Of a stretch of DNA of 64,000 bases, positions 1 through 64,000 are shown one piece after another. Numbering within the stretch: position 1 is the first letter of the stretch; every line of letters starts with the position of its first letter. Where the stretch lies: NCBI GenBank assembly GCA_003971905.1, contig RSEE01000138.1, forward strand, positions 1 to 64,000, read 5' to 3'. A program made the translations under genes and the position numbers. A model generated the notes under the pieces. That model was not told the DNA's origin. It saw only the letters and a list, made by a program, of their open reading frames with translations, and did not search any database. This DNA is from Moniliella sp. 'wahieum'. Taxonomy: Eukaryota.

Positions 1-15
1 TAACCCTAACCCTAA
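1..15. repeat. Telomere-type repeat (TAACCC)2.5 at window start
   Basis: TAACCCTAACCCTAA is the C-strand of the TTAGGG fungal telomere. Only 2.5 units, and it also reads in frame as Asn-Pro-Asn-Pro into the next ORF, so it is ambiguous. Confidence 0.45.
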
Positions 16-19
16 GGAA

Positions 20-3000
20 ATGGAGGAGGTGGACGAGTTGGAGCACGTCTCGGTCCCTCCTGCGCCTGGATCACCACCTCCTCGTCCTTCTCTCCTCCCT
101 CCTCCCGCTCCGGCTCCCGCTCCCCTTCCCCGCGGAGGCCAAGCGACAATGGGGCGCAAGCGCCGCTGCCGCGCTCCGCCTCTGTCGAGCCGCTCGCCGG
201 TCCAACATCAAACATCAACATCAACATCAACATCAACATCGGCATTGGCATTGGAATCAGCTTCGACATTGGAATCAGCTTCGGCATTGGCATTGGCCTT
301 GCCATCCGCATCAGCTTCCGCATCCGTATCGGTATCCCACCAGTATCGAGCCAGGAGGCAGAGCTGGACCGGCTGGTCGAGGAGGCACTGGTTTTTGCTG
401 CGCTGTCGCTGGGCAAGACGTTGGTGGACGAGATGCATGGGGTGGGCCAGGCAGCGCCACTGGAAGCGGTCGCTTGGGTTGCTATGCACCACCTCTTGCT
501 CCACTTGATCCGCGCTGGGTTCCTCCCGCCCGCTTCGGCCTTGGCCACACCACCACCACCACGGGCACAGGCACGGGCTCGAGTACAAGCTCGTCGGAGC
601 GCCACTGGTCAAGGGAACTACAAGCTGCGTACCCTGTGCTACGACTTGCGCGGTTCCGACCTCCGCTTGTGCGTCGTCGTCTGCACCAGCCACCGCAACT
701 GAGGCGCAGCTCCCCGCCGCCGCTTTGGCCGCTTGGCAAGCTCACCCGTCCACCACGTTCATTGCCCGTGCGGCGGTGCGCGAAGTTCGCTCCTCGTCAC
801 GGCCTACCCTTTGCCCCCGCTTGCGGACGTGGACGTGGACGTGGACGAGGCTGAGGCCGGGCTGGGTCGGACAGGTTCATCGGTAACACCAATGTGGAGA
901 GGGACGCCAATGTGGACATGGACGTGGACGTGGACGTGGACCTGGATGTGGATGTGGACATGGACATGAGGGAGGACCTACCTGGGGCTAGGATGGACAC
1001 GCCCGTGGTCAGCGCGATAGATGCCACTGCCACTGCCACTGGGGCTCGTCAAGCAAGCCTGCTACCCTCATCCTCCGTCCCATGCTCAATCCCAGTCCAT
1101 GCTCAATCCCAGTCCCATCCTCAATCCCAGTCCCACCCTCACTCCCAGCCCAATCTCGGTCCCAATATTTTCTTCCACTTCCACTTCTCCGCACCCACCA
1201 CCAGAAGAAGCAGCAGCAGCGGCAGCAGCCCTGCGCGCACGCTCCAGCGCACACTCAAGCCCGACCTCGCCGCCGCCCCTCGCCTCGCGTCCCCGCTTGA
1301 CCGTGGGTCCCGGGCTGCTTCGGTGCAGTCTCATGCGTCGTCGGTGGCCCAGTCCCATGCGTCGTCGTCAGCTTCGGCGTCCGTGCGCGCGCGCTCGACC
1401 ACCAAGCGCCACCCGACGGTTCCCTCTTCCTCTTCTTCTTCTTCTTCTTCCTCGTCCTCTTCTTCCTCGTCGTCCTCTTCGTCCTCGTACTCGCCTTCCC
1501 GCTCGCCCTCTACCCAGGACCACGACGGACCCAAGTCGGCCTCAACCTCGGATTCAGATTCAGACGCCAACTCGCATATGGCCCCGGATGCGGAATCGGA
1601 CTCGAACTCGGACTCGGACCCGCCCTTGGACCACCACTCCCATCCCAACTCCCACGAAGCCTCGAATCGAACTCGGACTCGCATGCAGCTTCGGATTCGG
1701 ACCACAACTTGGACCACAACTTGGATCCGCACTCAGCTTCCGATTCAGACTCGAACTCGAACTCGGACTCGGATTCGGACTCGAGCTGCCAAATCATCGT
1801 GCGCACCAAACCCCATCCGCCCCATCCACATCCCGACTCGGACACGTCCAGTTCCAGTTCCAGATCACGTTCGCGGTCGCGGTCGCGGTCGCGGTCGCGT
1901 TCTGGCTCCGCTTCCAGTAGCAGTTCGAGACGGAGTGGCAAGTCGAGGTCCAGGTCGAGTTCGAGACGTTCCCCCTCCCGGTCGGCCCACTCGCACTCCC
2001 ACGCCCACAACGCACACCGCCACACATCTTCCTCTCCTCCTCCTCCTTCCTCATTCTTCCTCATCTTCCTCTTCCTCTTCGTCGGGAGGTGGTACGACAC
2101 GCACAGGCGCTATGCCCTACGTCCGTCCAGGACTGCAACGACAGCGCAACGAAATCGCTCGTTTGCAGCACCCCGGGCTGAACCTCGCACGCGCCCTGCG
2201 CCCAGTCCTCCGCGCGACCCACCTCGCGACCAGCGCCGCGACAGCCACCCTCACCGGGAAGCCGACGCAGCTCGCGACCACAACCACGACCGTGCGACCA
2301 GAAGCAGAAGCAGAAGCAGCAGTAGTAGTAGCGTCCAGCAGGTATCGTCCCCCCGCCTCGCCCACCCCGAGTCCTGCCTTGTCATCGTCGTCATCCTCAT
2401 CCTCATCGTCGTCGTCGTCGTCGGTGCCGCAGCGGCCGAGCACGGAGGAGGAGCGGTACGAGGCGTTGGTGTCCGATGCGCTGGACCGCGTCGAGGAGAT
2501 CATCGAGGTACGTACCTTCCGCTAGAGATTGATATGGGCATGGAGTGACGGACTGACTGATGTTGTGCTTTGCTTTGGGGATTCGCTACGTGGCGGTGGT
2601 GCAGACGGAGACGAAAACGCTGACGGCGTCGTTAGCGCCGCTTCTGCCGCGCGACATGACGCTGGAGGTGTGGCCCGAGGCAGAGGTGGAGGCGCACATG
2701 CCCTCTGGGCCGGACGCGCCCTCACACGAGCGAGTGGCCAAGAGCATGCGCAGGCGTCTACGCGTCCACTACATCTGGCGCGCCGTCTGGGACGCACTCG
2801 CTGTCCTCGACGTCCTCCCGCCGCGCACGACGCTCGAGCGTATGCGCAGGGCGCTCGACCCGCCCATCTGCTGCTCGTGCGCCGTCCCCGCCGTCGCCAA
2901 CGCCAACGGAGACGGACACGCCACAGACGATACCGCGGCGCACGTGGCCCGCAGACGTGATGGCGGCGTACCCGCCCTGGAGCTGGGCAACATGCAGCCC

Positions 3001-5489
3001 GACGCGACGGCCATGCTGGCCTACCTTCGGCGGCGCCCGACCACCCGCTCGCCCTACTGCGGCTGCATCGTCGCCCTGACCCCGTCCCGAACGGCTACCT
3101 CACCGCCTGGCACCACAGCCCCGCCACTGTCGTCGCCACCATGCGCATCGCGTTGGACATTGAGAAGCTGATGCATGCGCTCCCTCGGCGTCCTTCTTCT
3201 GTGCCCGTGGCTGTGCCCACTGACGTCCCCACGGCCTCTCTCGCGCGCATGCACATGTGGAGGCAACTCGTCCGAGTGCACTTTGTACGTTTTTCTTTTT
3301 TTGTCTCTCTCTCTGGCTTGGCCACGCTGACATGTGACCCTGTCCTTCCCACCACCACCACCCCACTACACAGGACACGCTCTCCCGCCTGCTCGCCGAA
3401 GCGGCAGTGACGTACGACGTGGACGTGGTCGAGGCAAGACGGCAGCTGGCGTTGCGCATGCAAGGTCGTCTCCTCCCCCAGCCGGGCGAGATGGCGCGCG
3501 AGGCGGCTGCTTCCGCCTCTGCCTCCACCTCTACTTCCACTTCCACCGCTACTTCCACTTCCACTTCTAGCGCTGCGGGCGGCTTGGCCTCGGGCGCGTC
3601 CCGACCCCGTCGACGCGGCACCACTGGACCGCGCAGCTCGTTGAGTTTTACCCGCTCTTGCGCGACCCGGCGCTCCACCCGACCGGCTGGCTCACCCGCG
3701 CCTACCTCAACAGGCCCGACAACAACCCAAGGGCAAAGGCAAAGGCAAAGGCAAGGGTAAGGGAAAGGGCAAAGGCAAAGGCAAGGGAAAGGGGAAGGGG
3801 AAGGGAAAAGGGACCCGGCAACCTCAACGTCTTTCGCCGGACCAGGCACGCGCACTGGCTCGTCAACTCGCTCCCTTGGTCCAGATCCTCTCGGACGACG
3901 TGCGCATTTTCCGCCGCATCGCTGCCTCCCTCCCCCGCCCACCACCACCACCACCACCACCACGCTACCCTCAACGGCAACGGCAACGGCAACGGCAATG
4001 CTTCCACCACTACGACTACCACCGCTGATGCTGATGCTGGCACTGAAGCCCGCCCTGACGGCCCTCGCAAACGGCCGCGCTCTGACCCCCCCCGCCTCAC
4101 CCTCGGCTTTCGCACTCCCAGCCGCATTCCCAATCTCATTCCCAGTCACATTCCCAGTCACATTCCCAGTCGCACTCGCAATCGCACTCGCAATCGCATC
4201 TGCTCAACCTGGCCGAACCTCGCAAACGTCCCCGCATCGAGGGTGGCACTGACCACGCGCCTGTCCTCCCCCTCCACCGGCCTTTGTGCCCCCTACGGCG
4301 CCTGCTGCGCCTGCCCGCTCCGACACGGCAGCGGCGTTGGAAGTCCAGGTGCGCCGTGCGTTGGTACGTCTCTCCCCTATTCTTTTCTGGTTTCTGGTTT
4401 CTTGGTGCTTGGTGCTTGGTGCTTGGTTGGGGTTCTGTTGGTTGGGTTGGCTGACGCGCTAGATCGATTGGTCGTGCTGGGTGCAGAGGAAAACGTGTCA
4501 GGCGCTGTTACCTTTGCTGCAGACGAGCTTGGCCAACGCGAGTACGAGTACGAGCGGGAACACGCGCACGAACGCGAACGGGACCACGCGCACGAACGCA
4601 AGTGGGAACACAAGTGGGACCACGAGCGGGAACGCGCGCGCTAGGCTTCCACCAGCCTCGGCGCGCGCACTGCAAAATGCGTTGATCCAAGTCATGTGCG
4701 ACGCGTTGGTCCAGGCTCAACTCTTGCCCTCCCCAGCGAGGTGGAAGCTGTCCTGCGTCGCTCTTGGCTTGCAACACCTCCTTTGCCCGCCCCACCCGTA
4801 CCCACACCCTTAACCACCAATTACAACATCGCAGCAGCCGCTACCACCATCCCTGGTACCCTTACGACCACGGCAACGACCACGGGTAATGGTAGTGGTA
4901 GTGGGAGTGGGAGTGGGAGTGGCACCACCGAGTTTCCTTGGCCCATGCCATTGGTATGGGAGTTCCCGCTGCTACGCTTAACCCTCTTCCTGCCCACGCG
5001 GCGGTACATGGCCGTGTACGCGCACACGGGCCGTATGGCCATGGCCGCGACGACTCTCTCCACCACGAATGGCTCCACCACGACAACAGGGTCCACCACG
5101 ACGGCAGGTGCGGGAGTGGGTACGGGGTTGGGAGGCCGTCGAGCGGTACCAGCTGGGCTGGTGAAGCGGTGGGCGCAGTCGTCTGCGACGCAAGAGCACC
5201 TACATGAGTTGGTGGTGATGTTGCAGGAAGAACTGCGGTCGCCGCGCCGGCTCGTCGGGCTCGCCCCGCTCGCTGCTTTCCCCCCCGCCCGGGCGTGGGT
5301 CAATGAGGCCAGCACGCTTTTGGTACGTTTTTTTTTCTTCTGTTGGTTTGGGTGTTGGGTCGCGGATACAGACAATGACAAAGACAAAGGGCAAAGAGTA
5401 AAGCTAACACTTCTTCTTCTTTTCTTCTTTCTTCTTTTCTTCTCTTATTCTTTTCTTCTTCTTCTTCTTCTTCTTCTTTTCTTCTTATT

Positions 5490-5520
<31 letters not shown>

Positions 5521-6140
5521 TTCTTCTTCTTCTTCTTCCCCCCTCAGGCGGAGCTAGAACGAGCAGTGGAGACGGCGCTGACCGCGGCGCTCAACGCTGT
5601 GCCGGAGAGCCAACGACCTTCGCGCCCTGGGAACCCGAATCTGCTACTCCAATTCCACACAACACTCTTGGCGCGTGCGCAGCTGCTTCCGCCCGCCGAC
5701 GTACTCCGCGCCGATATGGGCGAAGTGAATGCTCAGTCGGTCTCGGGACCGTGGGAAGTACGTACTTGGTCCGATCATGTCGTCGGTAGTTTCCCCCTTC
5801 TGCGCGCGTCTCAGTTGCAGCCCCAGAGTCGCTGGGTGCGCGTGTATGTCCGTGCGGCGATGCGCAGGTTACGCCTCCCCCGCCTTTGCTCGTGCAGCAC
5901 ATGTTCAGGGAACAGAGCCGCTACCAGGCCGCCTTGCTTGCCGTCCAGGAACATGTGTTGATGTGGTCTAGGTTGGCGTTGGCATCGGCGTCGGCGTCAA
6001 GATGTGAGTCAAGGGTAAGCGGGGGGAGCGAAGTGGGGAGGGGGATTGGCTTGCTTGCTTGCTTGCCCTCCTCGTCGCCCATCGACTCCCCCTCGTCCCA
6101 ACGATCAAGTACTTGTCCCTCCCCATCCTTGTGCCAGTGA
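20..6140 (+). CDS. Large multi-exon hypothetical protein with ~5 tandem copies of an unrecognised domain and Ser/Asp/Arg-rich linkers (frameshifted; may be 5'-truncated)
   Basis: GTACGT donors at 2508, 3285, 4364 and 5323, with CTGAC/CTAAC branch points. Recurring peptide motifs EL.RLV..A, LLP(P) and FPLLR...P...Y occur across + frames. Confidence 0.6.
5410..5538 (+). repeat. (TTC)n-type intronic microsatellite
   Basis: Imperfect TTC run between branch point GCTAAC (5403) and acceptor AG (5546-5547). Confidence 0.9.
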
Positions 6141-6201
6141 CCACCCAACCCAAACACCCAACCACCCAGCCAACCAAGCAACCCAAAAGTCCCATCCACC
6201 A

Positions 6202-6245
6202 TCCCATCCCATCCCATCCCATCCCATCCCATCCCATCCCATCCC
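6202..6245 (+). repeat. (CATCC)n microsatellite
   Basis: Direct pentamer repeats. Confidence 0.9.
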
Positions 6246-7750
6246 AGTCCTTGCAGTGAAACACAATGACCCTGCCCCCCCGCATGACCAAATGGACAAA
6301 AAGGGCAAAATAGCCATGACCATGACCATTGTTGGGACACTATTAGTGCATCCCATCCCCCTGGCTCCGCGCGTGGATGGATGGTATGGATGGGGTGTTG
6401 GAACGAAACCATCACGGTTACAGTTACCGTCCCTAGGTCCCTGGAGCCCTCTGGCACTGCCCCCCTCACGAGCCTTGCTATTACCTAGGCGTTCCTCCTT
6501 CCACCGTCCTGCTGACGCCTAGCTGGTTAGGCAGATCAAATGGCACATCTCATCCCATCTCATCTCATCTTCATCTCATCTTTACATCTCATCTTGCATT
6601 GCAGAGATGTTGTCCGTACTTGGCGATACATAAGAGAGAGGTGCAGGGGGGGATGAGGAGAGGAACTGAAATGGGATAGGGTCGGATGGGAGGGAACCAG
6701 CGGTGTGTCGCCCTTATAATACTTTCTCTCTGTTACGTTTATACGTCCCATATGATGTCCCATGCAGAGGTCCCACTATCCATTACGTATAGTCACTAGT
6801 CACTCTAATCACGAACGAAGTGCGTAGTTCGCTAGCTGGATCGGAGCGCTAGTCCCTAATCCCCTCATCGACCTCATCGAACATCCCTAAGGCCTAAGGC
6901 TTAACAATCCCTACTCACTGCCACGCGCGACTTGAAGTAGGGAGCAAAGAGCCACGCGGACCGTCCTCCTGGCCGTTCCCAGCGCCATACGCGTGTGCAG
7001 GACCCGAGGCGCCAGGGCAGCCGGGCCACAAGCCCTTGAAGCTTCAGAGCTTCAGGAACCCCCTAGTAAAACCCGCAAAGCATATATCTCGTCCCTGGTG
7101 CCTAGCCACAAGTCATTAGGTTCATGCATCATGCATCATGGGTTTATTTGGTACGTACGTCAGTCTCGTACTTGCGCCCCGCTCCGCCCTGCGCCCCCGG
7201 CCCATGCCAAACACCAGTAGTAGTATACCATCAACTGGGCCAGCAGCGTCGCCTAATAGTTAGCTATCCAGTGGAGTGTGTTCCCCCAGTCACAGTCCGC
7301 TAATAGGTAGATCTTGGCCAGCTGTAGCTGCACCCGCTTCAATGCCTCAGCTCTTGGTAGCGCACACAGCGTGGAGAGTAAAGGTAAACGGTAAGCGGTT
7401 AACAAACGGCAAATGGTGAAGGGAGAACGGTGAGGCTGTCCCACCGTGCAATCTCGGTCGTGTCGTCGGACTACTGAGCGGGGGGATTGGATTGGGATAG
7501 CTATGGGGATTGGGATTGAGTTTTGATGTGCCAGGGTGCCCCTCCGCCTGGCCAGGAGAGGGGGATTGGTATACGAAGATACGAGGGGATCATCCATCAT
7601 CCATCGCATCGATCAGGCACCAGACTAACTGGATCCGACTTACCGGCTACCTCTTCTTCGCTTTTCGCTTTACAGAATACGGGGTACAGGAGGGTACGGG
7701 GTACACCGCAAGATTTTCTCGCCTGCGCTCCGCGCGCTAACTCTCTCGTT

Positions 7751-7825
7751 CGACGCTCGACGCCGACGCTCGACGCTCGATGCTCGACGCTCGACGCTCG
7801 ATGCTCGATGCTCGATGCTCGACGC
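7751..7825 (+). repeat. (GCTCGAY)n 7-mer tandem repeat
   Basis: About 10 imperfect GCTCGAC/GCTCGAT units. Confidence 0.85.
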
Positions 7826-9980
7826 GGTTCTCCGATTCGGTCCTGCCGGGGACAAGGACGAGGCCGCACTGCCTCGCACGGGTACGGCGCCTAGGGGCTC
7901 CCTCAGCTGCGGGACCTACATCCCACGTGGCATACTGGCATGCTCGTCGTCGAATGTATAGAGGAGGGTAGGGTACATGCCTACGAAATGACCAATGAAT
8001 TAATGATTAATGACCTCGATGACCTCGATATGACCAACCAAGGGGACTGGGCAGCGGGAAGCCAGGATCGATCGCGGAGGACACTTTTCGCATTCGGAGC
8101 GCTCAGGCTGAGGCTGAGCACCGCCCCGAGCTAGCGGTTGGTAACTACGGTGGTTATCATGTGGAGGGTCCATGGAGTATAACTAGTAACCGGGAACCGT
8201 TTTTCCCCGAACGGATCCAATACTGTGATGGATGAGTGTGCTGGGAGCCACAGCACAAGCGGGGGCGGGATGGGACGGTGAGCGGTGAACACGCAAGGTG
8301 GGTGAGAAGGGAGGGAGGGAAGAAGGGCTGGGTGGGTGGGTGGTTGTTTTTCTTACTGTGCTTTTTGTTGGTGGTGGTGGTGATTACTGAGTACTGTGAT
8401 TAAAGATTAAGTGTTGGGTGACGCGTGACGGGTGACTGCCCCACACCGCAACGACCAAGAAAAAAAAGCTCATGTGACGTAGGCGAGTCTTAGTGCCGAT
8501 ACCGCCGACGGACAGACGCAGCCGGCCTGCTGGATTAATGATTGCGTCACAGGGTGCGGTGCGCTGCGTGAGGATGGGTGGTATTTGGGAGGATCGGGGC
8601 AGAGTGGGATGTGTTAACACGTTAACCCCGCCAGCGCCGCCAAGAAGACCGACGCGGGGGGGGCATGGCATAAGTATTGCGCTCCAGTGCTGGGCAGGTC
8701 TGTGCGCAGCAGGTGCTCGTCCGCGGCGCGAGAGAGAGGTCGCGCATCCGTAGGAGAGCAGCCACTAGCCATGGCCAGCTGACGTTGTTGACAGCTCAGG
8801 CTGAGCGCTGCCATGCCGCCCATCGGACACCGGAAGAAGCAAAGCTGCGAGCAACGCTTGCGCTTATCGCCGCCAAGAACCCAGCCCTGCCCAGCCCTCT
8901 CGCGCACCAAACCCAACCTGCTTACCCACGCGCGGGGTTGTGGGGACGCAGCAGCCCTCGCGCCGACTCACTCCTCCACCTGGCTGCTCTGCGGCCTTGG
9001 TCCTCCGCACACGTCCTCGTACGCAGGACTCAGTTGACTATTGAGTACTCACTCGATGGCCCCTACCCTCCCCGCCCAATCGTCTCTGATACTAGTTCCT
9101 CGCCACGGGGGCACACCCCACAACCAAGCAGTCGCGTATATTCCCGCCGTCCACGGGGCGCAGCAGCACGCCGTGGGAACGAGCAGGTGTCAAGCGTTAA
9201 CTGTCAAGCGTCAAGCGTCACACGTCAATACCCAATACCCTATCCTATCCTATCCGCCCCATCGCCCGGTACTCGATATACGCACACACGCCGCGAGACA
9301 CGCTCCTGCCACGCACCTGCCACACACCTGCCACATGCCCCCGCGAGACGGAGGCCGCAGGCGGGGTTAAGGCGGCGGGGTTGGGCCGGCGTATACGATC
9401 CAAGACGCGCGCGTGGGGCGCGGCAGGTGGCAACAACCGGTGCGGCGAGGATGGCATCGTGTCATCGCGTCATCCATCGTCGCGTGTACATGCATAGCTG
9501 CGGGGTCGGGGGGAGTACGTAGGCAGCAGCACCCATCGGAGCTGTGGCGTACCTGCCGCACGGCCTGGTTCCTCGCGTGCCTGTCTGTACCTAGTAGCAC
9601 CCCGCAAGGGCGGAGAAGCGAAGCGTAAGGCTCCGCCGCAGCCGTCTTGGCGCGCAGGGTGCAGGTTGGGTGGGCACACCTCGTACCTATACCTCTAGTA
9701 GAACGCATATACTGCGTCCTGAGTAGTACTGACTCGCCCCCTTCTCCCCCCAGCACGACAGCCAGCGCGATCGCTCCGGCGCCTCAGAGCTTACTCTCAC
9801 CCTCACCCTGGGTTAGTGCCTCGCACCGCCCCTGGCCGCCCCCTCTCACCCATCCGCCTCGCCACCCCCGCTTTTATCTCCCCCCCCACCTCCACTACCA
9901 ACACCAACACCACCACCAACTACTACTACTACTACCACCACCACCCGTGCACTCTCTGTCCTGCCACCATCTCTCCCAGC

Positions 9981-12051
9981 ATGAAAGTCGACAAGCTGGC
10001 GCACCCTACGCGCCTGTTCTCGAAGGAAGACAGCGGTTCCTCGTCGCAGCTCGACGATGAGCTCGAGCGCGACCCGACCTTTGTCCCGCCCACCTACTTG
10101 GGCTTATCGGGCCACCGTCTGTCAGCCACCATTGGTCTCGCTGCCGGCGCGGGGTTCTTGATGTTTGGCTACGACCAAGGTGTCATGGGATCCTTGTTTA
10201 CCCTCGCCTCCTTTCGCCACCGGTTCAACTCGATCAACAGACGGATCATACCGAGTTGCACTATGCTGTCATGCAGGGCTGTACGTTGCGTTTTCCCGGG
10301 TGCCTGGGTGGGTTGGATTGTGTGCGGCAGATGGAGGTTGCGATTCGTTCTTGGCTAATGGTGGCAAACCCTGGTGGGTGGGTTGGTTGGTTGGGCACAG
10401 TAACCACGGGTCTGTACGAAATTGGATGCATGGTGGGTGCACTGAGCTGTCTGGTGATTGGAGACCGGATTGGGCGGCGCAAGGTGATTACCTGGGCGTG
10501 GCAATTATGATTATTGGAGCGATTTTGCAGTGCACGTCGTTCAAACTGAGCCAATTGATTGTTGCGCGCGTCATTACGGGCATTGGAAATGGCATGAAGA
10601 CAGCTACCATCCCCATGTACCAGTCCGAATGCTCCCCCTCGCATTTGCGCGGCCAGCTGATCATGATTGAAGGCGCACTCATTACTGGCGGTATCATGTT
10701 GAGTAGGTCACTCACCCCCCCCCCCCTCTGTGTGTGTGTGGTTTGAACCGTCGTTTTCTGACCCGACCCTTATTGTGTGTCTGTCTTTTTGTATCTTTCT
10801 CTCGTCTGCTATATTAATTGGACGCGCGCAGGTTACTGGATCGACTTGCCTTCTACTGGATTGAACGCAAACACCCAAACAGTCCGCACGCTGATGCGGC
10901 CTGGCGTGTCCCGCTCGCCTTACAAATCGTACTTGCCTTGCCTACGCTCTTGCTGACCATGTCGCTGTGCGAGAGCCCGCGCTTCCTCATGCTCAAGAAC
11001 CAGGAAGAAGAAGCCCGTCGCGTCCTGTCGTCGCTCTACGAAGAACCCCCGGACCACCCGGAAATTTCCGTTGCGATTGAAGAAATGCGCGAATCGGTCG
11101 GCGCGGCCAAATCTCTCACTTGGCGCGAACTCTACTCGAATGGTCCGACGCGGAACTTGCACCGCGTCGCACTGGGCTTTATTAGCCAGTGCTTTCAACA
11201 GGTACGTTTCGTTTTCCCATGGTGCTCCCGTGTCGCGTTTTTGCGTGGCAAAAAAGACGCTGAGACGCTGACTCGACCTCGGTTCCTTTGCTTGCTCTCT
11301 TCCACTCATGTTTGATCCCCCCTGTTTCATGTTGGCTTGTTTCTGTGGGGTAGATTTCCGGGATCAACCTCATCACGTACTATGCCGGGACGATTTTCCA
11401 GAACAACCTTGGCTTTGGACCATTGATGAGCCGCGTGCTAGCTGCCGCCAATGGCACGGAATACTTTGCCGCGTCGTGGATTGCGTATTACTCGTGGAGC
11501 ACGTGGGTCGACGTCCACTGATGCTCTTTGGCGCAGCAGGACAGTGCTTGACCATGATGGTGCTCGCCGTGACCAATGCACCGAGCGTCACCACCGCGCT
11601 ACAAGCCCTCGAAGCACGCTGTGGGTGGAACCAATACTGCCGCTGCGGTCATTTCGGTGATATGCCTCTTTTTGTTTAATACCTTTTTTGCGATTGGGTG
11701 GCTCGGCATGACCTGGTGACCCCGGCGGAAATGACCCCTTGGTCGTTCGCGCCGCTGCCAATGGGTACGTCTTGTTTTCGATTCCTTGCTTCTTTTCTGG
11801 TGGGGTTGGGTCTCCCGTCGTGTGGTTCCGCGTTGGGCGTGGTGCCGCGACGGAACGGGACGAGATGGTGTTTATCTTGTGTTTTCTTTGGTCTTGTGTT
11901 GTGTTGTTGTGTGTTGGGTTGTGCTGACGGCCAACCGGCGACGGACTAATGACGCACTTTATTGGCGCGGTGTGTTGGCGGGGTACTCTCATTCTACAGA
12001 ATCTCTACCGCCTCGAATTGGATTTGGAATTTCTTAGGTACGTTCCTATTG

Positions 12052-12096
<45 letters not shown>

Positions 12097-13050
12097 CTAC
12101 GTGCGGCAGGCCCAGCCAGGCGCCGGCGTGTCGCTCCGTGCTCCGTGGCGAGGGCGAGGGTGAGGGCGATGGCCATGGTTTGCAGGACCGCGTGACTGAC
12201 TCTTTGTGGTTGTGGTTGTGGTTGTGGTTGTGGTTGTGGTTGTGGTTGTGGTGTGGTTGTGGTTTGTGGTGTGGTTGTGGTGTGCTTCTGTTGGACTGGG
12301 ACGAAACGCTCGTTTGGGACGGACAGTGGTGATGGTACGTATGCCCATTTCGTTGTGTCTCTGTTGTGGTGGTGGTGGGGTACCACGTCGTACCATAGGG
12401 GGGAATACTGACCTTATTGGGCGGTTGGCTTGGCGTAGGTGTCACCAATTAGTTTTGTGCAAATCAAGTACAATGTACGTCCCGCTCCTTTGGTCGTCTG
12501 GTGCATGATGTCGCGTCTGATGTCGGCCTCGTGTGCGCGTCTGTCGCACGAGACCCACCAGCCGAGAAGAATTAGATGGGGTTGGTGAACTAACTCGGCT
12601 GTGCTTTTGCTCTGGCTTCAATGCGCGGTTGCGTTGCGTGCGTTGCTTGGGTTGCTTTGTGGCCGACAGACGTACACGGTCTTCTCGGTGCTCAACTTGT
12701 TTATCCTTGTGTGCACGTACTTTATCTTCCCGAAACCATGGGCCGGAGCCTGGAAGAGATGGACGCGATCTTTGCCCAATCTTCCCGTACCAACCCTTAC
12801 GATGTGGTGCGCATTGAACGTCGCACACCACGCAAGTACGACCGCCACGGTCACCCGATCGAACTGCACCACCACCACATACCTCTCATGGTCACTTGGG
12901 CGACGACCAGCCCATCGAGGTAGACGCAGCTCACGACCCGCACGCCTTGCCCCCGGCGCACGCATTGTCCCGCCGACGAACAGGACGTCGAGCAGATCGG
13001 CGGATACGTCCCCATGGAGGCCAAGAAGCGCGAGTCGGAGAGAGGCTTGA
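9981..13050 (+). CDS. STL1: MFS sugar porter, STL1-like (glycerol/H+ symporter type), multi-exon; 3' end approximate
   Basis: Motifs YLGLSG..L, FLMFGYDQGVMGSL, GDRIGRRK, ARVITGIGNG, YQSECSP..RG, WRVPLALQ, ESPRFL, QCFQQ-ISGINLITYYAG, SNWIWNFLVVM and PETMGRSLEEMD. Confidence 0.85.
12055..12092 (+). repeat. (CT)n intronic microsatellite
   Basis: Perfect dinucleotide run. Confidence 0.95.
12204..12283 (+). repeat. (TTGTGG)n intronic microsatellite
   Basis: Hexamer run between the putative branch point and the acceptor. Confidence 0.9.
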
Positions 13051-16000
13051 TCCTACGGTCCCAATGTCAAGGTTCAAGCTTGTTTGTGCGCTTGCCTAGC
13101 CGTGACCACACCTTGCCTTGCCTAGACTTGGCTGGATCGCATCTTAGGATCTTGTTTCTTGAGCACCACCCAGTGCCTGTCTATACATTTCTCTACGCCC
13201 AACTTACCACGAACCAAGAACCACGAACCAAGAAAAGAAAAGAAGAAAAAAAATAAACTTGAATACTTCCCTCCCGTTTCCCTCCCCTCCCCTTCCCTTT
13301 GTGCCTGCCTTGTCCTTCCCCGCAGGAACGTTGCTTCCACCCCGTTTTGTTCATACCCATGGCACCCATGGGACCCTGGGATCGTCCTCTCCCCCTTGAG
13401 ACTCGCCCCGCTCTTTCTTTTGACGGGCGGTTACTTACTTGCGCGGTTCGCGTTGTCTGAAGGGAGGGAAAGAGCAGATGAAGAGGGGGAGCGGCGGAGG
13501 GTGAGGGGGGGGGGTATTTATGTATAACCAACCAAGCTTCTTTCCTATCCCATTTTCTACTACGTTTTTCGTTTTTACTTTTGTTTACTTCTTTCCTTTT
13601 ACCTGTGACTCTGACATTAACCTACCACTATCCCCCATCCTTCTCCCACCATCTTCCCCCACCTTCTTACCCTGCCCTCCCTGCCCCCTACGGCCTCCGT
13701 ACCTCGTACCTCCCGCCCGTACTGTACCAAACTAAGCTTCTTATGTGATTTGCCTGAGCCATCCATCCATCGGATGCTTCGATGATCGCCCGCGGGGGGG
13801 GTGTTGGGCGTTCTTTTGCCCTTATGATGATTGCGTAGCGGTTGCTTGTTTAGGAAGTGCTTGCGTGGGCTGTGCGAGCGTAGGTGGAGGTAGGTATAGC
13901 ACCCCGCTGAGGGAAGGTACGGCGGTGGAGGTGGAGACCAGCACATGGTGGGAAGCATACGAGCGACAGGGGGGGTACACAGAGCGCAGTGAGAGGTTCT
14001 CAAGCGAAAGGACCTGACCTTAGCTTGCATAATGTAGAGGACGCATAGGAGGGAACGGAGGGAAAGATCAGAGGTAAGAATGCTTAGAAGGATGGAGAAG
14101 GATGGATACCCGTCTGTTGTATACGTATACGTACTCCCGATTGTTTGCTTCCTGGGGAAGAGGGAGGGGGTAGGTTGTGCATTAGCTAGGTGGTTGAACG
14201 GTACCCAACTCGGCCCACCATAGATTCAAGAATCAACCAACCAACCAACCAACTACTGACCCGAGGTTTCTCGTCCCAATTCCTCATTCACTCCCGCTCT
14301 CCTCCTCCGTCCACGAGAGGCACCGGCGTTTATGGGTACGATCCCGATCCCGGTCCCTGTCCCGTTCCCGTTCCAATTCCCGCAACTCGCTTTGGGGCCG
14401 TACCAGCACGTGTTATGGATGCTATACATTCATGCGTCCTAGCACGCTTTCAGAAACTCTCTGAGTTGGTCATTGCACTAGACTAACTGTTTCGCCCACA
14501 GTGCCACAGAAACGAAACGCGGTGGTGCGTCCTGCCCTGCCCTGTCTTGTCCTGACCAGTCCCGTCCTGTCCTGTCCTGTATTGCATTGGGCTCTGTATT
14601 GGACTCAGTGTACCCCTATGGTTCGGTTCCTTTCGTCTCCAAATCGAAATCCCGTTCAGCCCTCGCAGGTCATCTGGGTAGCACTCGCAGTTTTTCTCGC
14701 CCTCTCACAGCTCCAGTCCGGTCGAGGTGTATAGTGCTGTTGTGTGGATGAATTGTGTGCTATACTGGTGACATGCGACCAGTGGCACTGCAGCAGTAGT
14801 GTTTTATCTTTCTTCTTTTTCCTTCTTGCGAATAGGAGCATAGCTCTTGTGGGAGCTATGCAGTGAATGTTATGACTTTACCACCTCCATCCCCACTTAG
14901 CTGCACAATAAGTGCGGTCAGGGGCTGCATACGTATCTGAGAGCCACTGAGAGCTGAGAACGACTGAGCGTCATCCTCAAGTTTACATGCTTTCTACGTC
15001 GTCCTACGTATCAGCAAGCACAGAACAGAGCATGGAACCTGGGATCCCTGCGGTGCCCGCCTTGGCCCGTGTGGCGCAAAATCTCCATTCCAAAAAACTG
15101 ACGAGAGCGTGTGTGAGTGTGTGCGTGGGTGTGTTCCAGAAGGCAGACCCGTCCATCAGGGTTCCGTTTACTACAACTGATCCTGGCTCACAGGGCGATG
15201 CGATGGCAGAATGTTATCGTGATGTCTTCTGTCACGAACCACCACCGTGACATGTCACGGCCTCACGACAAGCCCAACTAACCTCCACCTCCACCTCCAC
15301 CTCCACCGCTTGCATATTATCTTTGCTCCTCTCTGCCTTCTCGACTTTTTATAGTCCATTCTCCACGCGGTTTTGGACTTATGTCTTGTAGTGCTCCTGG
15401 GCCCACATTTCCCTTAATGTTTATCCTCATGCCGCGGCTCAAATCCAGAGCTGGCGCTTCGTTGAGAGGCAACAATTAAAGACACTTTCGCTGGGCGCGG
15501 CACCAACTGATGCGAATCTGAGCAATCAACCCCTTGGCTTTACTTGTATTCTTCGGTCAATTGCGAAGCTGAGGATCTCATAGACTTGGTGCCTTAAACG
15601 ATTTGACCTGTCCGCATTCATTGGCGTAGGTAGCAGTCCCTTCCCAATGAAGACCAATTCAGTCACTTCAAAAAGGATAACATAGTTCAACCGATCGGTT
15701 GGTCGCTGGCCTACGAACTTTTGAGAGCTTTTTTCCCCTTGTACACCAACAGAGTCTAACAAATGAGGGATTAGGGAAGGGGGTTCCAATACTGATAATG
15801 GTATCTTGAGTTAAGACCACAGAATAGGTTGCAGCAAGGAGGGTGGTGGGTCTTTTGGCGCTCAGCAGCTCCCTTGGTGTTAGAAGGAGAAAATTGATCT
15901 CGTTCTGTTTCGCGCTTCTGAAAGGGATCGATCTATCCACAGCAGGAACAAAGACAGACAACAGCGATGTTCAGTTTTAAAAAAACGATGCAATTCTCAC

Positions 16001-16951
16001 TTTCTGAAAGCAGAGCACGTACGGGATGTGAATGTGATTACCTTGACAAATTCCCGCCCCTTCGGTTTCCTCACGACCGCTGGGTAGACGCACCGAATGA
16101 CGTAGTTGGCTGTGCACATACTGGATGTATCAACACAAATGCCCTTGAGGAAACGGCTTACGGGAACACCAAATCACCATTTCATCTCTTCGTCAATAAA
16201 GCGACGTTGGAGGGTGATGCGTCAAACCAGATTGCTTACGATCGTCAGAGTGGTCGCACGATTACGTGTGACATGTGGCACGAAGGAGCACTTTACAGCT
16301 GGTGAAGAGACAACGTCGGCCTGTATAGTACCGTGCGCTTGCCAGATTTCATGTAGCAGAACGCGTGGATTTAATGGCTGATAGAACTAGAACTATCCTT
16401 CATCTCCCATCTGTCGCCAACGATTACCGCAACCTTTCAGAAGGAGTCCATCCCCCTAGATATCTATCAAGATTACATTATCTACTTTCAGTGTTCCTTG
16501 CGCGTTGAGCCACCCGCTCCCCGTTTTTGGCTAACGTCCCATCGGTTTCCTTCTCAAGCCGAAGAGTTTCCGCTGTTTGGTTCTTGCAGTTGTCTTTGCC
16601 CTACAGCTCTTAGCCCCTCGTGGCAACGAACAGTTTGTCGTTCCTCTCTTTGCATAGGTGTTGGTTTAGATCATCTCCTCCACGAGTGCGATTGTATCAC
16701 CCTCGAGCACCATCCGGCCAGTAGGTCACAGTGTTACAGTAAAATGTATCTATCCACAAAACAATAGGGGTTCACACGACACAATCTTAAACGTCATTGA
16801 TGGCTGATGTCATTGATGCGATACGATAGAGCCAAACACTTGTAGGTGCGTTGTGACAATTCATTTTGGACTATGACACTTCAAACCTGTTGAGGCACTG
16901 CAATGATATAAAGTAACAAGAATTGTATTTGGGAAGAGTTGTACCACTTTC

Positions 16952-17104
16952 TGTCGGAGGAGATCTGCCCAGCGGTCTGCTACCGGTGAGGAGGGAGATG
17001 GTGGACTAAGGAAATGAATTACTGGGGGCAGAAGTCTCGGGAAGATCTACTCCGGAATAAACCGGAGGCGGAATGGGGGGCCGCAGGTGGCGTCTCACTC
17101 AACA
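16952..17104 (+). mobile_element. Solo-LTR-like element (153 bp) with 5-bp target-site duplication
   Basis: TGTCGGAG...CTCAACA (TG...CA) termini and an internal AATAAA. CTTTC flanks both sides (16947-16951 and 17105-17109). A second copy lies nearby. Confidence 0.8.
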
Positions 17105-17770
17105 CTTTCGACAGTTATGTTTGCTCTTGAACCGATAATAGCCCGGACTTATCCAAATCATTGCTTGAAGACGATGGAACACCCGAATATCTTTCGCCCC
17201 CACATCATCCGTAATATTCCGTCTATACGGTGTGAAATGGCCACGTGTATATGTGTAGAGACCCGAACTGTGCCACGAAACCATGTTTAGATTGACACTA
17301 TTGTTGTGCAGCTCTCTGTGGTGTTTCCTTGTAAATGGCATGATTCATAAATTTTCTCATTGACCAACCTCTTGCAATCCCGTTTTGACATATAGGCAGT
17401 AATCCCCTTGACGATTTAGATGCTGAATACACTGCCGAAGGTATTGTTCGTACATGCTACAGGTGAACCTGACTTGGCGGTCGTTTAGAACAAGTACAAC
17501 AATGGACCATTTGTCACATCAGCCAGACTCAATCTCAGCAAACCAAGGTGGGTTGGCCTATTGAGATACCTTTATTTTGCGTGTTGACTGCCTTTAAGAT
17601 TGTTGCCCGCGATTCCGTTTGAGGTCCATGAACTACTCTCCTGGAGGATATTTATTACTAGTAAAAGCATGCATCAAAGAAATATATTCCCGGGACGCGG
17701 AGACCTGGATTTCTCATTGGGCTCCAGAGATGTGGTGGCCACATTTGCTTCGCAACACCAGAACAACGTA

Positions 17771-17924
17771 TGTTGAGTGAGACGCCACCTGCGGCCCATC
17801 CCATTCCGCCCCGGTTTATTCCGGAGTAGATCTTCCCGAGACTTCTACCCCCAGTAATTCATTTCCTTAGTCCACCATCTCCCTCCTCACCGGTAGCAGA
17901 CCGCTGGGCAGATCTCCTCCGACA
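17771..17924 (-). mobile_element. Second solo-LTR-like copy (154 bp), inverted
   Basis: Reverse complement matches 16952-17104 with only a handful of differences. Flanks ACGTA/ATATG do not form an intact TSD. Confidence 0.8.
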
Positions 17925-19247
17925 ATATGTTCTCACAAATGGGTTCAATTGCTGGTTCACTGACCTGTTACAACCTTGGTGTGCCCTTGCTGTGCTAGTT
18001 GTGCACCCATTAGCTGATTATTATATGTCCTGCGGTCACACAATTGGCGCGTAATTGTGTGGCCCGATTGTTGAGTACAGCGAGTCAGGATACGCAACAA
18101 GGCAGCGAATCAGGTGAGAAGTTCTTGCTTGAAACCACAGATTGTGTTTCCCTTCAGGAAGCGCGCGGGCGAGCTACACACTTTTCGCTCGCGAATGGAA
18201 ACTCGGGATCCGGGGGAGACCAAATCGTATTTGGACTTGACGACTCATCTTCGTCTTGGTCGAGAAGCTTTAGGTACGGAGCAAATGCTAATGGTCCATT
18301 TGGGGGGGAAAAGGAGCAAATTGTGTTGAGATTGAAAGCATCAGATGCATATATAACGTGGACATCCGTCCCAAAAATGAAAACACTCCTTGCGTGAGTC
18401 GGACCAATTTTGCCTTCCTTAACTTGACGCCGATAACAGATTTGACTTCACTCGCGTCCTTGACACGAGGGATAGCAAGGGAGAGCCGAGATAGCGCTGA
18501 CATCCTGGATGTCAGAATAAATAAGGTTTCTGACATCAGCGACATCAAGGCCACGATGGATATTGATGACATGTACACTATCAAAAAGGGGTCGGTAGTG
18601 ACTACCTTGACGATATTGGCATAGTATGGGGCATCGCCAACAAGAGGGAGACGCCTTACAGGAGAAAATGTATATTCAAGTGTGGAGAGAATGACGATGC
18701 ACAGTTGATCGTGGTGGCCATCGACTTTCGATTCAGTGTCGAGTTATATAAACTGGGTAGCAGCCTGGAATCAGAGGGAAAGCGGACGACATAGCTCTTA
18801 TGTGCCTTTTGCGAGAAAGTAAATGTGTGCTATACAGCAGCTCGTCGTGCTCCAAAGAGATGTAAACCGTTTCAGCGTTTTTCGGTCTCGCTACTACCAC
18901 TGTATGGAGGCGCATGAGCTCGTGTGAAAGAGAAAACGTCCAACTAGAAACTTATTACCTTCTACGTCCATCTACATCTAATTTCTACCTTCTTGGTGAG
19001 CGTGCGATGGGGGACAAGGAGGGCCATATAAAATATGTGAAAATTGGACTATAGGCACATCATCGACCCCTGTTGGTCTCCCAGAAACTCAGTTGAGTAT
19101 ATGCGCATGGTCAAGAGTCAGAGAGTTGGTATACTATCCAGGAAAATAAAGGAAACTGAAGAAATTCGGGACAAGCGAACACGTGCGCCAACCTGATGAG
19201 TCCGATAAGGGTGCCCGAATACTCCGGTGTCATTCTGGGCAAAGAGA

Positions 19248-19299
19248 TCAAGTCGCAGGTTCAATCTGAGAGGTCAAGTCGCCGGTTCAATCTGAGGGG
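19248..19299 (+). repeat. 26-bp tandem duplication
   Basis: TCAAGTCGCAGGTTCAATCTGAGAGG followed by TCAAGTCGCCGGTTCAATCTGAGGGG. Confidence 0.85.
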
Positions 19300-19626
19300 C
19301 CAATGGTCCTCACTGAGTCCGTCAGGAGTCATGTTGTCCCGCTCACATCTTCATCCGCAATCACACTCAGCTGATGCCGTTCTCACTGCAAGCCTCATGC
19401 CTCCCGAAAATGGACCTGCCAGGGAAGGGATGAAAGGTCCCAAACCTTTGTTCAGTGACCTGACACGCATTAAATTTCCACATTTGTGCCCTTCAATGGG
19501 TCCGTATACATTCTGGCAGTGCTTTTGATGTGGAAGTGTTATCAAATCGTACTCCCAGATAGAAACCTGTCCTAAGGATTCTCGTCACAGTTCATCAAGT
19601 CATCATATTAACATCATCACCAATGA

Positions 19627-22254
19627 TCAAAATCGTCCAAGTGAGGAGTCCGACCCGGAGATGGAGGTCATGAAATGGGAGAGGGGAGGGAGTACTGGCG
19701 GCCCAGAGCGGTATACTAGGGAGGATTGGATGCCCCACGCATGCCACGCACCCAAAGCTTCAAACGGGCGGGCTGCAACTAAAGGAAGAGGAGATGGCGC
19801 GCTTTCGGCGAACGCGCTCTTGATGGACATGGCCGCTGCGTAGAGACCGAGGCCGCTCATGGTAAACCCACCCAAGGCCAGGAGCAAAACAAACTTTTGA
19901 CTAGCCATGCGGGCAGCGTGATGCCGTATGGGAACGTGTACTTGCCTCCTTCAAACAGACCGCGGCGCAAGCGACTCCACTGGTTCCAGTGGTCGATCCG
20001 TGTTGAGGGCATGCCGGGCGCCCAGGGGCTTTCGGCCTTGAGCGCATCGGCATGCACGAGCCAGATCCAGAGGAACAAGAAGGGGAACGAGTATCTAGTG
20101 CAGTCAGGTTCCGGTTAGCATAATAGCTCTCTACCAAGAGAGACAAGAAGAAAAAGAGGGAAAACACAGGAGAAAAGCAAAGGGTTAAAGGAATCGGGGA
20201 CGTAACGTACGAGAAGTGACAATGGCAATGGCCGAGATCAAGCCAGAGAGGGAGTTGATCTGCGGGATGCCCGAGCCAATGATGAACGCAATGGCCCAGA
20301 AGAGGATGGACCAGATGGACCACATGACTTGACCGCTTCGACTAAACATGTTGGGACCATGGAAGATGTCCTCAATCAGGCTGCGGTAGCTCACCCGGAT
20401 GCCCACGTTGCCGTAAATGGCAGCGGCAATGATGGCAGTGATGACTCATTACGTTGCAGGCGGTGAGAGCAGCGCCTTCCTTCATGATCTGGTACCCGAT
20501 CGCCAGAGAGTACTGGCCAGCTGTGGGGGGGACAATAGGTTAGTCTTCATCACAAAATGATAAACGATGATTGCTGGGCAGCAAACAGAGAAGTACAAAG
20601 GACAAAAGGGAAGAACGTACCACCACTGTAGACACAGGCGTACATGACGTAAACGAGATAAATGACCAACTGGGCCAGGCAACAGCCCTTCCAGAACGAC
20701 TTTGGCTGTTTCATCTCCGACATGATCTCAGGGAAGATCATGGCGCCGCCATAGGCAAAGACGAGCAGGTTAACACCTTGGATCTGGTCGGATATGTCGA
20801 GATGAGGCCAGGCAGTTTCGACTGGCGGTTCTGCTCCACTTGTTCCACCGTCAAGCCAACTGGACCGCCACGTGCTGGCTGAATATCCTTCCACTTTGAT
20901 TACGATCATACTGAGTTCCAAAACGTGTTCTGGTTAGCATGTCCGGCACCGGCCCAATCAACAACGCAGGGCAAGCCCAGCTTGTTTATGGGATGCAGTA
21001 TAGCACACAATGGAGAAAGAGACGTACCTCACAAACAATGGTCCAGTTGGGATGGTGGAGACATTGCTCAGGCCGGCAAGGCCCCGAAGAGTGCGAACTG
21101 AGTGCAGACGATGAGAACGACAGAGGGTTAGAACAGGAAAGAGAGGGCGGGGAGGAAGGCATAAGCAAGCGAGTAAAGGAGGCGAGGGGGAGGGAGTTTG
21201 ACGTGCACGTAGACCTGAAGCGGGGGTTGAAGACGTACCCTGAGCAAGCACCATGCCAATAGCGGCAAAAATGACGACGGCCACGGCAAAGCAGAGTCCA
21301 TGTTTAGGCGAGTAGAGGTTGATGATTTGGATCAAAGCTTGTGCGTTGCTGAGTACCAGCAGACCGCAATTGACGATCAATTGGAGGAACTGGAGGATGG
21401 AGATAAGGTGGCGCATCCAACGTCCCATGAGTCGTTGGCCATGTCGCCATACGTCTTGACGGGGGGAAGCGGGACGAGTCGAGCTTCATAAAGAGCCACT
21501 GGAGCGAAACGGCCGCCGCCGACGCACAGGCGCCAAAGACAAAGAAGAGGATGTTGCCTAAAGACTAGCTAGTTAGCTCGTAAGTTCTCCAAAGCTATGA
21601 TATCGCAAAAGAAAAGAAAAGGAGCACGAGAACGAGAACGAGAACGGAGGATGAGGAAGGAAACGTGCCTTGTGCCCACCCATTTTGGCTCATGCCATAC
21701 GGTGCTGAGCTGGGGCCCAAAATGTCAGTGGTAATTAAGAAAAACACGCTGGTCGCACCGGCCATGCGCATGGTGCGAGCGGTTGTCAATGCCTCGAGGG
21801 TCTTGGGATCGGTGACGCCCTCAAGCTGGGGTGTGGAAAGGTCGGTGGTGAGCGTTTCGGGCTTGACCATTCCTTTTTCGTCGATCGAGGGGTGGGGTGA
21901 CTCGACCAGGGTGGCCCCGGCCCGTGCGGGGGTATGGTGCTTAGCCCAGAACGCTTTGTTGTAGATGCCGCGGAGGATGGTGAGGATAGAGACGCCCTGG
22001 GCGCCGTGTCCCTTGAGTTCTTCTTGGCGCTCCTCTTCACGTTGAACTTGGGCCCAGTAAATGTACTCTTCGAGAGAGACGGATGAATTGTTTTCCGGGT
22101 AGGTCATGTCGGGTGTGCCGGTCAACTTGTGGTCCGAGGACGTCGGGGCGACTTCAATGTCCTTGAGGTCAGCCGACGCCAGGGAGTGCACGAGTTCATC
22201 CCGTCCAGGAGCAGGCTCCTGCAATGAGAGTCCGGCGAGGTTGCCGCCAAACAT
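19627..22254 (-). CDS. Amino-acid transporter, AAAP/Aa_trans family (Mtr-like), multi-exon
   Basis: Motifs VSLEEYIYWA, RMAGATSVFFLITTDILGPSSAPY, KLDSSRFP, VFAYGGAMIFPEIMSEMKQP..FWK, AAIYGNVGIRV and GLGLYAA. Minus-strand GTACGT donors are present. Confidence 0.88.
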
Positions 22255-22367
22255 CGGATGGGCGGAAGGCGGAAGAAGCGGTGGGTACTGGATGGATGGT
22301 GGGAGGAATAAGGGGAGAAGGGGGTTGAGAAGACAAGGGGGGGAGTCCCACCCTGATACCCTTCAAC

Positions 22368-22376
22368 TTTATAAAC
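22368..22376 (-). promoter_or_regulatory. Probable TATA element of the transporter
   Basis: TTTATAAAG about 115 bp upstream of the ATG at 22254 in GC-rich context. Confidence 0.4.
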
Positions 22377-24684
22377 TGGAAGAGTGCACTGTCCTGTGCA
22401 CAAAACCGCTATAGTCGTCTCAGATTCACTGTGAATGTGGGCTGTGTGCGGGCTGGGCACACAGAGTGTTCTGCGTCGATAACTATCATCAGCAGGGTGA
22501 TCTCTACCAAGGTAGTCATTCTGCGCACACTTTTCTTTTGGGTACGAATAGCGGTGGCCCAGCTGGGCTCTGTGAGAACGTCACCAGAGTGGTAATGCAC
22601 ATGCATGGATAATCGATAAGGTGGCGTAGGGGGACCCCAGCCCACTTGCGCATCCAGCTGCACGTAGGGGAGAGAAGGGGCACATGGCGTGTCGAGATGA
22701 GGAGAGGAAAAAAGTGGTACCAGAAAAGACTTGGGCAAACGCTGCCCCAAAGCCCTCACAACCCCCCAAATAAGTGCTGTGTGCTGCCGTTGGCCCCAAG
22801 TCATAAGCAGGGAAGTCGCTAGGCACTGGCGAACTGCTCTCGGTGGCACAATAGGGGCTGGGAAGGGAAGGCAGGCAGCACAGGACACTGCCAGGGCTGG
22901 TTTATGGGCCGAGCGGCAAGCCACGATGGCGCTGACTAGTCACTGGTCACTACTAGTCACTCCGGGCACTAGGTCACTACGCACTGTTACTCTTGCTCGT
23001 CGCACGGCTCGCACGAGAGGGCGGGCGGTGGGCGTGCGTCGAGGGCTGGGCGGGCCATGTGCTCTTGGCCAGGTGCGAGCAAGCGGCGGTGTCTGGGACC
23101 CCCCGCACGGGTGGCGGCGAGAAACACCAGGGCTCTGCTGCTGCCGTTGGGGGAGTCCTGCCCCGAACCCCGAACGCCGTTGCGTGGTGTGACATTGTGG
23201 GGACATGGGATGGCATCAACGTTCAACGTCATTGACGTTTTGTCGCCCGAGCGCTCTTGGGCGAACGCGGGCGAACAGCGAGCGCGTAAGCGCACCCCAC
23301 TTGGACGGGGCAATCCAATCGAACGCGAACGCAGCGGCGCTGCCTCCGGGCAAGTGAGTAGTAACTAGTGACTCCATCCGACAGTTGCGCCACTCGGGGG
23401 ATGCTGGTTCGCAGCGTAAAAGGCGCAAGGCCGAAGGCGCAACGCCTCAGGGTCTTATCTGTGGCAACCGAGTAGGGTCCAGCATCTCACGCGTCACGCG
23501 TTTCAATCTCACGCCCCAATCTATTCAACCCCGCCAAAAAGAAAAGCCATTCAGGACACGACCAAGGACCTATCCATCTAAAATCTACTTCAACGACATT
23601 GAGATCATCATGATCCATCACGCACTGTCCAGGTCTGCATCCGGCTGGTGTCAAGCTTTTGACCCCTTTGGCTTTAGGCTAAGGCCTCAGGTCACGGATA
23701 TGAACGTGCTGAGCGCCGAATGATCCTTCAAGCATATTGCCCGAAAAAATCAGGAGAGAGGCTGTGTGCTGTTGTAGGTGGTTAGAGCTGTTCGTTTTGG
23801 GGTCCTGGAGTATTTTTGAGTCCTGTCGAGTTCCTGAGTCATGAGATTATTGTCGAGCCTGGCTCATTCTGTCATGCCGTCGCAGGCCTTGGTCTGAGCC
23901 CGTTCCTCGCCCTCCAGAATGTCCACCGCATTTTTCGGCTTTAGGGAGGCACTCGTACCTACGAACTGGATCGACAGTGATTCATTCGATTACGAATGGC
24001 AGGACAAAACGAAGCTGAACGCAAGACGACTAAGTTCTGAAGAACCAACAATAGATTGACGAGCCCGGGGATCATTGACATCCTTCAGATCATCGACCAT
24101 TACATGTGCACCACAACCATCTTCTCCGGCTGTGCTCTGCCGTCCTGTATATGGCTACGCTCCAAAGCTGAGGACATCTCTTGACATCTGAGGCCGAGCA
24201 AGCTGCGGTGAAGGGGGTGGGTCTGGAGATACGTGCACTGTTGGTGGGAGGCGTGTGTGCTACCTCAGAATAACACATGTGTGGTATACGACTGCCATGC
24301 GATGTGAGGGAGCGGTACTTTCCGAGGAGACACAAAGGTGGTGACACCCGGCGCAACTGACAATACTGTATTAGGTTGCGGCGGTTTTCCCGCGAGTGGA
24401 CCACATGTATACTACGTCTCTCTCGTGCAGTAGAATGGGTCGATGGACACCGACGCCTAGAGCAACCAGAGGTTCATCAGAGATGCGCCAGGGCGCATGG
24501 ATTGCTGGCCTGTGCGGACGATGCCACATGAGAGTGTTGATTGAGACGCGTGTTGAGATGGGCGCATTCGACACGGGGCCAGGCGGCCATGTACGCAGCG
24601 AACGCGGGAGCAAGGAAACAGGACCGACTCGGATCGAGCAGGAGGGCTTACCATGGGCAATGGCGATGGCGCGCAGTGTGGGCA

Positions 24685-24721
24685 TCACGTGGGAGGCCAC
24701 GTGACCACGTGACCACGTGAC
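24685..24721. promoter_or_regulatory. Cluster of four CACGTG E-boxes (Cbf1/bHLH-type)
   Basis: TCACGTG then (CACGTGAC)3, about 250 bp upstream of the septin ATG. Confidence 0.55.
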
Positions 24722-24972
24722 CCGCTGCTTCCGCTGCTTCCGCCCAGCGCTGCTCCACGCCCGCATGCAGCCACGCAGCACTGGCGCCGTGCCGGGGCGC
24801 AGAGCGCGCGACGCACACCCACACTGGCGCCGTGGGGCCCGGCGCGGCGCGGGGCGCAGAGGGCGAGCGTAGCCAGTGGCCTGGCAGGCGCCTGGCCGTT
24901 GCCCGCCGTCTGCCGCCTCCTTCGCCCTCCTCCGCTTCCCACCCCCACCCCTACCCCCCCACCACCACCACC

Positions 24973-26098
24973 ATGGCTGCGCCTACACGCCAGCATCGGC
25001 ATTGCCAATGCCCAACCAGCGGCACAAGATCGTCGCCAAGGAGGGCGGCCACTTTACCCTGATGTGCTCTGGCGAGAGCGGCCTGGGCAAGACGACGCTG
25101 ATCAACACGCTCTTCAGCACAGAGCTCGCCGCCGGCGCCGACAGCAAGCGCCATCTGCGCCAGATGGACCGCAACGTGGAGATCGACATTATCAAGGCCG
25201 AGCTCGAGGAGAAACAGTTCAAGGTCAAGCTCACCGTCATCGACACGCCCGGGTTTGGCGACTATGTCAACAACCGCGACTCGTGGACGCCCATTGTCGA
25301 GTTTATTGACGACCAGCATGAGCTGTACATGCGCCAAGAGCAGCAGCCCGAGCGTGGCCACAAGACCGACATGCGTGTCCATGCGTGTCTCTACTTTATC
25401 CGTCCCACCGGCCACACGCTCAAGCCGCTGGACATTGAGGTCATGAAGCGTCTCGGCACGCGCGTCAACCTCATTCCGGTCATTGCCAAGGCCGACACCT
25501 TGACCAGAGCGACCTGGCCACGTTCAAGGCGCGCATTCGTGCCGTCATTGCCCACCACGGCATCCGCATTTACACCCGCCGGTGGAGGAGGACGATGCGG
25601 ACAGTGCCGAGGGCGCGCACGCTGCTGGCCGCATGCCGTTTGCGGTGATTGGGTCGCGGACGAGGTGCGGACGGGACGGGCGCGTGGTCAAGGGCCGTGC
25701 GTACCCGTGGGGTGTGAGTGAGGTGGAGAACGGACGCACTGTGACTTAAAAAGCTGCGCTCGCTCTCATCCGGACCCACATGCTGGACCTGATCAACACG
25801 ACCGAGGAGACGCACTATGAAAACTACCGCACCACCCAGATGGAGACGCGCAAGTTTGGCGAGCCCAAGGTGCGCAAGCTGGAGAACCCCAAGTTCAAGG
25901 AAGAGGAGGAGCTGTTGCGCAAGCGCTTTACCGAGCAGGTCAAGCACGAGGAGGCGCGCTTCCGCCAGTGGGAGCAGCACTGATTGCCGAGCGCGACCGG
26001 CTCAACAAGGACCTCGAAGCGGCCCACTCAGCCATCAAGCAGCTCGAGTCCGAGCTGGACCACATGGGGCCGTACCGCGGGCGACGACGCGGCGCTAA
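24973..26098 (+). CDS. CDC12: Septin, Cdc12/AspC type (several apparent indels)
   Basis: Motifs IGIAN.PNQRHKIVAK, GESGLGKTT, VIDTPGFGDYVNNRDSW, LIPVIAKAD, THYENYR and a C-terminal coiled coil KRFTEQVKHEEARFRQWEQ. Confidence 0.93.
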
Positions 26099-26355
26099 GC
26101 GCGTGCCGGTGTGGAGGGTAGGATGGTGGTGAATCGTATTGTGCGATGGCATGGTGGGGTGTGGTGTGGTGCGTAGTCAGTCGGTCGGTAGGTGAGATCT
26201 GAGAGGAGGAGCGGACAGCAGGGGGAGTGCTTACGCAAGGCGCGGCGGCAGGGGGGCAGCGGGTGACGTCATGGGAAGGGGGGCAGCGGGGTGGAGGCCG
26301 TCTTGGGAGCTTAGAGCGCACCGCCGTCTCTCGTCTGCTCCACCACGCCGCGGCC

Positions 26356-29300
26356 ATGCTGAAGGGTCTCAGCGCCACCACCTCCACCTCCACCTCCACC
26401 TCCACCACGCCCACCACGCCCACCACGCGCCCGCGCTCCCTCGCCGCGCTCCGCCCCAGAGCGCGCTCCCGAGCGACCTGCGCCGCCTGGCGCCATCAGC
26501 GTGTCGGACCAGTACTCGCTGGGCGAGTATGTCGCCTCGGCCGCCAGCCTGCTGGACCGCGCGCACGACTACGATGCGCAGGCGCAGCTCGAGAGCGCGT
26601 TCGTCGCGTACGCCAAGGTCGCCAGCGTGCTGCCCAGCTGCCGCGCCACCCCCCTGGCCTGCCGAGGAGCACGCGCGCTCCGCCGACTGGTACCGCGCCC
26701 ACCACCTCTTCAAGCGCACGCCCCACGTCGTTGCCCGCGCAGCGCAGATCGAGGAGCGCCTCGCCGCGCTCGCTGCCCAGCGCCGCCGCCGCCGCCCACC
26801 GCCGCCGCTCCCCCCCCGGCCCCGCGCCTCCCACTTCGTCCCCGTCGTCCTTGCCGTCCCCGCGCCTGGCCCCAGCATCCGCATCATCATCCTCTGCACC
26901 ACCACCCCTCCCCACCACCACTACCACCCCCTCCCGCTCCTTCCTCACGGCCCACAGAGCGGCCCCGGCCTCCATCTGTCTACCGCCCTCTGCCCACGCC
27001 TCCCTCCAACCCCCACCCCCACCCGCCCCCGCCAGCTCCCCCCGCATCCTTCCGCCCCAGCACCCCCTCTGCTCTGCGCATCCATCCCCCCAGCCCCCCA
27101 AAGCCGCCCCCCCCGCGCCCCGCCTCCCCTGACCCCCTCGACCGCATCACACGCCGCCTGACCGCCCACGAGCTCCGCCACGTTTCTCCACATGGGCAAG
27201 AGCAGTGTCCTGCTTATTGATGTGCGTTCGCGAGACACCCATGAGCGCGGGCACATTGCCCATCGCTTTACCCTCTGTCTTGACCCCGTCACCTTGCGTG
27301 CAGGCATGTCCATCAGCAAGTGGAGGAACAAGCGCTTGCTGCGCCGCTGGAAGAGCAGGAGGCCCTCGCCAGTCGTCGCACATTTGATCTGGTTGTGCTC
27401 TACGACCAGCGTGGTGGCTCTGAAGCGCTCAGCATCGTCGCCCACGCCCTGATCACTGAATCGCTCGTGCCTGTCGTTTTGACGGGCGGGTTTGATAGCT
27501 GGCGCACGACAGTCGGGGAAACAGGCGTGACACGACCTTTGCAGCATACCCATGCCCTTCCTTCTTCTTCCTCCGTTTCTGCCTCTGCCTCTGCCTCTGC
27601 CTCAGCCTCTGCATCGCTCTCTGCCTCCTCCTTCCACGCCCCGCCTGGCCCACCAACACCTACCCCACCTGCTCCGCCGATCATTGCCCCGCCACCGCGC
27701 CGCCAGTCTTTCTTCCCGTGCCTCCTCCCCTGCTCCCTCGCTCTCGATACTCACGCCCCCCACACGGGCCTACCGGGTGGTTCTTGCTCCAACCCGCCAG
27801 CGGCGTATGTACCACAGAGTCTTATTCCCTCGGGCTCGGGGGCAGGGTACGAGTACCCCCCCCGCCCTGCGTCCTGGCACCTTTGCTCCTGGCCAACTCA
27901 TCCCGTCGACCTCTCCTTCGCCCTTATCGCCTCTTCCTAACGCAGCTGCTGTGCCTGGTCGGCCACTCGACGGCCCGCAACCGTTTAGTGCGAATGCGTA
28001 CTTGCCCGCCTTTTCGTCTGCGCCGCGTGCGCCTCGGGTGGCGAGTTTGCCCCCCCCCCTGCGCGCGGGGCTGGGGGCAGCAAGGTCCCCGCAGCGCCCG
28101 TGTCGTGCAAGCTAGGACTGACGGGGCTACGAAATGGGCAATACGTGTTACATGAACTCGGTGTTGCAGTGTCTATCTGCAACGTCGGATTTGTCGCGAT
28201 TTTTTCTACAGGGTGAGTTTCGGCGGTACGTGAACCACTCCAATCCGCTCGGGACGAATGGTCGGTTGGCCGAGGCGTATGCGCACTTGATTTCGGTCAT
28301 GTGGTCGGGGCAGTACAGTTCGGTGGCGCCAGTTCCGTTCGCACGGTGGTGGAACGCACTTTACCTGCGTTTGCTGGTTGGGAGCAGCACGATTGTCATG
28401 AATTTCTATCGTTTTTTGCCGACTTGTTGCACGAGGACTTGAACCATCCTGTGCGTGCGGGCGCGGGCGCAGGCGCAGACAAGATGCCCAACGGCCACGA
28501 CAAACAAAAGGATAAGGACAAGAACAAGGACCAGGACAAGGACAAGAAGCAGGACGAAGCTGAGCTGGAACGGTTGCCGATCCAGCTTGGGGCGGAGAAG
28601 GAGTGGGCGCGGTACCAGCAGACGAACCGGTCGTTCATTTTGTTTACGTTCGCAGGCATGTTGCGCAACCGGCTGACGTGTTCCAAGTGCGGCACGACCA
28701 GTACCACGTACAATGTGTTTTCGGGACTTGAGTTTGCCTGTGCCGCGACGGCACCGTTCTGCCAGTCCGCCCGGTCGGCCCGCGAGCATCTACGATGCGC
28801 TGCAAGCATTTTTGGCGCCAGAAACGTTGGATGGGGAAGACCGGTGGCTGTGTCCGAATGCAACGTGATGCGCAAAGCGAGCAAACAACTGACTTTGGCA
28901 CGCTTGCCCCCCCACCTGGTCATTCACCTCAAACGGTTTTCCTTCCAACAGCAGCGCACGTTTTCCCTCTCGCCACTCGCCACGCACCTGGGCAGCAGCA
29001 AAGAGGGCAAACTTACTGTTCGCCTGGACTTTCCCCTGGACGGATTGGACCTGAGCGCGTACGCACCCGAGGGAGGCGTGTACGATTTGTATGCGGTCGT
29101 GCACCATTTTGGCACGCTCACCTCGGGCCACTATACTGCCACGGTGCGCTCCCAAGGAACTTGGGTGTACATGGACGATGCAAGGATGGTACCCGACTAC
29201 TCCAAGGAACTCGAAGTACGTTTTTCCCTTCTTGTCTTGTCTCTTTTCCTTATTCTCCTGCCCCTTCCCCTTCCCCTTCTTCTCGCCGGATAGCATAGGA

Positions 29301-29455
29301 GAGATGATGGTTCGAAACTTAGTTGCCCTCGGTGTGACGCTGACCTTGCCCCCTCCCTCACCTTTCTCGTGTGCCGTCCTCTGTACCCTGTACTTTGCCC
29401 TGGCATCCAGACCAACTCGCCGTACGTATTATGGTACAAGCGGCGGCCGCAGTAA
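26356..29455 (+). CDS. DOA4: Ubiquitin C-terminal hydrolase, Doa4/USP8-like (N-terminal helical, rhodanese and USP domains)
   Basis: Rhodanese LLIDVRSR..HERGHI, Cys box GNTCYMNSVLQCL, EQHDCHEFL and His box YAVVHHFGTLTSGHYTA. The last exon after intron 29216-29410 reads TNSPYVLWYKRRPQ*. Confidence 0.88.
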
Positions 29456-31102
29456 CTAGCCCGCCACCCGCCACCCGCCACCCACCACCCACCACCTTCC
29501 CGGCTGGGACCGAATCGCACGTTCCTTCTTGTCCTGGATCTTCCTGGGTCCACCGCGTCCTCGTGGGAGCTCTTGGTTTCTCTCGGGTCCTGTTCGTTCT
29601 CTTGGTCTTGATCTTGATCTTGATCTTGCGTGGTGGCAGGGCGGATGGTCGCATGGCCAGTGTGCCTCTACGGCTGCTATCTCGGGAGCTGCGCCCCACG
29701 CACCGCAGGTTAGCTCTTGCCCGGCAGAACGGGAGAACGGGACGGTGCGGAGGCGGAATGAGAATAGGAGACAGCCGAGTTGGACCAGCGGGACCGAGCG
29801 GACGAGTGTCTGCGTTATCCCTTGCCTCCTCCGACGGGGGGGTGACCTACTCGACCAATGGGGGTTTCCCCACCGTCATACGTCATTGCCTTGGAAGGGC
29901 CGATCCCAGCAGCTGACTGGCGGTTGGCGCCCAAAGAACCAACATACGAACCCAAACTTAGTGCCGAGGTAGCCGCGCTGTCTTGCGCCGTGGGAGGAGG
30001 GGGGGGGGGGGCTAGCACGTGAGAGGTAGGAGGGGCATTTTGGTACCGACGAGGGCGCAGCACCGTGCGTGCAGCAAGGATGGCCGAAGAGAGAGAGGGG
30101 GCTCAGTGCCGCGGTGGTGGTGGTGGTGGTGGTGATGATAGTGATGCGCCAAATTGGGGCGAACAAGTTATAACTGTGCGAACACGATCTTGTCACAAAG
30201 GCTGGTCCACTACCTCCCTTTTTGTGATGCTCACTGCACGTCAGCATTGATGCTGATGAGGAGGGGCTTGGGGGTTCGTAGGGCCACCAGACCATCGGTT
30301 TCGGTGCCCCCGCCACGGCAATGACTGCTAGGCCACACGTCCCAGTCCCAGTCCCAGTCCCAGCGGGTCCAGCCGGACGTGGGGCCGCAGCATACGCCTG
30401 CGCGGGGGAGCGTCGGGAGGGAGGCGAGGTCGAGTTGTGCTTCCGATTCACCCTGAGACGTTTGGGCCGGGAAGAGGACAGCGGAAGGGGGAGACGGGTG
30501 GCAGGCATGGAAGCTGGTCCACTGCCAACTCCGCCCTGCCAACTGCCAACTGCCAACTGCAAACATCTAGCAAGCCGCCGGTGGGGGGGGGGGGGGGCAA
30601 AACCGGTGACATGGGACCAGAAGCTACATCCAAGTCCCAATCCCGAAGCAACGTGTTTGCCTGCCTCGGATACTGTTGGGCTACTGAGTGTGCCTATCCG
30701 CCTATCCGTATGCGCCTGGAGGAGAGGCAGGGGGCGTGGGGGGGGTGTGGTTTCTCTTGTGCTGCAGTACATCCAACGGACAAGCGGCGAGTGGGAGGAG
30801 AGGAATGATACATGTAATAGGAGATGCAAGCTCACCACCACAACGGAGGAAGGTGTGTGGGCGAGAGCCACGTCGAGGTGCCTGGAAAGGGAACCGGGGA
30901 GAGGTAAGCTGGGCGTGGAGAACGTGCGGGACAACGGAACAGCGAGACAGTGGGACAGTGGGACAGTGGGCGTGTGGGGCAGGGGCCCGACAGACGGACA
31001 AACGTAGGACAAGAGGAGAGAGAGGAGAGGGGAAAAGAGAGTAGAGAGAGGGGAGAGGAGAGGAGAGCAAACAAGACATGACGAAAAGCGGATTGATTCG
31101 GG

Positions 31103-32805
31103 TCATTCGCGCCAGCCACTTGCCCGTGGGCCCCACAAGGTTGCCACAGGTCGCGGGCCGTGTTGACCATCTCGACGCGCGGGAGACCAAGCCGCCTTGG
31201 TCTTCAGCGACGTAATCGGGAGCCAGGGGAACACGGATGGTGCCTTCGTCGGAGGACGAGGGGCGATGGGTTTTGCGCGGCCCGACCCGCGCCCGTGGTG
31301 CCGGAATGACGCGGGATGATGGGCGAGCCGCCGTCGGCTTCGTCCCCACCAGAGCGGGGTGTTGCCCGGTGTCGGGCATGGGGGGAGGGGTGGAGGAGAG
31401 GTCGAGAACAAGACTCGTCGGGCCTTGGGGGCCTTGCGTGGCGCGCAGGTACTTTTGGCGTGCTTTGAACGACAAGATTTCCTGGTCTGCACAGTCCGTC
31501 GCGGTCATACTCTGCCGTTTGGCAGCTGGCGGTGCGGGATCGGCCTAGGGTCCCGATGCGCCAAGAAACGAAGAGAAGAAGAGCAAATGGCACGTACCTG
31601 AACCGGCAGTTGGGTCACGGAGCCTGTCGTGTCCGGCCGCACTGCTGCGAACCGGACCGCGATCACGCCCGCGACCGCGCAGATCCTCCTCCACCCACCG
31701 CCCCGACGCCAGATCCACAATCTCCACCTCTTCCCTGGGGCAAGGGCTTGAGGCGGGTGGGCGCCAAGGGCGCAATCGTATACACTACCTCCTCGTCCCA
31801 CTCCACCGACTCGTCCGTCGAGTCCGACAGGCAATGCACTGCTCCACCGCGCATTGAATGTGATGCGTTTGCGTGGGGTCTGGATGGCGGAACCGGGGGT
31901 GCGCGGGCGCAGGCGCGGATGTGGATGTGGGCGGGAATGGGGCGAATGGGGCGAGAGAGAAGAGTAGGTGGTCGAGGGACTAGCTTGACTGCCTGCGTCG
32001 TCAGTGGCCGAATCGCCATCGCCATCGCCATCGCCATCGCCATCGCCATCGCCATCGGCGTTGGTGGCACGGTCCGCGTCCGCATCCGCATCCGCATCCG
32101 CATCCGCATCACCGCCACCATCTGTATCATGAGTACGATCACCGTCCGCATGGGCATCCCCATCCCATCCGCATCCGCATCACGGGCAGCATCCGGGGGC
32201 CAGTCGACGGCAGGGCGGGGGTCGTCGCCACGGAGGAGCTGGCCAATGGTGCGGTGCTTGAGATGGACTTTTGGCCACTCGCATTCACGTATCCGCCAAA
32301 CCCGGCGTGGGCGACGGCGGCCGGCGGGGACGCCGGGCAGGGGGAGGCCGGGGCGGAGGCGGCGTGGCGGCGGGGCGGGCGGGCGGGGTGGGAGGGTCGT
32401 GCGGAGGTCGTGCGAGGGTCGTGCGCAGGCGGCGGCTCGGCCGACGGGTGCGCATGGAGCGGGCCGTAGAGCCAGGTGACGTCGCTGTCCTTGAGCCTGG
32501 GGGGGGGGGAACAGCGTCAGCAGCAGCGTCATCGCACGTCGAGGACAGGGCACATGGCGGGGAAGACGCACCAGTTGAGCGTGTCGGGGCGGACGGTGGG
32601 CAGGTGGCTGCGCTGCTTGGCCCAGGTGCGCCAGGAGGCGTTTTCGAGGCGGAGGCCGTTGGCCAGCTCGTGCTTCTTCTTGGTCATCGCGCGCCAGCTC
32701 GCCCACACGTCCTCCTCTCCCCGCCGCACTGGTGGGAGAGGTAGTCGACGCAGACGGTGGCGCGCGCCTCGAGCTGCGCATCGTCGATCGCGCGCGCGCG
32801 CATGC
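31103..32805 (-). CDS. REG1: Reg1/Hex2-like PP1 regulatory subunit (DUF1752 domain); ends approximate
   Basis: Motifs VCVDYLSH, EEDVWASWRAMTK, RLENASWRTWAKQR, LNW|LKDSDVTWLYGPLH, LKHRTIGQLL, KRITFN..VEQCIA and TIAPLAPTRLK. Confidence 0.8.
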
Positions 32806-33018
32806 GGGGGAGATGCGGTGGTGGTGGGGGTGGGGGCGCCGTCTGGTTGGGCCGTTGGGCGCCTGCCACACGTGACTGCCCTCTGCCCCGCGGCGGAATG
32901 CACGGCGGAATCCGAACCATCATGAATGCCATCGCCACCACCATCGCGACCGCCGTCGCCACCACCATCCACCACCCATCGCCACCATTGCCACCACCAC
33001 CACCACCACCTCCTCGCC

Positions 33019-36000
33019 ATGCGCCCGATGTTGTCTGCCTCTCCTCCGACGACTCGGACGCCGGCGCCGCGCCCCCACCCCCCCGCCATCACCATCAGCG
33101 ACGACGACGACTCGGACCGCGACGACACCCACAACCTCCCGCGCCCCATCCCCGCCTCCCACGTCGCCCCCGCCCCCTACTCGGCCCGGGTGCCGCTGGC
33201 GCCGGCGCCACCACCCCGCATACACACCCGCATCCACATCCGCATCCACACCACACACGCGCCCCTTCGCCGCCACCAACGCCGTGTGCATGGGCATGGT
33301 GCGTGTGCCGATGGCCACGCCCGGCGGGCTGCCCTCTGCGCTGACGTACGTGCCCTACCTCGGCGCGTCCGCCACGCCCACCGAAGCGAGCACGATGGAC
33401 CGGACCCATCCTTCCCCATCAATGGCCACGTCTGTCGTCGTTTTGTTCGCAGCGTGGCTCGCGGCCCGTGGCACTGACGCGCCCGAGCCAGACGCAGTGC
33501 GCGCCCTGCTGGCGCCCTATGGCACGGGCATTGTCCCCCCCGCGGTGCTCTCCCAGACACGCGAGATGAGCGTGCGGCTGCTTCCGGCGTTATCGGCCGC
33601 GTCCACGCCGCCTTTTGGCTTGGTGGTCGACCACACGCACAAATCCTCCATGTCCTCACCACCAACTACGGCGCCACGGTCGAAGCGCGTGTGCCCATGC
33701 GACGCGCCGAACACACCAGGGTACGTCCTCGTCCTCCCCCACAGTCACCTACGCTCATAGCCTCCCGCTAACACGTGGCGAGGCAGAACCCTCAGAACTG
33801 GATTGAGATGCTGCTATTTGTGCCGCGTGCATCGTATCTGTCGGCATGCACGTTGCTGAGCCAGAGCGGATGGACGCTGTACCGCCCGAGCGGTACAACC
33901 AGCGGGACTACCCTGGCTTACCCGAGATGAGCAACCCGCATGCGGTGCCTGTTGCTGCACCCCGTGCGCCACTGGTCGGACCTGCGGCAGCAGCTGCAGG
34001 GTCTGCGGGCACAGTTGCTGGAGCGATGGTCGTGCCGACGGTGGCAGCGACCGCGGCGCAGCGGGCGGAGGCAAGGTCGGGTGGGATGCTGTGTATTCGA
34101 ATTTGCACCATACGAAGGACGTGAGGGAAGTGGAGCCGAACGGTTGCTGCGTACGCCGCTGTTTCCACACCAAAGCGTGCGCTGGGCTTCCTCTTGATGC
34201 GGGAGAAGGAGCGGGACCTGGATCGGGTGGCAGCTGCGTTGTTTCGACGGGAACGTGCGCGGGCAGCACGCAGGCCGTTGCCGCCGATGGACATGGACAA
34301 ACCGCTTGCGGACGGAAGCATGCCTACGATCGAAGACCGTGCGGCAGAGGAGGTGGGCACCGTGTCGTTATGGCGTCCGGTCTTGTCCTCGTCCGGCGCC
34401 ATCAAGGGGTACTACAACCTGGTGACCAGGCGCGGGTCAAAGAGCGTCCGGAGCTGTGCCGCGGTGCGATCTTGGCGGACGACATGGGGTTGGGCAAGAC
34501 GATTAGCGTGATTGCCTTGGTGGCATATACGTTGGCTGAAGCGCGTGCCTGGGCGCAAACTCAGCCGGCCCGGGCCCAGACGGCTGTCCGGCCCAACTCG
34601 CAGGACAGCCCGTTTCTCTTGGACTCGTCCGAGTCGGAGCCCGAGTTTCAGGGCATGACCAAGAGGCCGCGTCGGGGCACCGGGGGTGGCGTTCCCGATG
34701 GCCACAAGCGCGAACCAACGACACGAACAGGAGCGCGTGCGCAAACGCAATCTCGCCGTTCGGTCAGCAGCGACGCTGATTGTGTGTCCCATGTCGGTCA
34801 TTTCGAATTGGTGCGAGCAGATGGTGGAGCACTGGGGCCCGCACGACCGACCCAGGATCTACATTTACCATGGTGCTGGTCGTACCTCGGACCTGCATCA
34901 GGTCGCTGCGCATGATGTTGTGCTCACGACGTATGCGACGTTGGCCACCGAGTTTGCCAACCAAACGACGTGGACCAGTGGCGAGGAGAAGAAGAAGCGC
35001 AAGCGCAAACAGCAGATGCGGGACGGAGGCGCGAATGGCAAGAAGGCCAAACGGAAAGAACATGTGAACCCACTGCAGCGGATCGAGTGGTTCCGTATCG
35101 TGCTGGACGAAGCGCACATCATCAAAGAAGCGCGTACGCATCAAAGTCAAGCAGTGTGCAACTTATCCTCGCCACGACGGATCGTGTTGACCGGCACGCC
35201 GATCCAAAATGCCGCGTCGGACTTGTACGCGTTGATTCGGTTCTTGCGCCTCAGCCCGTTTGCCGACCGAGAAGTGTGGGCGCAATGGTGCCACATTTCC
35301 CGTGCCGGTCTCACCCTCTCGACCGCACGCAAATTCAGTGCGGCCCAGCGCGACGGCTTGCCCCTCGCCCGGGTACAAGCCATCATGAAGTTCCTCACCT
35401 TGCGTCGGACCAAGCAGACGGTGGGACCGGATGGACGGCCGTTGCTCGCGCTCCCCCCAAGTGGGGCGGCACGACCAAATTGGCGTTCAACCCGATGGAA
35501 AAGGCGCGGTACCTTGCGCTGCACGAATCGTTCAAGGAAGATTTTGATGAGTTTCGCAAACGCTGGCGAGGCAGGACAATGCCAATGGCAATGGCAATGC
35601 TAATGGCAAGGACAAGGGCAAGGACCAGCACACCAGTTCGCTCAACATGAAGCAAATCTTGAAAGAGATTTCCTGGTTGCGATCGACGTGTGACCATCCC
35701 GACTTGCCCGACGAAGGGGTGGACAAGCGGCATGGCGATCTACCGATTGAGCAGTTGGTGCGAGAGCACGGTCTGTCGCGGGAGCGCGCGCGGCGCTTGT
35801 TCCAAACGTGGCGCGAAGCGTCGATGGCGCAATGTTTGGTGTGTGGCCGGGACGTGGAGACGGAGCAAGGGCAAGGTGCCGGGACCGAGATGGAGACCGC
35901 GATCGAGACCGGAATCGAGTCCGAGAGGGGAGGAGGGGTGGTGGTGACTCAGTGCCAGCATTTGGTATGTGCGCCATGCTGGGAACCTCATTTGCCCTCT

Positions 36001-37244
36001 TCGTCCCACTGGCCTCACCCACAAGAGGAAGAAGAAGTGGCGTGTCCCGTCTGCACCCACCGGTTGTCCATCTTGCTCGACACGGTCCTCCTCCGCCCGG
36101 ACGACGACATGGACGACGACAACGACAACGACAACGACAACAACAACGAAAACGGAACCGCAGCCCGCACAGACCAAGGCGAATTTCAATTCCGTGCTCC
36201 TGTCGCGCGTCAGCCTCCTCGAGCGGGCCAAGGGGCCGAAGGTGGGGCAGGAGGAACGGCTGCTGGAGGTACCTTTGTCGATCCTGTTGCGCGTGCGGCG
36301 GCACAACGACTACTTGAGCTATCGCCGACCGAAGCAAGTCAATTGTATCCTGACTGGAGCACCAAGATCCTTGCGTTGGTACGGGACTTGATTCCCTTTT
36401 CGCTGTGCAACCCTATGAGCAAGCTGTACGATCCGCATGCGCCTGTGCTGGACCACGTGCCTACGCCGCCGGACGAGCTGGCGCGGCTGCAAGCCGAGCG
36501 GGCGGGGAAGGTGCGTGCGCACCTGGCTGAGCAAGAGCGTGCGCTGGCGCAGGCGCGGGTTGCGCAGATGCATGCGGAGCGGCGGGCGAATGGTGCGGGC
36601 GAGGCGCAAGCGGAGCAAGAGGAGGAGGAAGAAGAAGAGGAGGAACGGCGGGTGCGGCTGTTGGAGCGCGGGGTGGACGTGCAAGCGGCCGAGGCGGCGG
36701 TACCGGAGCCAGCGTTAGTACGAGCTGTTCCCGTTGCGCACGCGGCGCCTATTCGTTCGGTTGTATTTTCGCAATGGACGAGTATGCTTGCGCGTGTGCG
36801 TGCGGCGCTGGACCGGGTCGGGATCCGTACGGCGCAATTGGACGGTACGATGGCGCGAGCGGCGCGGGTGGAAGCGTTAGCGCAGTTCAAAGACGATACA
36901 GGGATCGAAGTGTTGTTGGTGTCCTTACGTTCGGGCGGGGTGGGACTCAACTTGGCTTCGAGCAGTTGTCGTGCGTACCTGCTAGATCCGGCGTGGAACC
37001 CAGCGAGCGAAGAGCAAGCTCTGGACCGGATTTATCGCTTGGGCCAAACCCGGCCAGTGGTCACCTTGCGCTTGATCATGCGCCACTCCATCGAGGAAAA
37101 CTTGGTCTACCTCCACACCGCAAAAAGGAACTGGCCGAATCGATTGGCGAACGGGGCGAACGCGAGCCGAGGGATCGCCGCGAGGCAGCGCAGAATCTGG
37201 TTCGCCTCTTTGGCGATACCGAACGGTTGCGCCACGAGGGCTAG
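33019..37244 (+). CDS. SNF2-family helicase with RING finger, Rad5/Rad16/HLTF-like
   Basis: Motifs RGAILADDMGLGKT, TLIVCPMSVISNW, RIVLDEAH, LTGTPIQN, RING CLVC..CQHLVCAPC..CPVC, VVFSQWTSML, SGGVGLNL and EEQALDRIYRLGQ. Confidence 0.9.
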
Positions 37245-38079
37245 CGCTCAGGTCGTGCCACCAGTCTGTCCACCCAGGCGACCAAGACGACCGACCAAAA
37301 GCGACACGCACACCCCACAGCCGTTGGGAGGTGCCAACCGAACCGCGCTGCTCCACCCCCCTTGCTCCGTCCATCGATCCTGCTACCAGCTCGTTCCAAC
37401 CGAGGTCATCACCCAAAGGAGATTATGTACCATGCCCAGCGACGTGATTCATGATGGAATTGAGCGTACCGCGCACTGCGTACCGCGTGACGAGGAAGGC
37501 TAGGAGCGTGTCGTGTTTCGCCCCGCGCGCGGGCGGGTTGTGTGGTGCATGGGATTGGTTCGCTTATTTTGGCGGTTGCTCTTGCTCTTGCGCGGTTCGG
37601 GTTCGGGTTCGGTTTGGGCTTCTCTCCGGCCGTCGGATTGGGGGTTGCATCCTGGGCGCGTGTAGCCCAGATGCGCAGAGGGGCGTGGGGGAGTGGACGG
37701 GGCAGAGGGGCGCAATGCTCCCTGCTCCCTGCTCCCTGCTCCCTGCACACCATCTCGATGCTCGATGCGCACTGCTCCCTACGCGATGCATGCTCTGCTC
37801 CCAGCGTCACGCGAGGGACGAAGATGGTGTTCCGTCGCACGGCCCAGCTGGCACGCGCGCTCTTTCCTGCTCCCTGATGAGAGACTCTCCGGAACGTCGC
37901 CGGACGCTACACCTTGTTCCCCGCTCGCCACTCCCCGCCTGCCCCGCCTGCCCGCCTCGCCGGCTCGGCTGCCCATCGCCCGTGGCTGTGGACCGTGGGT
38001 TGTCCCCTCTCGACTGTCGCCTGTCTGCCCGTTGCCTACTCGTTGATCCTGGACCATTCTTTACCACCCCTCTCCTCCC

Positions 38080-38152
38080 TTGCCCTCTCCCTCGCCCTCT
38101 CCCTCGCCCTCTCCCTTGCCCTCTCCCTCGCCCTCTCCCTCGCCCTCTCCCT
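38080..38152 (+). repeat. 12-bp pyrimidine-rich tandem repeat (CTCTCCCTYGCC)n
   Basis: About six direct units. Confidence 0.85.
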
Positions 38153-38704
38153 CTATACCTTCATCTTGGCTTGTATCTTTTCCTCAACCTGTAAACCCTC
38201 CCTCTGCATCCTCCATCGCCTGGCATCCGATGGGACGCAGAGCACGGGCCAGGCAGCTGCACCGATCCAACGATCGACGACGGCCGATGGGCGTGGAAGG
38301 CTAACCCTACCACTGCGGCTGGGGCGGTGACGTCAGAGCGGCTGGCGCAGCGCCTGCTGAGGCTGATTAATGACTCCCACGCACTGTGTCGCTGTGTCGT
38401 CCGCGCTGACACATCCGCTGCGCTGCGCTAGGGTTGCCCGGCCACCCGCACACTGCCCCCCCTGCCCAGCGGCCATGCGCACGGCCCGCGCCGTCCGCTT
38501 GGGCGAGACTGGCGCGATGCGGCGGCGGCCTCAGACGCGGTCTGAGTTGGGTCACAGTGCCGCCGTGCCGCAGTTCGCTCCCAGCCGCCGCCGGTTGGTT
38601 TGTCACGCCGCCTGGCAACCATCCATCCCTCCGCCCTCTCACACGCCCCCACCTTCACCACCACCACCCCCACCACCACCACCACTCTCCCCGTCTCCTC
38701 CACC

Positions 38705-39013
38705 ATGGTACGTCCTTCCCCCCCCCCCACTCACACATCCCTAACCTAACCCTCTCCGCGTCCCTCTCGCCCCCCCCAGGGATCCTGCCTCTCGTCGCCC
38801 GACAAGCCCAAGGCCAAGCCCGCCGGCCAGGAGGGCCTGACGCGCACCACCTCCTCCTACCAGGGCAGCACCGCCGATGCGACGCGCTACTCGGACCGGC
38901 CAAACCCGGCGCTGCACGACGGCCAGCCCACCGCCGCCCAGCTGGCCAAGACCACCACGCTCGAGGCACGTGTCAAGCAGGCCGAAGCGCAGAACCGCGC
39001 CCGCGCCGGGTAA
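38705..39013 (+). CDS. 78-aa protein with N-terminal MGSCLS myristoylation/palmitoylation-type motif; ATG-only first coding exon
   Basis: CACC-ATG, then intron 38708-38779 (GTACGT..CTAAC..CAG), then an open GC3-rich frame from 38780 to TAA at 39011-39013. Confidence 0.7.
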
Positions 39014-41623
39014 GGGTGGCCTGACCCTACCCCATCTGGTCTCTTTGCCACGTGACCGGTGACCCCGTTCCCTTTCCCTCTGGTGCGGTTCGGCGGTCTG
39101 ATTCCCCTCCCCCACCCTCCCCCTTTCCGCTCTTCTGTCTCGTCTTCTTTTCTCTCTTTTCTCCTTTTGTCCTGAGGGGGTGTGATGCCGAGGGAAGGCA
39201 GAGGTAGGGGGGAGGAAGGACGCATGTGCTCCAAGGACGGGAGAAAGAGGGGGTTGTGCACTGTACGGTGCGGACGTCCGTACAGTCACTAGTCAGCCCT
39301 CTTCTCGTCTTGGACGCCCGCGCTCCTTTCTTTTTCTCCTTACCCTTTCTCCTTCTGTTTCTCTCGTCGCCGTCACGCGTCTCGCTTGGACCTCTTGTTG
39401 CTCGGATTCTCTTTTCCCCTCCCTATCCCCCTATCCCCCTATCCCCTTATCCCCCTGCCCCCGCAGACCCAGCCGCGTGGGCGCGTCGCGCTCGCCCTGG
39501 CTGGTAGGTAGCTTATGTGTGTTTCTTCTTTTTTTCGTTCTCAGCACCTGTGCGTAGGCACGTTTCTTTTTTTTCTCGGTATATTTTGGTACGAACCGGT
39601 TGGACAGGCTTGCGCGCGTAGCACCTCACAGTTTGGACCGTTGTGAGTCACTTTCAAGGTGGTTGTGCTTTCTGCGTATTGGTTTCTTGCACCTTCAGGA
39701 GTCAGGTGCATACCGACGCTCGCTCCGCTCAGCTCAGCTCAGCTCAGCCCATCATCCATCTAAAATCTCATTAATCATTTCTCATTGCCATCCAATTCCC
39801 ACGTGCTTTCCTGCGCAAACTCTCTGTCGGTATAATTGCATCCTCTCGGTCGGTATAATTGCATCGCTATCTCGCTGTATGGCCATGTTCTTTTAAGCAC
39901 CGCCGGCTTGGTGCGGGGGAGGGGGGGGGCACGGATGGACTAGATAGGGGGACTTGCGTGGGGTATTGGCAGGGCTGTTGAGCGGCTGAGCCACAGCGCT
40001 GAGGCTGCTGAGCGCTGAGGCTGCCTAGCTAGCACTGAAGTGCGTCCGAGATAACGTTAGCGTCGTCCGTTCGGCGTCGTACTCCGTACCCCGTAAGTGC
40101 GCAGCCGCGCGTGCATCCGCCTCGTCCTCGGTCCTCTGCGTCCGATGGGATGGGAGACGTGAGATGTGAGATGTGAAAGGAGATCATCGGGATGGATTGG
40201 TATCTATCTACGCGAGTCGTAATAGGAAGCGGGTCCATGGTGAACGGTTAACTTATGCCGGGTAAAAACGGTTAACGAGGCCAAGGATTAAGGATAGGCC
40301 GTCAAGCGTCAAGCTTCAAGCTTCCAGTTGGTTGAAGCTTCATCGACAATGGGCAGGGCAGTTGGCATAACGTTTGGGGGTTTGGCGACACGGGTAATAC
40401 AGCTTGAGGCTGTCTGAAGCTTGAAGCTCGAGGAGCGATAATGGACGAGTCGATAAGATCGATCCTTGACAATCGATGCCGAGAACATGGAAAACATTAT
40501 GGAACATGGAACAGGGGGTTCCTATTCGCTGTACCTAGTCCATGGGGAGGGTTCGAGGTGTATCTCGCGCTATCGATGACTAGATGACTGAGTGCCGAAA
40601 GCTGAGTACTGAGGCTGTGCTGCGCTGGCGCATGCGTGTCTGGGCGTGACGTGGGAATGAGAGGAGTATACTCAGTCACTCAGCCTCAGCGCCTCAGTAT
40701 TCGAAGAGCCCAATGAATAACTAAGGGGGTGAAGCTGAAGAAAATGAACCCGCGTCTTCAACGTTCTAACACCGTCATAATGTATGACCAGTTCGAGTTT
40801 ACCTCCGCAAGCCCACCCCGAAAGGGAAAGGGAAAGGGAAAGGAAAAGGGAAAGGGAAAGGGAAAGGAGCACCAAAGCAACAATACCAAGTGCACCCCCC
40901 CCCCCCCCCCCTTCCCCTCTCCTCAAAAAAGAGCCGGGGGTTAGCTAGCTTGATGCATGGAGGGGAAGGAGAGACAGAGGACCATCGATGCGATCGTCAT
41001 CGTAATGTAGTGTATACTACGGGGCACAGTCGAGAGTCCAACGACGGACGGGAAACGAGGTACTACTTAGTACTACTAAAGCCTAAGGCAGGGTCATCGG
41101 ACCATTGGTTCATCCATTCATCCATTCATCCATTCATCGTTCATCGTTGATCATTGTGATTGGTCCTCAGGCTGAGATGTGAACGTCTCGCCGTTCAACC
41201 TTCAGCCCTAGACCATCACGTGCGTCACGCGCCCCCCGAAGACGAAGACAAAAGACGTAGACAAAAGACAAAAGACAGAAGACATCAAAAACAGAAGACA
41301 GAAGACAGAGTGCAAAGTGCGACAGGAGTCGTCCACCTGGCCATGGAAGCAAAAGCAAAAGAAGTGGGGTGCGGGAGGACAGCAGGACGAGGCAAAGGAT
41401 TTTGAGCTTGGAGAAAGTGGAAGAGCGCAGTAGGGAGAAAAACGTATTGGAACAGGTTGGATTTGGAGGTTGAGAGCGGTGAGACTCAGCTGTTAGGTGG
41501 GAGAGAAACATGGAAGCGCTGTGGGTATTAGGCACCCAAGCCAGCGGGAGAGCAAACAACCAAACAAGTGTACATGGCCCAGCGTAAAGCGGGAACCGCG
41601 ACCAAAAGCGGGAGAGGTTCCAC

Positions 41624-42447
41624 TTAGGCATTAGGGATTGGGGTAATGTAGTCGTTAAAGGGGAAACAGAACAAGTTGCGGGTAGTGTCCTGGGTGCGAG
41701 TCCACTGAATGGACCGGTGGTCGTTAGTGGAGAAGCTAGGCGTGTAACCGTTCACGCCCTTGTCCAAGGGCTTGTCACCAACAAAGTAAATGTGCCAGTA
41801 CCCCCACTCGCCATTGGGACCGGACGTTTGGAAGGAGATGCCAAACAGTTGCGGTGCCAAGGCGTCCTTATCATCGTCGTACGTGCAGGGTGCGCCGCGC
41901 GAAATGGCCAGTTTGCGCACCGTCTTCCCAGTGCACAGCGTGCAGACACCGCGATGGCGTTCCGGCCGGACGAAGGAGACCAAACGCACTGGCTTGGGAC
42001 TTGTCGTCGGAGGACCAGCTGACCTTGTCGGAGAAGCCAAAGGCGTTGGAACCGATGAGTTGGAACTCAAACTGCTCGGCCGTTGCGTTGTGGCCGTCCT
42101 ATACAACACGCACATCCACAAGCAAAGCAACCCGGAAAAGACAAAAAGTCAGTCGCATGTGTGGTGGGTGCGAAGAGGAAGGAGGAAGGCGGCGGGAGAG
42201 AGAGAGATACATACGGGGTAGGCGTCGAGGACGCGGTAGCCTTGGGTGTCGCGTGCGTCGGGGTCGAGGGTGACGTTGGTGGTGTGGTAGTCCTGGCTGT
42301 GGCCGTCGTACCAGGTATTGATGATGAGCGGGAAGGAGCCCAGGTTGGCGCCAAAGCTGACCTGGTCGCGCTTGGCGAGCGGGCGGCGGCGGTGCCGGTG
42401 GCGGCGAGGGTGGCGAGAGCGAGGGCCGAGGCGAGGCGGGCGACCAT
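41624..42447 (-). CDS. Predicted secreted protein of unknown function (signal peptide, Kex2-type LAKR site, one intron, indels)
   Basis: MVARLASALALATLAATGTAA...PLAKR-DQVSFG, a GTATGT donor near 42213, and a coherent second exon ending ...DYITPIPNA*. Confidence 0.7.
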
Positions 42448-42448
42448 G

Positions 42449-42536
42449 GTGTGGGTGTGGGTGTGGGTGTGGGTGTGGGTGTGGGTGTGGGTGTGGGTGT
42501 GGGTGTGGGTGTGGGTGTGGGTGGGGTGTGGGTGTG
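42449..42536 (+). repeat. (GGGTGT)n hexamer array directly upstream of the secreted-protein ATG
   Basis: About 14 near-perfect units. Confidence 0.95.
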
Positions 42537-44511
42537 GAGGGAAGATGGAGACGATGAGCGCGGGGGGGGTTAAGTAAAATGGGCCCAGAGAGGATGGGCA
42601 AAGCCACGGCCAAGTGGGCTTGGCTGGTATAACAGAGGAGGCTATCGTTGGGCCAGCGCCAAGCCGCGCACCAGCCGCACCACACTTACAAGAGGAGACG
42701 TGTGACGTCACCCTCGCGCGCCCGGGGCGCCTGAGCCCCCCCGCGGCATTCCGCCGTGCGAGGCGCCCCGCAGATCGTCCCCCCGGAGTTCCGCAGCAGC
42801 GGGGTGGATGTGGTTGGGCCAGGACATACAGAGTGCGCCGTGCGAGGGCGCTTACCGCTGACCGCTTCGTGGCCATCCCTGACTCTCGGCCCGATTCTAA
42901 GTGGGGTGCTCAGGATGGATGATCGATGACGAGTGCTCGCGACTACTATAGGACTGGCTCGGAGGAGGATGGATGATGGCTGTGATGTTGTCTTTTTCAT
43001 TCCGACGCTCGAGACGCCTACGGCCGAACACGCCCACGGCAGCCCAACATGATGCATGAACACCGCCTCGCTCGCCGCGGACCAGAAGAGGGCTTGGCGC
43101 TTGGCTCTTCTGCGTTGTACGTACTAGCCCCCTGCCCTCCCGCTCGCTCCCCGGGGCTGATCCAGTTCCGGTTCTACGATTCTCATCCCTCATCTCGCAT
43201 GCCCCCCCTAAGTTTGCTCCCTGGTGTAGTTATTCATGTGCTCTTGCTCACATTTCTGCCCGATTCTCGGTGCTGATTAATGATTGTTCCCCCCCGCTAC
43301 ACCACATGTCATTGCATGTCATATCCCATCCCCCATGCCCGCCCAAGTCCGATCGTCATCTTTCCCGCAGTCACTACTAGTCGTCCTCTTGCATTTTGCC
43401 ATTGTTTCAGTCCCGCCTTGGCAGAAACGACTCGCTCCTGCGCTGAATCGATTTCGCCGTGTGTGTCGGTGTGCGATCCGTAGTTAGTAGACCGTACGCC
43501 CGCCGTCGGAGCGACTTGGCAACCCACTCGCTCGCCTCACGTTGTAGGAGCTCCGCCCCAAAGGGTTGATGTATGATGACATGGACATGTGACAGAGGAT
43601 ACGTATAAACAATGATCCTCATCCGTCTCTCGTGGTCAGATATCTATGACAAACCGGATCAACCAAACCTCCACCGTCGGAGCGCAACGACTGTGGCACG
43701 TGCACAGCCATTGATCGCGTAGACACCTCGCCGGTCGTCATGGTTATATTATACGCCATTGAGCACAGAGTATATACTGCCTAGCGACGCAAGGCATGCT
43801 GCGCCCAAGGGGCCGAAAACCGAACGCAACTGCCCTGGGAGCGCGAGAAACCCTCCGACAGGCGGCATCTCCTCCGTCGCCGGCCCACCGATGGCTCACC
43901 GGCGCCAAGTATATCCCGACTAGTATGCGCAAAGCCCCCAACCACAAGTATATGGAGGAGCGTATACGCCGTAATACAGAGTGTTAGGTGGTTTAAACAA
44001 CTTACCAACAAAAGCTTCAGGGCACGTTTCTCCTCCGACCTCGGATTTCCGCGTTGCCATCGCGCCAGGCCCCTAGGGACGGGGGTCGTCCCCACTCCGC
44101 TCTCTTCGTGGGACGCTCCCCTGAAGAAGGGGACGAGGTAGATGTGGTGGTGCGGCGAGCATATCGGTAGCGGGGGACAGAGCCTATAGTGCTGTGGGAA
44201 TGTTGCATGTAGCATGTTGCATGATACGTCGAAGGCCGGGTGGTAGTAACTATAGGAGCCCCCATCTCTCCCCAATTCCCCGACTGGCACAAGCTTTGCA
44301 TGTATTCAGGCGCCCGTTGTCCGGCGTGGGGACAGTGGGGACAAAAGCCTTACCCCCTTCCCAGGTCCAGAAGACGACATAATTTAGGGTGCCGGCAGCG
44401 AGCGGGCATGGGCCGACGGGCCAACGGAGCTGGCCAATCTCCTTGCGTGTTCGCTGCTCCCAAGAAAAACAAGACTTTTTTTGCACTCGATCGCACCCCC
44501 GTGGAAAACCA

Positions 44512-44575
44512 AGGAAGGAAGGAGGAAGGAAGGAAGGAAGGAAGGAAGGAGGGAAGGAAGGAGGGAAGGAAGGAG
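44512..44575 (+). repeat. (GGAA)n purine tract
   Basis: Imperfect tetramer run. Confidence 0.9.
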
Positions 44576-45176
44576 GGGCGACAGCCGCTTTGCCACACAT
44601 TGAGCCAGCCGCCTGCCAGTTCTACGCCGAGAGAAGCCTCTCTCTGTGCCTAGCCACTCGGATTGACCAACACCCCTACCAATACCAATAACACCGACAA
44701 TCATAAAGCATCCAGCCCAACGGAAAAGCATTGGCCTACCGTGTGCGTTCTCAGGGTGGTGGGTTGTGGTACGCTTCGTAACCAGTGTTCCGCGCCTGGG
44801 ATAGGGCTGGGATGTGCGCTGGGTAGAGTGGTGTAACCAAACCACAATATAACAACCAAACCAATATAACAACCACAACCCAAGGGCTAAGGCCTGCCAG
44901 GGCTAGGGTTATCCTGCGCAGCCCCCTCGCTGGGCGCGGTGTACGTAAGCGGCATGCCAACGTGGCAGCTGCCCGCGGCTGGGTGGGACAGCCTGGGGGC
45001 GGATGCGCTGTGCTGCGGGCGAGCGAGGGCGGATGGGAGCAGCCCAAGCCGAAGCAGCCGCGACCTCTCGAGCGGCCTTCTCCCCATCCTCCTTCTCCTT
45101 CTCCGCTCCTCCCTGTCGACTGCTCCTTTGTTTCCACCGTTGTTTGCGTCTTGTCCTCTCGCTTGGTTCGCCCACC

Positions 45177-46791
45177 ATGTCGGAGAAGAGCGTGCTGGAG
45201 AAGCTGGATGCGCTGCCCAAGATGCGCCAGTTTGATGCGTTTCCCAAGGTACGTGCTTGGCTGTCGTGTGCCTGCTGTGTGCCTGCTGTGTGCCTGTCGT
45301 GTGCGTCTTGTGGCGCGCCTGCCCGCCCCTGCCCATGCAGAGACACGGCGTGGGCAGCAGGGGGGAGCGGAGATGTGGCATGCGGGTGCGGGTGTGCGAA
45401 GGTGGATGCTGACGCGGCCGGGAATTGGTGTTGGTGTTGGTGTTGGTGTTTTATGTGTGGTTGTGGTGGGATGGCTGGATGTGTGACTGGGCTACGTGGG
45501 CTGGCAGACGCAAGCGCTGTACCAGAACGGTCATCAAAAGGCGGACTGTGGACGCTAGTGGCGTACTGACGTTAGCGGTGCTGTTGGTGGTGGAGCTAAC
45601 GCGATTTTGGGGAAAGAGCACGTGTACGATTTTGTGGTGGACAATGAGGTGCACCATGACATGCAAGTCACTTGGATGTGACGGTGGCGATGCCATGCAA
45701 TTTTTATCTGTGGATGTACGGGATGCAGTGAGCGACCTGTTGCACGTGTCGGACCAAGAGTTTCGACGGGACGGAACGACATTTGAGTTGGGCCAAGCGG
45801 GGCGGTTGGATTCCTTACCTGTGCACGACCTGTTACGTTCGGCGCGTGCCAAAGCGCTGAACGATGCTGGTGGACTCTTGTTCCACAACCCGTCCAAGAA
45901 ACGCCTGCGCAAAGAGTTTGGTCCCAAACGGTTTGCCAAGACGAAACATCTGGTCGAAAATGGCCCAGCGTGCCGGATTTACGGTTCGATGGTGGTCAAA
46001 AAGGTCACGGGCAACTTGCACATTACCACCTTGGGACATGGCTACCTCTTCTCCCCTACCCACACAGACCACGACAGTACGTCCCTTCTACTTCTACTTC
46101 TACTTGTCCTTCTCTTCTCCTTCTTGCTTCTTGTGTGGGCGGCTCGCAGTGGCCTTCCGACCAACCCAAACTAACCTAACCTGGACCTGGGTTTTTTTTT
46201 TCTCTGTAGATGAACTTATCGCACGTGTTTCATGATCTGAGTTTTGGGCCGTACTTCCCCAACATTGCGCAGCCGCTCGAGTCGATCCAAGAAGTGACCG
46301 AGCAACATTTCCGATCGTACCAGTACTTTACCACGATCGTGCCTACGCTCTACTACAACACCTGGGGCCGCAGTTTACGTACGAACCAGTACAGTGTGAC
46401 GGACTATGCGCGTACCGTGCGGCACGGCCAAGGGGTTCCCGGTATCTTTATCAAGTACGAGATTGATCCGTTGACTATGGTGATACGGGAACATGCTATG
46501 CCGCTCACTACGTTTCTCGTTCGCTTGGCGGCCATTTTGGGGGGCGCATGGGTGTGTCTCAATATGGCGTACCGCGTCACGATGCGCGTCGAACAAGTTG
46601 CTCACAACCTTGTTGAAGCGCGCGAAGAGGCCGGCCAAAGTTCCGGCACGGGCTTGGCCTCGGCCGCGCAGTACACGTCAGTCCCCAGTCTGGGCCTGGG
46701 GGCACGCGTGCGCGAGTGGGGCGCGCCTTCGCACGGTCGTAGCGACTCGGTGATGCAGAAATTGTATGCCGAGGAAGGTAGGCCGTACTAA
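45177..46791 (+). CDS. ERV41: ER-Golgi COPII vesicle protein Erv41/ERGIC2-like
   Basis: Motifs RQFDAFPK, SSKGG, LSVDVRDAVSD, GPACRIYGSM.VKKVTGNLHITTLGHGY, MNLSH...SFGPYFP, NQYSVTDY and GVPGIFIKYEIDP. Introns start at 45249 and 46077. Confidence 0.88.
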
Positions 46792-47057
46792 GTTGCCATT
46801 ACCGTTCTCGCTTGCTCTGCGCACTGCCTCGACAAAATCCAAATTCTTCTTGTGTCACACGCATTCTGGTCTCTGTCACCGTCGTAGGAAAAAGAGCGCA
46901 TGCAGGAGGTGCAGTGGGGGGGTTCAGAAGCGAGGAGAGAGAGAAAGCAATGTGATAGATACGAGAACAGGAGGATGCTACCCCAACAAAGCAAGGGGGG
47001 GGTTAAAGGAGAAAGAGGACGAGGAGGGGGGAGGGGGCAAGGAAGGAAATAATATGC

Positions 47058-48336
47058 TTAAGGAACCAGCACCTTGATTTGCTCAATAATTTCGTTGTAC
47101 GCCACTGACGCGGGCGAGTCGGGGAAATGGTGGACAAAGCTTTGTCCCAAATCGCAGCACTTGCCAATCCGGGGGTCGAGCGGGACGGAGCCAAGAAAGG
47201 GCAAGTGCAATTCCTCGCACAGCGCCTTAGCCCCGCCTGTCGAAGGGAAAAATACGTCGGACCTACCATGGCAGGCGGGACAGACAAAGCCCGCCATGTT
47301 CTCCACCACACCTAGGATAGGCACGTTGGTCTTGCGACAAAACGACACTTGTTTCCTCACATCTTGCAGCGCGACTCTTGTGGCGTCGTGACCAACACGG
47401 CGCCTGCAAAGCCATCCTGGTTGGCCTGGCGGAGATAAGAGACAATGGACAGGTGCTCGTCGGTCGTGCCCGGCGGCGTATCGACCAACATGTAATCAAT
47501 CGCCGCAGCGGCGGCGGCATCTGTTTCCCCCATCTGCTCCGCATCACTCTTTTCGTCGTCGGTGAGATCGTGCTCGGCGCCGGCGCCGGTCCAATCGACG
47601 TCTTTGAGGAACTGCTTGATCAACGCATTCTTCTTCGCCCCGCGCCAAATCACCGCCGTCGTCGCCGAAGGCAACAGGAACCCGACCGACATGGCACACA
47701 GGCTGTCTGATACATACACCGGAGACCAGCCCGAGGCCGAGGCATGCACCTGCGCCGATGTGAGACCCAGGACAGTCGGGATCGAGGGTCCGCAAATATC
47801 AATGTCCATCACGGCCGTCTGGCACGGCTCGTACTCCTCCTCCTCCTCCTCCTCCTCCTCCTCGTCGTATTGTTCGTCGTCCTGCTCGGCACGCTCGTGT
47901 TGGTGGGTAGAGGTAGGGTGCGGGACGGACGGGGGGGAAGCAGCTGCGGCCGGGTGGAGCGAGCGTGGCGAAGCAGGGGGCCAAACGGGGCGGGGGGACT
48001 CGGAGAGGGCCCAAGCGAGTTGGGCGGTGAATGTGGACTTGCCCACGCCGCCTTTGCCCGACATGACGAGGATGGTGCGGCGGACGTGGCGCAAGCGTTT
48101 GGCGATGATGGGCAGGTCGGGATCGGGGCCCTTGGGCGCAGATGCGCACGCGGCCTGGTTCGCACACCCGGCGCACGCAGCGGCCTTGCCGGCCTGCTGG
48201 CTGTCGAGGCCCGGACACGCTTCGGGCGCGTTCTCGGGGACGGTGTCGGCGCGGAGCTGGGCGGTGGTTGTGGCGGCCGGTGTGGGGGGGATGTGCGGGC
48301 GGACGGGAGGGGCACGGGGGGCTGGACGGCGAGCAT
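47058..48336 (-). CDS. NBP35: Cytosolic Fe-S cluster assembly scaffold Nbp35
   Basis: N-terminal [63 protein letters not shown] and [13 protein letters not shown]. Confidence 0.95.
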
Positions 48337-48649
48337 GGCGAGTGGGATGGCGGTGGCGATGGCGATGGGATGGGCGTGGCAGCAGCAGATGTGGCAAACA
48401 AAAACCAGTGGCAACGCCGGAGTTAAGCGCCGCCAGCGCTTGCCCACAAAAACGCCGCCCCGGGGCGGAAAGTTTCAACGGCACGCTGCAAATTGAAACG
48501 GCACGGCGGAATACCCCGCGGGCGGAATAGGCGGGTGGCGCTGGCGCATGGAATGCGGGGGTGCAGTAAGTACTAAGTGTGCTCCACACGACCGGTGCGC
48601 TGCAGTTCTCCGCTGCGGCATGCACGGCAGGGGGGCAGTGCAGCTTAAT

Positions 48650-48740
48650 CTGCTTGTACTTACTAATGCTATACTGCTTGTACTGCTTGTGCTTATACGA
48701 ATGCTACTGCTTGTGCTACTGCTTGTGCTGCAGCTGCTGC
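48650..48740 (+). repeat. Degenerate (CTACTGCTTGTR)-type repeats between NBP35 and the RRM gene
   Basis: TGCTTGT recurs five times. Confidence 0.7.
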
Positions 48741-48988
48741 ATGCCAGCCCCCGCCAAGGTGGACCCCCTCCCACCAGCAGCGCCCCGCGCCCGCCATGCA
48801 CAGACACCCCCCTGCATGCGCCCGCTGCATGCGCCTCCTCCTTTCATGTGCGCCTCCTCCTCCTCCTTCTCCTTCTCCACACCACCATCTCCCCTCCCCC
48901 TCCCCTCCTCCCCGTCACCGCGCATGCCGCCCACCGCGCCCCCTCCTGCCCCCGCCCCCGCCCCCACACCTTTGTCCCAGCAGACCCC

Positions 48989-51560
48989 ATGCGCTCCTTG
49001 CGTCCCACCGACGTCTGGGCCGACACGCAAGCCGTACGCGACGCGCGCTGGAGCCCCTTGCCCACCCCCATCAACCCCCCTCCTGCGCCCCAGCCAACCA
49101 GCCACAGTAGCCCCCGCATCCGCCTCCCTCCGCTCGCGCTGCTCCAGGAGCCCGCTTCTTCCTCCCCCTGTCACCCCTTTCCTTGGCGCGTCTCCCCTCG
49201 CCCACTGCCCCAGTGCCCGCCGGCGCGCACGACCTCCCTTCGTCTCCCCTGCACCCTCTCGACGCATCCAAATGGGCCCAGCTCGAGGACAGGAGCACGC
49301 GAGCACAGCGTGCCTGGCTCCCTCGCTCCTTCGACCCGCCCTTACGCGACCCGAGCGGCTGGTTGGACCTCCCCTCTCCCGCATCCATCTTGGATCTCGA
49401 ACGGCCGTCTTCTTCAGACGGGTTCCCTCCCCTTGGACCCGACGACGCTTGGCTCGATGCCCAGTTTGGCCGGATGAGCCTATCGAGCCATCCGCCGTCG
49501 TTTGAGCACACCCTTTGCCCCCCACGGGTACTACCGACTGCTGGTCTTCGTGCCCGGAAGACGCGGTACTCTCCGTCCCGCGTTCCACCTCGTTCCCCTT
49601 CCCGCTCCCGTCCAAGACCAGTCCCTGGCACAGCACGTCCACACCGCGCGACACGTCCATCTCTGTGCCCGCGGCTCGGCCCCAGAGTTCTCACTGGCTC
49701 GAACTCCCCGCTGGCTGGGGCGAACGGTCAGGTGGGGTGGGGGAGCACCAACGGTCCGAGCACCAAGTGCAGATTGGGACGAAGTGCGGGACGTGCGTGG
49801 GGAATGTGCAGTGCCGTTGTGTGCTGTGCCGCCGCCTCGGAAAAAGGGACAATTTGAACACCATCGTAGTCCGCCCACCCCGCCGCCCTTGGACCCGTGC
49901 GCAACATCTACGTCACCTTGTTGCCCAGACGATGACGGAAGGTCTGGGCACGTTGGCTGGGCAGTACGGTGTGATCGAGTCGCACAAGGCCATAATTGAT
50001 CCCGATAAGGGCGAGTGCAAAGGATTTGGGTTTGTCATGTACGCTTCGGTGGCCGAAGCGCATCGGGCGATTGAGCAATTGAACTTGGCTGGCTACCAGG
50101 CGAGTCCGGCCAAAGCCAGCTTTACCTCTACCTTGCGCAAGTACGCCGACAAGGATTCTCGGAACCTCTACTTGCATGGGATTCCCATCGAGTACAACGA
50201 GAGTGCAGTCCGTCTCCTTCTCCGACCACATACGGTCGTGAGTATTCGCATCCTGACCGATTCCGATGGTCGCTCGCGCGGGATCGCCTTGGCCCGTCTC
50301 TTGACCCATGAAGCTGCGCTCAGCTGTAAGAACGGGTTGCATGGAATGGTACGTGTGTGTCCTCCTCCCACTCTTGGCCCCTTGTTCTTTGTTGCTGCCT
50401 CTCCGACTGCCGGCTGTATGGCCAGTATCACTAATATCACTAACCAACTCGCTTGGGTCGATTTCCATCCCGGTAGCGTTTCCCCGATGGCGAGACGCTC
50501 GTTGTCCGCTTTGCAGACTCGGAGACCCAACGTAAACTGAAACGGTGTGTGTTGGGTCCAGCCGTCGCGTCGACGGACAAAATGTCGCACATGAGCGCTG
50601 GCAGTTCTTCCTCCGGTACGGGCACGGGTACGGGCACGAGTACAGGTACGGGTGCAGGCACAGCTGCAAGTACAGGTGCAAGTATATTAGGTGCAAGTAC
50701 GGGTACGGGTACAAGTACAAATTCGGACGAGCGATCGGTGTCAGTGTCGGTGGCGGGACTTGGGACGGACACTCGGTTGTTGGATGTGTTTCCTCCCGTT
50801 CCGTATGGGGGTGGAGAGTATGGAGTGGCGCGTCCGCGCGTGGGCTCGGGGGGCTAGTGGGGGACTCGTCCTGGGACCGATTGGGGTCGAGCTTGGACCG
50901 CTGGCCACCCGACCTGGAGCGACCCAAGTTTGTTTGATTAATGACCCCCCCCCCCCATTAGGTCTCCATTGGGTTCTCCTGGGTCCCGTCCGTTTCGGGT
51001 CTTGTTGGCCCGAATCCTGATCTTGAACCTACTTGACCTTGACTTTGATTTTGACTTTGATTTTGAGTTTGGTTTCGCTCTTGTTCCCGTTTCGTTCGCG
51101 CCCATGATCTCGTCCTCAAAAGTGGCTAGTGAGGGGTTTCACCACTGGCGGCTATTGGTTTTTTCTATGTTCTTTGTTCTTGATCTTTTTCTTCTCCTTT
51201 CTCGCTTTGGCATTTTGAACTCGCACCGTCCCGTCCGTCGCCAGTCAGCCGCACCCACTTCCCTTGCCTCGCTTGCAGCATACACCCACACCCCATCCGT
51301 CATGCCTGCTACGTCCTACTCGATCTCTCCCTTCTTCGCACCTACACCCACATCTACACACGGCACGCATGCCATCATGAGCGCCACACCACATACTGCT
51401 ACTGCGTCCCACACCTACCGCATACTACCTACTGCATACTACCTACCGCATACGGCATACCAAGCCAAACCACGACCACCTGCATTGACACCCGCCCCCG
51501 CACACTGCCTTCTCCGACTGCCCTATTCCTATATGTCCCCGTCATCTACACCGCGTGATG
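48989..51560 (+). CDS. Two-RRM RNA-binding protein (RBMS/Spo5-like); ends approximate
   Basis: NIYV, YGVIESHKAIID...CKGFGFVMY (RNP1), NLYLHGIP, SIRILTD..GRSRGIALARL and VRFADSETQRKLKR, with a Pro/Ser-rich N-terminus. Confidence 0.75.
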
Positions 51561-54312
51561 TTTTGGTCACTCTTTCCTTTCTTCAATCCGTCAGTCCTCA
51601 ATCAATTCGTCAATCAATCCGTCAATCCGCCAATCAATCCGTCAATCCGTTCTTTGTTCACAGTCATCTGGCTCCTATGTTTTTTTCATCCTGGCCTCAT
51701 CCCATGTGGGCTACGTACGTGCCGCGTCTGGTACGCTCCTGTTCTACTCTACTACCATACTCGGTAATCGGTACTCGGTACGCGGTACTCGGTTCGGGTG
51801 TCCTGCTTGACCTATGCCCTGCCTTTTCCTCTCTTGCAGTTGTAGCGCATCGTTCGTACTCGTACTCGTACGCGGTCGATCCGCATCGTTTCATGTCCCG
51901 TCTTCCCTTTCGTTCGCCTCGCTAATCGCTCATATGATCGCTGATCTTCTGATCTTCTGATCTTCTGATCTTCTGGTCTCTCTTTGTCCCGGCTGACCCA
52001 TACCATGCCCCCATCTCCACCTCCCACTTGTCCACCTCTCCCACTCTCCCACTCTCCCACTCTCCCACACTTCCACACTCCCAACCTCCATCCCCCGTGT
52101 CCGTCACCGCCCCTCACCCTCACCGTCTCCGCGTCAACTTTCCTCTGTTCTCTCCTACCTCGGCATGTACCAATGTACCAATGGGACCCTCGGGTTTATT
52201 AGGTGCCCATTAGTATTATAACTTTTCGCTCTCCTCTTTTTTTTCTGATTTTATTGCCCCCCCTCCTTCGCCGCGACTAACCTGCTTCGCGTCCATCGCA
52301 TGTGCGCTGGTCCTTGCCCCTCGCAATCGCAAAGCATTTTCGTATGAGCTGAACCGGTCCCCGACCCAACTAAAGGCCACCGGCCAAAACCCCAAAGACG
52401 GAACCGAAGGCGGAAGCCGGGAGGCGGGCAGCGAAAGGCGGAAGGAAGGCGGAAGGCGAAAGGAGGAAGGCAAAATGCGAGAGGCGAAAGGCAAAAGGCA
52501 AAAGGCGGACAACGAGGGAACAAAAGTCGAGGGAAGAGGGAAGATCGTTACGGTCGCCGTTTCAGTTGGATGACCCGGATTGTCTGACCGGTTTGGGGGA
52601 GCGCTGAACGGTTGGATCGGATCGTTCGCGAGTACCGGGTAGGTTTTGAATCCAGGTGATCGGTTGTGGACGGTCTGCTGGCATGTGCATGTGCATGCTG
52701 GGAAGCAGCGGGGGGGTACCAAGACCATGGATTGGGATCGGACCGGATGGGCGCGTGATTCGGTACAGGGGTTGTGGTCTGGGGTGGGCCAGGGGAGGGA
52801 CGATGGTTGAGGGTATCATGTTTCCTTCAGGGGAACTAGGTGGGAGGGGGAGGGAGAGAGACGTATCGGCAGTATATATGATCCTTTTTCTAGACTCCAA
52901 TTCTCCATCCATTCATCCATTCCATCCATCCATCCATCCATCTCCATCCATCTACTATCTGTCTCTCTCATCCAAGTCGATTTTCCCCTTTCTTGTTTCC
53001 TTTCTTTTTCCGGTGCATGTACACCATGTCTCATGAACATGATCCTTGATCTGCATCATGTCCACCGGCGTATGTCACATGCAACATTCGCCATGCGACA
53101 TGCGAGGCAGTATAGTTTCCTGCGCTTGCAGCCTACAGCCGAGTCTCAATTACTAAGAAGCATCTCAATCGATCCTCTCTGACATCCTTTCGTTCGCGAC
53201 GCCCCCATACACGCGAGTTTCTGTGGTTCCGGTTCCTGCCTCACGCTTGAAGCTTCATCATTGTACCATGATTGTGATGACCATCCATCCTGCCACCTTT
53301 TGGGCCTGTTGCGTGCAGTGCAGATCATGAAGGTATACTTAGGCGAGGAAACGCGGAACACCACGGGAACCAACCTTCCCCACCAAAGCAAAGCCAGCGC
53401 GCTGGGTGGGCCTGGCGGTGTGGTGGACGGCTTGGTCATCAGCAGCTTTGAGGGTGGAAAGCAGCGCTCGCCTCCCCGGTGCGCTTGTGCGTATGCGCCT
53501 GTACTTAGGATGGGCATGACGTATGGGTGGGGGGGGCACTATACGTGATAGTAAACGAGAGCGGAGTATGACGGCGTTTGGAATCGAGACCATCGAAAGA
53601 TGATGGAGTTGTCGAGATACCATTCTGGTGCGCGATGCAGCGATCGCCCCGATGTCCAGAGCCGATGGAGTTCACCCTGTGTACCCGCCCGGTTACCGGT
53701 TATTCACTTCGACCGGGGTTGGGGGGCAAATAAGTCAGGCGTCGTGTCTCGGAGAAGACCGTGATTGGGCCAGAGGGCATTTGGGAAGGAAGGGTCAATA
53801 TTCAATCCGGTCAATCTGACTAAGATCTCCCCAAGATCTCACCATACGATCTCACTATGTAGGACGTGCGAGAGAGAGGACATGGAGAGGGTGGAACATG
53901 GGACGGGAGGAACGCTGTGGGTCGGGCCAAAACGGCCAAATCCGACGGTTCAACGTTTAGACAGTGGGATGTATACCGGTGTTATGCCCTGGTGCGCCCT
54001 CTTGAGAGCAAAGCTTGAAGCCAGAAGCTGATGAGTTTACCCGGCGCGCGGAGACTCAGTCACAGGGGGGTTGGGTGGGCCGAAGAGCAGAATCGATCGT
54101 CGATGAGATGCCCGGTGGGAGAGAGAGATGGTCGCGGGTAGCGTCGGAGTCTTGTGGGAGCGACAGCCGACAGCCAACCGCCTTCGACAGACATCAGACA
54201 TCAGACATCTCCTCGGAGATCTATAGTACCGTGGTGTGCCCGTGCCCAACCAGCCAGAAGGCCCTCTCCTCAGGCTCACTCGAAAGGCGAGAAACGCTCC
54301 GACGTCGATTGA

Positions 54313-54374
54313 TCCATTAATCATTAATCATTCCATTAATCATTAATCATTCCATTAATCATTAATCATTCCAT
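54313..54374. repeat. 19-bp tandem repeat (TCCATTAATCATTAATCAT)3
   Basis: Three perfect units built from the TCATTAATCA motif found elsewhere in the window. Confidence 0.9.
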
Positions 54375-55685
54375 GCTCACTAGTCACTAGTCACTGTGCT
54401 GCCTACGCCACGCCCCCCTGTACGCGATGACTCGGACTCAGCAACTCTGGCCTCAGCGCCTCAGCCACGCAGCGCTCAGCCTGGGCGCTGGCTTTGTCCG
54501 GACGCCATCATCGCCATCATCGCCATCATCCATCATCGCATCGGCACCATAGTTTGCATCCTCCCATCAGCGCTGAGCCAGCCACCCCCTGTCCCAAGTT
54601 GTAGCCGCATCTGGCATCTCAGAGGGCTACGGCAGCCACCACAGGCTGCCAGTCCAGCTGCTGCGCGCGGCTGGACTGCGGCGTATCATGTTGAACGTTG
54701 AGCGGGACCGTTCATTTGAACGTTGATTGGGCTGAAGTGGGGGCGTGCCCGGCGTTATACTCGGGGCGGGGCAGGTTGAGCGCGGCTCTCCTCGACTCAC
54801 TTGGCCTCTCCTAGAGCTTAAAGCCTAAGGCCGACGGTCTAGCCGTCGGAGATACAAGATGTAATCGATGGAACTGATCCAAAAGCGGAGTCGACCGCCT
54901 GCTAGACACCTCGGCTGGCGGGCGATGGATGATGGAGCGATGAGGGTGCCTGTGACGAGGACGAGTGACTAGGGACTAGTGACTAGTGCTTGACGGGCAC
55001 CTCTCCCCAGGCGCAAGGGCTGTGTGGCTGGGCGCGCTCATGTGGCGTGAACTTGACTCCTGGACTTTTGTCCATCTCCGCCCATCTCAGCTGCCGCCTG
55101 CTGTCGCTCCCATGCCGCTGCCCGCAGTCTTGGCGCTGACGGATGGACGAACACGGCAACGTTGACGTTAAACGTGAAACGGCAACCTTAGCCAGGTCGC
55201 CGCCATCCCCAAACGCACTCCTTGCCCACCCGTCCACACCCTCCAAACGCCACACGAACCACCGCCCAAGCCCACCACCCTTAGCTCGTGCCTGGCCCCT
55301 GCGCTGTCAACCTGTCAGCGCTGCCAGTTCAGCTCATCAACCGTCAACGTTCAACGCTGTGGTGGACGGTGCTGAGCGTCCAGGCTGCACGCGCTGAGAA
55401 GAACGAGGTCCCTGCGTCCCCTTCCACCGCCTAAAGTCGTGCCTGGCAGTGTGGATTGAGCGAGCTGTACGCTCAGTTGAACACGCTGACCTTGGATACA
55501 AATACGGTGCAGTGTGTCTGCTGCGTGGGACGCTTTGCTTCCTTCCTTCCGTTTGTCTTGTTGGCCGCTACCGCTACCGCTACCACTCCTCCCACCGAGC
55601 TCTGCTCTGCCACCCTCGACCTGGCGGGCAAGACGATGCACTTCTCCCTCTCTCCGCTCACCTCCCACGTGTCCCGCCCGAGTCA

Positions 55686-57414
55686 ATGTCCAGACCTGAC
55701 ACTGAAAAGGATCCCGAGGCGGCAGGCAGTACGCCCTCGCTCGACGACAAGGTCCCTCCCCTGGGCCAAGATGTGCATGATGATGGTCGTGCCCGTGCCG
55801 GTACCCCACGTGACCACGAGGACAGCGATCTGTATGACATTGGGGACGAGAAACAGCGTGCGCTGATTGCGCGCACGCCCTTTTTGAGAACGCTGTACCG
55901 CGCCGCCCATGCGCTGGGTAAGTACCAGGTGGAGCGCGTGGGCATTGCCCCCCTTCCTGATTCGGAGAGGACGGGAACGACGTGGTGGGCACCGGGGTTC
56001 ATTTTCTTTTCGGCAAATTGGAACCTGCTTGGCTTTTCCAGTGGCACCTTGGCGGCCAGCTATGGACTAGGGATGTACGGTGCCTTGTTTACCATCCTTG
56101 GCTTCTCGGCCTTGTGCTCGCTGCCACCAGCTGTCCTATGCACGTTTGGACCCAAACTGGGGCTGCGGCAGATGGTACAAAGTCGGTACAGTTGGGGGTA
56201 CGTGCCGGTCATGTTGATTGGTCTCTGTGCTGGTGGTACTTCGATGGGCTATTGCATTCTCGACTCGGTTCTGGGCGGGGATACCTTGTCGTCGGTTACT
56301 ACCCATCACAGTTTGACGCCCGTGGTGGGAATCGTGATCATCTGCATCATCACGCTCGTCATCTCCTTTGTGGGTATCTGCTTGCTCAGCTGGGTTGAAC
56401 GCTTCATCTGGATTCCCGTCATCATTCCCTTTATCACGCTGCTTGCTATGGCTGGTACCGGGCCTGAGGGATTGCACATCCCGCATGGCCCGGACCCTTC
56501 GACGGCCAGCGGGGTACTAAGCATGGCCTCGGTCATCGCTGGCTTTTATCTTTCGTACTCGACCGGGATGAGCGATGTGAGCCACTACCTGCGGCCCGAT
56601 ACGAGTTCGTGGAAGCTGTTTGGAGCGACGTACGCTGGCTTTTTCTTTGGCGGAGCGCCGATTCTTATGCTGGGCGCAGCCTTCTCGTGTCGGCACAGGA
56701 CATTCCAGCGTGGCAGGATGCTCTCAACGTGAGCAACGGGGCTCTGTTTGAGCTCATCATGGGCAACAACCCGGACGCCTCTACTGCCACACGAGGCTGG
56801 TCCAAGTTCTGCATCGTTCTGCTTTCTCTATCTGTGATCCCCAACATGTCAGTGACGTTCTACTCGTTTGGGCTCAACATGCGTACGCTTCTCTCCATCC
56901 CTTCTACCCCCCGGTGATCGCACCGTGGAGTGATCCATTGCCCCATACTGACCCACAATCCTGAACAGAAACCATCTTCCCGCTCCTCACGCCCGTACCA
57001 CGGTTTATTTGGATGCTCCTTGCTACGGCCATCGTGTTGCCACTTGGGATTGTCGTGTCGCTCAACTCGGCGTACTATGCAACGCTGTCCAACTTTACCT
57101 CGGTGCTGGGATACTGGGCTTCGCTTTACCTTCCTCCTGTGTTATTGGAGTGGTACGTGATACGCCGTGCACAACCCGACCGGTTCGACAGGTCGGCATG
57201 GAACGACTGGCGTCACCTTCCTCTTGGCCTGGCTGCATTGGGAAGTGCAGTGCTGGCGCTGGGCCTGCTCATCCCATCCATTAACCAGACTTGGTTCCAA
57301 GGTCCGATTGCCCGGCATGGCACGGGCGACATTGCGTTCGAAATGGGTTTTGCAGTGACGACGATCTTTTACGTACCTCTTCGTTTACTAGAGCTACGAG
57401 TTTGGGGACGTTAA
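55686..57414 (+). CDS. NCS1 purine-cytosine/vitamin B6 permease (FCY2/TPN1-like)
   Basis: Motifs VERVGIAP, FFSANWN, FSSGTL, FGPKLGLRQMVQSRYSWG, LSNFTSVLGYW and WFQGPIA...GDIAFEMGF. One intron near 56883-56968. Confidence 0.9.
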
Positions 57415-57419
57415 AACAA

Positions 57420-57491
57420 GTCTTGGTCTTGGTCTTGGTCTTGGTCTTGGTCTTGGTCTGGTCTTGGTCTTGGTCTTGGTCTTGGTCTTGG
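57420..57491 (+). repeat. (GTCTTG)n array just after the permease stop codon
   Basis: About 12 hexamer units. Confidence 0.9.
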
Positions 57492-59107
57492 GCTGAGCGC
57501 TGAAAAAGAGAGAAAGTGTGCTCCGCATGACCTGCATGGCCTTTCCCCCCTGTGTTTCTTTGCGCTTTTCGTCCTGTTTTTGTTTGTTCTTTCTCACGAG
57601 GCTTTGCGCCCATCCATGATACATGCATCATGATGCTATTGGCCTTTTTCCTTCTCCGTCATCTGCACGGCGGCTTTTGTACACGTGTCTACTATATCCA
57701 TTGCCTTTAGCTCGTTGCTTATTTTTCGTTATTGGTTACTCGTATCCCCAGTCAGCAGCCACTGTGCTCCTGGTTGCCTGACTCGACACGCTGCATCAGT
57801 TACTTATACGGACGAAAGTGCCAAGGCATGGACTCGTTCACTACGGCCGGGATGTGGATGGGAAGAAGAGAAGGAAAGGGAAGGGGGTAGTCACTTGTGG
57901 CTGCAGTGAGATCGATCAACTCGATGAGCGCGATCATCGATCCCAGCCGAGGGAGGGCCGTTGGAGCAATTGGGCCGCCTTGACGCTTGAAGACGATAAC
58001 TAGGCGTGGAAGGAAGAGAAAACTGAGTACACCAGGCTGATGGGGGGCGAGTGGCCCGAAGGAGGGGAGAATAACTGCCAGAGTCCTGCATGTGCCATCA
58101 TACCAACAACCACCGAGTATAGGTTGGGATGTACGCCCCCACCAGTATTACCCCGTTGGTGGGGGCAGCTTCAATTTCGTCTCTGTTTGCATGTCCTCAT
58201 GGCTAGTGGGGGCGCGAGGCTGGAGTAAGAGGGTGCTGGGGCTGTCTGCTTGGCGTGTGGAGTACAAGGCTGGCCCGACCAACTTTCTTCAGGCGAATCG
58301 GCGGGTGACTGGCCCCCCAAACGGGCTGTCCTGGCGTTGTGCCTCGTATTGCGCTTGCTGGTCATGACGTCAACCTCCGCAGGCAATGGTGATGACGAGC
58401 AATGACGATGGCAACGGCAAAATGGCATTGGCATTGAATGGCGTGTTGGACCGTGGGGAACGTGCATGCGGCCCGGCACACTTGACCGACATAGGCATCA
58501 GTGGTCGGGATCGAGAAGGGCGCTCTAGTACCTATAGGGATTCGGTCCAGACTGAGTACTGAGCCCAACAGACGTCTGCCCCGGTGGCGGCTTCTACACC
58601 TCTCGTACCTCCCCCCAGGCCCCAAGCGGAGGCGCCGAGGCGCTCAGCCATACCATAGGGCCAGTTCAAGTTGAAGCTCTACCAAAACAGGCTGTGGGGA
58701 GCATTGGCTGGCAAGCACCCCACCTGGGCGGAGACAGGTGGAGGCTGGATGGGCACGATGCCAGTAGTTCTGGCCACCCCGCTTCCCTGGCGCTCTAACA
58801 ATGGCCAAACACACACACACGCAATGCGCCCGATCCCAGAAGCCCCACTGTGGTCGAAGAGGGGCATACTGAATAGTATTCCTGACGATTGACCGTAGTA
58901 GGATTGACGATTGACGATTGAGGATTGCTGCGTCACCGGGTCAGCTGGCCAGCAGATCGCATCGGCGTAGGTCCGTGCGGGGCCCCGGCCGAGCAGGGCC
59001 GAGCACGAGGGGCAAAGACGCCTGGGATGATCGAACTCGGTACTCAGTGAGGACTCATCATCGGTCCGGACCATCTCGATGAGCGGGGGCAGGCGGGAGG
59101 CGAGGCG

Positions 59108-59304
59108 GCGTCACATTCACATGTGCTGACGGTGTGACCGACGCAGATGACGTCGTGCTTTTGATTTTCTGTGCCCCTAGTAATATACTTGACGCTTGAC
59201 ACTCAGCTGGCTTCTTGGTGTGCTCCAGTGTGCTCCTGCGCTGGGCACGAGGGGGCCGTGACGTGCTGATCTCGATGCTGGGGTTGGCAGCCGTCTTATA
59301 TATA
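59108..59304 (+). promoter_or_regulatory. Ish1 promoter with TGACG (CRE-like) half-sites and a TATA box
   Basis: CGTCA/TGACG near 59109, 59127, 59149, 59190 and 59259. TATATATA at 59297, about 100 bp before the ATG. Confidence 0.45.
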
Positions 59305-59395
59305 CCCCCCCCGCCCCCCGTCGATCGCCTTGCCGGTGCCGCCCACGCCGTCTGCTCTCCCTCTCCGACCCCCCCCCTCAGGCTCTCCCCGCAGG

Positions 59396-61123
59396 ATGAA
59401 GGTATTATCGGGGTCTTCTTGGCTGGTGCTCGCGCTTGGCGCGCTTGGCCTCGCTCGTTCAGTCAGAGGCTGAGGGCACGTCGCGCTCCGCCCCGCTCGA
59501 CACGGCCTTCGACGCATGGGACACATCCAACTTGCGCGCCTGGCTGCTGGAGCGGGGCATTGTCGCGCCCAAATCGACCAAGGAGGAGTTGGTGGTGCGT
59601 GCTGAGCGCAGCTGGGCTGACTTGCACCGTTCTGCCTCGTCGCTTGCCCTGGCAGGAGCCAACTCAGCGTCCTCGGCCCAGGCCGCAGCGACGTCCGCGC
59701 TGTCCAGCTCGCTTGCTTCGGCTTCGAGCGTGTACTCGTCCTATGCGTCGTTGGCTTCCCAGCGGGGCGCGTACGACGTGTCGCAGCTGTACTGGACTGC
59801 CTCCTCGCTTTCTCTGCTGCGAGTGAAGGTGCGAGCCAGGCGTACAGCCAGGCCAGCTCTGCTGCTTCCGCTAGCGTATCGTCCGTGTTGCACGCGGCAC
59901 ACAACCAGGCCGATAAGGTTTCCTCCCGCGCGTCTTCGGCGGTGGGTACGGCGCAGCACGCCTTGTCTGCTTCGGTCCACGATTCGTCCGATTGGATCTG
60001 GTCCAGTTGGAACGATAACCAGCTGCGTCAGTACCTCCAACAGCACGGGTACGTCCAGACGCCCGCCGAAGCCCAACGGGATCACCTCTTGGCTTCGGTC
60101 AAGGACGTGTACAGTAAGACGGTGAATGCGCCGTACGAACTGTACAGCGACTCTTACCTCGTACGTTCTCTTCTTCTTCTTTGGGTTTGGGTTTGGGTTT
60201 GGGTGGTGGCATCCTCTGATGGTAATTGTCTAATCGATCGCATCCGTCTGTGGGCGTAGCACAATTGGCTTGTGGACCACGGTGTCATTCGTTCGCCGGG
60301 ACAAAAGACGCGCGATGAATATGTACGTGAGATTCCGTCCGGTCGACGATGGCTTTTTGTATGGGCCACAGGAGAAGGAGGAGAGGGAAACAAGACTGAC
60401 CAACGGAACGGAATGATGCACAGCTTGCGTTGGCCAAAACGTACTACTACGATGTGCACGATGCGATTTGGGATTCGTGGACGGACAGTCAAGTGCGGCA
60501 GTGGCTGATTGAGCATGGGGTGCTGACCAAGTCCGAGGCGGACAAGACGGCGCCGGAGAAATGCGGGAAGCGGTAGCGAGCGGGTACGGGTCGAGCAAGG
60601 AGGTGCTGTACCGTGGGTGGAGCGAGAGTGATCTACGCTGGCTGTTGGTGGCCGCTGGGGTGTTGGCGCCGGTGGAGGAAACGCAAACGCAGCGTCGGAC
60701 GTACGACGAGTACGTTGATCTGCTAGAGGCGCATGGTCGCTCGCTCGTCCAGTCCACTTCCTACGTCCTGTCCTGGTCCGACCAGCACTTGCGCAGTTAC
60801 CTTGCCAGGCCGGCGTGGCCCTGGAGGAGATTGAGTCGTTTGGTCGCGACCGGTTGCTGCGCGAGACGCGCGCGCGTCTCACCGAGGCGGCGCAGCAAAC
60901 CAATGGAGTCCTCGGTGCCGTACTGGAACACGCCAAGCACGTTGTTCGCCATGTCTTGGACAGCATCGAAGGCGTTGCTGGGTCGGTGGAGAATGTGGCC
61001 GGGGAGAAGGCTAAGGTTGCATCGCAAAGTGCCAATAGCTTGCAGCAGCAGGCCAGCCGCTTGTCTGCCTCGGCCTCGGCGGTGGCCAGCCAAAAACTCA
61101 AGGCGGCCAAAGAGGACTTGTAG
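59396..61123 (+). CDS. Ish1/Msc1-like stress-response protein (signal peptide plus Ish1 repeats)
   Basis: Repeats FDAWDTSNLRAWLLERGI, WSSWNDNQLRQYLQQHG, YSDSYL-HNWLVDHGV, WDSWTDSQVRQWLIEHGV and WSDQHLRSYL. C-terminus ends KEDL. Introns at 60161 and 60323. Confidence 0.85.
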
Positions 61124-61544
61124 GAATCAGTACTCCTGCCTGATAAAATGGATTGTGTTCTGTCGGATAAATCTCCCGTGGCGCACAGAGCGTGGACAGT
61201 GCGATGAAGGCATGAGATGCTGGGGCGGGGTGTGTGCACCGATGAAGGAGAGCGATGAATATGAATCGTCCGGTCAGGGCGACTGGCCCACTTGTCGATC
61301 GCCAAGCCCTCACCGCGAAACTCCTTTCGCAGCTATGTATGCGTACTTCAAGTAAACGCCTCTCTATTGCCCTCTTCTCGGCCCTCTCCGCCGACCACCG
61401 CCTTTGTTCGCTTCTTCACGACCAGAGTCCCAAAATGCATTGACCATTAACCGCAGCGTGTTGAACGAACAGGAGGGAGGGTGAGTGTGGCGCACCAGGA
61501 CCAAGACCAGGACCAAGAGCAAGACCAAGGGGAGAGCGGGTGGT

Positions 61545-63389
61545 TTAATAGACGCTGCGTAGGGCCTCGTCGAGCCTAGCAGCCTCTTTGAGATGGGCCA
61601 TGACGCCTCCCACGAGGAGCAGACTTCCGCTGACCAAGGTCTGACACGGTTGAGCTTGGGCCACCTGCTTGACACCCTGCAGCGCCGCCTCGATCGATCC
61701 CACTGCCTGGACCGACTTAGCCGCCGGGGCATCGGGGGGGATACGGAGCAAGCGCAGCCACTCGTCGCGTAGCTCATTCTGGATCGTCAGCGCAGCGAGT
61801 TCGGCTTTATCGGTGGTGTTGGATACCATGTCGCCTCGGCTACCGGATGCGTACGTCTCGTTGGTAGTGAAGAAGACAGTGTCAAAGAAGTGTTTGGCGA
61901 GGGGGAACTCGTCAGTCGGGACGGGGACCGATTCTGATAGGGTGCCCTTTGGGCCGAGCGCCGCCTCGACAGCAGTGAGAATGGCATGCAACAGCGTCGG
62001 TACCGATCGGCCATTGGTGCAGTTGAAAATCAATGTTCGGACCGGCTTGGTTTGGGCTTGGGCTTGGGCTTGGAGGCTCTCCTGGTCCTTCTGGCTTTGG
62101 GGAACAAACCAGTCGGCACAGAAGGTAAGTAAGTGAGTCGGTGGTATGGGCGCCGTCGAGGTAAAATGTGGTGTGGGCGGCAGCAGGATCGGACAATACA
62201 CCTTCTGCCTTAGCGAGCGGACTTGGTGGCGCACGCACGATCTGGCACCGTCCAGGCCAGCGAGCCGAGACCAGTCCTTCCACTTCGTCTTCCGAAAGCG
62301 AAAGGGCATCGACGTCTGTCTCCCATCCGCCCGATGGCACCTCAGCAAAGAAGGCCCGCACAAGCGACACGGCCAGAGCTGCGTTGATGGTCTGGTGGGT
62401 GCCCGGCAGACCTAGTCCTCCCTTGGGGTCGACTTGGGATGCGACCGATGCCTTGACACCCTGCTGCAACAGCGTAAAGCTGGACGCCTGTTTCCCAAAT
62501 AGCCTAAATTAGCCCAAAGCCAGCATGAACGATCGCGAGGGAGGAAGGGAGGAAGGAAGGAGTAGGGACGGGCAAGACATACCTTTTCGTCGTGTGCGCA
62601 CGTGCGAAGGACCGCAGCAGCCTCTGGCGTGGTTTGGAACGTAGCGATGGGGGGACGCCAGGCTTGTAAATGCCGCCCTTTTGGTAGGCGATCGAGTCGA
62701 GCGTGTTACCCAAGAGGAAAGTATGGTCGATGCCGAGCGAAGTGACGCCGGTTGCGACCGGCTTGGGCACGACATTGGTCGAGTCGAACCTGCCGCCAAT
62801 GCCGACCTCGACAATGGCCGCATCGACCTTTTCCGAAAGGAACACATGCCACATGAGCAGCGTCAAGAAGCGAAAGTAGAATGGGCGGAGGGGCCAGGAA
62901 GGGTGGCCGACGTCGGTTCCGCCATAGGCCGGGGTGGGCGGGCTGCCGAGCCGGTCCCAGACCTCAAAGAAGTACTTGATGAAGAGCTCTTCGGGCAGCG
63001 GGAGGCCGTTGATGCGGATGCGCTCGCGGACGGAGATCATGTGCGGGGAGGTGTAGAGGCCGACGGTGTGGGTGGGCTGGCGGCGGGCGAGGCGCTGGCG
63101 CAGGACAGAGTCGGTAAAGGCGGCAGTGGAGCCCTTGCCCTTGGTGCCGGTGATGTGGACGACGTGGAGGGCGTTGAGGTGGGCGGGGGTGTAGCCGATG
63201 CGGCGGAGCGAGTCGACTTCGGCGGGGATGCGGTCGTCGAAGCGCGGGCCGTCGGCGCGGCGCGCATCGAGCATGCTGGCGTTGCTCTGGAGCAGGTTGA
63301 GCGCGACGACGGCGCCGGCGTAGTCGTGCGCCGGGCCAGGGGCCGGGGGCCTGGGCGGCAGCGAGGAGGGCGGGGTCGGTGGTGGACAT
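61545..63389 (-). CDS. MET7: Folylpolyglutamate synthase (Met7-like)
   Basis: Motifs LNLLQSN, HITGTKGKGST, GLYTSPH..VRERIRING, YFRFLTLL, EVGIGGRFDSTN, WPGRCQ, YLDGAHT, LIFNCT and VSGSLLLVGG. Confidence 0.9.
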
Positions 63390-63970
63390 GGCGGAGCGCG
63401 CGCGGAGCAGCACACCAGTTCGCAGCATCCACCCACGAGAGTCGGGCGCGAGTGCGGCGATGGCGGTGGCCGCCGGGGGGTTCGCCGCGCCGTCGACCTG
63501 GGTGCGCGTTGCACCGATTGGGCACCATGAAAGTTGCATGTTGCACCGACGGCGGCTGGTCCGTGCGCTGTGACGAGCCGCCTGAAATTTGCATCCGCGC
63601 TGAATTCTCTCTCGCTCCACTTTGGGTGTGCTGGGCGGCGCACATCAGGCCATGGCGGGGGCGTCGGCGGGTAGTGTTCTAGCACAGACCATCCTTGCTG
63701 CGGGGCTCGCAGGGCGCTGAGCGCGTGTCCGTGTTAGCGCCGGCGAGGCGTCCTTGTTCACGCGTTCACGGTACCTTAACGCCGGCCTACGATCGAAGCT
63801 ACGACGCTGAGACTCGCCCGAGCGCACCGCAGCAGTCCAGTCTCCCGTCCCACGGCCTCCTTGGCCCAACCAGGGGCTTTGGCCCCAGCATGCTCACTTT
63901 AACGGGGAGGCTTTGCCGCTCCCCCAGCCCACCACCATCTCTTCCATCTCTGCACCCCTCCCCCTCGCCC

Positions 63971-64000
63971 ATGGTATCCCCCGCGTGATTGTTGCTGGCG
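63971..64000 (+). CDS. Possible start of an FAD-binding oxidoreductase, truncated by the window end
   Basis: With one C restored in the C-run, the sequence reads MVSPRVIVAG, like the start of a Rossmann GxGxxG strand. Too short to confirm. Confidence 0.25.

Follow-up and report, generated by a model that had tools for sequence, protein, structure and literature searches.

The window analysed here is a 64,000-nucleotide stretch at the start of contig C138 in the assembly of Moniliella sp. 'wahieum' (69.5 Mb, 223 contigs). On its plus strand lies a gene for five small helical modules (m1-m5), of which an intact sister copy on contig C130 encodes six (m0-m5). A short telomere repeat, (TAACCC)n, occupies positions 1..15 and is joined straight into coding sequence. 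The remnant of the linker between m0 and m1 follows at 20..354, with the first ATG left on the C138 allele at position 20, and leads into module 1 (355..790), which is read across frames 1, 3 and 2. A long low-complexity linker (791..2450) then contains Asp/Ser-rich tracts and a tract of RS dipeptides, with 24 RS/SR dipeptides within 133 amino acids at 1661-2059. Module 2 is the most diverged (2451..3200); its first helix is located 5' of intron 1 and its core spans 2710-3200. Module 3 (3374..3944) is interrupted by Ser/Thr and Lys-Gly low-complexity insertions and module 4 (4463..5283) by tandem-repeat insertions, while module 5 runs to a probable stop codon (5548..5971, TAG at 5969-5971). 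The exons in the window total ~1,810 codons. Based on their translations, we take the neighbouring genes to encode a fungal septin, an SNF2 helicase and a permease.

The gene is split by four phase 0 introns on the plus strand, all with GTACGT donors and CAG/TAG acceptors, and all four sites are common to C138, C130 and the paralog on C122. Intron 2 (3285-3373) and intron 4 (5323-5547, containing a long CTT tract) are placed immediately 5' of the first helix of modules 3 and 5, respectively, and intron 3 (4364-4462) precedes the degenerate start of module 4. Intron 1 (2508-2604) lies 3' of the first helix of copy 2, at the same site in C130 and C122. An initial annotation of the window had placed introns at or near the starts of copies 2-5; of these, only introns 2 and 4 coincide exactly with a module start. 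No intron marks the beginning of copy 0 or copy 1. Duplication exon by exon, which had also been suggested, would account for copies 3 and 5 and for the single-module paralogs but not for every copy.

The repeat array in the window gene is confirmed. All 18 motif strings quoted in the initial annotation were found where it had placed them, and its internal repeats were recovered by a leave-one-out HMM test using only modules of the gene itself: four of the five window modules (m1, m3, m4 and m5), along with m0 of the sister copy, outscored every shuffled sequence (0/300 each), while m2 was matched by 46/300 shuffles and is not significant alone. A profile built from 10 modules of other genes, a set that came from related queries and is not fully independent, detected the same four window modules at 22-50 bits (22.1 for m1, 21.8 for m3, 33.1 for m4 and 50.5 for m5; 0/500 shuffles each), with lower scores for m2 (4.5 bits, 3/500) and m0 (5.6 bits, 2/500). 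In a phylogenetic tree m2 clusters with module 2 of C122 (support 96/93). Several details of the original description require adjustment. The estimate of about five copies is correct for the window, and the intact gene has six. The second conserved block, thought to be weak in copy 1, is strong there and lies in frame 3 at ~600-698. The string LDRLVVLGAEE is present as quoted for copy 4, although its beginning falls within intron 3, with 4463 as the first position of the exon. The three motifs proposed to define a module are present, and each module has a further C-terminal helix that had been overlooked. The best-conserved columns of the module are Leu, Pro, Trp and Tyr and no polar residue is invariant, a pattern that fits a binding fold.

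Comparison with the sister copy indicates that the modules are under purifying selection relative to C130. Over 646 codons the two copies differ at 47/1438 non-synonymous and 70/500 synonymous sites (dN/dS 0.22, p 9e-16), compared with ratios of 1.30 and 2.03 when the frame is shifted. Module 5 shows no non-synonymous difference (0/285 sites) and 23/95 synonymous differences; for module 2 by itself the ratio is 0.63 (p 0.07). Within the linker at 791..2450, dN/dS is low in one frame at p<0.05 for two of the five stretches tested, with p=0.07 for the RS stretch, and the matching linker of the C122 paralog is a single open frame of 721 amino acids.

The 5' end of the gene differs between the sister chromosomes. 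C130 extends 3548 bases beyond the window junction and there carries module m0, the start codon, a tRNA gene and a short telomere-like end. Relative to it C138 has lost ~3.5 kb comprising the promoter, the start codon, module 0 and the intron-bearing tRNA gene; in a search of the organism's own genome, module-0 DNA was located on C130 only (1/1 candidate). The location at a chromosome end, previously offered as a possibility, is supported by the telomere repeat at positions 1-15, which resembles many other contig ends: a short telomere pattern occurs in the first 30 bases of 26 contigs, among 77 matches. Most simply, this arrangement is read as a chromosome end that broke, received telomere repeats as a cap and was left with a promoterless allele, although the junction at position 1 may instead be an assembly join. 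The window copy would thus be a recently 5'-truncated allele and the C130 sister copy the working gene, which we regard as probable; the missing sequence is seen directly, and the consequence for function is what the probability concerns. The window is collinear with C130 over the compared part (77-94% identity) and genes occur as sister pairs, suggesting a hybrid or polyploid. If the break is genuine, the window copy provides a clean example of a gene severed when a chromosome broke and was capped by telomere repeats, here in one of two sister genomes.

Own-genome searches and profile scans traced the family to six sister pairs, at least 12 loci in all, with 37 modules as a lower bound. In addition to the C138/C130 pair (5 and 6 modules), there are 6 modules in each member of the C122/C132 pair, 3 in each plus-strand gene of C4/C16, 2 detected in each minus-strand gene of C4/C16, and two single-module genes on each of C75 and C35. 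No neighbouring genes are shared between the window and the compared flanks of C122, C132, C65, C4 and C75. Purifying selection was detected for C122/C132 (dN/dS 0.32, p 6e-6) and C75/C35 (0.27, p 0.007), and was not seen for the C4/C16 pairs (0.74 and 1.19). In a 24-row tree, window modules m1-m5 each pair with the same-numbered module of C122 (support 96-100), indicating that the array is older than the duplication that separated C138 from C122 and has not been homogenised. Identities agree with the old amplification put forward in the initial annotation, being 26-57% between window modules and C122 modules at the same position (57% for module 1) versus 15-30% between modules within the window gene. 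A lone module on C75 and C35 has a Retrotrans_gag domain (E 3.4e-7) and a pair of CCHC knuckles (E 1.6e-8) close behind it, with dN/dS of 0.45 for the Gag/knuckle part (p 0.04). This paralog therefore resembles domesticated Gag/zinc-knuckle proteins in having both families (PF03732, PF00098) behind the module, whereas the window gene has neither Gag nor knuckle sequence. Weak candidates for further members on C19, C91, C22, C120, C7, C178, C14, C30, C18, C49 and C151 were rejected for want of a module-profile score under E 0.3.

A search for relatives beyond this genome pointed to an origin. When a profile of 13 module pieces was compared with 1.84 billion protein representatives, seven matches were obtained at E<=0.001, none under 1e-10. 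One of them, P0005, belongs to BUD22 by Pfam (E 3.8e-20), and the module profile matches its residues 70-188 with E 4.7e-5. Five others (P0002, P0003, P0004, P0006 and P0007; E 4e-6 to 1e-4) are unnamed module proteins from public assemblies, whose records carry neither names nor annotation and none of which is a described family; they share the module with the window gene and differ in having one per record, with gene calls that may be single exons. P0003 consists of a single module plus ~750 low-complexity residues. The remaining match, P0001, was discarded as a perfect tandem-repeat artefact. A word-index search for longer proteins found nothing among the 8000 best candidates, which is weak evidence, and two single queries of JGI metagenomes recovered no relative.

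The relationship with Bud22 was recovered in both directions. Searched against the organism's own genome, P0005 gave 13 matches, with BUD22 on C65/C17 first, followed by six module loci (E 0.001-0.14). The profile of 10 other-gene modules detected both P0005 (45.4 bits) and the organism's own Bud22 (16.3 bits; 0/500 shuffles each). A profile restricted to modules from the window, C130 m0 and C122 scored P0005 at 27.5 bits and own Bud22 at 7.7 bits, again with 0/500 shuffles each, the latter barely above the best shuffle (7.4). Profile-profile alignment of the module with Bud22 by hhalign gave 88.9% (E 2.4e-6, 72 columns). Conversely, a profile made only from Bud22 detected window m3, m4 and m5 (0/300 shuffles) and missed m1 (13/300), m2 (244/300) and m0 (18/300), such that homology to the N-terminal domain, from helix 3 onward, is clear for m3-m5 and indirect for m0-m2. 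The Bud22 side of these comparisons is made up of two sequences, P0005 and own Bud22; word-index searches for further Bud22 homologs returned the query only, which is weak evidence. Leu-Leu-Pro and Tyr-Pro-Leu motifs are shared by modules and Bud22, while the modules' Trp-Pro motif is missing from own Bud22. In addition, BUD22 has a phase 0 intron before helix 1, as do C75/C35, C4/C16 and window modules 3 and 5, located, by our reading, two codons upstream of the module site. An ESM Atlas search with P0005 residues 25-200 reached clusters of BUD22 (0.89) and SRFBP1 (0.84), which we treat as a lead only, and P0007 gave no usable match there. Homology thus argues that the module very probably derives from the N-terminal helical domain of Bud22/SRFBP1. 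We infer the direction, from Bud22 to module, from the wide range of Bud22 (a Pfam family, together with the Atlas lead) versus the few matches to the module.

Predicted structures are consistent with this derivation. AlphaFold2 places Bud22 helices at residues 20-64, 66-84, 87-101, 108-114, 127-132, 134-137, 146-153 and 167-198, and module helices at 2-16, 26-43, 50-54, 76-81, 83-86, 95-105 and 112-140. The module model, computed for C122 m5 (50% identical to window m5; pLDDT 76, pTM 0.63), reproduces the Bud22 helix series starting at helix 3; its helix 1 is short and the hairpin is missing. The comparison covered the order of helices in the two models alone, and Bud22 was folded with modules in its alignment. 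The basic hairpin formed by Bud22 helices 1 and 2 is likewise a gap in the alignment, and tblastn against 10 module loci gave nothing under E 0.19 for it. C-terminal pieces of own BUD22 match only the C17 sister copy, the best hit elsewhere being E 0.33. The module would accordingly be a copy of the Bud22/SRFBP1 N-terminal domain that kept part of helix 1 and helix 3 onward, lost the basic hairpin and the C-terminal motifs, and long ago gave rise by amplification to genes with one, three or six modules. Canonical BUD22 remains intact elsewhere in the genome as one sister pair (C65/C17). Bud22 consists of one domain with the hairpin and conserved C-terminal motifs and occurs here as that single pair, whereas the modules lack both features and are found in arrays of 1, 2-3 or 6 at no fewer than 12 loci. 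By these defining features the family is not a Bud22 member, but it appears to be built from a Bud22 domain.

What such a protein might do can be approached from its architecture. The linkers contain tracts of RS, acidic and Lys/Arg type; five psi-K-x-E motifs, presumably SUMO sites, are present in the C122 linker. The intact protein, of ~2,000 residues, would be a non-enzymatic nuclear or nucleolar scaffold in which six diverged helical modules have specialised, each binding a protein partner, and in which the RS, acidic and basic linkers hold the protein on RNA-protein condensates. Its role would lie in RNA processing or surveillance, without replacing Bud22. The N-terminal region of SRFBP1 is reported to bind SRF (PMC4160719). 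We put the multivalent scaffold with partner-binding modules forward tentatively, at somewhat under an even chance. The explanation as a whole, combining a Bud22 origin, a truncated allele and a nuclear scaffold, is one towards which we lean with moderate confidence.

Two alternatives would remove the basis for this explanation. All copies could be decayed pseudogenes with genuine frameshifts, as might be suggested by the truncation of the window copy and by the 28 indels that break the frame across 2333 aligned bases of module sequence (12.0 per kb, window versus C130). However, four housekeeping control genes contain 5.8, 12.9, 14.4 and 19.1 frame-breaking indels per kb (four of eight controls were alignable; the others had no sister sequence in the compared part and were excluded). 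Because the density is comparable in housekeeping genes, and because the indels are mostly single bases at differing places in the two copies, the frameshifts look like assembly noise; together with the dN/dS of the modules, this makes general decay most improbable. Alternatively, the resemblance to Bud22 could reflect chance or convergence, the module being a lineage-specific new fold. The initial annotation had considered the fold not assignable to a known family and named a clear match to a described family as evidence to the contrary. A direct match was indeed not found: no curated Pfam model matched any of 14 window pieces or 13 modules under E 0.01, the BUD22 model PF09073 matched no module or window piece (in the genome its curated cut-off was passed only on C65 and C17), and searching the PDB by sequence yielded 0 matches for the module profile and one, at E 1.9, for P0005. 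Module-Bud22 identities are only 12-34%. Foldseek found no match at E<=0.001 for either model, and the best fold-search Z scores (6.5 for the module, among generic helical bundles; 7.4 for Bud22, to a two-helix piece) were taken as common helical packing. The absence of a fold match does not establish a new fold, and no solved structure of the Bud22 N-terminal domain was found by PDB sequence and fold searches. Against a new fold stand the reciprocal matches with two Bud22 proteins, the database-wide E value of P0005, the same helix series and the common intron site; homology to the Bud22 N-terminal domain replaces the earlier assignment, and we consider independent origin very unlikely.

Other proposals accept the Bud22 origin and differ in function. 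The modules could still serve 40S biogenesis, as multivalent Bud22-like adaptors or decoys that tune ribosome assembly. Bud22 is reported to dimerise with Efg1, to crosslink to U14 snoRNA as well as to the 18S rRNA 5' domain, and to be required for 18S maturation, with the mechanism left open (PMC10783500). This assembly function and the homology to Bud22 favour a 40S role, and basic and RS linkers would suit a nucleolar protein. Yet none of the 10 module-gene loci searched has a match to the basic hairpin or to either C-terminal motif of Bud22, and the genome has a single sister pair for each of BUD22 and EFG1, indicating that EFG1 has not expanded alongside the modules. We find a role in 40S biogenesis unlikely, and are equally doubtful about the partners it would imply (Efg1, Dbp4 or the U14 pre-90S particle). 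Control of retrotransposons has also to be considered, with Bud22-derived modules as decoys or adaptors and one member having acquired part of Gag and a pair of zinc knuckles with which retroelement RNA or particles would be reached. The putative C75/C35 fusion speaks for this, as does a lower Ty1 Gag level reported for yeast bud22 mutants (PMC3522557). However, the Gag part is found in only 2/12 loci and not in the window gene, the module-Gag fusion was read across frameshifts from sequence alone, and the yeast effect may be indirect, bud22 having failed that study's own screen. Retrotransposon control seems quite unlikely to us. A broader version, in which the freed and amplified Bud22 domain supplies multivalent adaptors or decoys policing RNA, retroelement RNA included, through six-module, three-module and Gag/two-knuckle forms, would be an improbable extension.

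Bud22/SRFBP1 has been known as a single-domain, single-copy assembly factor, and under the favoured derivation from its N-terminal domain a housekeeping domain would here have become a repeat family. In the literature covered by our search, which excludes most subscription journals, no title or abstract describes Bud22-derived repeats. The domain core would be able to dispense with the basic hairpin, to occur six times over in one protein and to be coupled to RNA-binding parts of Gag origin. Its 37 natural variants would mark the residues that hold the fold, and they offer a direct route to establishing the part of Bud22 responsible for binding Efg1 or RNA, a question that PMC10783500 leaves open.

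Neither sister copy of the resident BUD22 (L073:1740-1790 on C65, and L084 on C17) has the loop or the Trp-Pro motif, both of which are retained in the public BUD22 protein P0005 and in nearly all modules. By this sequence comparison the modules look older than the loss of the two features from the resident Bud22. For three module proteins from public assemblies, P0002, P0007 and P0009, the longest contig is of identical length (15646), which may point to module genes or exons lying clustered in another fungus.

Elsewhere in the genome, one Bud22-like module stands ahead of a Retrotrans_gag stretch and two CCHC zinc knuckles, an arrangement present in both sister copies (L067:4080-5520 on C75; L069:3897-5340 on C35). 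Purifying selection across this region is weak (dN/dS 0.45, p 0.04), and the arrangement may be a domesticated fusion. A further sister pair, C4 (294700-305400) and C16 (233400-243900), each carries two opposed module genes, pointing toward each other and separated by ~7 kb; the test for selection on these genes was not significant.

The six-module sister of the window's gene, on C130, differs within the linker between modules 1 and 2. Here ~215 bases (within L017:4970-5240; counterpart at 2215-2460 of the window) align on the opposite strand, taking the first helix of module 2 off the reading strand. This is either a locally inverted segment or a mistake in the assembly; were the inversion real, the intactness of the C130 copy could be affected. 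An intron-bearing tRNA gene (L017:8076-8157), detected by Rfam at 35 bits but not by ARAGORN, lies ~200 bases upstream of the intact C130 gene and is gone from the window's chromosome end.

C130 also carries a dispersed repeat of ~700 bases (L017:9017-9717, equivalent to C130:154516-155216), probably an LTR-like element, with many copies at 71-76% identity (40 of 560 candidates scored). Collinearity between the contigs is lost at 16200-19270 of the window, with ~2.3 kb in the window versus ~6 kb in C130, and a second difference of ~9 kb lies near position 41000.

Throughout the assembly, 26 contigs, several of them small, start with just 15-35 bases of TAACCC repeats, which suggests many small chromosomes, chromosomes that often break and heal, or telomeres that have been trimmed; C35 has short TAACCC repeats at both ends.
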